Below, in pieces: positions 1 through 64,000 of a DNA stretch of 64,000 nucleotides (position 1 is its first letter; each line of letters opens with the position of its first letter). Under the pieces are notes generated by a model. That model was not told the DNA's origin, made no database searches, and worked only from the letters and a program-made list of their open reading frames with translations. The stretch is taken from the NCBI GenBank assembly GCA_963699755.1, contig CAVOVB010000005.1, positions 64,001-128,000 of the forward strand. The letters run 5' to 3'. The position numbers and the translations under genes are program-made. Source of the DNA: an uncultured delta proteobacterium (GTDB lineage Bacteria; Myxococcota_A; Polyangia; Polyangiales; Houyiibacteriaceae).

Positions 1-2420
1 TCGAGGGTACGGGTCTCCCCCAGGTCGAGCTGACGTTTCGTAATGTCGTCTTTGGTCCAGTCGTTCGGACCGATCGTCACGGACGGCCCCACCACGAGGT
101 CGCTGTCGTCCGCCTTGTAGATGTCTCCGTCGAGCTTGACCTTCTTGATGAAGTCCAAAGACGACGGGAAGTCCAGCGTGAACGTCTCTAAGGTGGCAAT
201 GCCGAAGGCGGAGTTGTTCGTGAGCTTCCACTTGATTTTGTCGTCCTCGAGCTTGTCGAGGACGATGCCCACGTCGCACGGCGGCGGCGGGAGCACGTCG
301 ACGGTGACGGGGTTGCTCGTATCCAGACAGACCACGCCGGGAGCCCCGGTGCCGTCGACCGTGGCCACGTTGGTCGTCGTCTCGGAGATGAACGCCGACG
401 CAATGAGGGTTTGGCTGTCGCCGGGCGCGAGCGAGTCGATGCCGCCGATGACGCCCAGCTGGTTGTCGTCAACGGTGATGTTGTCGACCGTTGCCGGCCC
501 GTTGTTGGTGACCACGTAAGCATAGGTCACGTTGGATCCGAGTCCGAGACCATCGAGCAGGAGCAGCTCGTTGGCACCGTATCGGTCCCCTGCCTGGAGC
601 GGCTGTGAGCACGAGGCGTGGAACTTGTTGAACTGGACGACGCCGTTCTGACCGAGCTCAATCTCGGGATCTCCCGACCGCGCCACATTGAAGGTCTCGC
701 CCGGCTGGAGCTCGAACACGGGATCCCCGTTCACCGACACCAAGACCGGTAGGTCGGGATCGATGAATCCGCCTGTGCAGGTCACCTTGTCGGCCTTCTG
801 GTCGTTGTCGCTGGCGCTGCAGTCACCACCGGCAACCCTGAACGTCAGGACGTCCGGCTTCTCGGGGAAGTCGCAGCTGGCGGGAATGGCGTTGAATGCG
901 CAGAGCGTCTCGCCCCCTTCGTCGTCGACGGTGCAATCGAGCACGTCGCCGCTGTCGTCGACGAAGCCTTCGAGCAGCCACTGGTTGATGAAACCGGGGT
1001 CGCCCTTGCCATCGCCTTGGTCTTTGCCGCAGTCCCGTCCAACGGGAGAGACCTGCTCCTGGTCTTCGTTCGTCTCCGTCGCCCCGTCCATGTCTTTGTC
1101 GGAGCACGAGACGTGGAAGGTCGACTGACCGACACCCGCAATGTTGACGATGGTGTCGTTCGTCGAGCCGTCGGTAAAGAAGGTTACCGCGTCACCCGGG
1201 TTGGCGGACAACGCACTGCTATCGACGAGACCGTCGCCGATCGCGATGTCGATGGGACCGGCGCCATTCCAGATCACGGTGAACTCCTTGAGCTTCCCTT
1301 CGCACTTTGCATCCGCCGCAGATGGCGGAGGTGGCAGCGCACAGGTCTTGGCCACCTCGAGGCCGCAGGGCACCAGCATGCAGTCGTCGGTGCAGAGCGG
1401 ATCGTTGGGGTCGTCGCACTCTTCACCGTCGTTCACGATCCCATCGCCACAATAGGTGCAGTTGTCTCTGCAAGCGTTCTGGTTTCCGGGCGGTGTGTCG
1501 GGCACGCTCCCAGGCGGGTCACAGGTCTCGCCCAGGCCGGGATCAACCACGCCGTCGCCGCAGGACGGAACCAGCATGCAGTCGTCACTGCAGAGCGGAT
1601 CGTTGGGATCGTCGCACTCCTCGCCGTTGTTCACGATGCCATCGCCGCAGTAAGTGCAGTTGTCACGGCAGGCGTTCTGGTTTCCGGGCGGTGTGTCGGG
1701 CACGCTCCCGGGCGGGTCACAGGTCTCCCCAGGATCGACGATGCCGTCGCCGCAGAACGGCTCCTCCTCGCAGTTGAGGTACGCCACGTCCATCGACACC
1801 TCATCGCACTGTGCGACATTGGGGTCGCACGGCTCAATCGTGGTCGTCTCGGTCGCCTTGTTCCTCTTGATACCTGGCGTATCGCAGCGTTCGGGCTGAT
1901 CGAGGTTCTCGAAGCCGTCGTCGACCTGCGTCACGATCACGGTTTCCAGCGGCTGCAGAATCCCCGGTCCAGCGCTGCCTGGGATGAGTGCATCCGCTAT
2001 GCCGAGATCGGGATCGTCGATCTTGGTATCGACGCACAGCTTGTCGTCGAAGCAGTTCGTGACGATGAAACGGTATATCGCACCGCCCCCGACGGCCTGC
2101 GTGGGAGCGGAGGCCTCATCATCTGCGTCGAACCAGGTCGTGCCACCGTCGACGCTGACCTGCTTTCTGAAAGCCTCGCACACGCACCACAGCTCGTAAT
2201 CTTCGCAGCAATCATTGTACTGCAGACACAGGTCGTCGCAGAAGCAGCCCGCCGGGCTCTGCCCTCCGCAGAAACCCTCACAGGTCGGTTCCGTCGCTGA
2301 GGCCGTGAGCGGAGTTGCCAGCACGGTCGCGAGAATCGCGACCAGAGTAAATACGCGGCCGAGGGGATTCGTTCCGCTCGTGTGCCGCGCGTGTGTCTTG
2401 CTATCAATGTTGGAATACAT
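1..2420 (-). CDS. Large secreted Cys-rich surface protein (somatomedin-B-like N-terminal domain, myxobacterial CGDG Cys-rich repeats, beta-sandwich repeats); 3' end runs off the window
   Basis: ATG at 2420 preceded by GAAAGGAG RBS. Signal peptide RVFTLVAILATVLATPLTASA, then CEGFCGG..CFCDDLC..YNDCCEDY and repeated CGDGIV..GEECDD. Same frame found at the segments checked by hand, down to position 1. Absent from the ORF track because its stop is outside the window. Confidence 0.85.
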   Translation of the reverse strand, partial: MYSNIDSKTHARHTSGTNPLGRVFTLVAILATVLATPLTASATEPTCEGFCGGQSPAGCFCDDLCLQYNDCCEDYELWCVCEAFRKQVSVDGGTTWFDADDEASAPTQAVGGGAIYRFIVTNCFDDKLCVDTKIDDPDLGIADALIPGSAGPGILQPLETVIVTQVDDGFENLDQPERCDTPGIKRNKATETTTIEPCDPNVAQCDEVSMDVAYLNCEEEPFCGDGIVDPGETCDPPGSVPDTPPGNQNACRDNCTYCGDGIVNNGEECDDPNDPLCSDDCMLVPSCGDGVVDPGLGETCDPPGSVPDTPPGNQNACRDNCTYCGDGIVNDGEECDDPNDPLCTDDCMLVPCGLEVAKTCALPPPPSAADAKCEGKLKEFTVIWNGAGPIDIAIGDGLVDSSALSANPGDAVTFFTDGSTNDTIVNIAGVGQSTFHVSCSDKDMDGATETNEDQEQVSPVGRDCGKDQGDGKGDPGFINQWLLEGFVDDSGDVLDCTVDDEGGETLCAFNAIPASCDFPEKPDVLTFRVAGGDCSASDNDQKADKVTCTGGFIDPDLPVLVSVNGDPVFELQPGETFNVARSGDPEIELGQNGVVQFNKFHASCSQPLQAGDRYGANELLLLDGLGLGSNVTYAYVVTNNGPATVDNITVDDNQLGVIGGIDSLAPGDSQTLIASAFISETTTNVATVDGTGAPGVVCLDTSNPVTVDVLPPPPCDVGIVLDKLEDDKIKWKLTNNSAFGIATLETFTLDFPSSLDFIKKVKLDGDIYKADDSDLVVGPSVTIGPNDWTKDDITKRQLDLGETRTL
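1372..1755 (-). repeat. Two tandem ~198-bp intragenic repeats encoding Cys-rich units (CGDG..GETCDPPGSVPDTPPGNQNACRDNCTYCGDG..EECDDPNDPLC)
   Basis: Near-identical segments at ~1372-1560 and ~1570-1755. Confidence 0.85.
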
Positions 2421-2800
2421 CGAGACTGTCTCCTTTCAGGGTATCAGTAACGAGCAAGCCGCGACGCTAACCGACCGCGCCTGATACGTGAAGTGACAAA
2501 TCAACCGGCAAGAACCAACTCTGCGAGATCACCATTTTCCGATTGCAGATCGGCAACGCCAAGCCCCAGACACGAGCTGTGAGATTCCAACGATCCAAAC
2601 AACTTAGGCCGCGAACCTGTTTCGAGTCTTGAATCTCGCACAGGGAGCACGTGCGAGCTCGACTGGATCTGAGCCAAGATCGAGATGACGGAGGACTCGC
2701 CGAATGGCGCTCGAGAGCACCCTTGCCCCGCATCGACATGTCAGTCGCTCAACCTGTACCGCTCACCCCAGGCGAGCACAAACATCTCGCCCGGCAGATG

Positions 2801-2904
2801 CTGATAGTCGATATAGACGCCCTCTCCGCTTCGCGTCTCCGGCGACTTAATATTCAGTACCGCGCAATTCGGCTCTCTGCTTGATCCCGATGGGCTAAGA
2901 GGCC
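2801..2904. repeat. 104-bp dispersed non-coding repeat, copy 1
   Basis: Ungapped match to 13415-13518: 84/104 identical by hand count, last 44 nt 42/44. Confidence 0.85.
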
Positions 2905-3139
2905 AGCCGACCGTTCAGCAACGATTTCGCTCCCATCGGCCGGCGGCTGCGCCGTGCGGTACGGCGGCGCGCCCATGTGTCTAGGCCAGGTCGAGACGGG
3001 GCGATTCTGGCCATTTGGCTAGAGCTTCAGAAAAAAGTGGCTCCTGGGCATTGACGCACCGCCGCGCGTCTGTAAGAACCGTGCAGGCAAGAACTTGGAC
3101 AAGACCTAGACATGACTTAGACGGGTCGGAGGAGGAAAT

Positions 3140-3949
3140 ATGAAGGCTACTAATAAGTTTTGGTTCAGCATCGTAGCGGCGGCTGCCCTGGCGGTCAGCG
3201 GATGCTCGGATGACGATAACGGAGCTGGCAACGGCGGAACGGGTGGAATGCCTGTGATGACGGGCAACGTGACCGCCGTTCACCTTGCGCCTGAAGTGCC
3301 TACCGCTGAGAGCACCGAGGTTGCCCTTTTCGTGGACGGCGTAGAGGCGACCAACCTTGGGACTCTGGCGTACTCGCAGAGCACCGGCAAGATCCCGCTT
3401 CCAGTCGGCACCTACGACATCGGCATCGGAGTGCCGGGCGGCGACGCTCCGCTTCTCTCGCTGGACGGCGTCGAGGTGACTGAGACGACCGACCTCGTGG
3501 TCGTGGCGTACCGCACGAACGACGAGCTGCCGGTCAAGGTCTTTGTGTTCGACAACAGCACCGAGGGCCTCGAGGCTGGGAGCGGTCTCGTCTTCGTCGG
3601 TCACGGCGCAAACGACCCGGCGCTCGACCCGGTTGATATCTCGCTCGGCGAGGACCCGGAATGTTCGACGCTGATTCCCGGCTTCGTGTTCGGCACCACT
3701 GCGCCAGCAGACGGGCTTCCACTGCCGGAAGGTTCCTACCAGATCGGCTTCGACCTCACGCCGGATGACGAGAACGACTGCGCGGACTTCGGTCCCGTGC
3801 CGGTGCCGGTGAACCCGGACGTGGTTAGCATCCTCATCGCGGTCGACGAGAACACCTCCAACGACCCGGAGGAGTTGAACCCTGAGCTCTGGGCCATCAT
3901 CCCCGATGCAGACGATCCGCAACCGATTCGCACCATCCAGACGCAGTAG
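3140..3949 (+). CDS. DUF4397-like lipoprotein
   Basis: GGAGGA RBS; lipobox AVSGC; VTAVHLAP and VFVGHGA motifs typical of DUF4397. Confidence 0.8.
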   Translation: MKATNKFWFSIVAAAALAVSGCSDDDNGAGNGGTGGMPVMTGNVTAVHLAPEVPTAESTEVALFVDGVEATNLGTLAYSQSTGKIPLPVGTYDIGIGVPGGDAPLLSLDGVEVTETTDLVVVAYRTNDELPVKVFVFDNSTEGLEAGSGLVFVGHGANDPALDPVDISLGEDPECSTLIPGFVFGTTAPADGLPLPEGSYQIGFDLTPDDENDCADFGPVPVPVNPDVVSILIAVDENTSNDPEELNPELWAIIPDADDPQPIRTIQTQ

Positions 3950-3970
3950 CGCCGCGTCTGCGACTAACGC

Positions 3971-4011
3971 AGAGGGGCCGCTCCTTCCGGGGAGCGGCCC
4001 TTTTCTTTTTT
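3971..4011 (+). terminator. Rho-independent terminator
   Basis: GGGCCGCTCC/GGAGCGGCCC stem followed by TTTTCTTTTTT right after the stop codon. Confidence 0.85.
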
Positions 4012-4226
4012 GGGAGTGGCACGCTGGCCGGTTTCCAGGTGACCGCCGGACTCAAGCCACCGATAGGGGCCGAGACTGGGTTGAAAAAGCGGGGCAGCCC
4101 CAACCGTGTGAGCAACTTCTGCCTCGCGCCGGTGATGGTCGATGGGGAGACGGACACCGTGTACGTTACGCTGCCATTGGCTTTGCGAGGCCAACCGGCA
4201 GCCCTGACATCGAGCTTCGCACCAAC

Positions 4227-5081
4227 TCAGGGCTGATACAGCTGGTCTATCTCCGAGTCTGACAAAGCGCGATTGTAGATGCGCACATCGTCTACGAGCC
4301 CGTCGAGGTAGGCTGGGTCGCCACTGATGATTTCCTCGAGGCCGATCCGCACGGGCTGGTCCGAGTCGACCTGAGCGGCCGCAAAGGTGTCGGATGCATC
4401 CTGCGTGCCGTTGATGAACAACTTCACGTCCGCACCGTCGTACACGACGCCAACGAATAGCCATTCCATCTCAGTCAGAGTGGTTTGCGAGTCCAATTCG
4501 TAGAGGCCTGGCCTGGGAAGGGTCAACCTGAGCTTGCCGCTCCTCACCGAAAGCACGAATGCGTCTCCACCGAAACCACCGGGTCCCCACTGACCGACAA
4601 TGCTCGCACTGGTGTTGTCATTCAGATAGATCCAGGCGGTTACCGTGAGCGGTTGATTGAAGTTGAAGTCTGCGCTGTCCGGGATCTCGATGTAGCCGCT
4701 TGTGCCGTCTAGTTGATAGGCGCTGTCGGCGCTCCCAAATCGATCCATAGCCAACGCGGCTCCGCCGACCGCGCTCCCATCATTGCCGTTTCCGCTTTCG
4801 TCCTGGGCATTGCCGCTGAAGGGATAGTAGGCCACGAGGCCGCTCGCGCCCGCTTGACCTCCTGCGCCGCCGATGCCGCCGATGCCACCCTGGCCCCCAG
4901 CGCCGCCGATGCCACCCTGGCCCCCAGCGCCGCCGATGCCACCCTGGCCGCCCGTGCCGCCGCTGCCAGCGCCACCCTCGCCGGCGGTGCCTCCATTACC
5001 GCCGTTTTCGGTGCTGGCGCAGCCTAGGCTCGCGAGCGCGAAGGAGAGTATGAACATTCGTGAAAGCCCTAGTCTCGTCAT
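4227..5081 (-). CDS. LamG/concanavalin-A-like lipoprotein with Gly-rich linker
   Basis: AAAGGAG RBS; lipobox SLGC; 27-bp repeats encoding GGIGGAGGQ; LVAYYPFSGNAQDESGNGN and LDGLVDDVRIYNRALS motifs. Confidence 0.85.
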   Translation of the reverse strand: MTRLGLSRMFILSFALASLGCASTENGGNGGTAGEGGAGSGGTGGQGGIGGAGGQGGIGGAGGQGGIGGIGGAGGQAGASGLVAYYPFSGNAQDESGNGNDGSAVGGAALAMDRFGSADSAYQLDGTSGYIEIPDSADFNFNQPLTVTAWIYLNDNTSASIVGQWGPGGFGGDAFVLSVRSGKLRLTLPRPGLYELDSQTTLTEMEWLFVGVVYDGADVKLFINGTQDASDTFAAAQVDSDQPVRIGLEEIISGDPAYLDGLVDDVRIYNRALSDSEIDQLYQP

Positions 5082-5141
5082 TTCTTCACTCCTTTGCTGC
5101 ACTCGCCGAGCAGCGAGTGCCGCTTGCGTTGTGTAGGTTGA

Positions 5142-5157
5142 AGCAAGTGACGTGCCA
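5142..5157 (-). promoter_or_regulatory. sigma54 (-24/-12) promoter for the LamG gene
   Basis: TGGCACGTCACTTGCT on the minus strand, exact GG-N10-GC, ~60 nt upstream of the start. Confidence 0.7.
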
Positions 5158-5277
5158 AGCGGAAGCGAGCGTTTCGCCGCCTCCTAGAGACTTGTGAGGC
5201 GCAAGTCCTGCGAATCTTCAACCACCGGCGCAGACCATGCGCAACGGGAAGCGAGACCTCGAGATCCGCGCTGACCG

Positions 5278-6005
5278 GTGCCGTCGATTTCGTGCCGAAT
5301 CGAGAGCCTGATTTCGCCCCAGCTCGTTGCGGAGATCAAAGAAGACCTGATTCCGCGCTTCGAATACGACTCCGGGCCCAACAATTTCGAGGGCTTCAGG
5401 ACGCAGCGGCTCTATGCGGCCTTCGAGAAATCGCTGGTGTGCAATCCACTGGTCGACCATCCGCTCATCCTCGGATGTCTCGACCGAATCTTCGAGCCCA
5501 ACTACCTGCTCTCGCAGCTTCAGGCGATCAACATCTTGCCCGGCGAAGTGCAGCAGCCCCTGCATCCCGACGATGCGTTCTACCGCGTGCCGCGCCCGCG
5601 GCCGCCGCTCGGAGCCGCGACGATTTGGGCCATCGACGACTTCACCAAGGAGAACGGCGCTACCGTGGTGATCCGAAGAGCCGCATCTGGGACGACCGCA
5701 TGCCGGGCGAGGCCGACCTCGCGGAGCTCAGGCCCGTCGTGATGCCCGCCGGGTCGGTGGTGCTTTTCGTCGGGACGCTTTGGCACGGCGGTGGCGCGAA
5801 CCGAAGCGACGCCGCGCGCCTTTGTGTATCGGCGCAGTGCTGCGCGCCATGGTGCCGCACGCAGGAAAACTACAGCCTGTCGCTCTCACGGGAAACCGTG
5901 AAGAAATGCAGCGAGCATATCCAACGGATGCTCGGCTACAGCATTCACGCGCCGTTCATGGGCTTCGTCGACGGGAAACACCCGCGCCGGCTGCGCGAGG
6001 ATTAG
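5278..6005 (+). pseudogene. Phytanoyl-CoA dioxygenase (PhyH) family, frameshifted near 5672 and probably 5'-truncated
   Basis: Frame A has INILPGEVQQPLHPDD..FTKENGATVVI; frame B continues PKSRIWD..GTLWHGGGAN..QEN. Confidence 0.75.
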
Positions 6006-6091
6006 ACAGCCGTGAGAAACGCGCGTCGAGCGCTTCTGGCTTCATCACGGCCTAACGCTAGCATGTTGCCAACGTGGCTGGGGTCGCCAAG

Positions 6092-6685
6092 TCAGAGTCC
6101 TAGAAGCGAGTTGATGGAGTTGTTCGCCAAGGGCAGGGTGGCAAGGGTCGTACCCACCAAGAGCCCATAGAGGGCGATCCGGGTTCCGGTGGAGACAGGC
6201 TGTCCGCTCTTGGCGCGCCGATGGCAGAACCAGAACACGAGGGCAGCTGCCATGGCAGCCTCGATCAGGAACGCGAAGATCGGTGCTTGCACATACAAGG
6301 CCATGCCGATTGGCCCGACGCCTCGGATCACGTCATGTGGGTAGCCAACAACGAGGTCACAAACCTCGTGGAACAACACCAGACCCATGCACCAAAGGGC
6401 GATGACCGGTTTTCGCCAGATGAGCCAAGTGGCGACCCCGAAGACCGCCACCCAGCCTAGGACCGGGAGCACGTCATGACTGAGGAACATATTTGTCTTT
6501 ACGCTGCTGAATGCAACGCTGAAGGCGTCCTCGGGTTTCATCGTTTCGATGCCGAGCGTCACGAACGTCACCATGAGCACGTCCAGAAACTGCGCGGCCA
6601 GCAGAAAAAACCAAAACGGAACCGGGTGAGCCTTTCGAGTGAGCTCGTACGGCACGAGCGCCGTGGCGAAGTGTCCCGCGATCAT
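6092..6685 (-). CDS. Membrane protein (YdjM-like metal-dependent hydrolase superfamily)
   Basis: MIAGHFA start, LSHD and FHEVCD motifs, several TM helices. Confidence 0.65.
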   Translation of the reverse strand: MIAGHFATALVPYELTRKAHPVPFWFFLLAAQFLDVLMVTFVTLGIETMKPEDAFSVAFSSVKTNMFLSHDVLPVLGWVAVFGVATWLIWRKPVIALWCMGLVLFHEVCDLVVGYPHDVIRGVGPIGMALYVQAPIFAFLIEAAMAAALVFWFCHRRAKSGQPVSTGTRIALYGLLVGTTLATLPLANNSINSLLGL

Positions 6686-6913
6686 GCCCGGTCTTCCCGG
6701 GCCATAACCCACGTCAGCGCCGCAAACATCGGAACGTAGATCGACCAGAGGAGTACTGTAGTGCTCACGAGTCGCCTCCCTGCCTCGGGGCCTTGTACCA
6801 TCAAACCCGGTCGAAACGGCCAATCAGAGGGAAATACGTGCCATCGACCCCTATTTTCTCAAAGCGCTGTCCGTCGCCAAATGGGAGCAGTGATGGTCAG
6901 GGCCGGACCGAAG

Positions 6914-7933
6914 TCACCGGCGAGAGAGCATGAAATAGTAGTGCTCGACGGGGTAGACTGCGGGTTTGCCTCGTGCGTCGAGGCAGGGGCGCGCGATCCC
7001 AGACGACAAACCCGAACGGCGGCGGGTTCTGCCTGCGACGGCCTTGAAGATGGGGCCGCTGTTCACTTCATCACAAGCGAGGCAGGCGTTCAAGCTCCCG
7101 TCGGGCAGCTTGTGCTTCGTGGGGAGCGTCGCAGTGCAAGTCCCCATGCACTTGTCGCGCGTGTTCTCGATGTTGAAGCTCCAGATCTGGGCGCAAGCAT
7201 CCGTGAAGCCGAGGTTCTTCAGGCAATTGAATTGCGTCTTGTCGCCGAACATCCCTTGCATGCCGCACCGGCGCCCGGCGCGGTTGAGGTTTCTTCGTTC
7301 GATGTAGGTGGCGAGGTCCTGAAACGAGGAGCAGGCCCCGCAACGGCCGCGATGGGTCACCTGAGCCCCCGCCGCGCGTGCCGCTCGTTCCGTTGGGAAC
7401 GTTTTGAGACGGTAGGTGCGTGCTGCTGGGCTCGCATCGACGGGGATGGCGGCGCAGTACGCCGGAGGGTCATCGCGCTCCTGGGGTGGTTCGACGAAGG
7501 GATCGGCCGGGAGCAGCGACGCCGGATTGAGGAGCCTCCAGCTGCGTAGCGCATGAGCGTCGTGTTCGTCGTACTCGGGCTCTGAAAACTCGAAGAAACC
7601 ACACTTGCACGAGGGAGCACAGCGCGGATCCGACTCCGATTGTGCCTCCGTGGAGCAGAAGAGGGTCGCGCAGGCTTGGTTCGCTTCACTCACGTGGCCG
7701 GGAGACCCAGGTGGGGCGCCGCCCCGCACTCCGCAGCCCGCCGACAACGGCACTACGGTTGTGGAGAGCACGCACAGCATCGCGTTTCGAGCCAAGGACC
7801 TGGGTTCTTGGCCCGCCATCTGTCCTAGAACCACGCTCGATTCTCCCGGTGCTTCGTCCTCGACGCAAGTGGACGACCCAGCGACCGACGGCTGCGCACA
7901 CTCGTTCAGGTCGGCTAGTCGACGCGTGCTCAT
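6914..7933 (-). CDS. Cys-rich secreted/lipoprotein hypothetical (start uncertain, possibly ~7780)
   Basis: CGACSS..CLACDEVNSGPIFKAVAGRTRRRSGL..RPC motif; possible lipobox LSAGC. Confidence 0.65.
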   Translation of the reverse strand: MSTRRLADLNECAQPSVAGSSTCVEDEAPGESSVVLGQMAGQEPRSLARNAMLCVLSTTVVPLSAGCGVRGGAPPGSPGHVSEANQACATLFCSTEAQSESDPRCAPSCKCGFFEFSEPEYDEHDAHALRSWRLLNPASLLPADPFVEPPQERDDPPAYCAAIPVDASPAARTYRLKTFPTERAARAAGAQVTHRGRCGACSSFQDLATYIERRNLNRAGRRCGMQGMFGDKTQFNCLKNLGFTDACAQIWSFNIENTRDKCMGTCTATLPTKHKLPDGSLNACLACDEVNSGPIFKAVAGRTRRRSGLSSGIARPCLDARGKPAVYPVEHYYFMLSRR

Positions 7934-8075
7934 GGGGTCAACTAGTGACCGACTTCGTTCGGCGCGCGTCCCACATACGTTCGAGCGATCGCGACACTAT
8001 TGCAGAGACGCGAAGCTCTGCGAGTTGTGAGAGCCATTCGGAATACCGTCCACGCTCACCCCCGAGATCACTTCA

Positions 8076-8125
8076 GTGTGAGGAACAGGGCTCAAACCTG
8101 CACGTCCAAAGGACACTGGAACCTA
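8076..8125 (-). pseudogene. Degenerate 3' half of a tRNA-Leu (att-site relic)
   Basis: TAG GT TCCAG (anticodon arm 3' side), variable arm GTCC-TTT-GGAC, T arm GCAGG-TTTGAGC-CCTGT, acceptor strand TCCTCAC-A; no 5' half. Confidence 0.7.
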
Positions 8126-8525
8126 TACGGACGCAAGGCGCCCTGCTTTCCTCGAATTCACTAAGGGAAAGATACCTCAGCAGACGTCCCGGGAAGCGGT
8201 TCAAAGACCCATTCGGGACAAGTTGTGGCAGGCGCAAGCGACGTCGTGACCATGTCCGAGGTGCGTGCTTGCGCCAAGGCGCTCGTGCCGCGCGTTGCTG
8301 CGGGTGGCGAAATCCCGATCGCTTCGCTGCGTGAGCTCGGCAACCTGGTGCTGCGCTCCGAGCTGATTGCCCTCAGCCGGCAGTTGCTCGACAGGCCGCC
8401 CGAGTTTGCCGTGAGGCGCACACTTGAGCTGGCGAGCTTGGTGTTGAACGTCCGAGTCGTTGGAGATAGATTTCGAGGAGGCAAACGAAAGCGACGGGTG
8501 AAGCGCGCGCAGCCTCTGAAAATGT

Positions 8526-8789
8526 CTACTCGCTCGGTGTTGCTTGCCAGTTGCCCATGCAGGTGCCGCCAGAGACAACCCCGACTTCTGCCTCGCCAAA
8601 TGCTCAGCTCCCATCGATGGTCCCGCGAATCACCCAGTACCCCGCGAGGCCGCCCTGTTCATTAACGAGCTCGAACATCCCGTCGACGATGGAGATCTCC
8701 TCGGTCGTCAGAAACCCGCCCTCGCACATGTCGGTGTCGAACTCGACCGCGAAAGAGTACGTCGGATCGGTGGAACACGTGCTGCCCGG
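8526..8789 (-). pseudogene. 3' fragment of an unknown secreted-type gene with internal TGA
   Basis: PGSTCSTDPTYSFAVEFDTDMCEGGF..IRGTIDGS*AFGEAEVGVVSGGTCMGNWQATPSE* with strong GC3 codon bias. Confidence 0.5.
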
Positions 8790-9078
8790 ACTCGAGAGAG
8801 TCGGCCCGGGCGAGGTGCTGGGCTGGTCATGGCTGTTCCCACCGCACGAGTGGTACTACAGCGCACGCGCCGTCCGGGAGACGAAGGCCATCGCTCTCGA
8901 CGCTCGTCGCCTGCGGGAAAGAATCGAGCGCGACCCGGGTCTCGGATACGAGCTGATGAAACGCTTCTCGGCGATCATGCTCAATAGACTAGAAGCCACC
9001 CGCATGCAGCTGATGGACATCTACGACATGTTCAGCCCAAGCCAACGGCTGAGCAAGCCCGCCCCGACCCGCCTCTGA
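8790..9078 (+). pseudogene. C-terminal half of a cyclic-nucleotide-binding (Crp-like) domain protein
   Basis: GPGEVLGWSWLFPPHEWYYSARA..LGYELMKRF..RLEATRMQLMDIY; N-terminal half missing. Confidence 0.7.
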
Positions 9079-9385
9079 GAGAGCCCACGCGCAGGGCGTT
9101 CGTCGCTACCAACGCCTTCGGCTCAGTGCCGAGCCACCTCGGGAGAGTCGCTACTTCGGCTTGCCGGACTGCGTCCCATGACCAATACCAGCGCCTATGC
9201 GTCCCGCGCGGAGCCTCGGAGGCCCACTTTCGTGCGATCACGCGCGGAGCCTAGTCGCCCAGCCGAGTCGAATTGGTGCCGCGCCCGTTCGAAGCCGAGG
9301 CCTTGCCGTGAATAACTTCGTTCCCGCCCGTGAGCTCGACGCTCGCAAGGGGTCGTACTCGAACATACCGAACAGGGGGCTACGG

Positions 9386-9703
9386 ATGAGCAGGATGTCC
9401 ATTATCACCGGGCTGTTGCTGCTGAGCACCGCCGCATGCGGTCGTTCGACGACGTCCGAGCAGGCGGCCGCGGAGCCGACGTATCCCGTGGAACCGTCCG
9501 AGCCGACCGAGCCCGCACAGCCCAACGAGGATTCCGAGGAAGTGGTCGAGGGATCGAGCGACCCCTACTACATGGGCGAAAGACGCGCGCCGGTCATTCG
9601 GCACGAAGTCCGCGAAGAGGTCCGCAGGGAAGACGAGGTCCGCGAGGATGTGGAAGCTGAGCATCGAGGCGAAGCAGCGCCTGTGGAACGCGGTCGCCGG
9701 TAG
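9386..9703 (+). CDS. Small acidic lipoprotein
   Basis: Lipobox TAACG, Pro/Glu-rich, upstream AGGGGG. Confidence 0.6.
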   Translation: MSRMSIITGLLLLSTAACGRSTTSEQAAAEPTYPVEPSEPTEPAQPNEDSEEVVEGSSDPYYMGERRAPVIRHEVREEVRREDEVREDVEAEHRGEAAPVERGRR

Positions 9704-9805
9704 GCCGCCGCCGACATCGCCGGCTTGGATGGAAAGTGTTTCGGGTCTACCGTCGATGAGAAAAAAGGGGCGACGATTATGCCCCGGACAGCAAGGAGAT
9801 ACGAA

Positions 9806-10339
9806 ATGAAGCTGGTTACGGCAGTCGTGTTCGCGCTCGCCCTCATGGTCGGCGCATCGACATTCAACCTTTCGGTCGCGGATGCTCAAGGCGCGAAGCA
9901 GGCCGAACGCGCGGCCCAAAAGGCGGACAAGAAGGCAGCGGACACCGAGAAGCAAGCCAAGAAGGCGGAGAACAAGGTCGAAAAGGCCGAGGACAAGGCC
10001 AAAGAGGTGAAGGACAAAGGAAAGTCCGATGCGGTAGCCCGCAAGCAGGCCGACAGGGTGGAAGCCGAAGCGCGCGCTTCGGAGGACAATGCACAGAAAG
10101 CCAAAGCCGAGGCGGCCAAGGCCGGGAGTAAGGCCAAAGCGGAAGCGGACAAGGCCGCACGCAAAGAGCGCCTACAGGAGCAAGAAGACAAGCGCCACGA
10201 AGCGCAGATGAAGCAGATCGAGGCACGCCGGCAGCGGATGGTCGAGGCCCATCAAAAACAAATCAAGAACATCGAGGCGGCCAAGGAGCGCGAGAAGGAG
10301 CGCCACAGGAAGCGTCTCGAGCAAATCGACGCGCAGTAA
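9806..10339 (+). CDS. Secreted Lys/Ala/Glu-rich coiled-coil protein
   Basis: AAGGAG RBS, signal peptide ending ADA, low-complexity charged helix. Confidence 0.75.
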   Translation: MKLVTAVVFALALMVGASTFNLSVADAQGAKQAERAAQKADKKAADTEKQAKKAENKVEKAEDKAKEVKDKGKSDAVARKQADRVEAEARASEDNAQKAKAEAAKAGSKAKAEADKAARKERLQEQEDKRHEAQMKQIEARRQRMVEAHQKQIKNIEAAKEREKERHRKRLEQIDAQ

Positions 10340-10515
10340 CATCGAGGCGGCCAAGGAGCGCGGATAGGGAAGATCTGACCGAGGTCGGCGCCCGGAAAGG
10401 TATGTTTGCAGTCGTCCAAGCGGTCACGCGATGCATGACGGAGCGGGTCGAAGCGGCCAGCGGAAAAACCTGACACGATCGTGAATGCAAACCCGATGGC
10501 CGACGATGACTCGAG

Positions 10516-12243
10516 CTACTCGAGTCGCAGGAATGGGCGACTGCACTCGTCGCCGACGTGCTCTTTCGAGAAGAACGTGGAGGTATTGAGGTTTGCGTTG
10601 GTCGGGTTGTCGTGTGCGACGAGGATCGTGATCTTCCCATCCGCGTCGCTCGCGATTCGCTCCGTGACGTAGTCGGTCAGGTCGAAGGCGTATCGGGTCC
10701 CGTCGTCATCGATTCCATTGCTGTCCTGATCATAGGCCCCTCCCAGCATGAAGTCGTATCCGGCGATCAACAGAGGGACGCCAGCGCTCTGATCGAACGG
10801 GATCAGCGAGGCGTTCAAGTTCCGCGGCGCGTTGTTCCACGTGATTTCGTCCTCGGCAAGCGAGTCCGGATCCCAATCGTCGTCATCGGTGATGCCGTAG
10901 AAGTTGAAAGGCTGGGGTCCCGACTGCTCTGGTGTCGGCCCAAGAACATGCCGCTCTAGCGTGAGAACGAGGGTCGCGCTCTGCACGTTCGCCGGGCGAT
11001 CGCTGAGATCAAACACCATGTAGATTTTGCGAGTGAACCCGAGGTTGGATGTCGACCGGCACAGAAGATTTGATTGGTTTCCGAAGTTCGTATTGGCCAG
11101 CATTCGATCCGGCTCCGGACCGGTGCCGGTAACGTAGGTGTCGGCGATGGGAAGTCGATCCGTGCCTTGAAGATCACAGGTCTCCGGTCCGGCGACGGCC
11201 TCGGTGGTGGTGTCGCAGGTAGCGCCGCCCGGACTGAAGTCGGCATTGAGGAGCTTCGCCCACGTGGTCTCGTAGTCGATCGGGTTTCCGCTGCCGTCCT
11301 GGCCGGTCACCTTGACGCACGCCGCCCCCCTGAACTCATTCGAGATGAAGGAGTTGTCTCCGGCGGGTGTGTTGCCGAACGGAATGCAGTACGGGAGGTT
11401 GATAATCGTGAAGCCCACCGTTGCGTCCCCGCTCGACATGTCCGCGCCGCCGGAAGTGGCGACCCCGCCCGTGATCGTGACGCTTGGCGGCGCTGAAACG
11501 TAGTCATTCAACGTGAAAATCTGATTGCCGTTGATTCGCGCGACTCCGACTGGTTCGAAGGCGCCGTCGATGGTGCCCGTGAGAATGGAAATCACCTGGC
11601 GAATCTTGAAGCAAGCAAACTCGATCGTTTGGGGACCGTTCGCGGTGCTTCTCGTGATGGTCAGGGTGTCGGTGCTGAGCTGGTCGCCAAACGAAAGGTC
11701 GACCAGGATCCCGTTGATGGACGCGAGCACTTTGAACGACCCCGTGATCGTGATGTCGCTGCCGGCGGTCAGGTTTACCGTGGCGATGCCTTCACTTGGG
11801 AACGCACCGATGATCGAAGGGGTCACCGCTTCGATCTCGATGGCGATCGTGCCATCGATCGCTTGACCCGATAAGACCGATCCCAAACAACCGGTGAAGG
11901 TGACGGTGGCCTGCTGCCCAACCGCGACCGTGTTGTAGCTCAGCCTGGCTCCGCCTCCGCCAGGGCACGTCAGGCTTATGTCTGCCTTCCTCGTCACGCC
12001 CAGGTTTCCGGGCGGCGGCGTTTCCGCCAACGTGCCAATGGCACTTCCCACGAGCCCGCCGAGCTCTGCCGCCACCGCAATGGCGATCGCATTGCCGCTC
12101 GACGCGGCTAGCGCGTTGTCGGCGTCGAAGCTGATCGGAACGCTCCCGCCCGTTCCGCCCGCCCCAGTCCCAGCATCCCCACCGCATCCGGCCCACGCAA
12201 CTGCGGCCACCAATGCGAAAGCCGCGCGACCAACTGCTTTCAT
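10516..12243 (-). CDS. Lipoprotein with C-terminal DNRLRE/CBM96-like domain
   Basis: GAGGAGG RBS; lipobox WAGC; ADTYV..TNFG..YMVFDL..SATLVL..EDEITWNNAP..FFSKE..RPFLRLE pattern. Confidence 0.75.
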   Translation of the reverse strand: MKAVGRAAFALVAAVAWAGCGGDAGTGAGGTGGSVPISFDADNALAASSGNAIAIAVAAELGGLVGSAIGTLAETPPPGNLGVTRKADISLTCPGGGGARLSYNTVAVGQQATVTFTGCLGSVLSGQAIDGTIAIEIEAVTPSIIGAFPSEGIATVNLTAGSDITITGSFKVLASINGILVDLSFGDQLSTDTLTITRSTANGPQTIEFACFKIRQVISILTGTIDGAFEPVGVARINGNQIFTLNDYVSAPPSVTITGGVATSGGADMSSGDATVGFTIINLPYCIPFGNTPAGDNSFISNEFRGAACVKVTGQDGSGNPIDYETTWAKLLNADFSPGGATCDTTTEAVAGPETCDLQGTDRLPIADTYVTGTGPEPDRMLANTNFGNQSNLLCRSTSNLGFTRKIYMVFDLSDRPANVQSATLVLTLERHVLGPTPEQSGPQPFNFYGITDDDDWDPDSLAEDEITWNNAPRNLNASLIPFDQSAGVPLLIAGYDFMLGGAYDQDSNGIDDDGTRYAFDLTDYVTERIASDADGKITILVAHDNPTNANLNTSTFFSKEHVGDECSRPFLRLE

Positions 12244-12804
12244 CGAATCCTCCTCTTCCGGACACCGATCTGGTTTTGGCCACCTGACCCGGATAGATTA
12301 CCCCAAAGCCCGGTCCTTGGAATAGCGATCGGAAGGCAAAAGGGATCCGGCCGACGTTGCGCTGAACGGGGCGAGGCCCGGGCGATTCCGCCCTCTTTTT
12401 TCGCGAGGAACGACTCACGCGGCCTGGTGCCCCGTCCGACTCGTACGAACCTTGCGACGATGAGCATCATCTGCTTGCCGCCACCACCTGAGCTCGGCCT
12501 GTAGTCGATGCCCCCTTCGACGGTGACGGCGAGCGCCGCGATGGCGATAGAGGAGTGACAACGGGACATCGGGCCTCCTTGGGCGAGGCCTTGGAAAATG
12601 CGTCACAAGAGCGACCCTTCACAACGCTGAAAGCGGCGGCCGTCGACGCCGTCTGCAACGTCGGGTTCCACGTCCATGCTGTCGGCATGGCGCTCCCGTG
12701 CTGTTGTTCCCTGTGCTTGGCTTCGCGTTCCTGCCGCTGTTCTTCGATGAGATTTCGTGGATCCCACCTGCGCTCTTCCGAGGTAGGGTGCGAGCGCCAC
12801 ACGC

Positions 12805-13224
12805 ATGACTGAACCCCGCAAGACCAGGAGCTATGCCCTGATCGGCGCTGCGGCGCTGCTGATTGGGCTTTGGCCGATCATGATCGCATTCGATATCGTG
12901 CATGCGCCGCCCGACAGCATTCATGCCCCTCGATGGGTGTTGGCGGCCGCCGGTGGCGTGTTCCTGTTGGGCGGCTGCATGGTCTTCCTGCAAGCGCACG
13001 AACGGCTCTTGGATCTGCTCGCTAGCGCGCTGCTATCGATATTCTGTGCGCTCGGTGTCTGGGCGTCCTTGTTCGCGCCGGCAGAGAGCTTCTCGGGCGG
13101 ACTGTTTTTCCTGTCGCATGAGATGAACGTGAAGATAGGTCGTGGCGTGTCTGGTTTCGGCGCCATGCTGACATTCGCCTGCGCACTCTATGCCTTCCGT
13201 CTGGCCGCCAGGGGTCGGCGCTGA
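12805..13224 (+). CDS. Small four-TM membrane protein
   Basis: Four hydrophobic segments, consistent codon usage. Confidence 0.65.
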   Translation: MTEPRKTRSYALIGAAALLIGLWPIMIAFDIVHAPPDSIHAPRWVLAAAGGVFLLGGCMVFLQAHERLLDLLASALLSIFCALGVWASLFAPAESFSGGLFFLSHEMNVKIGRGVSGFGAMLTFACALYAFRLAARGRR

Positions 13225-13414
13225 GCGGCGCCAACGCAGATGCCCCGAACGCCCGGAGCTCTGTCAACCCGCGGCCGGCACCCAGGCGCCTCCGGAATAT
13301 CGCAGGAAGGACTTGCCCTCGTCGACCCATGCGAACAGGTGAATCCATCGGTTTTCGACGAGCTCCGCGACACTCTGGTGTTTCGCGAGCACTCTGTCGA
13401 TTTGTTCCGTTGGA

Positions 13415-13518
13415 CTGATAGTCGATGTAAGCGCCCTTTCAGCTTCGCGCTCTACGCGACATCACATCTAGCTCCGCGCGATTCGGCTCTCAGCTTGATC
13501 CCGATGGGCTAAGAGGCC
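13415..13518. repeat. 104-bp dispersed non-coding repeat, copy 2 (at the left edge of the decayed IME)
   Basis: Ungapped match to 2801-2904. Confidence 0.85.
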
Positions 13519-13538
13519 GCGACGAGGCTGCCCTCCGC

Positions 13539-13880
13539 CTAGTTCACCGAGATGCCGAGCCCCTGGAATGCGGTCTGCTGCGGCAGAGATTCGTCGGTGA
13601 CCTGGACCGTGAAGCTCGAGCTTCCCGACGTCGTAGGCGTGCCGGAAACGATCCCCGCCTCGTCGAGCGCAAGGCCGGCCGGGAGGTCGCCGGAGGCAAG
13701 GCTCCAGGTGTAGGGCCGGATGCCGTCAGAAGCCTCGAGCGTCGCGGAGTAAGGCACACCTTCCGTCCCGCCGGGGAGCGAAATCGTGGTAACCGTCAGT
13801 GCTGGGAGGCCATCGTCGTCTCCGCAAGCAGCGGCCATTCGGCCCGCCGCGATCACGAAAAAGAAGCGATGCGATCTCAT
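13539..13880 (-). CDS. Small lipoprotein with putative Ig (He_PIG) domain
   Basis: AAGGAGAG RBS; AAACGDDD; LTVTTISLPGGTEGVPYSATLEA..PYTWSL..GDLPAGLAL..GIVSGTPT. Confidence 0.75.
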   Translation of the reverse strand: MRSHRFFFVIAAGRMAAACGDDDGLPALTVTTISLPGGTEGVPYSATLEASDGIRPYTWSLASGDLPAGLALDEAGIVSGTPTTSGSSSFTVQVTDESLPQQTAFQGLGISVN

Positions 13881-14086
13881 ACGTCTCTCCTTTGGATGGG
13901 TACCGGCTGGTCATCCTGCCTAGCCGCACGCCCCGAAGGAACCCATTGTCGGGGCTACCTCTGAAGCGGAACCAGCAAGAAGCGGCCCAGTCCGAGGGGC
14001 GCGGCTTGCCTTGTCCGATCCGCGTCCTGCCCGAGCCGCGCACGAAAACCACGAGGTCAGCGCTGCATTTCCTGCGTCCCTCCGCG

Positions 14087-15081
14087 TCAGGTTTGCGTAC
14101 ACAGGGCGTCTCCTCCCAACATCGCCTCGCGGAGCTCGTTGCGGTGAATGCGTGCGGCGCCGAGTGCATCCTGGTACTCGCGCCAAAGCCGGTCATCGAG
14201 CAGTCGTTCAAGCGGCCGTTTCTCGTAGGTCTTCACTTGGTCTGGGCCCGGGACGAAATCGCCGTATCGCTCGCAGAGCCGCTCCTTGGACCATCGGGGC
14301 CCCAACGCCGATGCTTTGCACACCAGATTGGGCCTGGTCGCGTCCATAATCGCTAGCCCGTTCCCGCGCCGCGCCATGCGGACTCCGAAACGCTTCAGCT
14401 CCTCATGGAGAGCCTCCACGACCCGATGCGGTCAAGCGACTTGGCTTCGCCGATGTTCCTCCGTGCCCAACGGGCGAAACCCACATCAAGGAGCCGCTTA
14501 GCCTCGAGCACCGTGTTCCTCCGTGCCCAACGGGCGAAACTCTCGATGCCCCGGTGCGCCTGGAAGTCGCGGGGCTGGTGGCTCCGGGAACGACCTACCG
14601 TCCGGTCCACCCTGCGGAGGCCAAGCTCCTCTTCGAGCGCGGTCGCAAGGGCCTGAAACGCACGGATGGCCTGGTACGGGTGATGGATCTTCAGCGTGTC
14701 CAGATGGATCTTGTTCACCGCCACATGAAGATGCTCGTGCTCCTGCTCGCTATGACGCGCCACGGTGTATTGGTGCTCTCCGAGCCCTGCCGCCCCCACT
14801 GCCCGGGAAACGACATCCTCGAGCTCCGCCGGCGTCAGGCGCCGGTCCTCTGCGTGAAACGAGATGACCAGGTGATGGGTCTTGTTGCCCTTGGCCCTCA
14901 CATTGCCTTGTTGAAGCAGTTCGCCTACCTCGACCGCAAGCTCGGCGTCCTCCTGTCGATACAGGCCCTCGAGGTTCCCGGCCGTGTACCGGGCCTTGTG
15001 CTCGGTCAGGGCCTTCTTGAGCAAGCCCCTGCACCGGTAGATAGTGAGCCGCGCTCCACGCTTGTCGAGGGCCGATCTCAC
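14087..15081 (-). pseudogene. TraI/MobA(P)-type relaxase, frameshifted (~14420) and truncated
   Basis: KTHHLVISF and HQYTVARHSEQEHEHLHVAVNKIH (HUH) motifs; the next frame continues LHEELKRFGV..RRGNGL..KASAL; 27-bp duplication at 14454-14480/14514-14540. Confidence 0.8.
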
Positions 15082-15509
15082 TCCGCGCGCGCGAATAAGC
15101 CGAAGGCGTTGCGCGCGTCAACCAGGTGCGGCAGCGCGAACGTCGAAGACGTCGCGCCCAGCGCCCCCAGCCTTGTTAGACAAGACTCCACCTTGCCTGA
15201 AAAACATGAGGACACAAAGCGGCAACGAGTGTCCAACGCCGACCAATATGGGCACATCTCGTCACAATGCGGCGGCCGCGGGCGAAGACTGTCCAAACCT
15301 GTCCTACTCGAACAGCATGGAACGAAGTTCGCCGAGCTTCGCCGGCAATCGACCAAGTTAGACAGAGTGCGTCAAACTAGAACGACAGGCTGCGACAGCG
15401 CACGCCAGAACGTCTGACGTGTTGGTGCGAAGAAACCGACGCGCCCGATTGCACCAAGAAAAGTGTTCCGTCCGTGCAACTTTTCAGGGGGCAAAACCGA
15501 TAACAGGGA

Positions 15510-15734
15510 ATGGCAGGTACGAGTCACAGCACGCATGTCGCCACCTGGCTGACTTACACGCAGGCGGCCACCTACACCGGTTGGTCGATCCCGCATCTAC
15601 GAACCCTCGTCTCGGGAGGCCAAATTCCGGTCTGCGGCCGGCCGCGCTTGCGCAGATTCCGTCGGGATATGTTGGACCTCTTCCTGACGAATCCGGACAT
15701 GGCGATGCGGAAGCTCCTCTCAGAAGGGAACTGA
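15510..15734 (+). CDS. Excisionase-like HTH_17 protein
   Basis: WLTYTQAATYTGWS..LRTLVSGGQIP..RRFRRDMLDLF, immediately upstream of the integrase. Confidence 0.8.
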   Translation: MAGTSHSTHVATWLTYTQAATYTGWSIPHLRTLVSGGQIPVCGRPRLRRFRRDMLDLFLTNPDMAMRKLLSEGN

Positions 15735-15738
15735 ATGC

Positions 15739-16811
15739 ATCGCCGTTAGAAGACTAGACAAGTCATGGCAATGCGACTTCACGATCGAAGGCCACGGACG
15801 CCGGCGCAAAGCTGGTTTGCAAACCAAGGCCGAAGCGCGGGAAGCCGAACGACGACAACGCGAAGAGCTCATCTCTGGGCAAAGCGCTTTCTCATGAAGG
15901 ACGCGTTCAGGATGTGCCTGTCCGCCACCACGATGAAGCCTGGCAGCCGAGACAACTGCACGCGCTTCTGGCGCGAGCTCGAGTCGCAGATCGGGCGCCT
16001 GTACATCGAGCAAGTCGACACCTCGGTGATCGACGAGCTCAAGGCAGGCTTGCCAACACACCTCGGACCGGAGTCGATCAACAACCGCCTCAAGATCGTG
16101 CGGGCGGTGCTCCGGTTCATGTGAAAACGAGGGCACTTGAAATCGGTGCCCTACGTGCCGATGGAGAGTGCACCGGAACCGGCCATCGACTGGTATGCGG
16201 AAGAGGAGCGAGACCGGCTGCTCCGAGGCATGTTCGACATGTTCCCCCAATGGTACGCGTTCTTCTACCTGACGACCCGGCTTGGTCTTCGCACGGGCGA
16301 AGTCTATGCGATCGCGCGAGATCGAATCCGGAACATTCCCCCGCAGCTCATCGTCTATCGGGCGGTGCAACGGGGCAACAAAGAACGGCCCGCCATGCTT
16401 GGGCCGCGCAAGAACAACAAGGTGCTGACCCTCGCCCTCACCGAGGACCTGGTCGACGCCATTCGTTGGCACATCCAGCAAGGGTACGCGGGCCCGGAGT
16501 TCCTGTTCAGCAAGGACGGGACCTTCCCCACGCGCATCTACTCCCACGCGAGGCCCTTGCGAATCGTGCAACGAGCCCTGGGCCTCCGGGAAATCGGCCA
16601 CCACCAGGTCGGCAGGCATTCGGTGGCCAGCCAAGCCGCGACCGGAGGTCACTCCATCAAGACGATTCAGGCGCAGCTCGGGCACAAGTCGGCCAAGAGC
16701 ACACATCAGTACGCCCACCTTGGGCAGCGGGCGCAGCTTCGAATCGTTAAGGCCCTGCGGCCTGCCTCACCGCCTCACGTCAACGTCAGGTCAACGAGCG
16801 AAAATCGGTAG
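15739..16811 (+). pseudogene. Tyrosine recombinase/phage integrase with frameshift (~15880) and in-frame TGA (16122)
   Basis: N-terminal RRKAGLQTKAEAREAE; catalytic GLRTGE, K, HQVGRH, LGH, HQY motifs. Confidence 0.85.
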
Positions 16812-16867
16812 CTGCCCCCGAATGCTGCAAGCACCGGGAATCACGCCCCAATCGCGGGCGCCCGATT

Positions 16868-16902
16868 AAGAAAGGGGCGACCCGGCACGGATCGCCCCTT
16901 TT
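16868..16902 (-). terminator. Intrinsic terminator closing the candidate ncRNA (possibly bidirectional)
   Basis: Minus strand AAAGGGGCGATCC-GTGCC-GGGTCGCCCCTTT followed by CTT; the stem has a U-G pair that forms only on the minus strand. Confidence 0.7.
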
Positions 16903-17449
16903 GGAAGCTCGCTAACCTCGCGACGAGAAACTCGTCGCTGGGCTTGGTGCATGCGTATACGTCGCACGCACCACGACCGACTTTGTCTGGACTTCGAGCG
17001 CGAGGCTCGATGGTGGGCCTATTAAGCCCTTCCTGCTTTGCGCGACACGTTTCGGCGCGATGCGTTCCCCGTCGGGAAGCCTGCTAACCCCCCGCATGAG
17101 CTGTTGGACTCACTGGAGGAGCTTTGACCGACACGTCCCGTGCGCTGACGTCGTACCTCTCGACACGAATGTTTCGAGATACCAAAGACTCGCATAGGTC
17201 GCCCTATGCTCTTCGTTTGGACAGAGTCCCAGCAACGGTTTGGGTTTAGCAAACCATCGTGATTGGACTCCGCGACGACTCTCGCCGTACCTGAACCCTT
17301 GGTTTTCGGCTATCCAAGGGCGCGTATGGGGAAGCGCTTCTGGCGGATCCGATGGCTCATGCCGCACTACGCCACCGCCGGAGCTTTCGCTCTCGGTGCG
17401 GGGCTGGTGCGCAGCATGTTCAGGCCGACGCGTGCAATCCAGAGTTTTG

Positions 17450-17461
17450 GTTTTCAAAGAT
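17450..17461 (-). promoter_or_regulatory. boxA-like antitermination motif 2
   Basis: ATCTTTGAAAAC, matching rrn boxA-type (GT/AT)TCTTTGAAAA. Confidence 0.55.
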
Positions 17462-17918
17462 GGGCACCCGAACCTCGTGAGATTACCGTCACCGGTTCCG
17501 AACCGGCTTGTAGACGGTGAGGCGACGGTGTCACCCCGTCGCGCTCGCTTTGGCGGGCCCTCGTTCCGCCGAAACGGACGAGCACCGAACCGCTGACGCG
17601 CCGTCACGACCATCGGTCAGCCCTAGTGCCAGGCACCTCCGACGGCTCGTCAAGAATCTTCGCGCCCACCCGATGGTGAAACCAAGCGGTGCCCCGATTC
17701 TAGCGCGCCTTCCACCGTTGCCCTTCGCGTCGCCAGCCATCGTCAAGCTCTCGCTCGACTCTAACCCACGCATCAGACCAACGGCTTTTGCAATACTCAC
17801 GACCCACGGACACGTTCGGCGTTCTCGACGCCTTCCGACTGCGCGACCTTTCGGCCTCGCCCCTCGCCCCGTGAGAGTGAGAAACAGCAACTTGCGTTGC
17901 TGTCGTCAGATGGGTTGA

Positions 17919-17928
17919 TTCAAAGAAC
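17919..17928 (-). promoter_or_regulatory. boxA-like antitermination motif 1
   Basis: GTTCTTTGAA at the 5' end of the structured region. Confidence 0.55.
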
Positions 17929-18001
17929 GTCCGAGCTCGCTGTCGCGATCTTCCGATCCCTCTTGTCACCGATCCGCCGGTCCAGATCAACGAAATTCGC
18001 C

Positions 18002-18059
18002 TGTGGAAAAGATGTTTCTTTTTCCACAAGCAAAGCGCATTGCGCCCAAATCATCCACA
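18002..18059. promoter_or_regulatory. Cluster of three DnaA-box-like 9-mers
   Basis: TGTGGAAAA (18002-18010) and TTTTCCACA (18020-18028) fit TTWTNCACA; TCATCCACA (18051-18059) has one mismatch. Confidence 0.5.
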
Positions 18060-18091
18060 GGAGGCCGCAGAATCAAAATAGCGTTTTGATT

Positions 18092-20368
18092 TCAGGGCGC
18101 GGAGGTGACGGGGACCGTTGCGGTGTTCATGGGGATCGCCGCTGGCGCGGTCGAGGGCATGCCCGCTTCGGAGCTTGCCGGAGCAAGGTCCGCAGTCGTC
18201 GCCGGCAACGGTCCCATGGGATCCATCGGGTCGTTGGAGTCAGGCAAGAGCGTCGGCGCTTCGAGAGGCGCGTCGAAATCGAATGGCTTCACTCGAGGAG
18301 TCAAGTTGCCGAAGCGGTCGACGCTCACCCATGCGCCGTCAGGCATCACGTACGCGCCGGCATCGCGATCGTAGCGCGGAAGGGCGACCTCAATCGGCTC
18401 TTTGACTTGGCCGCGAACTCGACCTGGAAGGACTTCGACATACAAGGGCTCATCGAGGACGAACTCGTAGCCGCCCTTGTCGAACTCCATGAGGTACGTT
18501 TCGTCTTCGAATTCGAATTCGCGTCGATAGTTCATCGGCTCCTGGCCCAAGCGCTGATGCGGGCGGTGCTCGAGGACGAACGACATCAAGCGAACAGCGA
18601 TGTGGTTGTGCATGCGGTGACAGCCGTGCGAGTGACGACGCATGATGCTCATGTAGTCGACCGAGCCGTGCGTTCGAATGCCCTCGTCCCCTCCGAGCTG
18701 GATCGTCCCGTCGGCGCCGCGATAGTACTTGCGGTGGTATGCGGCCACCAAGCCGTACGCGGACGCGTAGCTCGGGCCCGTCGTATGATAGTCGACCTCG
18801 AAATAATCTTCGCCCCGCTTGCGTCGCTTCGTGACCATCGTGCGCGGCGGCGTGCTTTCAGGCGGCACCCAAACCGGCGCGGCGGAGATGACGCTCCATG
18901 CGCGCTTGCCGACCGGCGAACCCTTGTACTTCAACATCACGACCCCATCGATGTAATCGCTGCGCCAACCGCCAACGGTGGTACCAAAACGCGCGAGCGG
19001 GATCTTCTGACCGTTGTAGTTGACCTGAATCGTGAGTCGCGGCCGGCGGTTGACCGGCTGGGAGCGTCCCTTGCCCTCCTCGTCGAAGGGGAATTCGTAC
19101 CAGACGTCACCCCGATCGATTGAAACGCTCAGGTCCATGGCATCGCTGTAGTACGGGGGCCGCTCGATGCCTTGGATCGCGACGATGTTTTCGGCAGGGA
19201 TTTCACCTAGCGACTGCAGCCAAGCATACGTCGACTCGGGCGTCTGGAGCCCGAACGCCTCGATGACGCGCTCGCGAAGCTCTGCTTCGAAGTTTGGAAT
19301 CTGCAGCTCACGGCCGTCCTCGGCCTCGTAGGTTCGCGGCTCACCGTTGCTCAGAAACGAGGTGCTGCCGTCTTCGATCACCTCGGCGGCATGCATCGCT
19401 CGTTCGGTCAACACACGGATCACGGCTTCCCGCTCCGTCTCCTGCGGGGTCTCTCGCAAGACAGCCAGGGTGTCTTTGCCGATGAAGCCCCAACCGTAGA
19501 CGCGATGCCGACGCTCGAACTCGGCGAGCGCCTCGTGGGTGCGCCAATCGAATAGACCGGGGGTGTGCTGGCCGCGACCTTCGAAAAAGCCTTCGCACTC
19601 GAGTCGAGCCTGGGCAGCGATGATCGCCTCAATCTGGGGAGCAAGCGTTCTGTACTCCTCGACCTTCTCCCATTCGTCCTGGTCCGCGGTTTGAGCGCGA
19701 GTGACCTGATCGAGGCTTTCGACCTGGGCACGCTCGACGAGCGCGGCCATCTTCGGCTTCAGCAGCTGGTAGCGAGCAAGGCGACGCGCGGGGCGGCGGC
19801 CCTTCTCATATGCCAAAAACCCCTGGAACTCCTGAAGCGGCACCAGGTCGAGCTGCTCCGCGCATTCGAGCGCGCGGACCTCGGCGAAGCGCTGCCTCAT
19901 CAAGGTCACGGTCGGCAAGATGCCGTAAAGCTCCAAGTACTCGTCCTTCTTGGCGCGATACCCGTGGCGGTCGTCTGGAAACTCGCCGCGCGCCAGGGCT
20001 AAGTAGGTCGCACGGTATTCGCTGGGCTTGGGCTCCTCGTCGGCGGAAGAAGCCTCCGTGAGAATGTAGGGTGTCCAGTCTTCGCCCAGGTTCAGCAGAA
20101 GCTGACCTTCTTCGTCCGCCTTGGCGGCATCGACCTCGCCCTCGGTCTTGCCGTCCTTCCAGAACGCCACAGGAGCCTCGAGCGCCGCAGGCTGAGGGTC
20201 CCCCCTGCGAGCCGAAGGCGACGCGGGTTTGGCATCGCTCCCCATGGGAGCTGTGACAGGATCCTGCTTCGGTGTGCAGCCGCAAAAGACTAGACAGCCG
20301 AGGACAGGCAATAACCCCAGGCGCAAATGTACCACGACTCGAACACCTTGGAGCGGAACGGGGCGCAA
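18092..20368 (-). CDS. L,D-transpeptidase (YkuD) family lipoprotein with PG-binding-like region
   Basis: IRTHGS...HSHGCHRMHN catalytic motif; FDWRTHEALAEFE PG-binding-like helix; N-terminal Cys lipobox. Confidence 0.8.
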   Translation of the reverse strand: MRPVPLQGVRVVVHLRLGLLPVLGCLVFCGCTPKQDPVTAPMGSDAKPASPSARRGDPQPAALEAPVAFWKDGKTEGEVDAAKADEEGQLLLNLGEDWTPYILTEASSADEEPKPSEYRATYLALARGEFPDDRHGYRAKKDEYLELYGILPTVTLMRQRFAEVRALECAEQLDLVPLQEFQGFLAYEKGRRPARRLARYQLLKPKMAALVERAQVESLDQVTRAQTADQDEWEKVEEYRTLAPQIEAIIAAQARLECEGFFEGRGQHTPGLFDWRTHEALAEFERRHRVYGWGFIGKDTLAVLRETPQETEREAVIRVLTERAMHAAEVIEDGSTSFLSNGEPRTYEAEDGRELQIPNFEAELRERVIEAFGLQTPESTYAWLQSLGEIPAENIVAIQGIERPPYYSDAMDLSVSIDRGDVWYEFPFDEEGKGRSQPVNRRPRLTIQVNYNGQKIPLARFGTTVGGWRSDYIDGVVMLKYKGSPVGKRAWSVISAAPVWVPPESTPPRTMVTKRRKRGEDYFEVDYHTTGPSYASAYGLVAAYHRKYYRGADGTIQLGGDEGIRTHGSVDYMSIMRRHSHGCHRMHNHIAVRLMSFVLEHRPHQRLGQEPMNYRREFEFEDETYLMEFDKGGYEFVLDEPLYVEVLPGRVRGQVKEPIEVALPRYDRDAGAYVMPDGAWVSVDRFGNLTPRVKPFDFDAPLEAPTLLPDSNDPMDPMGPLPATTADLAPASSEAGMPSTAPAAIPMNTATVPVTSAP

Positions 20369-20475
20369 CGCAAGTTTCGCACTGGCCCGGCGGAGGCTCG
20401 GCCTTGCCGTTTTGTTGAGGACCCCCGCATGGGTGACTCATCCTTACAGTTCCCCACTTCGTACAGAGGCAGGCA

Positions 20476-22764
20476 ATGGGTAACCCGGGCACCGTCCCTT
20501 TTCTTCTGAATCAACTGAGACCGGTCGGAAAAGGCGGCGCGGCGCTGACTCGAGCGGCCGCGTCGATTGCGCTTTCCAGCGGCGAACCGCAGACACTTGT
20601 CGACATTCTGCATGGTCGTGCCTTCCGCTACTACGCCGAAGGGCTGCGTCAGTACCTCGCCATTCGAACCGGGTCCACCGAACGGGCCGATCAGTACCTC
20701 ACCAAGCTTCGCGCCTACGTCGCCAAGACCGAGAGCGATGAGCTCCTCCAGGAGCCCGGTGTTCGTGCCCGACTGTACCGAGCCGCACGCGGATACGTGC
20801 ACGACCAGAGCCGCCCCCAAGACGCTCCTCGCAAAGAAGTCCTCGAAGGACTGCCTTGGCGCGCCCTTCCATCCGCGCATCACTCGGCCAGCCCACTCAA
20901 CGGCCTGCGCTTCGACCTCAGCGCCGAAGATTCGGAGCTTCTGGAGCTCCGCCATGCGCGTGAGCTCAGCATCGAAGAGCTGGCGTTCGTGTATGGCAAG
21001 ACGTCAAAAGAGATAGAAGCGAACCTCGATGCCGCGATGGCACAGGCACAGCTCATTCTCGACGAGCACGGCATCTGCGACGCCGGTCGCTTTGGCCGTA
21101 TCATCATCGAAGCATTCGCTCTCGAAGCGGCGCCCAGAACGCGGGGTGAAGAGAACGAAAGCGTCGAGCCTCTGCCCAACGGAACGATTGTCGGCGGTCG
21201 ATACTCCATCGAGGCGCGGGTAGGACTCGGCGCGTTTGGCGACGTGTATCGAGCCAAAGACACCGAAGTGCCGGGCCACGTCGTCGCACTGAAGCTGTTG
21301 CACCACCCGGCGCACTCGAAGTCGGCCAAGCAATCAGCGCTTCGGGAGCTCCGCCTCATCGCCTCGGTGTTCCACCCATCGATCGTGCAGTTCAAAGACC
21401 ACGGCTGGTTCGAGGAGCGGCTTTGGTTCGTCATGCCCTGGTACGACGGCGAGACCCTCGAGTCGCGCCTGCAACGCGAACCGCTGAGTCGCGCCGAGGC
21501 GCTCTCGATCTTTCGGCCGCTCGCCCGTGCGCTCGGCGCGATGCACGCTGCAGGTGTGCGTCACCAAGACGTGAAGCCGGAAAACATCTTCCTCGCACGG
21601 ATTCCCGGTTTCGGCCAAGAGGAAGTCACGCCCGTGCTTCTCGATCTCGGTGTCGCCGCGACCGAAGCGGAGATGGTAGTGGCTGGAACGCCGACCTACT
21701 TCGCGCCCGAGGTAGCCGCGCAGTTCGCGTCGGTCGAAAGCAAGCCGGCGGTCAGCAACAAAGCGGACGTCTTCGCGCTGGCTCTCTCGCTCCGAAACGC
21801 TCTCGAGCCCGAGACACAAGAGGATGTTGCTGCAGGTGCAGTCGAAACGTTCATCGAATACCGAGCGAAGGAGACCCCCTGTGCGCCGAGCCGCAAAGGG
21901 CTCAAGTACCTCGGACCTTTCTTCAATCGTTGGCTGAGCCCGGATGCGACCGAGCGGCCCACGGCCGAGGAGTTTGCCGAAGAGCTCTCCGCCCTATCGC
22001 TTCCCGAAGAGCGACGCGAGCGGGTCAAGACCATCTTGCGTTGGACGATTCCGATGGCGCTCGCCCTGCTCGGGGCGTCGGGCGCGGCCGTGACCGTTTT
22101 CTATCAGAAAGCGGAAACCCAGCGCGAAGTTGCGCAGCAGGCAAAGCTGACCGCCTCCGACCTTCGCCGGGATCTCGCAGACACGCGTGAGATCGCCGAA
22201 CAGCTGGAGCTCCGCTACGAGCAAAGCAGGCTGACGCGAACGGAGCTGGCCAAGCGCCTCGCGCGCACGGACGGCAAGGTCGCTGCCCTGAAGACGCAGC
22301 TCAAAGACCAGGAGCGACGTCTCGCGCGGACCCGCGAACAGCTCGCCCAGAACCGGCAAGAGAAGGCCACTATCGAGCAGCACCTCGCGGAAACCGAACG
22401 AGACCTCTCGGCGACCGAACGAACGCTTGCAGCATCGAACCAGAAGCTCGCCTCGATCAAGCAGGCGCTGGTCGCGGAGGAAGAAAGGGGTGAGCGTCTC
22501 GAGCGCAAGCTCGATCGCGAAGCTGAGCGGAGGTTGGAGCTGCAAGGTGAAATCGCTGCGCTCGACGCACGGCTGAGCGCCGAGGCGTCGAAGACCGAAG
22601 AGCTTCAAGACGCGGTCGCACGCGCCGTGTCCGCGCGTAGCCGCGCCGAGCTCGAGCTCGAGTTTGCCCAAGAAGAGCTCGAGGCCCTCCGCAATCGCTC
22701 GGTGCCGCACGCGCCCGAGTCAGAATCAGCCCCTTCGGGCGACGAGTCGACTCCAGGCAGCTGA
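20476..22764 (+). CDS. Ser/Thr protein kinase with N-terminal sigma70 region-4-like domain, TM helix and C-terminal coiled coil
   Basis: GLGAFGDVY, VALK, HQDVKPEN, DLG, GTPTYFAPE; LSAEDSELLELRHARELSIEELAFVYG upstream. Confidence 0.85.
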   Translation: MGNPGTVPFLLNQLRPVGKGGAALTRAAASIALSSGEPQTLVDILHGRAFRYYAEGLRQYLAIRTGSTERADQYLTKLRAYVAKTESDELLQEPGVRARLYRAARGYVHDQSRPQDAPRKEVLEGLPWRALPSAHHSASPLNGLRFDLSAEDSELLELRHARELSIEELAFVYGKTSKEIEANLDAAMAQAQLILDEHGICDAGRFGRIIIEAFALEAAPRTRGEENESVEPLPNGTIVGGRYSIEARVGLGAFGDVYRAKDTEVPGHVVALKLLHHPAHSKSAKQSALRELRLIASVFHPSIVQFKDHGWFEERLWFVMPWYDGETLESRLQREPLSRAEALSIFRPLARALGAMHAAGVRHQDVKPENIFLARIPGFGQEEVTPVLLDLGVAATEAEMVVAGTPTYFAPEVAAQFASVESKPAVSNKADVFALALSLRNALEPETQEDVAAGAVETFIEYRAKETPCAPSRKGLKYLGPFFNRWLSPDATERPTAEEFAEELSALSLPEERRERVKTILRWTIPMALALLGASGAAVTVFYQKAETQREVAQQAKLTASDLRRDLADTREIAEQLELRYEQSRLTRTELAKRLARTDGKVAALKTQLKDQERRLARTREQLAQNRQEKATIEQHLAETERDLSATERTLAASNQKLASIKQALVAEEERGERLERKLDREAERRLELQGEIAALDARLSAEASKTEELQDAVARAVSARSRAELELEFAQEELEALRNRSVPHAPESESAPSGDESTPGS

Positions 22765-22770
22765 GCGCTG

Positions 22771-23304
22771 GTGGCTCATCCTCTCCAAACGATCGAGCCG
22801 CGTCTTCTTGGCTCTGTGACGATCCGGCTGGGCTTCCTGCTCGCGCTCGCAACGGGGCTGATGATGCTCGTGGACGTCCCGCTCCAGGGGGAGGCCTCGC
22901 CCCAAGGCATCGTTTCGTTCGAGCTTGCTGGCGCGCCACGGCAAGCGCTTCGTATCTTGCTCGACTGGAAGAGCCGGAACGCGCTGGGGTACGCAACACT
23001 CAGCCTAGTCGTCGACTTCGTGTACTTGGTGATCTACGGCTTGTTCTTCGCGTCGCTCGCGCTCTGGGTGGGCAGCCGCCTCGATGAACTGATATGGAGT
23101 GTGCGCGCCGCATGGGCAGCGTTTTTCGCAGCCGCATTCGACGCCCTCGAAAACGGCGTCCTCTTGTACCAGGTGAATCGCTTCACCTCCCCTACCCCGT
23201 TTCCGCAAGTCGCCGCTGCCTTGGCCGCAGTCAAGTTCGCGCTTCTGATCGTGTCCGCCTCGTACGCGGCGATTGGCGGAGTCGCTCTGCTACGGCGGCG
23301 CTAG
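22771..23304 (+). CDS. Membrane protein
   Basis: Four TM segments, GIVSFELA and FDALEN motifs. Confidence 0.7.
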   Translation: MAHPLQTIEPRLLGSVTIRLGFLLALATGLMMLVDVPLQGEASPQGIVSFELAGAPRQALRILLDWKSRNALGYATLSLVVDFVYLVIYGLFFASLALWVGSRLDELIWSVRAAWAAFFAAAFDALENGVLLYQVNRFTSPTPFPQVAAALAAVKFALLIVSASYAAIGGVALLRRR

Positions 23305-23477
23305 CGGCGGCCCTTGTAGCCCATCATGTCTTGGACCACGGTCTCGCTCAGCTCGGCGATCTCCGCGTCTTCGGCGATTCGCTCGGCGCAATCTTCACAG
23401 ACTTTGATGCGGCGTCCGTCTGCCTTGACGGAAACCAGCTCATCGACCTCGTCTTTGCACGATCGGCATGTTGGCAT
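23301..23477 (-). CDS. 58-aa Zn-ribbon-like small protein (below the ORF-track cutoff)
   Basis: MPTCRSCKDEVDELVSVKADGRRIKVCEDCAERIAEDAEIAELSETVVQDMMGYKGRR*; two CxxC motifs; starts 6 nt after the upstream stop. Confidence 0.75.
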   Translation of the reverse strand: MPTCRSCKDEVDELVSVKADGRRIKVCEDCAERIAEDAEIAELSETVVQDMMGYKGRR

Positions 23478-23483
23478 GGCGCG

Positions 23484-24170
23484 CTACCTGGCCCGCGGAA
23501 GGAAGCGACTCATCCCGGGCAGCAAAACGTTCTGACGAACGGACCGAACGGCACCACCCAAGCCCGTTGGGAGCGCGCGGAAGGCGATGTCGAGGTGCTT
23601 CTTGTCGGTTTCGAGACCGTGCAGCGTCACGAAGGAAGTCAGCAAGGAGACGGCTCGCCGCACGAGCGGGTTTTTGCCAATCTTCGGATCGCGCATCAGA
23701 TCGAGAACGATCCGGTTGCCTTTGGCCTCGGACAATACCGGAGAACGGCCCGGCATGAAGTTCACCAGCGTGCCCGGATTCGAAAGGTCCAACGCGCCAG
23801 ATTTGATCAAGGCCGCAATCGGCGACTCGGACTCACCATTGAGCTTGAGCTCCACCTCTTCGAGGCGGAGCGCAACGGTGAGCTCCTCGTCGTTGAACAC
23901 CACGCGCTCCACGAAGATGATTGCACCGGCGCGAATAGGCGTGTTCATCAGGTCGAGATTGCCAGAGACTCGAAGGCCCGGCGGGACCGAGTCGATCTGA
24001 AAGTCCTCGACCTTCCCGCTGCGCTCCGCCTGTTGACCGAGCCAGCGAAGGGCCGCAAGGGGGACTCCAAAACGGAGGCCCAGTGCGCTGCGAACGGCGC
24101 GTCCGAGCTCCTCGGGGTGCGTGCGCAGATACGAACGAAGGGCGTCGACTGTTTCTTGGGGTGTAACCAT
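23484..24170 (-). CDS. Hypothetical protein
   Basis: 228-aa ORF with strong GC3 bias, in an operon-like arrangement. Confidence 0.7.
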   Translation of the reverse strand: MVTPQETVDALRSYLRTHPEELGRAVRSALGLRFGVPLAALRWLGQQAERSGKVEDFQIDSVPPGLRVSGNLDLMNTPIRAGAIIFVERVVFNDEELTVALRLEEVELKLNGESESPIAALIKSGALDLSNPGTLVNFMPGRSPVLSEAKGNRIVLDLMRDPKIGKNPLVRRAVSLLTSFVTLHGLETDKKHLDIAFRALPTGLGGAVRSVRQNVLLPGMSRFLPRAR

Positions 24171-24230
24171 GCTCGAGGGAGTCTAGTGTTCGGACCGCCC
24201 GGCGTAAACGGTCAATTCGCCGGCTCCGGG

Positions 24231-24992
24231 CTACTGGTCGAGCATGATGGTCGTTGGGTCGCAAAAACCGCGGCCGTCTCCCAAATCGGTGCACAAGGGC
24301 TTGATGTTGTTCACTTGCGGGCAGTCATTGAGCTCGGTCGGGTCGCAGAGCCGCTGGCAGGTCGGACCGTTCCTGCCCTCTCCTTTGCAGGTCGCTCCGG
24401 GGATACACACACACACGCCACCAAGGACGCAATCGAGGCTGACGTCGCAGAGGAATTGGAAATCCCGAGGGACGTAGTCCGGATTCTCGAGCTGTCCGGG
24501 AAGGCAAAGCCAGAGCTCCTCGCCGGCGCCGCCCGCACCTCCCTCACCGCCTTCGCCTCCTGCACCGCCAGCGCCTACCATGCCGCTGGCACCTGCCATG
24601 CCGCCCGCGCCACCCGCGCCTGCCGCGCCGCCCGCGCCTGCCGAGCCACCCGCGCCAGCCATGCCGCCCGCGCCTCCGCCGCCGCCAACGCCACCAGTTC
24701 CGCTTTCACCACCCATGCCGCCGCTCCCACCCATGCCGCCAACACCGTTGGGCAGCTCTTCGGACCGGAGGCAAGATGCACCGCTCGCGCAGAGAACCGT
24801 CTCGCGACTGCATGTCTTCATGCAGTACTTTCCGTAGACCGTTTCGGCGCAGATCGAGCCATCGCGACACGCGGACGACTCGAAGCACGCGTTGCCATCG
24901 TTGATCGGCTTCGCGCAGGCGAGCGCGAGCGTCGTCGACAAAGCAAAGGGCATGAGGAACGCTCGGGAGGTCATCGAGTCCGTATGTAGCAA
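24231..24992 (-). CDS. Cys-rich lipoprotein with long Gly/Ala linker
   Basis: Lipobox LALAC; two Cys clusters separated by GGAG repeats. Confidence 0.75.
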   Translation of the reverse strand: MLHTDSMTSRAFLMPFALSTTLALACAKPINDGNACFESSACRDGSICAETVYGKYCMKTCSRETVLCASGASCLRSEELPNGVGGMGGSGGMGGESGTGGVGGGGGAGGMAGAGGSAGAGGAAGAGGAGGMAGASGMVGAGGAGGEGGEGGAGGAGEELWLCLPGQLENPDYVPRDFQFLCDVSLDCVLGGVCVCIPGATCKGEGRNGPTCQRLCDPTELNDCPQVNNIKPLCTDLGDGRGFCDPTTIMLDQ

Positions 24993-25034
24993 GAGAGGGG
25001 CGAGCGGGCGATTTTTGTACAGTAGAGGGGGTTC

Positions 25035-28016
25035 TTAAGCGCCGCCGCCGGCCTCATCCCGGGACACGGCACGGTATTGCTGAGCCTCTTCGTCGTAGAC
25101 GAATAGCTCGGCGCCCTCTCCGAGGGAGTCCCTTTCGAGGGCCGATTTGTCGGGCCGAAATCCGTCCGTCATCGGAATACGCTCGATCCGCTTGACCCAG
25201 TGAGGGCGTTCGCTTGGATCCAAGCCTGCGGCAAAGGCGTTCCAGGCCGGCAGATCCAGGCACTGGTTGTCATCGGTCACGATGACCGCGACAGCCTGAT
25301 CGATCCCGTCGTGATCCATTCCGTAGACCACTGTGTGACGCAGTGCTTTGAAGCCGTAGAGGGAATCCTCGATCGAGCGGGTTGCGACGGTGCCCGACCC
25401 GGTTCGCAGCATGCGGCTGGCGCGGTCGACAAACCAGAAGTCACCGTCCTGGTCGCGACGCAAGACATCCCAGGTGATGAACCAGGTATCGTCCGCCTCG
25501 AAAACTCCTTCGAGCAAGCGCTGACCAGCCTCGTCGCCCGCCGTGAAGCTGGCGAGGGGGTGGTCCGCGTCCAGCCGCGCGAGGAGGATACCCGGGTCAC
25601 CCACTTTGGAGCGAAGCAGTAGGCCGTGTTCGTCGCGACGGAACTCATCGGCATCGAAGTCGTAGCTCACCAGCTCGACGTCGGCGCTGCCGGGCATCGG
25701 ACGACCGAGCGCGCCCACCTTCTCGCCCGACGCGTTTGCGAGGACCGCGTTGCCTTCGGTGGCTGCATAGAATTCGAGAACGCCCACCGGACCGAATCGA
25801 TCGACGATGCGCAGCCAGACGTCACGCCGCAGGCCGCTACCGGCAAAGAGCCGGACTGGATTGTCGCGGTCTGAAGCCGAGGGTTCAGCTCGCAATAGCT
25901 CGCGCAACATCTCGCCAGCGTAGAAGACGACCGTTGCGCCGTATCGACGCACGTCGTCCCAAAACACGTCGGGGTCGAACACGGTTGCGAGCGCGAGGCG
26001 GGAACCACCCACCAGGCTTCCGCCCACCGTCACCAACATGCCTGCCGGATGGTGTAAGGGCAGACAGCAATACACGGTGTCGCGTGGAGACAGGGTGCAA
26101 GCGGCCGCGGCGCCGTAGGCCGAGAATGCCCAACGCTGATTGGTGATCTTCGCCGCGCGTGGCTTCTTGCCGCGCCCGGCCGTAAGGATGATCATGCCCA
26201 GGTCGCGTGCACGGCCTGGATTGGGCTCGTACCAACCGGGAAGCTCCACCGCGTCGGGGTCGATGCGCTCCATGTCGGTCACGCCCGAAGGGAGCGAGCG
26301 TTCTTCGCCAACGCCGCCGAGGACGAGAACCTCATCGAAAAGCTCTTTGCCCAAGGCCGCGTTCTCCGGGTCCGTGACGAGGAAACGCGGTGCAGAGCCA
26401 TGGATCGCCTCTTCGAGGATGGCCCGCGAACGGCTCGGGCTCAGCAGAATCGCCACTGCGCCTAGGCGGCTCAACGCCGCGGTCATCGAAAGGTAGCTAG
26501 GACGCGGCCCCATCAAGACCGCAACCAACTCGCCACGGCGAACACCGCAACGAATCAAGCCTCGAACGACGTTGTCGACGCGACGGTCGGCTTGCGCGTA
26601 CGAAAGCGCGCGGCCCTCCCAGAGGAAGAAGGTGCCCTCGGGATTGGAGTGCGCTTGCTCCGAAAGCGCGAGGCCCAAGCTCACCCTGGTGTCTGGCTGC
26701 ATGTGTTGAAGGACGCTGAGGCGCGGGACTTGCCAACGTAGGCTGTCGAGTTGCTCGCCGAGGTCGGCGGCTGAGCGCCCAAGGCGTTGCCACCAAGCGC
26801 CGACCGTACCGAGGATGGTTCGATAGAAGAGCTCGATGTCGAAGTCGACCTCGTCGAAGCTCGCTTCTTCCGGCTCTTCGAGTGGTGCGGGCGCTTGCAG
26901 GACGGCTGGTTCGGGGCCGAGGCCCTCGCGCCAGCGCACCCAGCTCGAAACGGTCGGCCAGGTGAACGACATGGCCTGCCTTCCGACGACGAGGCCGAAA
27001 TGCCCTGCTCGCATCGACACTTCGAAGAGCTCGGCGTTGGGGGCCGCGCCGCGAATGGCTCGGATCGCAGACGCGTTTGCAATCGAATCGCGCTCGCCTA
27101 CGAAGAACAGAACGGGGCAGCGGATGTCCGCGAGGGTGACCGTGCGGCCGTCGACGACGAAACCACCCGAGAGCATCCGGTTGTGAACGACGAACTCGTC
27201 GATGAATTTCTTGAGCGCGGGACCGGGCCAAGCGACGAAGCCTTCACCACCGAGGAACCGTCTTCGAGCCTCGCGTTTCTCGAGAGCCTGCCGATCGTGC
27301 AGCTTCCGAACGAAGTCGATGAGCTGTCCAACTTCCTTGTGAACCGCGAGCAACTTGAAGCCGGTGCTCGTCAGAACGCCGGGCAGGCCTTCGAGCTTGT
27401 CCAAGGGCGCATCGAGGGCGCCTTGTGCGAGCTCGAACACGCGGCCTGCAATGCTGTCCCTGATCAGCGGAATGTTCCGATGAATGTCGACCGGGCTTCC
27501 GAAGGTCACGAGGGACGCGATTCCCTTGGACTCTCGATAGGCGGCCGTTTGATACGCAAACATCCCGCCCTGCGAGTACCCGACGAGGTGCACGTCGTGA
27601 CCGGTTGCCTCGTGCACCCAGTCGATCGAATCGCTGACCGCTTTGATGTGGTCGTCGAGAGTGCGTTTCATGCCCCCTGCTTCTTGCTCTGGGGATCCGA
27701 AGTCGATGACCCAAACGTCGAGCCCTCGCCCTGTCAGCGCATGGACCCCGCTGATGTCCGGCGCGACGTCGTAGATCTCGGCGGTGACCATGAGCGGTGG
27801 GATCAGCAGCAGCGGCGCGGCGACGGCTGGCCGATAGTCGTCGCCCCCGTATCGGCGCAGGCGAGCGATGGCCGTCTGATGGACCACCCTGTACGGTGCG
27901 TGCTCCGGATCGGTGAAATGCCCGAGCTTCGCGAGCTCCAGCGCGTTCTCGGTAGCCATTGCGATGCGGCGAAAAGGCCCTCGCCAGCCTGGTTTTCGGC
28001 CTGTCCCTGCCATCAT
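25035..28016 (-). CDS. Bifunctional PhaC-like alpha/beta hydrolase + FATP-type acyl-CoA synthetase (Rv1683-like)
   Basis: GYSQGG nucleophile elbow, GERD, AGHFG; C-terminal AMP-binding YCCLPLHH, EFYAATEGN, GDFWFVDR. Confidence 0.85.
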   Translation of the reverse strand: MMAGTGRKPGWRGPFRRIAMATENALELAKLGHFTDPEHAPYRVVHQTAIARLRRYGGDDYRPAVAAPLLLIPPLMVTAEIYDVAPDISGVHALTGRGLDVWVIDFGSPEQEAGGMKRTLDDHIKAVSDSIDWVHEATGHDVHLVGYSQGGMFAYQTAAYRESKGIASLVTFGSPVDIHRNIPLIRDSIAGRVFELAQGALDAPLDKLEGLPGVLTSTGFKLLAVHKEVGQLIDFVRKLHDRQALEKREARRRFLGGEGFVAWPGPALKKFIDEFVVHNRMLSGGFVVDGRTVTLADIRCPVLFFVGERDSIANASAIRAIRGAAPNAELFEVSMRAGHFGLVVGRQAMSFTWPTVSSWVRWREGLGPEPAVLQAPAPLEEPEEASFDEVDFDIELFYRTILGTVGAWWQRLGRSAADLGEQLDSLRWQVPRLSVLQHMQPDTRVSLGLALSEQAHSNPEGTFFLWEGRALSYAQADRRVDNVVRGLIRCGVRRGELVAVLMGPRPSYLSMTAALSRLGAVAILLSPSRSRAILEEAIHGSAPRFLVTDPENAALGKELFDEVLVLGGVGEERSLPSGVTDMERIDPDAVELPGWYEPNPGRARDLGMIILTAGRGKKPRAAKITNQRWAFSAYGAAAACTLSPRDTVYCCLPLHHPAGMLVTVGGSLVGGSRLALATVFDPDVFWDDVRRYGATVVFYAGEMLRELLRAEPSASDRDNPVRLFAGSGLRRDVWLRIVDRFGPVGVLEFYAATEGNAVLANASGEKVGALGRPMPGSADVELVSYDFDADEFRRDEHGLLLRSKVGDPGILLARLDADHPLASFTAGDEAGQRLLEGVFEADDTWFITWDVLRRDQDGDFWFVDRASRMLRTGSGTVATRSIEDSLYGFKALRHTVVYGMDHDGIDQAVAVIVTDDNQCLDLPAWNAFAAGLDPSERPHWVKRIERIPMTDGFRPDKSALERDSLGEGAELFVYDEEAQQYRAVSRDEAGGGA

Positions 28017-28092
28017 CCGAACCGTGACCCTAGCACCATGAGAGGGGGAATTGGAGCCGGTAGCCCAAGCGTGTCACAACCGCCCTCGCTCA

Positions 28093-29946
28093 ATGACCGT
28101 GCTTGCGTCCATCACCACGCCTCCCTTCGAAGGTCACGAACGACTCGTTCTTCGGCGCATCGAAGGCGTCCTTGGTCGGCACCCCTACATGCGCGCTGAC
28201 CTCGGCGAGGGCGGACCGCTCGCAACAGAGCTCGAGGGCGTCATGAGCACGAGGCTGGCGCTGCTGCACACCGAAGGCGCTTCGGATGCTGCCCCGCTCC
28301 TTGCCAAGCTTCGAGCTTGGGAAGCACAGCTTGCCGAGGCCGTGCTCGACGAAGAGGGCTCGGAAGACGCCCGACTTCACTATGAGACGATGCTCTTGCT
28401 CCATCCCGAGCCGCTGTCCCCGGAAGAGAGCCCCGCAACGGCCGCAAACGTCGCGAACATCACAGCCCAATGGGAGGAGCTGCGTGCACGCCGGTCGCTT
28501 CAGTCGATCGTCGCCGAGAAGGCGCGGCAAACCCGCGATTTCGTCCGCCACGGGGCGGTGCTTCCCATCTACTGGCTGAGGCGTCGCAGGATTCGCAAGC
28601 TCCTTCCCGCCGTAGTGATGGACATCCCGGGGCTTCGCGAAACTTTCTTTGCGATCGAGCAGATCGGTCCGCTCGTCGACAACTTCGCATTCAAAGGCGC
28701 GGCTGCCGCTCCGATCTCGACCACGGTTGCAATCGCCGACGTCGCCTTCCTCTACATGCAGCTCGCCGACGAGTTTCTCGACGAGCTCGCGGCTGCAGTT
28801 GGCGGACACGATGCTGCAGGGAGGCTCCTGCAATCGATCTACCGCGACGACACTTCGGAGCGACCACTTCACCATCTCTCGCTCACCCACCTTCGCAAGC
28901 TCGGCATCTGGCCGGACGCGCATACGACCAAGTTCGGGATCACATTGTCCGAGCTATTCGATGCACTCGAGCAAATTGCCGCGACGATCGACACCCTGCT
29001 AGCCGATTCGGATGGGGACCGCGTGCATGCAACGAATCTCTTCTTGCACCACTGCTTCCAGACGTACCTCGATGAAGCGGAGCTTTGCGAGAGTGCTCGC
29101 GGACGTCGCGCAGACCGGCTGCGACTGAAGGACACTGCCTGGCATTTCTATCGCAAGAACAACATGGTCATGATGCTTTGGCTCGACCTTCGGGCTCGCC
29201 TGCTCGGTCTCGAGCCTGCCAAATACACCGACGTGATTCGTCGCTGGGGCTATCTTCTGGCGTCGTTTCAGATCTTCGATGACCTCAAGGACATCGCGCT
29301 CGACCTCGGAAAGCAGCCGAGCTACCCCCTGCAGATCGCGGCCAACGACTTCCCTCTGGAGTTGGCATGGCTCGAGGAGCGGTTCGGCGAACGGCGCGTG
29401 CCAATCTCGCGCGACGAGGTCCCCGAAGTGACGCTCCGGGCGAGCGGAACGGTCCAGCAGTGCATGCGATGGAGTCGCCTCATCGCACTCGCGAACTTCG
29501 ATAACGCCCTGCTCTATGCTTGGGATCAGCGCTGGCGGAAGAGTTGGACGAGGCGCCGGAGCTCGTTCAACCCGACGGGCAGCGAGACCGGCAGGACGCG
29601 AGGGCACGCGGTCGATCGCCTGGTTCGTGCGCTCCTGGCCACCCGGGGTCCGGATCTGAGCACGGCGGTCGGAGACGAGCAGCTCGCGTTCGCCTTAGAT
29701 GCAAGCGCCTACGAAGGCTCCTGGCAAATCTACTTGGCGCTGTTCCCAGACATTCGTGCCATCTATCGCTTCGCAACGCTCAGAATGTGGATGAGCGCGG
29801 AAGAAAAAGCGCGCGCCGCCCGGAAGCTTCTCCGCCGCTATCCTCGCGCGCGCGCGAACGCGTTAGTCTGCCTGGCCGAGGCTGATGTCGACCATCAGGT
29901 CAGCAGCGATCGCCTCGAGGCTTTCTCGAAGCTGATCGAGGTCTAG
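28093..29946 (+). CDS. Isoprenoid-synthase (class I terpene synthase fold)-like hypothetical protein
   Basis: Asp-rich QLADEFLDE and FQIFDDLKD motifs, helical composition. Confidence 0.6.
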   Translation: MTVLASITTPPFEGHERLVLRRIEGVLGRHPYMRADLGEGGPLATELEGVMSTRLALLHTEGASDAAPLLAKLRAWEAQLAEAVLDEEGSEDARLHYETMLLLHPEPLSPEESPATAANVANITAQWEELRARRSLQSIVAEKARQTRDFVRHGAVLPIYWLRRRRIRKLLPAVVMDIPGLRETFFAIEQIGPLVDNFAFKGAAAAPISTTVAIADVAFLYMQLADEFLDELAAAVGGHDAAGRLLQSIYRDDTSERPLHHLSLTHLRKLGIWPDAHTTKFGITLSELFDALEQIAATIDTLLADSDGDRVHATNLFLHHCFQTYLDEAELCESARGRRADRLRLKDTAWHFYRKNNMVMMLWLDLRARLLGLEPAKYTDVIRRWGYLLASFQIFDDLKDIALDLGKQPSYPLQIAANDFPLELAWLEERFGERRVPISRDEVPEVTLRASGTVQQCMRWSRLIALANFDNALLYAWDQRWRKSWTRRRSSFNPTGSETGRTRGHAVDRLVRALLATRGPDLSTAVGDEQLAFALDASAYEGSWQIYLALFPDIRAIYRFATLRMWMSAEEKARAARKLLRRYPRARANALVCLAEADVDHQVSSDRLEAFSKLIEV

Positions 29947-30381
29947 GCCCCTCGGAGCCCGAAGCCGGGCCGTCGCCTTGAACAAGGTGTCGCCCGACCA
30001 GGGAGCGCCTTCACATTCGGTGTTGAGCTCTTCGACGTTGACGCCGCGCACGGCCAGCGCCTCCGAGATCTTGTGAACGATGCCCGGTCGATCACTGCCG
30101 ACGAGCTCGAGGACGACTACATGCCCCTCCTCGACCGCGTCCTCGACGCCGCGCTCGACCACGACGCGAAGCCCATACGCACGGAGCGCCTCCAGCGCCT
30201 CCGACAAGGCGCCCGCCTCTGCCGCGGGCACGCTCACGCGCAGTATCCCGGCGAACTCGCCCGCCAAGCGGGACATCCGGCTCTCCACCCAGCTGCCGCC
30301 GTGGGCCTCGACCGCAGCGGACACCGACTCAACCAGCCCGGGCCGGTCCTTCCCGATCACGGTAACGACGAGCGACTCCAT
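29863..30381 (-). CDS. gcvR: Glycine cleavage system regulator R-like double-ACT protein
   Basis: VIGKDRPGLV..SRMSRLAGEFAG..VGSDRPGIV..NVEEL. Confidence 0.8.
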   Translation of the reverse strand: MESLVVTVIGKDRPGLVESVSAAVEAHGGSWVESRMSRLAGEFAGILRVSVPAAEAGALSEALEALRAYGLRVVVERGVEDAVEEGHVVVLELVGSDRPGIVHKISEALAVRGVNVEELNTECEGAPWSGDTLFKATARLRAPRGLDLDQLRESLEAIAADLMVDISLGQAD

Positions 30382-30523
30382 AAGGGACAGGCTCCATACC
30401 CGTAATCACCCGACATTCCAAGACTTTTCAGCCGAAGATGGGAGCGGCTCCGCAACGAGGCTGCGATCTTTGCCTTAGAAGCGACTAGATCTCGGGCAGT
30501 TAGAAGCCTAGAGCCTATCCCCT

Positions 30524-31666
30524 ATGTTCGCAAAGCGTACTCAGGAGGTGGAGCCGTTCCTGGCGATGGAGGTCATGGAGCGGGGGATGGCGATGGCGCG
30601 GGCTGGGACCTCGATCGTTCAGCTCGGGGTTGGGGAGCCGAACTTCGACGCGCCACCGGCTGCGGTGCAGGCAGCCGTCGACTCACTAGTGTCGGGGGAG
30701 ACGCACTACACCGACAGCCGGGGCTTGTTCGTCCTGCGCGAGGCGATTGCCCAGGATTCCAAGAAGCGTCGCGGCGTTGCGGTCGACCCCGACCACGTCA
30801 TCGTAACCAGTGGAACTTCGCCTGCGATTCTCCTCTGTCTGAACCTCTTGGTCGACCCTGGCGACGAGGTGATTCTCGCGACGCCCCACTACCCTTGCTA
30901 CCCGAACATGATCTCGGTTTGCGGCGGCAAGCCGGTGCTCGTACCCACCGGTCCCGAAGACGGCTTCGTGATGGATGTTGCCAAAGTCCGCGCGGCGATC
31001 ACGCCGAGGACACGCGCAATCTTCCTCGCGTCGCCCGCCAATCCGACGGGCGCGGTGCAGCCCCGGGAGGTCGTCGAGGAGCTGAGCCAAGTCGGCATCC
31101 CGATTCTCTCGGACGAAATCTACGATGGGCTCACCTATGACGGCGCACAGGTGGCCTCCCCGCTGCGTTTCACCGAAAACTGCTACGTCCTCGATGGCTT
31201 CTCCAAGCGCTACGCGATGACCGGATTCCGCCTCGGCTATCTCATCGCCCCCGAAATCGCGATGCGACCCCTCCAAAGCTTGATGCAGAGCTTCTTCATC
31301 TCGACGTCCCAATTCGTGCAACAAGCGGGCATTGCGGCGCTGGCGCACGGCGCAGAGCACGTCGAGCACATGCGCCAGCAATACGCGATTCGACGGCGAA
31401 TCCTAGTCGACGGTCTCCGGGAGATGGGGCTTTCGATCCCCATCGATCCGCCAGGCGCGTTCTACGTTCTGGTCGACATGCGCCACTTCGAGCGCGATTC
31501 ACTGACCCTGGCGTTCGACATTCTCGAAAAGGCCCACGTTGCGCTCGGGCCGGGTCGCGACTTCGGAGAAGCCGCGGAGGGCTTCGTCCGGTTCAGCTTC
31601 GCGACGTCGCAGGAGCAAATCGAAGAAGGCTTGCGCCGACTGGCCCGCGCCATCCCCGAGCTCTGA
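30524..31666 (+). CDS. PLP-dependent aminotransferase class I/II
   Basis: GVGEPNF, SPANPTG, SDEIY, GFSKRYAMTGFRLG, GAFY. Confidence 0.92.
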   Translation: MFAKRTQEVEPFLAMEVMERGMAMARAGTSIVQLGVGEPNFDAPPAAVQAAVDSLVSGETHYTDSRGLFVLREAIAQDSKKRRGVAVDPDHVIVTSGTSPAILLCLNLLVDPGDEVILATPHYPCYPNMISVCGGKPVLVPTGPEDGFVMDVAKVRAAITPRTRAIFLASPANPTGAVQPREVVEELSQVGIPILSDEIYDGLTYDGAQVASPLRFTENCYVLDGFSKRYAMTGFRLGYLIAPEIAMRPLQSLMQSFFISTSQFVQQAGIAALAHGAEHVEHMRQQYAIRRRILVDGLREMGLSIPIDPPGAFYVLVDMRHFERDSLTLAFDILEKAHVALGPGRDFGEAAEGFVRFSFATSQEQIEEGLRRLARAIPEL

Positions 31667-31669
31667 CAC

Positions 31670-33826
<2,157 letters not shown>

Positions 33827-33880
33827 TTAGGGTTACGCTGTGACATCGCCCCGCCTCTAAGGCACTTTGTGGAGGAGGGG

Positions 33881-36484
33881 ATGAACGCAGAGGGGCAGCT
33901 CTTGGGGCAGCGCGACGCGGAGCTCGAGGCTCGGTACGAGCGAATTCGCGACGAGCAGATGCGGCTTCGCTCGCTCGCCGCGCTCCAACACATGCTGCCC
34001 GTCCTGGCGTTCATCTACGCGGCAGGGGCCGTCCTCTTTCTCTTGGCGCCGCCGTTCCTACCGAACGCGCCGCATGTCCTGATCTGCACGACCTCTGCTG
34101 CGCTGGTGCTCTTGGTTTGGACCGGCATGCGCGCCGACGACCCCCGCTTCGACACCCCGGTCTCGGTGGCGACGATCTTCATCGCTGCCGGCATGGCGCT
34201 CACAATGTTGGCGGTCAGTGGTGCGCTCAGCAACACCACCTCACTCGCGATCGCCATCATGGCCACAGCGGCCGTGACCTACCGCTTTCCGATCTACGCC
34301 CTAATGCTGGTCGTCGCCTTTGCCGGATGGCTTCCCCTCGCGTTTCGCGTGGAGAGCCAGGAGGTCAGCATGAACCTGCTTCAACTCGCCGCGGCGAGCA
34401 CCGTCGGCGGCTTGTTCTTGTGGTCCCGTCGACAGCTGATGTTCGGTCTTTACGACGAGGCAAACCAGGCAGAAGCCATGCGCAACCTCGCAACCGAACA
34501 ATCGCGGACCTTGGCGGGGGCGCGCGACGCCGCCCTGGCGTCTGCGCAGGCCAAGGGGCAGTTCCTGGCGAACGTGAGCCACGAAGTGCGCACCCCGCTC
34601 AACGGCATCCTCGGGTTGCTTCAATTGATAGACCCTAGGGCGCTGCCCAAGCCGCAGGACGAGTATCTGCAGGAGGTCCACAAGTCGGGCCGCGCGCTCC
34701 TCGCAATAGTCAACGACTTGCTCGACCTTTCGAAGATCGAGGCGGGTGAAATGCGTCTGGAGTCCGTGCCCTTCGATGTGATCTCGATGACGGAGGAAAT
34801 CGCAGTCAACTACGCGTCGGCGGCCAACGCCAAGGGTATCGAGCTGATCACCCACGTCGGCCCGGAGGTCCCCGCCGAGGTCCTGGGTGACCCACTGCGA
34901 CTGAGACAGGTGATGTCCAACCTCTTGAGCAACGCGCTCAAGTTCACCAAGGAAGGCGAGGTCGTCGTCGGGGTTCGGGTCAAAGACCGTGGCCCATGGC
35001 ACGTCGACCTCGAGGTCCGCGTGACCGACACCGGGGAGGGCATCCCCGAGGCCCGAGGAGAAACCATCTTTCGACCGTTCTCGCAAGGCGACGCATCCAC
35101 GACCCGCGAGCATGGCGGCACGGGCCTCGGGCTTCCGATCTGCCGTCAGCTGGTCGCGCTGATGGGGGGTGAGCTGCAAATGGTCAGCACCGTCGGCCAG
35201 GGAAGCACCTTCTTCTTCGAAGCGCGCTTCGAGCTGGAAGAGACGCTCAGTGAGGAGCTGCAAGCGGTCACCCAGGCGCTGCGCGGCATGAAAGTCTTGG
35301 TTCTCGAGAGCAACAATCGTGCTCGGGAAACGCTCAGCGCCCAACTCGAATCATGGGGTATCGAAACCTGGGCGACGACGACCTACGATGGTGCGCTGAG
35401 CACGCTACGTGTATCGCAGCGTCCCAACGTGATGCTGATCGACTTACGTAGCCTGGGCACCGATTGGCACAGTCGGGTCATCGAGCTCAATGGCATCGCC
35501 AGGACGCAAGGGATCTCGTTGGTCGCCATCTGCTCCTACCGGCACGAAGTCCGAGAGCTTACGGAGACCGGGGTCAATGTACACGTCGAGAAGCCGATTC
35601 GCAGGGCAAAGATCATTGCGGCCCTGCTCGAAACGCTCAACCGATCGAGCGCTCCGACACCCGTGTCGGACGTGGCCAGCCGCGCATCCTTGCCACCGGC
35701 GGCACCAGTCGACTTGGAGTCCAATGGAATGAAGATTCTCGTCGCCGAAGACAACGCAATCAATCGGAAGGTGGTCGAGGCACACTTGCTAGCGCTCGGA
35801 TACGAGGTGGACACCGTCAACGACGGCGTCGGGGCGCTCGACGCGCTGATAGATGGCCATCCCTACGCCGCGGTCATCATGGACGGGCAGATGCCGCGAA
35901 TGGATGGCTATCAGGCCGCGCGAGAACAAAGGTCGCGTGAGCTCGCGGCGGGCCGTCCGCGCGTTCCCATCATCGCGCTCACCGCGCACGCCATGCTGGG
36001 CGATCGCAACACGGCACTTGCAGCCGGCATGGACGACTACCTCTCGAAGCCATTCACGCAGAAGCAGTTGCGAAGAGCCCTCAACCGTTGGGCTGCGAGA
36101 CCGGCGGCCAGCATTTCGGAGCTCCCTGCGACGACACTCGACAGCCAGATCACCTCCCAGCTCCTGGAGCTCGACGAGGAGGAACCCGGCTTCGTCTCCG
36201 ACGTCATCGCGAGCTTCCTGCAAAACGCGAAGGAGAACATCGCTCGCATGAAGGCCGCCGCCGAGAAGGGCGATCTGGATGCCCTGCACGCGGCCGCCCA
36301 GATGCTTCGAGGCAGCAGCCAGCAGCTCGGCGCCCGCAAACTCGGTGCCAGCTGCTTCGAGATGGAAGAGAGCAGCAACCTGGAGGACGCCGCCGCGATC
36401 CTCGGTAAGGTGGAAAGCGACCTCGAAGGCGCACGAGAAGCGCTCACGGCCCTCGCCGAACGCGCTCTCGATGCGGCATCCTAG
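33881..36484 (+). CDS. Membrane hybrid histidine kinase (HisKA-HATPase-REC-REC-Hpt)
   Basis: GGAGGAGG RBS; FLANVSHEVRTPLNG, NALKFT, GGTGLGL, MDGQMP, MDDYLSKP, C-terminal Hpt-like helices. Confidence 0.92.
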   Translation: MNAEGQLLGQRDAELEARYERIRDEQMRLRSLAALQHMLPVLAFIYAAGAVLFLLAPPFLPNAPHVLICTTSAALVLLVWTGMRADDPRFDTPVSVATIFIAAGMALTMLAVSGALSNTTSLAIAIMATAAVTYRFPIYALMLVVAFAGWLPLAFRVESQEVSMNLLQLAAASTVGGLFLWSRRQLMFGLYDEANQAEAMRNLATEQSRTLAGARDAALASAQAKGQFLANVSHEVRTPLNGILGLLQLIDPRALPKPQDEYLQEVHKSGRALLAIVNDLLDLSKIEAGEMRLESVPFDVISMTEEIAVNYASAANAKGIELITHVGPEVPAEVLGDPLRLRQVMSNLLSNALKFTKEGEVVVGVRVKDRGPWHVDLEVRVTDTGEGIPEARGETIFRPFSQGDASTTREHGGTGLGLPICRQLVALMGGELQMVSTVGQGSTFFFEARFELEETLSEELQAVTQALRGMKVLVLESNNRARETLSAQLESWGIETWATTTYDGALSTLRVSQRPNVMLIDLRSLGTDWHSRVIELNGIARTQGISLVAICSYRHEVRELTETGVNVHVEKPIRRAKIIAALLETLNRSSAPTPVSDVASRASLPPAAPVDLESNGMKILVAEDNAINRKVVEAHLLALGYEVDTVNDGVGALDALIDGHPYAAVIMDGQMPRMDGYQAAREQRSRELAAGRPRVPIIALTAHAMLGDRNTALAAGMDDYLSKPFTQKQLRRALNRWAARPAASISELPATTLDSQITSQLLELDEEEPGFVSDVIASFLQNAKENIARMKAAAEKGDLDALHAAAQMLRGSSQQLGARKLGASCFEMEESSNLEDAAAILGKVESDLEGAREALTALAERALDAAS

Positions 36485-36490
36485 CGGAGA

Positions 36491-37297
36491 TCAGTTCCTA
36501 GTCGCACCGCTGAGGCGTGTAGCGTCAGCGATCCAGCTTTCCCGAATCGTGCGCTCCGGAACACCGTCCACGTGCTCGACCAGCCATTCGACGTCCGACG
36601 CTTCGAATCGCGCGATCTGGTGGAAGTGGTAGATGCCGAGTCGATTCAGCATGCGTTCGAGGCTCGGGTCGACGCCCTCGAGCCTCTGCAAGTCGTCGCG
36701 CGGCCCCAATGGTTGCACCATGACCCATGCGGGTGGCCGCGATTCTCCGCTGGTCCTCGTCTCGAGCTCGGCGTCGCGAATCCGACCCTTGAGACGTTCG
36801 ATGTCATCGAGCATCCGCTCGTGAATTCCGTGCAGCACCTCGAGCTCGGTTTGCAAGCGTGCACCCCGTGCCTGGGCTTGTCGTAGCGTGGTCTGTGCGT
36901 CGTCTCGCTCTTGGACAGCGATGCGAAGCTCGCGTCGAAGGTCCTCGGCGGACTCGCGCGAGCTTGGACGCTCCTCGAGGTCGACGGCCGACATTCGCTC
37001 GTTGAGCTCTTTCATCGTTCGGTTTCGGGCATCCAAGGTCGCGGTGAGCTGCCTCTTCGCGCGCTCTAGAGCTTCGATTTTCTCGGTGGAGCCACTGAGC
37101 TCCTTGTGAAGCGCTTCGATGCGGTCGGCTTGCGTGGCGATGTCCGCACGCGCTTCCTCGAGCTCGTATTGGAGCGTCTTCGCGCGCACGGGAGCCACCA
37201 GGCGCCCCCAGAAAACCTGTCCGAGCCATAGCAGCAGCGCGCCCAACACAGCGGCGACCAGCAAGGCGCCTATCATCTGCAAGATCAGATACGTCAC
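36491..37297 (-). CDS. Membrane-anchored coiled-coil protein with C-terminal helix-hairpin-helix (NuoE-C/DUF4332-like) domain
   Basis: N-terminal TM; DDLQRLEGVDPSLERMLNRLGIYHFHQIA..WIADA. Confidence 0.75.
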   Translation of the reverse strand: MTYLILQMIGALLVAAVLGALLLWLGQVFWGRLVAPVRAKTLQYELEEARADIATQADRIEALHKELSGSTEKIEALERAKRQLTATLDARNRTMKELNERMSAVDLEERPSSRESAEDLRRELRIAVQERDDAQTTLRQAQARGARLQTELEVLHGIHERMLDDIERLKGRIRDAELETRTSGESRPPAWVMVQPLGPRDDLQRLEGVDPSLERMLNRLGIYHFHQIARFEASDVEWLVEHVDGVPERTIRESWIADATRLSGATRN

Positions 37298-37611
37298 GTC
37301 TCACCTCCCCCAACGCTCTCTTGGCCGGCGACGAGCATCTTCGTGCGCACGACGCGCACCCCCCGGATCATGCTCACGATACGCTCCGCGCGTTGCGCCT
37401 CCGACTTCGAGGAGACCCGGCCACGGAGCTCCACATCTCGGCCATCGACGACCGGCACCAAGTCCGAGAAGCCGGTGCGTTCGAGGACGTCGCTGACGCG
37501 TGTGGCGACGTCCCACTCTATTTGGTGGCGAGCAGGGCTGAGAAAGGAAACCCAGGCGACATAGCCGAGGAAGCTTGCCGAAACCGTGCCAAAGACTGCC
37601 TTCTTCCACAT
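37294..37611 (-). CDS. BON-domain membrane protein
   Basis: VDGRDVELRGRV..AERIVSMIRGVRVV; GTGA overlap with the next gene. Confidence 0.75.
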   Translation of the reverse strand: MWKKAVFGTVSASFLGYVAWVSFLSPARHQIEWDVATRVSDVLERTGFSDLVPVVDGRDVELRGRVSSKSEAQRAERIVSMIRGVRVVRTKMLVAGQESVGGGET

Positions 37612-37646
37612 TGCGCGGTTCGCCTACCAGCTGGATTGAACTCGAT

Positions 37647-37663
37647 TGGCACGAAAAATGCCA
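37647..37663. promoter_or_regulatory. Palindromic sigma54-like site (GG-N10-GC on both strands)
   Basis: TGGCACGAAAAATGCCA / TGGCATTTTTCGTGCCA, 36 nt upstream of the BON gene. Confidence 0.5.
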
Positions 37664-37751
37664 TGTTCTGACAGGAGCCATCCCACAGCGGCGCGAGGCA
37701 GCACACAAAAAAGACGCTCTGTCTCGCCCGATGGGGTGCCCTTGGGGCGCA

Positions 37752-38303
37752 CTAAGAGTCGAAGTCGTGCCGCTCGACGATCTGGAACAGGCGCTCCTGA
37801 CGATCGTCTGCCCAGGTGTACAGGGCAACGGAGGACACGACGTAAGTGACGTCGCGCAGATCGATAGCCCGGGCCCAGCGAAGCGCCTCTCGCCGTTCGG
37901 CAGCGTTCGCTCTGCGCTGGATTCGCCCTAGCGTCATGTGCGGAAGCGGTGGCCGGCTGTCTTCCGGGGCACCCGCCGCCCTCAAGAGCGGCTCCTTCGC
38001 CTCGGCGATCATCTCGCTCAGCGCGTCCCGGCCCACGTCGATCATGGCCGAGAGCGCAGAAGGTTTTCGGGGATGCCCGAGAGGCTCCACCCCGCTGAAC
38101 GTCCCGCTCACTGTGCGAAACGAGCAGAAGTCGCCAATCTGCGCCCAGGCTTTCCTGGCTTCGGACACTTGCACCGAGCCGAGAAAGCACAATGTAATGT
38201 GCAGATCGGAGCTCGCGAACATGCGAACACGCGCGGGTGGGGCGGGTCGCAAATGCAGATTCGCCAGTTGCGTCGGAAACGCGATGAACCAATTAGGAGC
38301 CAT
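37752..38303 (-). CDS. thpR: RNA 2',3'-cyclic phosphodiesterase (2H family)
   Basis: Two HxT motifs: LHITLCFLG and PHMTLGR. Confidence 0.85.
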   Translation of the reverse strand: MAPNWFIAFPTQLANLHLRPAPPARVRMFASSDLHITLCFLGSVQVSEARKAWAQIGDFCSFRTVSGTFSGVEPLGHPRKPSALSAMIDVGRDALSEMIAEAKEPLLRAAGAPEDSRPPLPHMTLGRIQRRANAAERREALRWARAIDLRDVTYVVSSVALYTWADDRQERLFQIVERHDFDS

Positions 38304-38344
38304 CCGACGAGTCTAGGCCCAAGCGAAACGCGCCGCGAGAGCCC

Positions 38345-39139
38345 ATGCCCATCACCGAAGCCTTCAGCGAATCCCTCCAGGCCCATCCCATCTACACCTG
38401 GGCTTTGCTCGGGATTGTCGTGCTGGGCATCGTCAGCTTCGTTCTCCTACTGTTCATCTCGGCGCCCTACGGCCGCCACCTGCGGCCCGGCTGGGGCCCT
38501 ACCGTCAACGCAAGGGCACTGTGGGTGCTCATGGAGGCGCCCTCCCCGATTTCGTTCGCGGTCGTCTATTTCATGTCAGACAACGCGTTCAAGCCCGTCC
38601 CGCTGATTCTCCTCGGGCTGTACATGCTGCACTACGTGTACCGGTCCTTCATCTACCCGTTTCGGATGCGCGGGGGCCACAAACAAAAGCCGATCATCAC
38701 GGGCCTGCTGGCGTTCTCCTTCAACACCGCCAACGGCTCGACCAATGCCTTTGCGATCACCGAGCTTGCTCCGCACCTGCTGAGCACCGAGTGGCTGAGC
38801 GACCCGCGGTTCATCATCGGTATAGTCGTCTTCTTCGCCGGCTACACCATCAACCAGCAGTCGGATGCCATCCTCTTGAACCTCCGAAAACCCGGCGAAA
38901 GCGGCTACAAGATCCCACACGGGGGCTTTTACCGATGGCTCTCGAGCCCCAACTATTTCGGCGAGATCATCGAATGGGTCGGCTTCGCGCTGGCCGCCTG
39001 GACGGTGCCGGCCTGGGTCTTTGCCTGGTTCACCGCCACAAATCTCGTCCCCCGGGCCTTTTCCAACCATCGCTGGTACCTCGAGCACTTCCGCGAGTAC
39101 CCGAAAAGCCGGCGCGCGATCATCCCCTTCGTGCTCTAG
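38345..39139 (+). CDS. Steroid 5-alpha-reductase (SRD5A/DET2-like) family membrane enzyme
   Basis: APYGRH, WVLMEAPS, SDAILLNLRKPG..YKIPHGG..SSPNYFGEIIEW, HRWY. Confidence 0.88.
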   Translation: MPITEAFSESLQAHPIYTWALLGIVVLGIVSFVLLLFISAPYGRHLRPGWGPTVNARALWVLMEAPSPISFAVVYFMSDNAFKPVPLILLGLYMLHYVYRSFIYPFRMRGGHKQKPIITGLLAFSFNTANGSTNAFAITELAPHLLSTEWLSDPRFIIGIVVFFAGYTINQQSDAILLNLRKPGESGYKIPHGGFYRWLSSPNYFGEIIEWVGFALAAWTVPAWVFAWFTATNLVPRAFSNHRWYLEHFREYPKSRRAIIPFVL

Positions 39140-39217
39140 CCCGTAGACTTGCGTCAGCGCCCGGATTGACGCGACAATGGGCGACCAGGGGCGCACATCA
39201 TCGGGGAGGGATGCACG

Positions 39218-41653
39218 GTGGCCGACAAGGACTCGAGATCGCGTAAAGAACCATCCGACCTATTTCAGGTCGAGAACGCCACACCGTCGATCGCACCGGT
39301 CACCAAGATCGTGCTGCCGCCGGAGGAAGCGCTGAAGCGACGCATCCGGCGCTTCATCGCAGCAGCGATCGCGGCGCTGATCTTCTTCTTCATCGTGCAC
39401 ATGGTCCTTGGTTGGATTCACGCGGCCCGTGTGGCTTCGTCGCTCGACGAGGTCATCAGCGACGCGAGCCCAGATGTGGTCGATGGCGCGCTCGCTCTTC
39501 TCCGGGACGATCCCAACGACTCGGTGCGCGCGCGTCTGCTCGCGACTGCTGCGCTCGGCGGCGATGCCGAGAAGTTGAAAGAAGCCGAGACTCTCCTCGC
39601 GAAATCCGCGGAGCAAAATGACCCCGACCAGCGAATCGCCAAAGTGTACGCGTTCCTCGCGGAAGGAGACCCACGATCGGCCCATGCTGAAGCAGAGAGG
39701 CCGGCCAAATATTCGGACCAGGCCGATGCGTTCCTCCTTGGGCGCGCAATGACCGCGCTTGCGCGCGGCCAGTGGGCGCAGGCGCTCCCAGACGCCGAGA
39801 ACGTCGTCGACTCGCGCCCTGGCGCTCCATCGCCCATTGCTCTGCTCGCCCGCATCAAGGCACGCACCGATGGCCCAGAGGCCGCGCTTGCCGCGCTGGA
39901 CACTGCGACCAAGCAAACGGCAGAGACGAAGATCGCGCGCGCGCGAATCGTCGGATTGCTCCAGGGGAACGCCGACGAGGCGCTCGAGTTGATCGAGGAA
40001 GTTCGCAACGATGACGGTGCGTCACTGGTGAGCCAAGCTTGGGCCAACTTGATCGACGGTGTGCTCGCGTACCGGCGCGGCGCCATCGGTGAAGCATACG
40101 AACGAGCGCGCGCCGCGGCCGAACCTGAGCTGCGCGTCGATGAACCCTTACTGGTCGGGACCGCACAGCTTCTGCTCGCTCTCGGACGAACGAGCGAAGC
40201 AAAGCAAGTGCTCACGCGGCTCTCGAGCGGACCGTCTGCTGATCTGTTCACCAGAGCACACGTGATCGCTTGGTGGTACGCCCAGACTGGGGATATGCGC
40301 GCAGGCCTCGCGACACTCAGCGGAGCAGGTTTTGGCCCCGAAAAAGCAGCCGAGCCTGCATTTCGCGCGCTGGTCATCGCAGAGCTCTTGAAGGACTCCC
40401 CCCGAGCCGCCGAGCGCAGTCGGGCCGGCGCGCTCTACGAAACCGCCGCCAGCGATGCTCGGTGGGGTGTCGCTGCGTCGAGCAGGCTTGCGAGCTCGCT
40501 CATCGAACAAGGCAAGAGCGAGGAGGCGCTCGAGGTGCTCCAAGCAGGCCTCGCCGCCGCACCAAACCATCTGAGCTTGGTCGACGATGCCGCTCGGGCC
40601 TACGTCGACACCGGCCGACTCGCCGAAGCGGAGAGGTTGACGTCGAATGCGCTCGCGGCCTTCGACGGCGAAGGCTGGGCACATGGAAGCCACGCGCGCG
40701 TCTTGTTGGCAAAGGGCGATGCAGCGAGGGCCGTGGCCGAGCTCGACCGCGCCATCAAGCTGAGCCCGGGAGACTCGAGCTTGTATGCACTACGCGGTGA
40801 TGCAGCCCGCGAGGTTGGTTCGATGGACGCTGCCAAGGCCAGCTACGAGAAAGCACTCGAGCTCGATCCCGCTCGAGCACGCGCGCTGTCCGGCTTCGTG
40901 ACCCTCTTGATCGACATGGGCGACTTCACTCGAGCCGAGGAAATCATCAAACAGATGGACGATGCGAAGGTCCGGGACCTTCGCGCAGACGAGCAGCGTG
41001 TCCGTTTTCTCGTGCTCACCGGCGCCGGACAAAGCGGGATGACGACGATGCAAAGCGCGGTAGGCCGGCACGAGAGCGACGTGGCACTCCGCCTGGCCGG
41101 CGCACGCGTCGCCATGCAAGCAGAGGACTACACACGGGCGGCCAGCTACTATCAGAAAGCCAAACGCGACGGAGCAAACGCGCGCCTCGCCGAAACGGCG
41201 CTCGCGCTGTCGCAGCTCTACGGCCGCAGGACCCTGGGCGCGGAGAACTCGCTCGAACGCGCGCTCGAAGCCGTCGACGCAGAAGGAAATCGGCTGAAAG
41301 CGACGCCGCAAGTTCAAGTCTGGGAGCTGATCGTCCGAGCCCGGTTGGCGCTCGCCGACGAAAAGCGAGGCCTTGCGGTTCGCTACGCGAAGGAGGCCTT
41401 GGACGCGATGCCGGACGACGCCGACGTGCACCTGCTACACGCCGACATCGAAGAAGACCGCGAGCGCTCTCCGGAGGAGCCGCTCCGAAAGGCCGCCGCG
41501 GCTGCGGTTTCCATGCCGATCGCAGCCGGCCGGCTGGCCGCCCTCCTCGGCCCCACCCAGGAAGGCTGCGAAATGGCGGCGCGCTACCTGAAGGCCAACC
41601 GCAGCGGTAAGCTTGCAAGTCGCGCGCGCGACGTGAGCCGCCAGTGCAAGTAG
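39218..41653 (+). CDS. Membrane-anchored TPR protein
   Basis: N-terminal TM; TPR signatures (AVAELDRAIKLSP, SYEKALELDP). Confidence 0.8.
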   Translation: MADKDSRSRKEPSDLFQVENATPSIAPVTKIVLPPEEALKRRIRRFIAAAIAALIFFFIVHMVLGWIHAARVASSLDEVISDASPDVVDGALALLRDDPNDSVRARLLATAALGGDAEKLKEAETLLAKSAEQNDPDQRIAKVYAFLAEGDPRSAHAEAERPAKYSDQADAFLLGRAMTALARGQWAQALPDAENVVDSRPGAPSPIALLARIKARTDGPEAALAALDTATKQTAETKIARARIVGLLQGNADEALELIEEVRNDDGASLVSQAWANLIDGVLAYRRGAIGEAYERARAAAEPELRVDEPLLVGTAQLLLALGRTSEAKQVLTRLSSGPSADLFTRAHVIAWWYAQTGDMRAGLATLSGAGFGPEKAAEPAFRALVIAELLKDSPRAAERSRAGALYETAASDARWGVAASSRLASSLIEQGKSEEALEVLQAGLAAAPNHLSLVDDAARAYVDTGRLAEAERLTSNALAAFDGEGWAHGSHARVLLAKGDAARAVAELDRAIKLSPGDSSLYALRGDAAREVGSMDAAKASYEKALELDPARARALSGFVTLLIDMGDFTRAEEIIKQMDDAKVRDLRADEQRVRFLVLTGAGQSGMTTMQSAVGRHESDVALRLAGARVAMQAEDYTRAASYYQKAKRDGANARLAETALALSQLYGRRTLGAENSLERALEAVDAEGNRLKATPQVQVWELIVRARLALADEKRGLAVRYAKEALDAMPDDADVHLLHADIEEDRERSPEEPLRKAAAAAVSMPIAAGRLAALLGPTQEGCEMAARYLKANRSGKLASRARDVSRQCK

Positions 41654-41663
41654 CTGGCCTCGA

Positions 41664-42797
41664 TTAGTCGCCGTCGGAGAGCAGGCCGGAAACCCGCTCG
41701 ACCGCATCGATGTACTCGCTGACCATCTCTTCGATGACCTGACGGGCAGGCTTACGCGTGTTCATCTGGCCTACGACCTGGCCGACCGGAGTGCCGAGCA
41801 GGGCGTCCGACCCTTCGGCACCGGTCTGCGCAAAGCGCGTGATTCGCTGCGTTGCCTCAGCCGTGGCCATGAACTGCAGCGGCATCGGCAGGTAGCCCGG
41901 GCATTCCGGATCCTCGTCCCAGGCGCGCGTGTAGGCGGTCTTGAGTTGTCGTGCCGGCTTCCCGCTGATGCAGCGCGAACGAACCGTCTGAGTGGAATCG
42001 GCGACGAGCAGCTTGTCGACGAGTGAAGGAATCGAGTCGGATTCCTCGGTGGTGAGCCAGATCGAGCCCGTCCAAACCCCTGCAGCGCCCATCGCCATGG
42101 CGGCAGCCATCTGACGGCCTGAGCCTATGCCGCCCGCGGCGAGCACGGGCGTGGGGGCCACGGCATCGACGACCTGTGGCAAGAGCACCATCGTACCGAT
42201 CTCGCCGGTATGACCACCCGCCTCGTAGCCGGACGCGATCACGATGTCGACGCCGGCGGTCTTTTGCTTGATCGCCTGACGCACGGTGCCGCAGAGCGCA
42301 GCGACGAGCACACCCTTGTCGTGCGCTTGGCTGATGATGTCTTCGGGGGGTGGCCCGAGCGCGTTGGCAATGAGCGCGATCGGGTGCTTCATCGCCACCT
42401 CGAAGTGCGCGCGGCCGCCAGAGGCCGACCAGCCGAGCAGGCCTTCGATCTCCTCGACGTCATCGGGGAGCGGGGGCACCCCATTGCGATCGAGCAGATC
42501 GTTGATCCACTTGCGGTGCGCCGGCGTGATCATCTGGTCGAGCTGCTCTTTGGTGATGTCGCCCTGGTCCTTGCCGATGTACTTGGCGGGGATGACGGTG
42601 TCGACGCCGTAGGGCTTGCCGTCCACGTGCTCGTCGATCCACTTCAGCTCGAGCTCGAGCTGCTCGGGGCTGTATGCCACGGCACCCAAGACCCCGAGCC
42701 CGCCAGCCCGGCTCACCGCCGCCACCACGTCGCGACAATGGCTAAATGCGAAGATCGGAAACTCGATCCCCAGCCGCTCACAGATCTCAGTCTTCAT
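41664..42797 (-). CDS. Nitronate monooxygenase / 2-nitropropane dioxygenase family flavoprotein
   Basis: VAAVSRAGGLGVLG, GYEAGGH, VLAAGGIGSG, GVWTGS. Confidence 0.88.
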   Translation of the reverse strand: MKTEICERLGIEFPIFAFSHCRDVVAAVSRAGGLGVLGAVAYSPEQLELELKWIDEHVDGKPYGVDTVIPAKYIGKDQGDITKEQLDQMITPAHRKWINDLLDRNGVPPLPDDVEEIEGLLGWSASGGRAHFEVAMKHPIALIANALGPPPEDIISQAHDKGVLVAALCGTVRQAIKQKTAGVDIVIASGYEAGGHTGEIGTMVLLPQVVDAVAPTPVLAAGGIGSGRQMAAAMAMGAAGVWTGSIWLTTEESDSIPSLVDKLLVADSTQTVRSRCISGKPARQLKTAYTRAWDEDPECPGYLPMPLQFMATAEATQRITRFAQTGAEGSDALLGTPVGQVVGQMNTRKPARQVIEEMVSEYIDAVERVSGLLSDGD

Positions 42798-42950
42798 GCA
42801 AACACCCGATAGAAAGCCACCCTAGGAAATGGGGACCATCCCTTCTTCCCAGGGCTCGAAAGGAGGAATAGAACGTGTTCTATTTTGCCGGAAGGGCAGC
42901 GGATCGTCAACGGCAAAAACCGACGGGTGTGGAAGGCCTCGTTTCCTCAT

Positions 42951-44180
42951 CTATTCGACGCTGCTGTCGACCAGGTCGTTCCAAGCCTCGGTGCCGTCGA
43001 TCATGGCGGTGAACCATTCGAGCACGGTCACGCCGTCGATCTCGGTTTGGAGGCTCCCGAGCTCAGCGATCCCACCAGGGGGCGGCGGGGTTTCGCTGAG
43101 CAGGGTCGTGTGCGCGGTTCCCAGTGGAATGAACCGCTTGTATCGGTCCTCGAACAGCCCGGTCGTTCGTCCGGTTTCCGCAAGGAGTGATGTGGTGAAG
43201 TCCGCGGGATCGATCATCAAGAAGAGCGAAGAGATGACGGAATCGGCGCTGAAGCTCAGCGCGCTCATCGTGAAGTTGTCGTCCGCGGCGAGCTGCCATT
43301 CGATGAAGCGCGTCGTGTGGCCGTTGCTCGTGCAGTCTGAGCACGAGGCAGGGATGAGCGAGCCCGCGTTCCATCCGGCCAACAGCGTCTCGTTGACGAA
43401 ATCCGGATCGCCCTCCTTCGCCACACCAACGCCCGAATCATTGAAGAGCAGGACCTCGGTGTCGGGGTAGTAATAGCGGACCAGCGGCATCGCCGTCATG
43501 GTTCCGAAGGCGCCACCGCTCACACCTGTCAGGAGAATTCGGCTTGGGTTCGGGAACTCCGCACTCGCAATGTCGAGGGCAGCCGTCAGGTTTTGGAGGC
43601 CACGTTGGTAGCCCATGCTCTGGCCCGGACCGCCTCCCCCGAGGAAGCTGTTGGGCAGAACCCGATCGACATCGCCCGCAAAGAGCGAGCCGTCACAGTA
43701 GGGTAGATACACGACATCCCAGTCCGCAACCGGATTGCCCTCGAGGTCCGGGTCTAGAATCCCATCCGCGGTGAGCGAGTTCGTGGTTTCCAAGGCCGAG
43801 CAGAAGTCTGCCCAACATGCACCGCCGCCCTGCAGGAAAATCATCAGCGCATCGGAGCTCCCCTCCCGCGTGTCGACGGTGTATTCGGTGCCACGAAGGC
43901 AGAGTGGGCCCCGGGGCTCGGCTTCGAGGTCGCCTGGCACCGCAAATTGGTGGGTCTTGACGCGTGCCACGGCGTCCGGCTCGTTGGCTGGCGTGAATTC
44001 GCCGACATATTTCGTGAGCCCTTGGGCATACAGCTCATCAAAGCTGGGAGCCGCTGCGCCTCCGGATCCACCCGCACCCGTCGAACCGCCGGAACCGACA
44101 GTCGACGCGCCGTCATCTCCTCCACAGCCTCCAAGCGCAACGAGCGGGACGATAGTCAAAGACAAGAGCTTCATTCGCAT
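42951..44180 (-). CDS. Pectin acetylesterase/Notum-family lipoprotein hydrolase
   Basis: FLQGGGACW, YLPYCDGS, TGVSGGAFG. Confidence 0.82.
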   Translation of the reverse strand: MRMKLLSLTIVPLVALGGCGGDDGASTVGSGGSTGAGGSGGAAAPSFDELYAQGLTKYVGEFTPANEPDAVARVKTHQFAVPGDLEAEPRGPLCLRGTEYTVDTREGSSDALMIFLQGGGACWADFCSALETTNSLTADGILDPDLEGNPVADWDVVYLPYCDGSLFAGDVDRVLPNSFLGGGGPGQSMGYQRGLQNLTAALDIASAEFPNPSRILLTGVSGGAFGTMTAMPLVRYYYPDTEVLLFNDSGVGVAKEGDPDFVNETLLAGWNAGSLIPASCSDCTSNGHTTRFIEWQLAADDNFTMSALSFSADSVISSLFLMIDPADFTTSLLAETGRTTGLFEDRYKRFIPLGTAHTTLLSETPPPPGGIAELGSLQTEIDGVTVLEWFTAMIDGTEAWNDLVDSSVE

Positions 44181-44249
44181 CGAATCCTCCGTGATTGCCG
44201 CATCAGCGAACGGGGCGGCGGCTATTGGTAACCCGCTGCGTATCCGGGG

Positions 44250-45032
44250 TCAACGGTGCGAGCTGGAGTCTTCGACGCCCGGCATCGGCAAGACGCCGCC
44301 GACCTCGAACAGTTCGCGCGAGAAGCTCGTGCGCGACCGCACGACGGCCGGCCCGGGTTTGAGCTCGACTCGCGCGCGGGTGGCCGTGCAGATCCACTGT
44401 TCGGCGTTGACTGGCTTCTTCGTGCTGAATACCGGCTCGATCAGCCCGAGATTCGCTCCAGCCGCGGGATCCCGCGCCGAGGCGAACCGAAACGCCGCGA
44501 GCCCAGCCGCCCGCATGGCCGCGCCAAGGGGCTGCGAATCACGGTAGCTGCTCGGCGAAGAAATCTGTTCTCGGAACGCGTCAAAGGGCGCCCGCGTCAG
44601 GTCTGCCCCCTTCTTCGTCGAGACGCGAACTTGAAAGACGGTCAGTGGCCGAGTCAGCGGCTCGACATCCGCGTCGGTGCCTTCGAGAAAGAGCAACACA
44701 TAGTACGCCTTCTCCGCGAAGACGGTCGCCTGCGCCTCCGCGCAATAGAAGATGCCACGCTCACGACGCGTGCCGAAGCGCGAGCCATAGCGAAGCGGCG
44801 GATGCCGGAACGGAGTCGCCAACAAATAGTGCAGCCCGATGAAGCGGCGGCCCGATGGCCAAGGCGGCTTCGCCGTGTCGATCAGGGCTTCGAGCACCTG
44901 CTGCTCGTCGTCCGAGTCGACCAGCTTTCGCGTCGAGGTCACATGCTGGGATTCGACCGCGCGCCAAGGAGCGCCAGCTAGCCGCTGCGGCTCAAATCGT
45001 TCCGCGCATTGCGTCCAGATACTCAGCGACAT
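44250..45032 (-). CDS. RES-domain toxin
   Basis: WRAVESQ, ATPFR..GSRFG..GIFY..AE, FASARDP..GAN. Confidence 0.85.
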   Translation of the reverse strand: MSLSIWTQCAERFEPQRLAGAPWRAVESQHVTSTRKLVDSDDEQQVLEALIDTAKPPWPSGRRFIGLHYLLATPFRHPPLRYGSRFGTRRERGIFYCAEAQATVFAEKAYYVLLFLEGTDADVEPLTRPLTVFQVRVSTKKGADLTRAPFDAFREQISSPSSYRDSQPLGAAMRAAGLAAFRFASARDPAAGANLGLIEPVFSTKKPVNAEQWICTATRARVELKPGPAVVRSRTSFSRELFEVGGVLPMPGVEDSSSHR

Positions 45033-45369
45033 CGACCAGCCCCTCGATCTTCTTCATGCGGTCGAGTGGAACGCCCGCGACGTGTCGGTTCTCGGCGTGT
45101 AGCCAAGCCTTCGCATGGGCTTCGTTGCCGCCCACCAGAGCATCGAGGCTTCGAAACACGCGCAGAAACAAGAGCGCCAGCTCTCCCTCCTTGCTGCCAA
45201 GCGGAATAGGCGCGCGCTTCTGATTGCGAATGCGGGACAAGGTCGACTCGCTCGTCCCGATGATCTCCGCGAGCTCGGCAGATGAAAGCCCGAGCGCTTC
45301 GGCAGCGCGAAGCAAGGCCTTGCTCACCACGCTGGCTTCATCGGGGGCGACGGAGGCTGCAACGGACAT
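44992..45369 (-). CDS. Xre/MbcA/ParS antitoxin
   Basis: HTH LAEIIGTSESTLSR; FRSLDAL..WL..N..P..YLDAMRG; overlaps the toxin start. Confidence 0.88.
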   Translation of the reverse strand: MSVAASVAPDEASVVSKALLRAAEALGLSSAELAEIIGTSESTLSRIRNQKRAPIPLGSKEGELALLFLRVFRSLDALVGGNEAHAKAWLHAENRHVAGVPLDRMKKIEGLVDVAEYLDAMRGTI

Positions 45370-45384
45370 TCCGGTTCCTTTCAA

Positions 45385-45412
45385 TAGCAAGAATAGTGTC
45401 ACTTTCTTGCTA
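45385..45412. promoter_or_regulatory. Inverted-repeat operator upstream of the antitoxin
   Basis: TAGCAAGAA-N10-TTCTTGCTA. Confidence 0.6.
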
Positions 45413-46738
45413 GCGCAAGAGCGGAGGTGGATTGCTTACCGAGAAATCAAGTGATTTCATACAGGTACCAACCGAAACGATCCCTCCCCGGCGCCGCCCA
45501 TCTTTCAACACGAGAGAGGCTGGCATCGAATCGAGCGGCCGCTCCGCCCATGCGAGCAGCGATTCGCTACTCTCGGCGGCGAGAACGAACACGTCGTCTT
45601 CATAGACGACAGCCGTCTGCGCGCGCCCCTCCGTGTCGGCGTTGATCCGGTCGCGGACCAAGCTCGCCGTTTGATCGAAGTGAACTCTCCACACGACCGC
45701 GACCTCCGCGCCGTCGTCGTAGATTCCGAGCTCATCGCCGCGCCAGCTCAACGCCGTCGTCCATGCATCGGCCTCGGACATGCCATTGCGCCGCAAAAAG
45801 CCATACACATACCAGGCGCCAAACCGACCCCCGACCTCGGATGTTTGTCCATCCACTGGGGAAGGATGCACCACGTCTGGGAAATCGATGAGGGGTCGCG
45901 GGCCCAATAGCCCAGACATCACCTCGTAAGACGAGCTGGGTGGCGTTTCAAAAGCAAGCCCACGGCCTGGCAGGCCGTTCGCGTCCGCAACCTCGGTCAT
46001 GTAGATGAAGCCGTACGAATAGGGAAAGTAAGATGCCGTGTCGACCAGGGCTACCTCGGGATCCTCGACGAATTCTTCGAGAGCGACCCGCCTGTCCGCA
46101 TGGATCGCGGCCCAATCGATCTCGCTTGGCTGGTATCCGAGGTTCTCGTAGACCCATGCGTGCTCGGTATAGGTCGCATCTCCCTCGATCACACTTCGGG
46201 CGCCCAGCGCCTCATCGTCGGTATCCACCCCCGCCCAGACCTCGTCGAATCCGAACTGCCGCGCTTGGATCGCATGGGTGAACTCGTGCGCCATCAGGGC
46301 CTGCGCGTCCACTTCCTCGTAGTCTCGATCGACGACCGTGATCATGTCGTCGCGCCCGCTGTAGTACGCCGCGATCTTGTTGATCCGGAATTCGATCTGG
46401 GTCGCTGTCAGACTCTCCGACGCCTCCGGGAGAAAGCCCATCAAGCGAAGGCCACGGGTATACGGGTCTTCACCGGTGAGGTCCTCGAGGGCGACGCTGC
46501 TTCGCACTTCTTGTGCATGTTGCTCGACCGAAATCGTTCGAATCCGCGGACGGTCGAAGCCCCCCGCGCCGAGCATGGACGCCACAGAATCGTAGATCGT
46601 TCGCTGACAATCCCCGTTCGCAATGTCGCAGTAGAGCTCGTACGGAAGGTCGGTGCGAGTGGGGGGCGGCGTATCTTCACCACAGCCAGCCACCCCAAAC
46701 GCCGCAACAATCGCCAAAGCGGCGCAAAGGCGCGTCAT
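45410..46738 (-). CDS. Lipoprotein, putative zincin metallopeptidase
   Basis: Lipobox VAGC; AHEFTHAIQ (HExxH) + EGDA; FPY. Confidence 0.75.
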   Translation of the reverse strand: MTRLCAALAIVAAFGVAGCGEDTPPPTRTDLPYELYCDIANGDCQRTIYDSVASMLGAGGFDRPRIRTISVEQHAQEVRSSVALEDLTGEDPYTRGLRLMGFLPEASESLTATQIEFRINKIAAYYSGRDDMITVVDRDYEEVDAQALMAHEFTHAIQARQFGFDEVWAGVDTDDEALGARSVIEGDATYTEHAWVYENLGYQPSEIDWAAIHADRRVALEEFVEDPEVALVDTASYFPYSYGFIYMTEVADANGLPGRGLAFETPPSSSYEVMSGLLGPRPLIDFPDVVHPSPVDGQTSEVGGRFGAWYVYGFLRRNGMSEADAWTTALSWRGDELGIYDDGAEVAVVWRVHFDQTASLVRDRINADTEGRAQTAVVYEDDVFVLAAESSESLLAWAERPLDSMPASLVLKDGRRRGGIVSVGTCMKSLDFSVSNPPPLLR

Positions 46739-46799
46739 CGTTGGGCACCGCAGAAGAGGAAGCAGCTCATCCATTCCAGTATGAGGCGCCATCGCCGAA

Positions 46800-47735
46800 T
46801 CACAAAACGATCCGACTCGAAGCGGCGGTTCTCAACGCTTTCATGCGCTCTTCGGAGGGCGGCTCGAGCTGGGCGACGCGGTAATGCCTGCCGAGCTTGG
46901 CGTACTTGGGCTCCCCAAACCCGTGGTAGGGCAGGAGCTCATGGGCAGAAGCGCCGCCCGCCTCCTCGACGAATGCGGCGATTTCCCGAATCTCAGGCTC
47001 CGTGTCGTTGACGCCGGGGATGACCGGCGTCCGCACGACCACCTCGCAGTCGGGGAGCTCCGCGCGCAACCTTCGGAAGTTCTCGAGGATCTTCCTGTTC
47101 GAGACCCCGGTCACCCGTTCGTGCTTCTGCGGATCGATACACTTGATGTCGAAGTAGATGCGATCGGCCAGTGGCGCCGCGTCTCGCAAGGTCTTCCAGT
47201 TGCAGAGCCCCGACGTCTCGATGGCGGTGTCGATGCCACGGCCTCGCGCAGCGGTCAGAAGAGCCAGCACAAACGCACCCTGCGCCAACGGCTCGCCACC
47301 GCTTAGCGTGAGTCCGCCCCCCGACCTCGTGTAGAATGCATCGTCCTCTTCGACGATTCGTATCACTTCGTCTACGCCAACCCAGTCGCCGGATACCTCC
47401 AATGCCTTCGACGGGCAGACGTAGGCGCAGTCACCACAGCCATCGCAGCTATCCCGGTCGATCTGAAGCTCGCCCTTCTCATCCCGGCCGATCGCCCCCT
47501 CCAGACAGACCACGATGCACCGATCGCAGTCCTCGATGCTCACGCAGCGATCCGCTCCGAGCATGAGCTCGGGGGAAGCAGACTGGCCCTCGGGGTTGGA
47601 GCACCAGACGCAGGCGAGCGGGCAGCCTTTGAGAAAAACGATCGTCCGAATGCCGGGGCCATCGTGCAACGAAAACTTCTGGATGTTGAAGACCAGCCCT
47701 TTCGGTTCGCGATCGCGTTGTTCGTTCCGCGTCAT
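46800..47735 (-). CDS. Glycyl-radical enzyme activating enzyme (radical SAM + ferredoxin insert)
   Basis: HDGPGIRT..FLKGCPLACVWCSNPE, two extra CxxCxxCxxxC-type motifs, SGGEP. Confidence 0.93.
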   Translation of the reverse strand: MTRNEQRDREPKGLVFNIQKFSLHDGPGIRTIVFLKGCPLACVWCSNPEGQSASPELMLGADRCVSIEDCDRCIVVCLEGAIGRDEKGELQIDRDSCDGCGDCAYVCPSKALEVSGDWVGVDEVIRIVEEDDAFYTRSGGGLTLSGGEPLAQGAFVLALLTAARGRGIDTAIETSGLCNWKTLRDAAPLADRIYFDIKCIDPQKHERVTGVSNRKILENFRRLRAELPDCEVVVRTPVIPGVNDTEPEIREIAAFVEEAGGASAHELLPYHGFGEPKYAKLGRHYRVAQLEPPSEERMKALRTAASSRIVL

Positions 47736-47745
47736 CGTTTGCCCG

Positions 47746-50250
47746 CTAGAATTGATGCTCCGTTCTTCGAATGATTTCGTTTTGAAGAGCCGGCGTGAGG
47801 TCGACGAAGTAGGCGCTGTAACCCGCGACCCGCACCAGCAGGTTCCGGTACCTCTCGGGATCGGCTTGCGCCGCAAGCAGCGTGTCCCGATTGATGATGT
47901 TGAACTGAATGTGCCACATCTTCATGTCGCAAGCGGTGCGGATCAAGGCCATCAGCTTCCGAGTCCCCGCCTCTCCCACCAAGGACGCCGGCGAAAGCTT
48001 CATGTTGAGAAGCCGCGCGGCCCTCTCCTTGTACTGCGCGCATTTGGTGCTGCTGATCGACAGAAGCGTGGCGGTGGGCCCTTTCACGTCCACGCCCTGC
48101 GAGGGGCTGATGCTCTCCGAAAGCGGCTGCCTCGCCTTGCGCCCGTCCGGCGTCGCGCTGACCACCGCGCCGAGCGGCACGTGCGAAGTGACCGAAACAT
48201 AGCGCAGATCGAGCTCGCCCCCGAAGGCCGTCCGGTGATGCCGGGCGAGGTTCATGAAACAGGCCTCGATGTCACGGCCGATCTGATCGACCGCGGGATC
48301 GTTGTTGCCGTACTTGGGGGCATTGAGGCAGAGCTGGCGAATCGCCTCCTGCCCCTCGAAGTCCTTGTCGAGTGCTTCGAGGAGCTCGCCCATCGTGAGC
48401 TTGCCTTCTTCGAAGACGAGCGAGCGAATCGCAGCCAAGGAATCGATGACGGTGCCGAAGCCCATCACGTCGAAGAACCCGAGATAAAGGGCGCCTTCGA
48501 TCGGACCCGAGTGAATGTCTTTGCAGCTCGCCATGCAGAGGTCGTGCAACATCGAGAACATCGGCGAAGCGATGTGCTGTGACTTGAGGGTGTCGGACAC
48601 GTACTGCTGAATGAACGTGTGCTGAACGACGTTCTCGACTTGCAGCACGAAGGCATCCCAGAGCTCGTCGAACCCGGTGAACGTCCGCGGGTCGCCGGTG
48701 CGGATCCCGACCAGCCCGTCCCCGAAGCACGCGAGGCGCCCATCGCGGAGCGTCATTTCGAGAATCGCGCCGAGGTTGATCCAGGCGCAGCCGGTCGCCA
48801 CGCCTTCCCGGTTGAGCATCTTGGTTTCGGAGCAGCCTGTGACACAGTAGTCGTTGGCCTCTTCGATGGTGCCGCCCTTGGCGACCAGTAGGGGAATGAT
48901 TTCGTCGTCACAGAAGAGCTTGGGGAAGCCCGAGCCGTCTTTGATGGTTTCGGCAACGGCATGGAGAAAGGCGTTGGGCGTTCGGGCATGAATGCGCGCC
49001 GCGAGGTCCGGGTAGTGCAGTGGAAACTCCCGCTTTGATCGCAGAATCAGATACGAAAGCTCGTTGCTCGCGTCGCGACCGTCGGGCGTGAGGCCTCCGA
49101 TCGTCGTGGCCTCCCAGTGCGCGAAGCCATCGGTCAGCGAGGGCGTCCCGGGCTTCGCGTAGAGGTCCGCGCTCCTGGCCATGCCGATCCAGATCGACTC
49201 CAGCAAGACCAGCGCTTCGTCGTCGGTGAGCCGTCCCTCGTCGATGTCTTTGCGGAAGTAGGGATAGAGGTACTGGTCGATGCGGCCGTTGCCGACCACG
49301 CCGCCGATCGCCTGCTCGAGGCGCGAGACCGTTTGAATGAACCACTGGGACTGCACCGCTTCGCGGAAGCTCCGCGCAGGATGCTCGGGGACTCGTTCGC
49401 AAATGTCGGCGATGTCGAGGAGCTCGCGGCGACGCTCGTCCCGTGACTCTTCGGCAGCCATCGCACGAGCCAGCGCGGCGTACCGATGGGCAAACGCCAC
49501 CATCGCATCGCAAACCAAAAAAACCGCCTCGAGAAACGGCCGCTGCTCGACGTAGGCCGCCGTGTCGATCGGATCCAAGGCTTCGAGTCGCTGCCTGGCT
49601 TCTCGCCGAATCGAGCCAATGCCGCGCTCGAGCACCTTGCCGTAGTCGTGCGCCCAGGCGAGCATCGATCGACCGGCCGCGGTCGGCGTGACGACGAAGA
49701 TCCGCTCCATGAGGCGCCGCGTGTCTTCAGGGAGCGCGTTCATCGTCGCCTTGTGATAAGCGTTGCGCTCCCAGTACGGAAGAATCTCTTCCGTGAGCGC
49801 CGTGACATCGTCCTCGGTGATCGTGATGGGCTCACCGGGCTTGCTCGGCGCGAGCTCGTGCGGGTGCGTGTAGAAACGCCCCGGCCCCACGAGCTCACAA
49901 TAGACCACCGCATAGCGTCCCGGTGGCCCCGCACTGCCGACGAGAAGCTCTTCCTCTTCGATGTGGATTGGATGGTGTTCGAGGATGTGCGCCAAGGCTT
50001 TGCCCCAGCGGAGCACCATCGGCTGCCCCTCCGTCGCCTTCATCGACTCGGTCAAGAGGCGAGCGCGGTCGAGGTTGAGCTGAATCGGCGCGTCGCGAAA
50101 ACCCTCGAGCATTCGCTGAATACGTCCGCGTTTCGATTGCGCGGCATCGCCGACCAGGCCAATCGGCTCGCCGCGTTCGATGCGCGCCTCGTGTGGCGTC
50201 AGCACCCTCGACCCAGCAGCGCTTGGCGTGGATTCAATCGCTTCGAGCAT
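47746..50250 (-). CDS. Glycyl radical enzyme, IslA/HpsG (sulfonate lyase)-like clade, divergent
   Basis: GAAAGGAG RBS at ATG 50250; RVAGYS Gly loop; GCSE Cys loop; AHWEATTIGG..SKREFPLHYPDLAARIH, TSHVP. Confidence 0.9.
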   Translation of the reverse strand: MLEAIESTPSAAGSRVLTPHEARIERGEPIGLVGDAAQSKRGRIQRMLEGFRDAPIQLNLDRARLLTESMKATEGQPMVLRWGKALAHILEHHPIHIEEEELLVGSAGPPGRYAVVYCELVGPGRFYTHPHELAPSKPGEPITITEDDVTALTEEILPYWERNAYHKATMNALPEDTRRLMERIFVVTPTAAGRSMLAWAHDYGKVLERGIGSIRREARQRLEALDPIDTAAYVEQRPFLEAVFLVCDAMVAFAHRYAALARAMAAEESRDERRRELLDIADICERVPEHPARSFREAVQSQWFIQTVSRLEQAIGGVVGNGRIDQYLYPYFRKDIDEGRLTDDEALVLLESIWIGMARSADLYAKPGTPSLTDGFAHWEATTIGGLTPDGRDASNELSYLILRSKREFPLHYPDLAARIHARTPNAFLHAVAETIKDGSGFPKLFCDDEIIPLLVAKGGTIEEANDYCVTGCSETKMLNREGVATGCAWINLGAILEMTLRDGRLACFGDGLVGIRTGDPRTFTGFDELWDAFVLQVENVVQHTFIQQYVSDTLKSQHIASPMFSMLHDLCMASCKDIHSGPIEGALYLGFFDVMGFGTVIDSLAAIRSLVFEEGKLTMGELLEALDKDFEGQEAIRQLCLNAPKYGNNDPAVDQIGRDIEACFMNLARHHRTAFGGELDLRYVSVTSHVPLGAVVSATPDGRKARQPLSESISPSQGVDVKGPTATLLSISSTKCAQYKERAARLLNMKLSPASLVGEAGTRKLMALIRTACDMKMWHIQFNIINRDTLLAAQADPERYRNLLVRVAGYSAYFVDLTPALQNEIIRRTEHQF

Positions 50251-50340
50251 GGGCCGACTCCTTTCGACGCGCGGTCGCTGAGTGTAAGGCGAACGTACGA
50301 GCCAGCTCCAATGCGGGCAATGGCGGAGGCTGACCCGTCG

Positions 50341-51114
50341 ATGTACGATATTGACATCATGCGTGTGAGCTCGTGCATCTTGGTCCCCCGTACACTCCGG
50401 ATTTTCGAACCGCACGTCCATGGCGGCTATGAGGTTCACTACCTGCTTTCGGGGCGCGGCGCCTTCGACCTCGGCGCGGAGACCATCTCCGTCAGACAGG
50501 GTGACTTCTTCTACACCCGCCCTGGCACGATGCACCGAATGGTGATCCCCGACGGGGAGTATCTCCTGCAATACATCGCGATCCTCGAGCTCGACCCCGC
50601 TCACGACGCAAAGCTTGCGGAGGACCTGGAGGCGATCCTCGGCGAAGGTCGGATCCGGCGAGTAGGCGACCGTTACCACGCGCTCTTCGCGCAGATGAGC
50701 CGCCAGGCCTTGTCGATCGATCCCCGCCAACGACGTGCTGCATCCGCCAGGATGGCGGGTTTCCTCTACGACTTGATGGTCGACACGCCGAGCACGAGCG
50801 GAAGTCACCCCGCAGTCGAGCAGGCTCTGGAGTTCATGCGCTCACACGTCGGCGTCGCGTACAAGCTCGATGATCTCTTGGCCGAGGTCGGGCTCGAGAA
50901 GTCTTATTTCATCCGGCTCTTCAAAAAGAACGTGGGTGTCCCGCCGATGAAGTACGCGATGAACCTGAAGATGAGTGCCGCCTCCGACCTGCTTCGCAGC
51001 ACCCGCAACCCCCTTGCCGCAGTTGCCGCGCGCGTCGGCTTCGACGACGAATACCACTTCGCCAAGCGCTTCAAACAATGGAGCGGCACCGCCCCGGGCG
51101 CGCATCGAGGTTGA
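50341..51114 (+). CDS. AraC-family regulator with cupin sensor domain (start 50341 or 50359)
   Basis: PHVHGGYEVHY..GDFFYTRPGTMH; SYFIRLFKK..VGFDDEYHFAKRFK; divergent from the GRE. Confidence 0.9.
   Translation: MYDIDIMRVSSCILVPRTLRIFEPHVHGGYEVHYLLSGRGAFDLGAETISVRQGDFFYTRPGTMHRMVIPDGEYLLQYIAILELDPAHDAKLAEDLEAILGEGRIRRVGDRYHALFAQMSRQALSIDPRQRRAASARMAGFLYDLMVDTPSTSGSHPAVEQALEFMRSHVGVAYKLDDLLAEVGLEKSYFIRLFKKNVGVPPMKYAMNLKMSAASDLLRSTRNPLAAVAARVGFDDEYHFAKRFKQWSGTAPGAHRG
51052..51107 (+). repeat. 56-bp direct repeat, copy 1 (araC 3' end)
   Basis: 49/56 identical to 52236-52291. Confidence 0.85.
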
Positions 51115-51138
51115 GCAGCGAACAGCGCTCTCTCGAGG

Positions 51139-51699
51139 TCAAGCCTTTGCGTCTTTCGATGATCGCTGCTGAGTCGCGGCTTCGATCAACTCGAGCGCCA
51201 TGCGAACTACCTCCGTATCCGAGCGTGCGGGAAGACTGGCACGAAGCCTCGCGAGCCGCAGCACATCGTCGTGCTGAAATCGAAAGCTCTTCAGCACCGA
51301 GGGAGACCGACCTTTGCGGCCGACCTGGGTCACCCATGGAAGATATTGCTCGGGCGGAATCCCGCGAAAGCTCGGTGCCGTCTTGCCATGTCGGATGGCG
51401 TGGATGACTTCAGCCACGTCCTCGGGAAGCTCTTTCGGCAACCGCAATAGCCTCGGCTTCTTCACCAGCACGGCCGGAAGAAGCTCCATGATCCGTGGCT
51501 CCACCGTGCCGGCCCACAATGCGTCGTCGAGGGATACGGGCTGTCGACGCCGAACGATTCCTTCAATGTTGGTTTCGAGGAGGCCATCCTCTACGAACCG
51601 ACCCATCACCCTTTGGAAGCGCGGATCTCGATGCTTGCGGCGTAGCGCTCGAAGCCGCATCCGCGCGCGTGCTTGTAGGTCGCTTTGAATGTGGGTCAT
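51139..51699 (-). CDS. Hypothetical protein with possible C-terminal ribbon-helix-helix; partner of the DUF6036-like gene
   Basis: ATGA overlap; EPRIMELLPAVL; KSFRF..SDTEVVRMAL. Confidence 0.7.
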   Translation of the reverse strand: MTHIQSDLQARARMRLRALRRKHRDPRFQRVMGRFVEDGLLETNIEGIVRRRQPVSLDDALWAGTVEPRIMELLPAVLVKKPRLLRLPKELPEDVAEVIHAIRHGKTAPSFRGIPPEQYLPWVTQVGRKGRSPSVLKSFRFQHDDVLRLARLRASLPARSDTEVVRMALELIEAATQQRSSKDAKA

Positions 51700-52178
51700 G
51701 CGAACTGCTCCAGGTCGACACGGTACTTCCGCGCAAGATCGAAGAACCGCTCGCTCGCACCTTTCGCCAAGTACTCGGTGATCAACGCGTCGTTCTTCTG
51801 AGCCGCTTTCAGCGCCTTCGAGATCAATACGGCATCGGGGTCGGCCACGAGAGCCTCCACGTATCTGCCCTCGTAGAGCGGCTCGTATCGGGTCTCGACT
51901 GGCATCCAAACCTCGCGCCCGTGAGGATCGAGAACCTTGCCATTCTCGGCGAGCAAGCGCTCGAGCTCTTGCTGAACGGGCCACTCGTAGTCCGCGTACA
52001 CGTCGAGGTCCTGCGTAACGGTCAAAGCGAGGTCGAGCTGAGCAACCCAGAGCGCCGCCTGACCGAGCACGCGAACCGTGCAGCTCGGGTAACTGCGCGC
52101 CCCCTCGGCCCGAGCCCGGATGTTCTCACGCGCAACCCATTGGTCTAGCGCCTGAAAGATCTGGGCCCAATTGTACAT
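51696..52178 (-). CDS. DUF6036-like nucleotidyltransferase
   Basis: VLGQAAL..TQDLDV (G-x-A..DxD), LISKALKA..ND. Confidence 0.7.
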   Translation of the reverse strand: MYNWAQIFQALDQWVARENIRARAEGARSYPSCTVRVLGQAALWVAQLDLALTVTQDLDVYADYEWPVQQELERLLAENGKVLDPHGREVWMPVETRYEPLYEGRYVEALVADPDAVLISKALKAAQKNDALITEYLAKGASERFFDLARKYRVDLEQFA

Positions 52179-52212
52179 ATCTTATTTATATATTGTATAT
52201 ACACTTTGTCAA
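52179..52212 (-). promoter_or_regulatory. AT-rich, probably leaderless sigma70 promoter with palindromic operator
   Basis: TTGACA-16nt-TATAAA, 6 nt before the ATG; TGTATATACA palindrome in the spacer. Confidence 0.6.
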
Positions 52213-52235
52213 CGTCCCTTGGCCGTGAGGAGGGG

Positions 52236-52291
52236 TACCACTTCGCGAAACGCTTCCAGCAGTGGTGCGGCACCGCACCGGGCGCGCATCG
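52236..52291 (+). repeat. 56-bp direct repeat, copy 2 (orphan araC 3' end)
   Basis: Encodes YHFAKRFQQWCGTAPGAHR versus YHFAKRFKQWSGTAPGAHR. Confidence 0.85.
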
Positions 52292-52686
52292 GCGCGGGCC
52301 GCATTCGTCGACTCTCGCGCGTTTCGGCGTGCCTACTGAGAGGCGCTCGAGCAGTGGCGTGCTGGGCTACGGAGCGTCGTGTTTCCGCAGGGCACCTGGT
52401 GCATGTGCCGGGTGCACGGCGCGGTGGCCGAAACGTAGGGCGTCCGCTCAATTGGGACTAGCTTGCGCGTCGTCTCGTGCGACGGCTGACAGATGGGTGC
52501 GTTCTGAGTGTGCTTGTGCGACCAGACTCCGAGGCTCGGGCCTTTGGTTGTGCCTTCGCTAGGAGCGGTTGCCGGCGCCTGCACCTCTGCTTGGAGATCG
52601 ACCTCCGGATCAAGCCGCGCTCCGAGCCCTGACCTCCTGTGCTCTCGCGTAGCTCAACTTCGGTGAGGTTGTTAGGCTGTTGGCAG

Positions 52687-53136
52687 CTAAGAACGCAGCC
52701 CGGGGACAACGGGTGACGCGGCGTGCGAGGTGGTTTCGCGCGCAGGCAGCAAGCTCATGCAGCGCACGCGCTGCACGGCTTTTCGCTCTTTGGCGCGGTG
52801 CAAATAGATCGCAGAGGTGACGACGCCGGCAATCGATACGCCCATCAGGATCGAGCCGCTTGCGATCAGGCCTTTTTGGCCTGCGGTCCGTTGCCCATCA
52901 AGATCGAATACACCCGATGCCATGAGCATCGAGCCCCCGATAAATCCTAGCGCGGACACGCTGACTCCGATTGCGGTGGGATAGGTGCGCACCTTGCTAT
53001 CGCAGTGTGTGGGTTGCTGCGCCACGTACTGCACGGCGGCGTGCTCGGGGGTGATGTCTTGTGCCCATGCGGGCAGTGGTGCGCTCAGCGTCGCACAAAG
53101 GAGGGCGAAAAACGCGGGTCGGTTGCGGATTGTCAT
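52687..53136 (-). CDS. Secreted/membrane hypothetical protein
   Basis: GAAAGGA RBS, signal peptide ..PAWA, two C-terminal TM segments. Confidence 0.65.
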   Translation of the reverse strand: MTIRNRPAFFALLCATLSAPLPAWAQDITPEHAAVQYVAQQPTHCDSKVRTYPTAIGVSVSALGFIGGSMLMASGVFDLDGQRTAGQKGLIASGSILMGVSIAGVVTSAIYLHRAKERKAVQRVRCMSLLPARETTSHAASPVVPGLRS

Positions 53137-53756
53137 GTGGGTCAGTCCTTTCATTACCAAGGCCATTTGGGCAGGGTGATTGTGGGTGGGCTCCCTGGCT
53201 CGTAGGGATCGCCGTTGTAGATAACGTCGTCGATGGGGCCCATTTGCGGTACCCCATCGCGGCACAGCCCAAAGAGATTCGCAGCCGGATACAGGGGGGT
53301 CGTCCTTGTCCTCGGCGATGACCACGGTCAGGCCGAGCGCCGACAAAAACGCATCTTTGTAGGTGAGCGGGATCTCGGCGGTTTGCTTACGGATCATCGT
53401 GCGAAAGCTCCGATCGATGCTTTCGGCCACGATCGAGTTGATGGTCGATTTTATCGTTCCGCGCTGGTCGTTACAGATGAAGTTGATGGCGCGCCACGGG
53501 TCCATCGAGGTGAGCGCTTCGTCGTGGCGAAACACGAGTTGCCCCGCGGGCACCGTCTCGAAGCCAGGCTCTTGGCCCGGTGCGACATCGGGTGTCCAGG
53601 TATCCCCTCCATCGCCCAAATGGTGCACCTCTGACCTCCGAGACTGCCCCAGGCGACTATGAATTTGGATGAAGTTTTATGAATTAAGATGAAGACCTGC
53701 GGTCGGTGCTAGGCGCGCGGTGCGTGGATCGATATGCTCGGCCGCAGGACGAATCG

Positions 53757-54455
53757 ATGCGCTGTACGGTTGGCCTCGTTGAAGATGACGATGTGATTCG
53801 CGAGAACTACGCGGACTTTCTTCGCTCCCGCGGTTTTGGGGTTCAGGCGTTCGGCGATCGTGCAAGCGCACTCGATTCGTTTCGCCTCGACATGCCCGAT
53901 GTTGCGGTCCTCGACGTGGCGCTTGGCGAAGAGCGCGATGGTGGGCTTCTGCTCTGCTCGGACATTCGGCGCTTTTCGCAGACGCTGCCGGTGATCTTCT
54001 TGACCTGCCACGACAACGAAGTGGACCGGATTACAGGGCTGCGAGTCGGGGGCGACGACTATCTGTCCAAAGAGAGCAGCTTCGAGTTCTTGGCGGTGCG
54101 CATCGAGACCCTGCTCGAACGGCGAGAGGCGGTCTTGAGGGGCGATGCCAACGACGGACCATCCACCCAACTCATCGTCGGGGATCTCACGATCGACCTG
54201 CAGAAGGCCGCGGTGACTTGGAGGGGGATCCCGGTGCAGCTCTCGCTCACGCAGTACTGGATGGTGCTGGCGCTCGCCTCGGCACAACCGAAGCCCAAGA
54301 GCGCGGGGGAGCTCATGGAAACTGCGAAGATCAGCGTGGCCTCGAATACGGTGGCGGTACACATCCGGGCCGTTCGCGGGCGCTTCATGGCGGTGGACCC
54401 TGAATTCGACGCGATTCGGACCGAGCGGGGACACGGATATCGCTGGGTGCTGTGA
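53757..54455 (+). CDS. OmpR-family response regulator, PdsR-like
   Basis: VEDDDVIRENYAD..LDVALGEERDGG..GGDDYLSK..YWMV..HIRAVRGRF..DPEFDAIRTERGHGYRW. Confidence 0.85.
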   Translation: MRCTVGLVEDDDVIRENYADFLRSRGFGVQAFGDRASALDSFRLDMPDVAVLDVALGEERDGGLLLCSDIRRFSQTLPVIFLTCHDNEVDRITGLRVGGDDYLSKESSFEFLAVRIETLLERREAVLRGDANDGPSTQLIVGDLTIDLQKAAVTWRGIPVQLSLTQYWMVLALASAQPKPKSAGELMETAKISVASNTVAVHIRAVRGRFMAVDPEFDAIRTERGHGYRWVL

Positions 54456-54613
54456 GGCGGGTCACACCCCGCTCGCCGCGAAAAGCGATACGCTCGGCGT
54501 CGAAAAAAATTACGCAACCGCCGCACCGAATCGTCGATAACCGGTTCATCGAGATGTTATCAGCCCTGCAAACAGATCCGAGCTGCGTCCAGCGCGCGTT
54601 CCCTCCGCGTTCG

Positions 54614-56020
54614 ATGAGAGCGCTGGCTTGGACTGGGCTGCTCGCTCTCTCGAGCTGCGGTGGAATCAGCTGCCCCGAACCGTTGAGCGACGTCGATGGG
54701 ACCTGTCTGAAGCTCGACCCTGTCGCCGAGCCAGACCCTGTCGCCGAGCTGGATCCTGTCGCCGAGGTCGAAACCTGCGACGGCGTTGACAACGACGGAG
54801 ACCGTGAGGTCGATGAAGATTGGCCGGAGCTCGGCGCGCCCTGCGGCGAAGGCGCAGGGATGGGCGAGTGCGTCGGAGGCACATGGCATTGCGCCCGCGA
54901 TGGCAAGGGCGTCATCTGTGACGGCGCGGTCGGTCCGGTCCCGGAGCTCTGCGACGGGAAGGACAACGACTGCGACGGCCTGGTCGACGAAGGCGTCTTG
55001 TCGACCAAGGGTGAGTTGTTTGCCGACCTTGCCACCGTCGCGGCGGTCAATGGCGGGTTCGCGGTCACCCACCTCGTTGGCAACAGAATTCAGGTCGAGA
55101 CCTACGACACGAACGGTGAATCGACCGGCAGCGTCGACCAGGTCGATAGCCCATCGGACGATCCCGCGTTTCTGGTCTCCGATAGCGACTCTGGTCGCGT
55201 GCTCGCGGCATTCGGGCGGTACTCGTTCTACGTACTCGACGTGCGCGCCAACTCGGCGCTGGTCCCAAACATCCTGATGGCGCAAACCCTCCATGAAGAT
55301 TGGAACCAGCCGAGACCAATCGGCGGATATCCTGCCTGGGCTGCGGTGGCTCCTCCGATCCATCCGCGCGTCACGGCCTCCCCCCCGCGGTTCGTCGGGT
55401 ATCGCGACCTGCTCTCGTTTGCGGTGCGCCCCTTTGCCGAAGATCACCTCCAAGGGCTTGCGCAACCGTCGTCGCTGGCCTCGGAGATCCCGCCCGTGGT
55501 GCCCTTCGACACTGCGGGCTCGTTCCTGGTCTGGGCGCAGGGAGGCAACATCCGGGCCGGGTCGCTCGCCAACGACGGCCGGGTGGCACTCGATATCGAC
55601 GTCGACCGGGGCGGCTCTCCAAGCGCGGTCATGCGAGACGGCGGCCCGACGCTGGCATACGTGCGAGACGGTGAAGTCCGGTTTAGCGAGCTCGACGGAC
55701 TGACCTTGCAGTGTCGGAAAGAAAGCGACTGCCCCACGGCGATCGACGTCGGCGAGCTGCCCGACGACCCGAACATTCCCACCGGGCTTGCCTATGATGA
55801 TGCACGGGGTGCCTGGTGGGTGATGGCAGGCACCCAGCTCGCGGTCGTCGGCCGCAGCGAAGAGGGCCCGGTCGTCCAGCAACGAGAGACACTCGATTCA
55901 CTGGAGTATACGCCTAGACGGCTGGACGTGGTGGTCAGCGGGGGCGCTGCAGCGGTCGTGCAAGTAGGAGGCCAGGCCGACACGGTTCAATCCGCCTTAA
56001 CGTTCCTGGGGTGCTTCTAG
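54614..56020 (+). CDS. Lipoprotein with MopE-like Cys/Asp repeats
   Basis: Lipobox LSSC; ETCDGVDNDGD, ELCDGKDNDCDGLVDEG. Confidence 0.75.
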   Translation: MRALAWTGLLALSSCGGISCPEPLSDVDGTCLKLDPVAEPDPVAELDPVAEVETCDGVDNDGDREVDEDWPELGAPCGEGAGMGECVGGTWHCARDGKGVICDGAVGPVPELCDGKDNDCDGLVDEGVLSTKGELFADLATVAAVNGGFAVTHLVGNRIQVETYDTNGESTGSVDQVDSPSDDPAFLVSDSDSGRVLAAFGRYSFYVLDVRANSALVPNILMAQTLHEDWNQPRPIGGYPAWAAVAPPIHPRVTASPPRFVGYRDLLSFAVRPFAEDHLQGLAQPSSLASEIPPVVPFDTAGSFLVWAQGGNIRAGSLANDGRVALDIDVDRGGSPSAVMRDGGPTLAYVRDGEVRFSELDGLTLQCRKESDCPTAIDVGELPDDPNIPTGLAYDDARGAWWVMAGTQLAVVGRSEEGPVVQQRETLDSLEYTPRRLDVVVSGGAAAVVQVGGQADTVQSALTFLGCF

Positions 56021-56028
56021 GGAGCTGC

Positions 56029-57804
56029 ATGCGCTGGCTCGTTTGCGTCTTTGCTACGGTGCTCGCCGCGTTCGCAACCGTCTCGGCACAGGCCGAGGGC
56101 AGTCTCGACAGCGCTTCGTCCGAGGAGCTTCGTTGGCTGGTGGTGCCGGCATTGGGCGGTTCATCTCACCAAGCTGATGAGGGCATGCGTGTCGAACGGC
56201 TTCACACGACTGCCGAAGCACTGCGTCAGGAGCTCGCCGTCCGGGGGCATGCCGTTTGGCGTGCGGACCGCGCGTCCGAGCGCTTCGAAGTCGTGGGCTC
56301 GACGCCTGCTCCGACGATCAGCCAAAGCGATATCGATCTCTGGGTCGAGCGTTCGCGGGCGGCGGTGCGGTACCTGGCGCGCGCGGATTACAGGGCCGCC
56401 CGGCGCGAGCTCAAGGCAGCGCAGCGCTTGGCTGATCGGGCGGCGGCCGAGCTCAACCGGGAGGCGGCGCGGGCGCAGCAGGTCCTCGACACCTGCCTCT
56501 TCATGGTGCGCGCCTATGTCGAGACCAAGAACGACGCCGAAGCGCGAAAGCAGGCCCGCGAGTGCCGGCGTTTGGTCCCGCGCGTGGAGCCGAGCGCGTT
56601 CCGGCACACGCCAGAGGTTCGCGAGCTCTTGGTCGAGGTCGACCAGGAGATGGCCTCTGAGGCGCCGGGAACCTTGGACGTGCGGAGCACACCGCCCGGT
56701 TGCCTCGTCCGAATCAACGGCGTGGAGTTCGGACGCACGCCCCTCTTAGACATCGAGCTGCCGGTCGGCACCTATCGCCTGCAGGTCGAATGCGAGGACG
56801 ACGAACGAGGGCGCATTCATCGCGTCGAGGTGTCGAGCGGCCGGAATCTGTTCGAGCTGGATGCGGCACTCGAACGCGCCGTGCACACGCGGCCCGTGCT
56901 TCACCTCGATTACGCCTCGCCCGAGGCTTGGTCGCAACGGATGGCGCAGGCGCGCCAAGTGGGGAACATCCTTGGCCGCGCGAACGTGCTGGTGCTCAGC
57001 GGTCTCAGCGCAAGCGTGGTGCGTATCGACCTGAGCGCGGATGGGTACGAGCCTGCATCGGCCTGGTTGGCCGTGCGTGAGGGCGTGCCGGAGACGGAAG
57101 ATCTGCGGCGCGTCAGCGATGCCCTCTTCGAAGGCCGGTCGGTGGACTTCACGGGGCCGCATCCGATCGCCCGTCCAAGCTGGGCCGCAGACCTGGCGCC
57201 GGATCTCGCAGTCGGTATCTCTGCTGCAGCGCTGGTCGACGAGCCGGCCACGACCGAGCGCGGGGTGCCGCGGCCGCGTGATCAACGCGTTGCGGGCTGG
57301 TCGCTCTTCGGTCTCGGCGTGGCGAGCATCGGCGCGAGCGTCGGACTGCACATCTGGCGGGGCGAGCTCGGCGACCGTTTCATCGAGTCGTCCGCCAACC
57401 TCCACCCGGCCGAGCGATGGCACAACGCGCGCATCGGGGTCTGGACGACAGCGGCCTTCGGTGGCGCGGCTACCAGCGCAGCCATGCCGCTTCTCCTGCC
57501 CGACTACGAGCGAGCACCCTGGTGGGGCTGGACCCTTGGCGCGCTGGGCCTCGGGCTCACGGGCTACGCGATCTACGAAGGCGTTACGATGACGGCGTGC
57601 CCCGAGCCTTACATCGCCAACGAGTCAGCCGTCCGTGCCTGCGTGGAACGCGGCCAAGAGGCGGGGCGCCTGTCCTTGGTGTTGGCCGGAGCGGCGCCGC
57701 TCCTTTCGATTCCGCTGGTCTACCTGTTTCGCCCGCTCCGGGCAGAGCCTTCCGTTTCGGCGACTGCGGAGGGGGCCATGGTGCGGGTGCGCAAGGTGTT
57801 TTGA
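56029..57804 (+). CDS. PEGA-domain secreted protein
   Basis: GTLDVRSTPPGCLVRINGVEFGRTPL..LPVGTYRL; C-terminal hydrophobic helices. Confidence 0.8.
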   Translation: MRWLVCVFATVLAAFATVSAQAEGSLDSASSEELRWLVVPALGGSSHQADEGMRVERLHTTAEALRQELAVRGHAVWRADRASERFEVVGSTPAPTISQSDIDLWVERSRAAVRYLARADYRAARRELKAAQRLADRAAAELNREAARAQQVLDTCLFMVRAYVETKNDAEARKQARECRRLVPRVEPSAFRHTPEVRELLVEVDQEMASEAPGTLDVRSTPPGCLVRINGVEFGRTPLLDIELPVGTYRLQVECEDDERGRIHRVEVSSGRNLFELDAALERAVHTRPVLHLDYASPEAWSQRMAQARQVGNILGRANVLVLSGLSASVVRIDLSADGYEPASAWLAVREGVPETEDLRRVSDALFEGRSVDFTGPHPIARPSWAADLAPDLAVGISAAALVDEPATTERGVPRPRDQRVAGWSLFGLGVASIGASVGLHIWRGELGDRFIESSANLHPAERWHNARIGVWTTAAFGGAATSAAMPLLLPDYERAPWWGWTLGALGLGLTGYAIYEGVTMTACPEPYIANESAVRACVERGQEAGRLSLVLAGAAPLLSIPLVYLFRPLRAEPSVSATAEGAMVRVRKVF

Positions 57805-58745
57805 TGCGTGTTTGGCGGCTGCAGCTTGTGGTGTTTGGGGTCGCGCTGATGGCGGCGGCGCAGGCATCGGCGCAGGCGTCGGAGTCAGCGCTAGAGGCAG
57901 TGCCAGCGTCAGAGGTAGTGCCGGCGGAAGCGTCAGAGACAGCGTCAGAGACAGCGCCAGCGAGATTGGGTCCGGAGCCGAGGGTGCTCGTGACGCCCGT
58001 GCAAGGCAGTCCGTCGCTTCGCGCGCAGCTTGGCGCTCGCATGGCCGCTGCGGTTCGGCGCGGGCTCGAGGCGCGTGGATATCGAGCGCCGGCTTCGCAG
58101 CACCTCCTCGGTCAAGCATTGATCGCTTGTCAGACTCCGGAATGCGTCGAGCTGGCGCTCGATGCGGCGCAGGTGGTGTTTGCCATCGTGCCGGCGATTT
58201 GGTCCCGGGACAGTGGCGGCGAGGAGCTCACGCTGACACTGGTCCAGAGGTCGGGGCGGAGCCTGAACGCGAGCGGGATGGTTGGGGAAGATCTCGCTGG
58301 GACGACCGACGGCTTGGTGGCGGAGTTGCTGGAGCGAAGGGCGGAGACAGGGGCAGCCTCAGGGGCGGCTTCAGGAGCAGCTTCAGGAGCAGCTTCAGGG
58401 GCAGGGGCGGCTTCAGCGTCGGGGTCGGAGATGGGGGCGTCGGAGGGAGCGAGGGGGCGGGGGCGTCCTCATGCTTGGAAGGCTGGGCCGATCATCTTGA
58501 TTGCGGGCGGGGTGGCAGCCGTTGTGGCGATCGGGGTTGGAGCGGGGACCCTGAACGACGATCAGCAGCTCAATAACTCGGCAGTCGCCGCCTGGGCGGC
58601 CGTGGGTGCCGCGGCAATCGGCGGAGGGGCCGCCTGGTGGGTCGTGGGGGGGCGGCGGCACCGAAACACGGGCGCCTCCAGGGCTGTTCTAAGCCCCGAG
58701 CTCGCTGTTCACCCCATGAAGATTGACTTGACGCTCCGGTTTTGA
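57804..58745 (+). CDS. Secreted hypothetical protein with C-terminal TM pair
   Basis: TGATG coupling, signal peptide, ACQTPECV, 12-bp GAAS repeats. Confidence 0.7.
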   Translation: MRVWRLQLVVFGVALMAAAQASAQASESALEAVPASEVVPAEASETASETAPARLGPEPRVLVTPVQGSPSLRAQLGARMAAAVRRGLEARGYRAPASQHLLGQALIACQTPECVELALDAAQVVFAIVPAIWSRDSGGEELTLTLVQRSGRSLNASGMVGEDLAGTTDGLVAELLERRAETGAASGAASGAASGAASGAGAASASGSEMGASEGARGRGRPHAWKAGPIILIAGGVAAVVAIGVGAGTLNDDQQLNNSAVAAWAAVGAAAIGGGAAWWVVGGRRHRNTGASRAVLSPELAVHPMKIDLTLRF

Positions 58746-58759
58746 AAAAGGAGAGAGAG

Positions 58760-59725
58760 ATGATGCGATTCTCTTTCTTTCTTTTGCTTGTCACACTGGC
58801 CGCCGGCTGCATCGTCGAGGACAAGCCCCTGGCCCAGCCGGACGACGGCGGCGTCGACGCTGGCGAGCTCTGCGGCGCCGTCGTCTGCCCGGGAGACCAT
58901 CCCCTCTGCAACGACGAGCTCCAGTGCGTGCAGTGCACCGCGAGCGAAGATGCCTACTGCACCGAACGAAGCCTCGTCTGCGACGTCGAGTCGTCGACCT
59001 GCACGGAGTGCACCGACGACCGGGACTGCACCAGCCCAGCTGCGGCCCGCTGTGACGACGGCACGTGCGCGCCCTGCACCGACAACGATCAGTGCGACGG
59101 AGTGGAAGGTCTCGACCAAACCAAGAACGCCTGCGACGACGAGGGCGTCTGCGTGGACTGTACGCCGGAAACCGAAGAAGACACCTGCCCGGACATGAGG
59201 ACCTGCCATCCCATAGACAAGGTATGCACCGAAATCAATATCGGCGCGCTCGACGTCTGCGAAGAGTGCGTCTCGGACAGCCAGTGCGGCGAGGATGGAG
59301 CAGCGTCGGACGCGCACCGCTGTGTGCCGATGTACTACGAAACGGTGGATAATCGGTTTCCGAATGATCAGGCAGGGTTCTGTTTGAAGGTGTTCTCCAT
59401 GGGTGGATGTGAACAACCATACGCAATCGAAACTCCCGACAGGGAGAGCTTGTCCGGTGAACCACCTGACACCTACTGCGGGATCAATGAGACACTAGCA
59501 ACGTGTCCGGCGGTCCGCGCCCTCAAACAAAACGTAGATTGCCCTCAAGGCGACGATAGCGGTTGTCCGGAGAGTGGTCTGTGTAGAGATGTTGGAGGGC
59601 TTTCGGATACCTGCACCTACCGCTGCGCGAGCATTTTCGAGTGCCTGGAGAATATCCCCGATGGTACCCCCGGCTCCAGCTGCGGCTCATCCGGCTCCGG
59701 CAACGACGACTACTGCGGCGGTTGA
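58760..59725 (+). CDS. Cys-rich lipoprotein
   Basis: AAGGAG RBS; lipobox AAGC; repeated CVxC..C..C units. Confidence 0.8.
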   Translation: MMRFSFFLLLVTLAAGCIVEDKPLAQPDDGGVDAGELCGAVVCPGDHPLCNDELQCVQCTASEDAYCTERSLVCDVESSTCTECTDDRDCTSPAAARCDDGTCAPCTDNDQCDGVEGLDQTKNACDDEGVCVDCTPETEEDTCPDMRTCHPIDKVCTEINIGALDVCEECVSDSQCGEDGAASDAHRCVPMYYETVDNRFPNDQAGFCLKVFSMGGCEQPYAIETPDRESLSGEPPDTYCGINETLATCPAVRALKQNVDCPQGDDSGCPESGLCRDVGGLSDTCTYRCASIFECLENIPDGTPGSSCGSSGSGNDDYCGG

Positions 59726-59867
59726 GCGTCTGCCGTTTTCCACCGAGAGGTCGAGCGAGGCACCGTCCACCGGCCCGAGGCTGACGCGAATCTCGCCGTC
59801 CAAGGCCGAGTGCCCCACCGCTGACTCCGGAGATTCGGGGGCCCCAACCCACCTGATGGGAGTCGGG

Positions 59868-61205
59868 TTAGGCCACCGGCAACCGAATTTCGAAGCAGGC
59901 TCCTGAGCCGTCTTCGCGATTGCGGGCCTCGATCGTGCCGCCGTGCGATTCCGCGATCGCCTTGGCGACGAAGAGCCCGAGGCCCGTGTTCTGACTGCCA
60001 GCCCGTTGCTTCCCGACCGTCACGAACGCGTCGAAAAGCCCCTCCATCTGCGCGGGGAGCAGGTCGCCGGCGTTCTCGACGAGGATCGAGGCGTGCCCGG
60101 GTTGGCGGCTCAGGGTGAGTCGAATCTCTCCCTCAGGCGCGCCGTGCTCGACGGCGTTCTCAAGCAGTTTGTCGAGGAGCTGCGCAAGCCGATCTTCGTT
60201 ACCGTCGACTAGGACTCCTGGCTCGACATCAGCGTGGAAGCGCCGCGTCACATGTACTTGCCGGAACGAGGCAACTCGCTCGCTCACCAGCTCAGTCAAC
60301 TCTACCGGCCCGCGTTCTTCGGTGGCCATCGCGGCTTCCAGACTCGTGGCCTCGGTTGCAGATTCGACTAGGCGACGCATTCGACCAAGGCTCCGCTGAG
60401 CGCGACTGACATAGCGTTCCGCCGTCGTGTCGAGGCTCGTCTGGTTGGTGAGCTCGAGCGACGTGCCAATGGCGATCACTTGGTTCTTGAGCTCGTGGCG
60501 CAGAAAACGCGCGAGGTTTTCGAGCCAAGTCAGCCGTTCGTGACGCAGGTCGGTCACCCGGCTCAGAAGGCCTTCACTCCGTTGCTTCTCTTCTTCGAGA
60601 CGAATGCGCTGATCGAACATCTGACGGGCTCCTTGATACTTCACGGCCGTGAACACGGTGCAGAACGCGGCACAGGTCACGAGGTAGCCCTGCGCCGCGA
60701 ACGTGTCGTATCCGCCATCCGCCACGCGCGAGAGCGCTATCTGGCCAATGGCGACCAGCTGGAGGCTCATCGCCAGTCCCCACTTCCAGCTCCACACCAG
60801 GATCCCGAGCGAGCCCAGCTGCGCGATGAGCAAAACGACCGTGTGGCTCAGCAAATCCTCGGGCGTGTACGGAATCATCGCCGCTGACTGGGCGCCCCAG
60901 CCGATGAACCAGGCCCACAGCGCGAAAAACTTGGCGCCTGGCCGTTGTAGCTTTGATGCGGCAATCGCCCAAGTGACGGCCCACGCGATCGCGGCGATAC
61001 GAAACCAGGTGAAACGCACCGCGTGCTCCGGGAAGTACTCGAAGTCTCCGGGGACCCAGGCGAGAAGAAGCACCGCGCAAATCATCGTCACCACGCCCAC
61101 AGCGCGCACACTCAGCTCAGCGGACTCAGCGTGAAAGCGCTCCCAAACGGCGGGGCTCCACTGAAGACGCTCTGGTTCGGTCCCTTCGTGCTGTAAGCGA
61201 AGCAT
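59868..61205 (-). CDS. Membrane sensor histidine kinase (paralog 1)
   Basis: Six TM segments; RFLRHELKNQ, LLENAVEH, GLGLFVA..HGG. Confidence 0.88.
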   Translation of the reverse strand: MLRLQHEGTEPERLQWSPAVWERFHAESAELSVRAVGVVTMICAVLLLAWVPGDFEYFPEHAVRFTWFRIAAIAWAVTWAIAASKLQRPGAKFFALWAWFIGWGAQSAAMIPYTPEDLLSHTVVLLIAQLGSLGILVWSWKWGLAMSLQLVAIGQIALSRVADGGYDTFAAQGYLVTCAAFCTVFTAVKYQGARQMFDQRIRLEEEKQRSEGLLSRVTDLRHERLTWLENLARFLRHELKNQVIAIGTSLELTNQTSLDTTAERYVSRAQRSLGRMRRLVESATEATSLEAAMATEERGPVELTELVSERVASFRQVHVTRRFHADVEPGVLVDGNEDRLAQLLDKLLENAVEHGAPEGEIRLTLSRQPGHASILVENAGDLLPAQMEGLFDAFVTVGKQRAGSQNTGLGLFVAKAIAESHGGTIEARNREDGSGACFEIRLPVA

Positions 61206-61234
61206 GGCGACGCGCCATCATACACAAGATCGAT

Positions 61235-62641
61235 TTATTCAGCAGTGTCGGTTTTCGGCTCTTTGAGTAAGGCGGCGGTCGAGTCGGCCGCCGGGAGCCA
61301 CTCGTCACCTGAAGATTGAACGTTTCGCTCGCGAGCCTCCGGCAGGCGCACCACGAATCGCGCGCCCGTCACGTCGGGAAGCGCTTCAGCCGTGATCAAG
61401 CCGCCATGATTCCGAGCTATCGACTGCGCAACGAACAAACCAAGACCCAGGTTCTCGGGCCTACTCTGAGACGATACGAACGCTTCGAAGATTCGTTGCC
61501 TGTCTTCGGGCAGCGCATCGCCTTCATTTTCCACGCTGAGCTCGAAGCACTGATCGTCCGAGCGCCGGAGCGCCACGCGGATCTCGGCTTCGGGATTCGA
61601 GTGCTCGACCGCGTTGTTCAATAGCTTGTCGAGTAGCTGGGCGAGGCGCTCCTCATTGCCCTGAACGAACAGCCCGGGCTTGAGCTCAAGCGTGAGTTGC
61701 TTCGACGGGTGGAGCTGCTGGAACGTCAGTACTCTGTCGGCTACCAAGGCGCTGAGATCCACCCGCGCCACCTCGTCGACAGCCAATGCTGCCTCGAGGC
61801 TCGTCGCCTCCGTTGCAGACGACACCAGCCCGCGCATGCGATGGAGGCTTCGCTGTGCTCGGTCGAGGTAGATCCGATTGGCGTCGAGCGAGTCTCCACT
61901 TTGCGCGAGGTCGATCGACGTGCTCATCGCCACCATCTGATTCTTGAGCTCGTGGCGCAGAAAGCGAGCGAGGTTTTCAAGCCAGTTCAGGCGCTCCTGG
62001 CGCATGCTGGTGATATCCTGCAGCAAGCCCTGGGTGAGCGCCTTCTCTCGTTCCAAGCGCTCTTGCGCTTGAAACGTCTCGTACGCGCTGCGTTCTACCT
62101 GGACGCTATGGAGCACGGCGAAGCCAACCCCCGCCACTAGGAAAATGGCGTGGCTTCGGACCAGGAAACTCGGTTCCCCGTGAAGCATCATGAGGGCGAT
62201 GGTGCCGACCGTTGCGATCGCGCCCGCTCCGGCTGTGGCCCAACCATCTGCGGAAAAGAGTACCGAGGATGCGGTAATGCAAATGAGCACACCCGCGATG
62301 CCGATCGCGAAACCCTGTGGCACCAACGAGAGAATCACGGCAACGCTGAGCCCAACCGAACCGATCAGCCCTAGGACGCACCAGTTGTACCATCTCCTGA
62401 AGCTCGCAAGGCCGCTCGCCAGAAACAGCAGCATGCCCAACCCGAGAAATACCAATCGTATCCCGAGAATGTTCCCTAGGCTCATCGGTGCAACGATCAC
62501 ATCCCAGCAAACGAACGCCATGTATACGAACGCCGCGACCAATATGTTTCGCCGGAACAGCTTGGCCTGCGTGTCCTGGTAGAGGTCGCGGAATCGGGCC
62601 ATGTCGCCTGCGGTCGAGCTTGCTGTTTGAAGGAAGTTCAT
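61235..62641 (-). CDS. Membrane sensor histidine kinase (paralog 2)
   Basis: Six TM segments; RFLRHELKNQ, LLNNAVEH, LGLGLFVA..HGG. Confidence 0.88.
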   Translation of the reverse strand: MNFLQTASSTAGDMARFRDLYQDTQAKLFRRNILVAAFVYMAFVCWDVIVAPMSLGNILGIRLVFLGLGMLLFLASGLASFRRWYNWCVLGLIGSVGLSVAVILSLVPQGFAIGIAGVLICITASSVLFSADGWATAGAGAIATVGTIALMMLHGEPSFLVRSHAIFLVAGVGFAVLHSVQVERSAYETFQAQERLEREKALTQGLLQDITSMRQERLNWLENLARFLRHELKNQMVAMSTSIDLAQSGDSLDANRIYLDRAQRSLHRMRGLVSSATEATSLEAALAVDEVARVDLSALVADRVLTFQQLHPSKQLTLELKPGLFVQGNEERLAQLLDKLLNNAVEHSNPEAEIRVALRRSDDQCFELSVENEGDALPEDRQRIFEAFVSSQSRPENLGLGLFVAQSIARNHGGLITAEALPDVTGARFVVRLPEARERNVQSSGDEWLPAADSTAALLKEPKTDTAE

Positions 62642-62642
62642 C

Positions 62643-63035
62643 TTACGTCACCTCTCTGGGCAAGCGTACCTCGAAGCGAGATCCGGGAGACTCGCGAATC
62701 TGGAGACTCGTCGCCTCCGTGGGGCTCTGTACCAAGCAGTTCATTCGGGCGAGGCTACGCCGCGCACGATCCAAGTATCGGTCTGGTGGCGCAGCAAGAG
62801 GGCTACGTTCCAGCAGGTCTAGCGAAGTGCCCATCACCGCAACTTGGTTCTTCAGCTCGTGACGCAGGAACCTCGCCAAGCTCTTGAGCCAATTCTGGCG
62901 CTCGTGACGCACGACCGCGACGCGATCCAGGAGCTCACGGATTCGCGTCTTTTCCTCCTCGAGCTGGAAGCGCCTTTGGAAGTCTGCCCGCACCATCTGC
63001 AGGTGTAGTTCCTGCGACACTAAGAGGATGCCCAT
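62643..63035 (-). pseudogene. Histidine kinase paralog 3, 5'-truncated and internally deleted
   Basis: H-box RFLRHELKNQ..TEATSL joined directly to C-terminal GSRFEVRLP; HATPase core missing. Confidence 0.75.
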
Positions 63036-63250
63036 TGTGCCAACAAGAAAGCATCGATACTAGGACGTTTCCTCAGAAACGGTTAGAGGGCCACCGTGGG
63101 CCCGAGCGACAACGCGCGAACCAACTGAACCCAAGAGAAACGCTCACTGATCTTCCGTACTGCTTGCCAGCGGCCACCCTGCTGAGGCAAGATAGGTCCG
63201 CCCGTCGACAGTCCAGGCTGAGGAAGGACGGAAGGACACAGCATCTTCCC

Positions 63251-64000
63251 ATGGTAGGCTCAGCAACACGCCAGGACATAGAGTTCCACTACGACGTGGG
63301 CGATGACTTCTATCGGCTATGGTTGGATGCGGGGATGAACTACTCGGCGGCCCTTTGGAAGGGGGTTGACGATTTGGAGTCCGCGCAGAACCAGAAGAAC
63401 GCGTTTCACCTCGACGTCGTGAACGCTAGATCCGCTCAACGAATCCTGGACGTAGGTTGCGGGTGGGGAGCGTTGTTAGAGAGGGCACGCGCCCTGTCTC
63501 CGTGTGCGGAACTAGTTGGGCTCACGCTGAGTTCCACTCAGAGCGAGCACTGTAGCGCGTCACTGCCTGATGCGCAGATTCGACTGGAGAGTTGGGAGAA
63601 CCACTCACCGACAGCTCCTTACGACGCTATAGTCAGTGTCGGCGCCCTCGAGCACTTCGTGAATCATCGCATGACGAGGAAGGAACGCATAGAGACGTAC
63701 GCCTCGTTCTTTCGCTTCTGCCGCAACTCGATGTCACCGAACGGTAGAATGAGCCTGCAAACCATCGGCTATGGCAATCTTCCCGGGGGCAAGCTTGATG
63801 CATTCATTTACGACAGCATCTTTCCCAATAGTGATTTGCCCTTCCTCGATGAGCTAGTGGCCGCCACGCATGGAACTCTCGAAATTACAAGTGTGCGCAA
63901 CGACCGCCTTGACTACGCAAGAACTTGCAGCGCCTGGGTTGAACGTCTAACCCACCGCGCCGAAGAAGCTGTCGCAGTGACTGGCAACGCCGAGCTCGTT
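63251..64000 (+). CDS. cfa: Cyclopropane-fatty-acyl-phospholipid synthase family methyltransferase (runs off the window)
   Basis: HYDVGDDFYRLWLDAGMNYS, ILDVGCGWG, GLTLS..Q, VSVGALEH, FIYDSIFP. Confidence 0.85.
   Translation, partial: MVGSATRQDIEFHYDVGDDFYRLWLDAGMNYSAALWKGVDDLESAQNQKNAFHLDVVNARSAQRILDVGCGWGALLERARALSPCAELVGLTLSSTQSEHCSASLPDAQIRLESWENHSPTAPYDAIVSVGALEHFVNHRMTRKERIETYASFFRFCRNSMSPNGRMSLQTIGYGNLPGGKLDAFIYDSIFPNSDLPFLDELVAATHGTLEITSVRNDRLDYARTCSAWVERLTHRAEEAVAVTGNAELV

What the first reader, a model, noticed from the sequence alone, without database searches (positions are those of the whole stretch)
16868..17930. Candidate novel ~1-kb structured non-coding RNA on the minus strand
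Seen on the minus strand: ACAGCAAC-GCAA-GTTGCTGT (17884-17903), GGCC-GAAA-GGTC (17845-17856), GTCGAGC-GAGA-GCTTGAC (17742-17759), a GTGA-capped stem (~17522-17542), GAGC-GAAA-GCTC (17381-17392) nested in CATGCTGCGC/GTGCGGCATG, ACGGC-GAGA-GTCGT (17275-17288), GCATAGG-GCGA-CCTATGC (17192-17209), UUCG loops (~17159-17178, ~17560-17582) and CCCTTGG/CCAAGGG (17296-17320). Long-range helices: AACCCA/TGGGTT (17911-17916/17763-17768) and TCTGGATT/AGTCCAGA (17436-17443/16986-16993). Mismatches repeatedly resolve as G-U only on this strand, there is no credible ORF, and a terminator ends it. I could not find hallmarks of rRNA, tmRNA, RNase P, SRP or group I/II introns. Inference: a large ornate RNA in the size class of GOLLD/ROOL/OLE but possibly a new family.
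Basis: partly seen in the sequence, partly recalled or inferred. Interest (0 to 1): 0.9.

Follow-up and report, generated by a model that had tools for sequence, protein, structure and literature searches.

The report
Giant structured RNA of sediment myxobacteria
This is a gene of about 1,100 bases that makes a heavily folded, very abundant RNA instead of a protein; it is shared by uncultured sediment myxobacteria, matches no known RNA family, and may be an unrecognised piece of basic cell machinery.

Summary
Window ~17955..16868 (minus strand) is a single-copy gene for a ~1,088-nt structured non-coding RNA.

- **Not coding:** there is no codon periodicity, and the one long ORF is broken in 28 of 29 relatives.
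- **Structure:** 299 consensus pairs are 96.9% paired. 92 pairs show compensatory changes, against 41±4 in shuffles. The folding z-score is -7.0.
- **Known families:** Rfam 15 gives no hit. RNase P RNA, tmRNA and SRP RNA lie elsewhere in the genome.
- **Expression:** contigs from RNA libraries of four studies cover it at high k-mer depth.
- **Distribution:** blastn finds it in 49 of 54 genomes of the genus. A conserved core junction, 5' motif and terminator identify diverged versions of about 1.5-2.3 kb in other genera and four other families of the same myxobacterial order. An 8-bp long-range helix takes six different sequences, each with its exact complement.
- **Promoter:** an array of DnaA boxes sits upstream. 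It is the only such cluster in this genome.
- **3' end:** the terminator is an attachment site for integrase-bearing islands.

The function is unknown. My best guess is a stable housekeeping RNA (RNP scaffold, ribozyme core or RNA-only assembly) whose synthesis is controlled by DnaA. No paper describing it turned up in six literature searches.

The parts
16868..17955 (-). Gene for the large structured non-coding RNA (~1,088 nt)
   Evidence: The conserved block ends at 16868, where synteny breaks. The 5' motif CGGAAGATCGCG is conserved across families. RNA-library contigs reach 17942-17945 and 16910. No codon periodicity.
18051..18059 (-). DnaA box (TGTGGATGA on the RNA strand; 1 mismatch to TTATCCACA)
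   Evidence: Genome-wide box scan.
18020..18028 (-). DnaA box (TGTGGAAAA on the RNA strand)
   Evidence: Invariant in 29 of 29 aligned relatives (A1 columns 23-31).
18002..18010 (+). DnaA box in inverted orientation (TTTTCCACA on the RNA strand), forming a palindrome with the previous box
   Evidence: The stem never varies while the spacer does (helix 2), which points to a DNA or protein-binding constraint rather than an RNA one.
17963..17990 (-). Putative promoter: -35 TTGATC (17990-17985), 16-nt variable spacer, -10 TGACAA (17968-17963)
   Evidence: The hexamers are conserved and the spacer is variable in A1. Other families have the same layout with TTGCAC and TATAGA/CATAAA/TAGTAT. Read by eye; the sigma-70 scan did not call it.
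17944..17955 (-). Conserved 5'-terminal motif CGGAAGATCGCG
   Evidence: CG(G/A)AAG(G/A)TCGC(G/T) sits at the equivalent place in g29 and in families f5, f13 and f23 by regular expression, and in g42 and f22 by eye.
17796..17904 (-). 5' domain: GCAA hairpin (helix 6) and the invariant CUCACUCUCACGGGG/UCCGUGGGUCGUGAG helix 7 enclosing the GAAA hairpin (helix 8). Site of a ~90-nt expansion in four relatives.
   Evidence: The insertion is at A1 columns 228-311 in L026, L027, L028 and L030.
17485..17785 (-). Second domain (helices 11-25), including the GUGA-type hairpin helix 23 (17546-17519) that covaries across families
17436..17479 (-). Core junction, 5' side: CACGAGG..CGGGUGCCCAUCUUUGAAAA-linker-UCUGGAUU, followed by GCACGCGUC. 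This is the most widely conserved sequence of the family.
   Evidence: GGGTG, TCTTTGAAAA, TGCA and GTC are invariant in the 16-sequence cross-family alignment A4. This region was used as the search pattern.
16977..16993 (-). Core junction, 3' side: AGUCCAGA-CAAAGUCGG, pairing with 17436-17443 and 17455-17463
   Evidence: Helices 27 and 28. The partner covaries: AGCCTACC (g42), A(A/G)CCCACG (g29), AGTCCACA, AGCCCACA, GACTCACG.
17283..17430 (-). Third domain (helices 29-34), peripheral and variable
   Evidence: RNA-library contigs of two studies join 17311 to 17409.
17147..17279 (-). Fourth domain (helices 35-39), with the GCUAAAC-loop hairpin and the GCGA hairpin
17040..17143 (-). Fifth domain (helices 40-42), the best-conserved within the genus. 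It holds the hairpin GGCUUCCC-GACG-GGGAACGC.
   Evidence: model R1. The hairpin keeps pairing through changes in G008.
16915..16967 (-). 3' tail hairpins, including the GACGUA-loop hairpin (16967-16951)
   Evidence: All 6 pairs of the GACGUA hairpin have compensatory changes in the cross-family alignment A3.
16868..16898 (-). Intrinsic terminator GGGGCGAUCCGUGCCGGGUCGCCCC + U-tract. Its last ~24-28 nt also act as the attachment site of integrative islands.
   Evidence: The terminator is conserved in sequence with compensatory changes across families. It is directly repeated at the far end of 8.9-kb and 16-kb islands in G026 and G096. Synteny breaks at 16867-16873 in many relatives.
15765..16811 (+). 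Tyrosine integrase gene converging on the RNA 3' end, broken by one in-frame stop at 16122-16124
   Evidence: Pfam Phage_integrase on 16137-16811. It is 69-76% identical to the intact 361-aa integrase of G026. The stop is reported.
14395..15081 (-). MobA/VirD2 relaxase fragment (228 aa, against 504 aa in G026): remnant of an integrative mobilisable element
   Evidence: Pfam Relaxase, E = 4.7e-23.
18092..20368 (-). Upstream neighbour: a 758-aa lipoprotein-like L,D-transpeptidase (weak PG-binding and YkuD hits)
   Evidence: Orthologues lie directly upstream of the RNA in g1, g29, g42, f5, f13 and f23.

Best explanation
SHOWN: This is an independent gene for a large, stable, trans-acting structured RNA of a family not described before.
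- It has its own promoter and a conserved intrinsic terminator.
- It folds into five or more domains closed by long-range helices around a conserved, partly single-stranded core junction (..GGGUGCCCAUCUUUGAAAA..UCUGGAUU-GCAnnCGUC.. pairing with ..AGUCCAGA-CAAAG..).
- It is present at high k-mer depth in RNA libraries.
- It is kept as a single copy in nearly all genomes of the genus.
- It exists in enlarged forms (estimated ~1.5-2.3 kb) in other genera and families of the same order. A conserved core with variable peripheral expansions is the pattern seen in RNase P RNA and rRNA.

INFERRED (function): The RNA is the scaffold or catalytic core of a housekeeping particle (an RNP or an RNA-only assembly), with the invariant junction as its working centre. 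The array of DnaA boxes just upstream of the promoter lets DnaA, the replication initiator and a known transcription factor, tie its synthesis to the replication and growth state.

INFERRED (attachment site): Because the gene is conserved and its 3' hairpin hardly varies, tyrosine integrases of mobilisable islands use that hairpin as their attachment site, as they do with tRNA and tmRNA genes.
For: Non-coding:
- Variability by codon phase is 0.124/0.126/0.125.
- The 167-aa ORF is broken in 28 of 29 relatives.

Structure:
- 299 pairs in 52 helices, with 96.9% of cells paired.
- 92 pairs have compensatory changes, against 41.0±3.8 in 500 shuffles (0 of 500 reach the observed value) and 26-36 in slid controls.
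- Strand asymmetry: -297.8 against -156.1 kcal/mol.
- Folding z-score -7.0.

RNA-library presence:
- 20 RNA runs of 16 studies hold 36-57% of its 31-mers.
- Contigs of 4 studies cover 16910-17945 with summed k-mer depth up to 1.3e3, 6.6e3 and 4e4.

Conservation:
- blastn finds it in 49 of 54 genus genomes.
- It is single-copy in its own genome.

Wider family:
- The core pattern occurs in g29, g38 and g42 and in families f5, f13, f22 and f23. The reversed-pattern controls gave 1 hit in 401 genomes and 0 in 267.
- The 8-bp long-range helix takes six different sequences, each with an exact complement 0.45-1.3 kb downstream.
- In the 3' tail, 13 of 16 pairs have compensatory changes across families.

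DnaA boxes:
- Of 174 boxes (<=1 mismatch) in 5.35 Mb, the only 400-bp window holding 3 is 18002-18059.
- In G116, G058 and G040 the only 3-box arrays genome-wide lie at this RNA's promoter.
- In G067 a comparable array sits upstream of an ORF that looks like a class II ribonucleotide reductase gene, a classic DnaA-regulated gene (identified by eye).

Attachment site.
Against: - No experiment or strand-specific read shows the transcript, its ends or its stability. Contigs cannot show strand, and the summed depth includes related organisms.
- The function is pure inference. No partner protein is known, and the conserved neighbour is a periplasmic-type L,D-transpeptidase with no RNA link.
- The DnaA boxes could instead mark the replication origin.
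- The core pattern was not found in the largest family of the order (f17, 0 of 186 genomes at >=95% completeness) or outside the order. It is therefore not universal housekeeping machinery.
- blastn finds nothing in 5 of 54 genus genomes. In 3 of these the neighbouring gene is cut by a contig end.
- The promoter hexamers were read by eye; the consensus scan found no sigma-70 site.
Confidence: 0.55

Rival explanations
1. The DnaA-box array, with the A/T-rich stretch next to it, is the chromosomal replication origin (oriC). The RNA gene is an origin-embedded or origin-adjacent transcription unit. Its strong transcription helps open the origin, or the RNA itself acts in initiation or origin organisation.
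For: - This is the only cluster of DnaA boxes in the genome. The dnaA-dnaN region has a single box.
- It is the only 3-box array genome-wide in three genomes of three other families.
- In the other families the boxes are in one orientation at 10-13-bp spacing and are followed by an A/T-rich segment.
- GC skew is flat in this genome, so no other origin signal competes. For Sorangium the origin could only be predicted weakly, with a non-consensus box (PMC2650636, whole text read).
Against: - dnaA lies 1.1 Mb away on the same contig in G026.
- No GC-skew or gene-orientation switch is visible at the locus.
- The intergenic space in this genus is only ~140 bp.
- A similar array in G067 sits upstream of a ribonucleotide-reductase-like gene, showing that such arrays also mark ordinary DnaA-regulated promoters.
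- I recognised no DnaA-trio or clear unwinding element.
Confidence: 0.18
2. The RNA works without proteins as a self-assembling homo-oligomer (cage or dimer), like GOLLD, ROOL and OLE in cryo-EM. The GNRA tetraloops would serve as inter-subunit contacts.
For: - Many GNRA-type loops (GCAA, GAAA, GAGA, GCGA, GUGA) cap conserved helices.
- Its size and ornateness exceed those RNAs.
- Cryo-EM found all three known ornate RNAs to be homo-oligomers (PMC12286853, abstract seen in the search listing).
Against: - No palindromic kissing loops were looked for or seen.
- GOLLD and ROOL are (from recall) linked to phages and mobile elements, while this gene is chromosomal, syntenic and single-copy.
- Nothing in silico tests quaternary structure.
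Confidence: 0.12
3. It is a long structured 3' UTR or cis-acting element of the upstream L,D-transpeptidase gene. The two would be co-transcribed and processed, with the RNA controlling that gene.
For: It has the same strand as that gene and sits immediately downstream of it in g1, g29, g42, f5, f13 and f23.
Against: - A conserved promoter-like region, the DnaA boxes and a conserved 5' motif lie between the gene and the RNA.
- In other families the two are ~1.1 kb apart.
- In G085 the RNA core is on a different contig from the orthologue.
- In f22 the upstream gene is different.
Confidence: 0.04
4. It is the RNA of a mobile or selfish element (a degenerate group II intron, retroelement RNA or guide RNA of the adjacent integrative element), or a diverged member of a known Rfam family that the models missed.
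For: An integrase and a relaxase lie next to it in this window. Large structured RNAs are often mobile-element products.
Against: - It is single-copy.
- Its position next to the same chromosomal gene is fixed, whether or not an island is present.
- The islands begin after its 3' end and differ in cargo.
- No reverse transcriptase or ORF lies inside it.
- It has no match in the plasmid or phage collections.
- It has no Rfam hit even at E<=10 here, or at E<=0.1 in six relatives apart from one sub-threshold sRNA hit over a terminator.
Confidence: 0.04

Closest known systems
OLE RNA (ornate, large, extremophilic) of anaerobic Firmicutes
   Same: Both are large, many-domain, lineage-restricted chromosomal ncRNAs that are very abundant and of housekeeping or stress-type rather than regulatory character. 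(The OLE properties are recalled; its dimer structure is from PMC12286853, abstract in a search listing.)
   Different: - There is no sequence or structure match (Rfam scans).
- This RNA is about 1.8 to 3.8 times longer (1.09-2.3 kb against about 0.6 kb, the latter recalled).
- It is found in Myxococcota.
- It is not in an operon with membrane-protein partners.
- It has a DnaA-box promoter array and serves as an integrase target.
GOLLD and ROOL RNAs
   Same: Same class of size and ornateness, with many GNRA-capped helices and an unknown biochemical function.
   Different: Those RNAs are typically carried by phages, prophages or plasmids (recalled). This one is a syntenic single-copy chromosomal gene with no Rfam match and no match in the phage or plasmid collections.
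RNase P RNA and rRNA, as models of how the family evolves
   Same: An invariant core junction is held by long-range helices, and peripheral domains expand or contract between lineages. The core-closing helix spans 0.45 kb here, 0.6-0.85 kb in g29 and four other families, and ~1.3 kb in g42.
   Different: It is not a member of either. The genome has its own RNase P RNA on another contig (300 bits), and there are no rRNA hits in the window. No catalytic activity is known.
tRNA and tmRNA genes as integration targets of genomic islands
   Same: - A tyrosine integrase gene lies directly beside the 3' end of the RNA gene.
- The island is bounded by a direct repeat of the gene's last 24-28 nt.
- Cargo differs between strains.
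   Different: The target is a terminator hairpin of a 1.1-kb RNA, not a tRNA-like acceptor/T-arm. ARAGORN finds no tRNA or tmRNA in the window.
DnaA-regulated promoters (nrd, dnaA and others) and DnaA-box clusters outside oriC (datA, the Bacillus clusters)
   Same: Several consensus DnaA boxes lie immediately upstream of a promoter.
   Different: The product is a giant ncRNA rather than a replication-related protein. Binding and its effect are untested. The DnaA regulon members are named from recall.

Membership tests
Any curated Rfam 15 family (including OLE, GOLLD, ROOL, HEARO, raiA, group I/II introns, RNase P, tmRNA, SRP, 6S, rRNAs) | Match to the family covariance model at or above its gathering score | tested here: not met
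   There were 0 matches at gathering score in the 64-kb window. In 16500-18300 at E<=10 only six chance-level hits of 13-19 bits appeared. Six relatives' loci at E<=0.1 gave only a 28-bit sub-threshold sRNA hit over a terminator.
RNase P RNA / tmRNA / SRP RNA (as a diverged replacement) | The genome lacks a canonical copy, so this RNA could stand in for it | tested here: not met
   Canonical copies are present elsewhere in the genome: RNase P at 300.5 bits, tmRNA at 166.1 bits and SRP at 66.9 bits. The 6S model found nothing, but it rings in only 5 of 14 control genomes.
Group II intron | Domain V hairpin with catalytic triad and 3'-side bulge; 5' GUGYG; often an intron-encoded reverse transcriptase; multiple copies | tested here: not met
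   There are no Rfam group II hits. No conserved ORF lies inside it. It is single-copy. The only candidate hairpin (helix 23) has a 5'-side bulge and a 7-nt loop (motif definition recalled).
Protein-coding gene or pseudogene | Three-base periodicity of substitutions and a conserved open frame | tested here: not met
   Variability by codon phase is 0.124/0.126/0.125. The frame is broken in 28 of 29 relatives.
Structured non-coding RNA gene (generic) | Compensatory base-pair changes beyond controls; strand-asymmetric folding; own promoter and terminator; presence in RNA libraries | tested here: met
   Searches cover structure. Searches cover the promoter and terminator (promoter read by eye). 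Searches cover RNA libraries (contigs only, no strand).
oriC (chromosomal replication origin) | DnaA-box cluster plus an unwinding element, a nucleotide-skew switch, and usually dnaA/dnaN nearby | tested here: inconclusive
   The box cluster is present and unique. Skew is uninformative. dnaA-dnaN lie elsewhere. No unwinding element was shown.
Integrase attachment site in an RNA gene (tRNA/tmRNA-like target) | Integrase next to the gene's 3' end, and a direct repeat of the 3' end at the far border of a variable island | tested here: met
   G026 has an 8.9-kb island and G096 a 16-kb island, each with a 361-aa integrase at the RNA end and a 24-28-nt repeat at the far end. In the window itself the integrase is broken and no distal repeat was found.

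The most novel reading that the evidence does not exclude
This is the RNA core of a so-far unknown housekeeping machine of Polyangiales myxobacteria: a ribozyme, RNP or RNA-only assembly of 1.1-2.3 kb, larger than any bacterial non-coding RNA I know of other than rRNA. It would be wired directly to the replication initiator DnaA, either as the most strongly DnaA-boxed promoter of the genome or as a gene built into the chromosome origin itself. That would link a giant structured RNA to the bacterial cell cycle.
Probability: 0.25. Interest if true: 0.95.

Novelty: categorically new. Interest (0 to 1): 0.86.

Why it matters
Very few large structured bacterial RNAs of unknown function are known (OLE, GOLLD, ROOL, raiA), and each has opened a line of structural and functional work.

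This one stands out on several counts:
- It is longer than any of those (1.1 kb here, up to an estimated 2.3 kb in relatives).
- It is among the RNAs that assemble at high depth from sediment metatranscriptomes.
- Its evolution, a conserved core with lineage-specific expansions, is typical of catalytic or scaffold RNAs.
- It is the only such RNA I know of that sits behind an array of DnaA boxes. That makes a link between a giant RNA and replication control, or the still unlocated origin of these skew-less genomes, directly testable.
- It adds a new class of RNA gene to the short list of integrase targets. This explains why assemblies of these organisms break at this locus.

Tried and rejected
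- **Plasmid and phage collections:** blastn ('distant' mode) found no match.
- **Covariance model R1** (3' core domain, 172 positions): 46 of 54 genus genomes matched, but 0 of 33 genomes of the other 17 genera of the family. It is too genus-specific, and the wider family was only found through synteny and the core motif.
- **nhmmer with the A1 profile:** on 20 loci downstream of the neighbour's orthologues it gave only weak hits (E 0.03-0.16). I used these as leads, not as evidence.
- **18-mer scan of 185,579 species' genomes:** 70 loci, of which 40 carry the R1 domain. The other 30 (Arthrobacter, Alistipes, Bradyrhizobium and others) are chance matches.
- **Distal attachment-site repeat in the window:** none was found with <=3 mismatches or by short-word blast.
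- **GC skew for locating the origin:** flat (about ±0.01), so uninformative.
- **RNA-library contigs on the flanks** (15500-16835 and 18005-20500): next to no cover in the four runs.
- **Joint 17311->17409 in contigs of two studies:** this may be a shorter natural variant of the third domain or a diverged relative. Not resolved.
- **G067 arrays:** the one on C141 is a coding repeat, not DnaA boxes.
- **Alignment A4:** its left half is poorly aligned by MAFFT, so I built no second model.
- **Earlier notes of this scan:** nothing on this locus or on similar sequence.
- **Literature searches**: no paper describing this RNA.
- **The neighbour as an RNA-binding partner:** rejected. It is a lipoprotein-type L,D-transpeptidase.
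Full report
**What is there.** Between the stop codon of a 758-aa gene (18092) and a synteny break at 16868 lies a 1.2-kb stretch with no credible gene.
- The one long ORF (17110-17613, minus strand) is not conserved. In 28 of 29 aligned relatives it is broken by length changes not divisible by three or by 2-9 stops; only L007 keeps it.
- Substitutions show no three-base periodicity: variability by phase is 0.124/0.126/0.125.
- The sequence is single-copy in its own genome.

**Structure.** I aligned 30 sequences (the window plus 29 relatives at 73-90% identity; A1).
- RNAalifold predicts 299 pairs in 52 helices.
- On that alignment 96.9% of cells are standard pairs.
- 92 pairs carry compensatory double changes, against 41.0±3.8 in 500 column shuffles (0 of 500 reach the observed value) and 26-36 when partners are slid by 1-3 columns.
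- The consensus energy is -297.8 kcal/mol on the minus strand and -156.1 on the complement.
- The single-sequence MFE of 17956..16868 is -517.4 kcal/mol against -450.6±9.5 for 40 dinucleotide shuffles, z = -7.0. The other strand gives z = -3.9.
- Three elements were tested separately. One is supported, one is consistent but competes with alternative pairings, and AACCCA/TGGGTT is inconclusive.

**Ends and expression.** Conservation starts near 18040 and stops at 16868.
- Upstream of the RNA lie conserved hexamers, TTGATC (17990-17985) and TGACAA (17968-17963), around a variable 16-nt spacer. I read this promoter by eye; the consensus scan did not call it.
- The RNA then begins with CGGAAGATCGCG (17955-17944). 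This motif recurs at the same place in all other lineages.
- The 3' end is a G+C-rich hairpin with a U-tract (16898-16868).
- Twenty RNA libraries from 16 studies of sediment, estuary and aquatic samples hold 36-57% of the element's 31-mers.
- Logan contigs of four runs from four studies cover 16910-17945 with summed k-mer depths up to about 1.3e3, 6.6e3 and 4e4. Two contigs end at 17942 and 17945.
- Contigs show presence in RNA libraries, not the strand or exact ends, and the depth sums related organisms.

**Anatomy.**
- A 5' domain (17904-17796), with an invariant 13-pair helix enclosing GNRA hairpins.
- A second domain (17785-17485).
- The core junction (17479-17436).
- Three domains (17430-17283, 17279-17147, 17143-17040) enclosed by the long-range helices 17463-17455/16985-16977 and 17443-17436/16993-16986.
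- Two tail hairpins, then the terminator.
- Four relatives carry a ~90-nt expansion in the 5' domain (A1 columns 228-311).

**Distribution.**
- *Genus:* blastn finds the RNA in 49 of 54 genomes of the genus and in none of 33 genomes of the 17 other genera of the family. In the 'relatives' draw of 61 genomes it was also found in none of 24 genomes from other families of the order. A covariance model of the 3' core gave the same picture: 46 of 54 and 0 of 33.
- *The five genus genomes without a match:* three have the neighbouring gene cut at a contig end.
- *Synteny lead:* the 758-aa neighbour has orthologues in all 18 genera of the family. Downstream of them, on the same strand, genera g29 and g42 carry the core motif CGGGUGC..UCUUUGAAAA-linker-[8 nt]-UGCA-NN-CGUC.
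- *Order, first pattern:* a pattern for this motif over 401 genomes of the order hit g1 (41 of 54), g29 (2 of 2) and g42 (2 of 3), plus one genome each in families f5, f13, f22 and f23. The reversed-pattern control hit once, and one extra hit in G009 does not look like the motif.
- *Order, second pattern:* over 267 genomes of at least 95% completeness it added genus g38 and found nothing in f17 (0 of 186), with no control hits.
- *Phylum:* in 301 genomes, the only hit outside the order does not resemble the motif.

**Proof of homology.** The 8-nt 5' strand of the long-range helix differs between lineages, and each has an exact complement downstream, next to the partner of the adjoining helix.

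| Lineage | 5' strand | 3' partner | Distance between strands |
|---|---|---|---|
| g1 | TCTGGATT | AGTCCAGA | ~0.45 kb |
| g42 | GGTAGGCT | AGCCTACC | ~1.3 kb |
| g29 | TGTGGGTT | A(A/G)CCCACG | 0.7-0.8 kb |
| f13 | TGTGGACT | AGTCCACA | 0.66 kb |
| f23 and f5 | TGTGGGCT | AGCCCACA | 0.6-0.7 kb |
| f22 | CGTGAGTT | GACTCACG | 0.85 kb |

- The 3' tails align across families. In that alignment 13 of 16 predicted pairs have compensatory changes, covering the GACGUA-loop hairpin and the terminator.
- From the 5' motif to the terminator I estimate lengths of about 1.09 kb (g1), 1.5-1.9 kb (g29), 1.8 kb (f5, f13, f23), 2.1 kb (f22) and 2.3 kb (g42) (by eye).
- None of these loci matches an Rfam family.
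- Record titles of the loci found by the 18-mer scan name Myxococcota, Myxococcales or Polyangiales MAGs.

**DnaA boxes.** In the other families the promoter is preceded by 3-5 copies of TGTGGA(T/A)AA, the reverse complement of the DnaA-box consensus TTATCCACA. They lie in one orientation at 10-13-bp spacing and are followed by an A/T-rich stretch and the -35 element.
- In this window the boxes are TGTGGATGA (18059-18051), TGTGGAAAA (18028-20) and an inverted TTTTCCACA (18010-02).
- Of 174 boxes with at most one mismatch in the 5.35-Mb genome, this is the only 400-bp window with three. The dnaA-dnaN region on another contig has one.
- In G116, G058 and G040 the only three-box arrays in the whole genome are at this RNA's promoter.
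- In G067 a similar array lies upstream of an ORF that looks like a class II ribonucleotide reductase (by eye). This shows that such arrays also mark ordinary DnaA-regulated promoters.
- GC skew is flat, so the origin cannot be placed. dnaA is 1.1 Mb from the RNA on one contig of G026.

**Attachment site.** Homology to relatives stops at 16867-16873 in many genomes.
- In G026 and G096 the RNA's 3' end is followed at once by a convergent 361-aa tyrosine integrase and then by different cargo: NikA plus a MobA relaxase in G026, and a GH94 glucan synthase, Usp and transporters in G096.
- After 8.9 and 16 kb respectively comes a direct repeat of the RNA's last 24-28 nt.
- In the window the integrase (15765-16811) is 69-76% identical to that of G026 but carries one in-frame stop. 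The relaxase is a 228-aa fragment, and no distal repeat remains. This is a decayed island.
- The variable island content next to the RNA gene would also explain why the RNA so often sits at the ends of short contigs in MAGs; that link is my inference.

**What it is not.**
- There is no Rfam family at gathering score in the window or at permissive thresholds in the region.
- There is no tRNA or tmRNA in the window.
- RNase P RNA, tmRNA and SRP RNA are present elsewhere in the genome.
- It has no plasmid or phage relatives.
- It is not multi-copy, and no ORF lies inside it.
- The conserved neighbour is a lipoprotein-type L,D-transpeptidase with no RNA link.

**How it most likely works.**
- *Shown:* it is an independently transcribed, terminator-ended, highly structured RNA that is abundant in RNA libraries. 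It has a conserved core with expandable periphery, DnaA boxes at the promoter, and a 3' end used as an integrase target.
- *Inferred:* it acts in trans as a stable scaffold or catalytic RNA, and DnaA sets its level. I put about 0.55 on this package.
- *Rivals:* about 0.18 that the box array is the replication origin; about 0.12 that the RNA is a protein-free homo-oligomer like GOLLD, ROOL or OLE. The cis-element, mobile-element and missed-family readings each get a few percent.

**Novelty.** The literature searches were SG8-38; large noncoding RNA + Myxococcota; Sorangium + oriC + DnaA box; GOLLD/ROOL/OLE since 2023; DnaA box + noncoding RNA + Myxococc; and large structured + noncoding RNA + metatranscriptome + covariation + sediment. 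None found a description of this RNA.
- Papers read:
  - PMC2650636, whole text.
  - The bioRxiv preprint 10.64898/2026.07.10.737566, passages only. It renames family SG8-38 as Houyiibacteriaceae; whether this genus belongs to that family is not shown here.
  - PMC12286853, abstract in the search listing only.
- Subscription journals and supplements were not searched.

**Limits.**
- The evidence for transcription comes from contigs, not reads.
- There is no R-scape statistic.
- The promoter, the lengths in other lineages and the ribonucleotide reductase call are by eye.
- The pattern searches need exact motifs, so they undercount the family.

Noticed in passing
window 14395-16811: A decayed integrative mobilisable element sits next to the RNA gene. 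Its tyrosine integrase has one in-frame stop (16122-16124), its MobA/VirD2 relaxase is cut to 228 aa, and no distal attachment repeat is found.
   Followed up: yes
L144 (G067:C18:~520-570): A three-box DnaA array lies upstream of an ORF whose translation looks like a class II (B12-dependent) ribonucleotide reductase. This suggests a recognisable DnaA regulon in these myxobacteria. The ORF was identified by eye, not tested with Pfam.
   Followed up: partly
L033 / L083 (G027:C105:31106-31277): An isolated ~170-nt copy of the RNA's fifth domain (R1 model, 67.6 bits) sits on a contig away from the neighbour gene in G027, and no full-length copy is assembled in that genome. It could be a fragment carried by a mobile element or a remnant.
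   Followed up: no
window 17311-17409: RNA-library contigs of two studies (X1, X4) join 17311 to 17409 and skip 97 nt of the third domain. This is either a natural shorter variant or a diverged relative.
   Followed up: no
G000, all contigs: The genome has almost no GC skew (±0.01 in 50-kb bins) except at two contig ends (C1 0-50 kb and C2 800-900 kb, +0.06 to +0.09). The replication origin therefore cannot be placed by skew.
   Followed up: partly
G000 whole genome: The Rfam 6S RNA model finds nothing in this 100%-complete genome. The model is insensitive (it rings in 5 of 14 control genomes), so this is not evidence of absence.
   Followed up: no
window 18070-18090: An A/T-rich inverted repeat, AAATCAAAACGCTATTTTGATT, lies directly after the stop codon of the 758-aa gene. 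It is not conserved in relatives (identity 0.46). It may be that gene's terminator or an unwinding-prone spot beside the DnaA boxes.
   Followed up: no
L145 (G067:C141:~540-590): GCTGTGGAC-type repeats that match the DnaA-array pattern are in fact a coding tandem repeat (Ala-Val-Asp-rich). This is a caveat for any pattern-based search for DnaA boxes in these G+C-rich genomes.
   Followed up: yes
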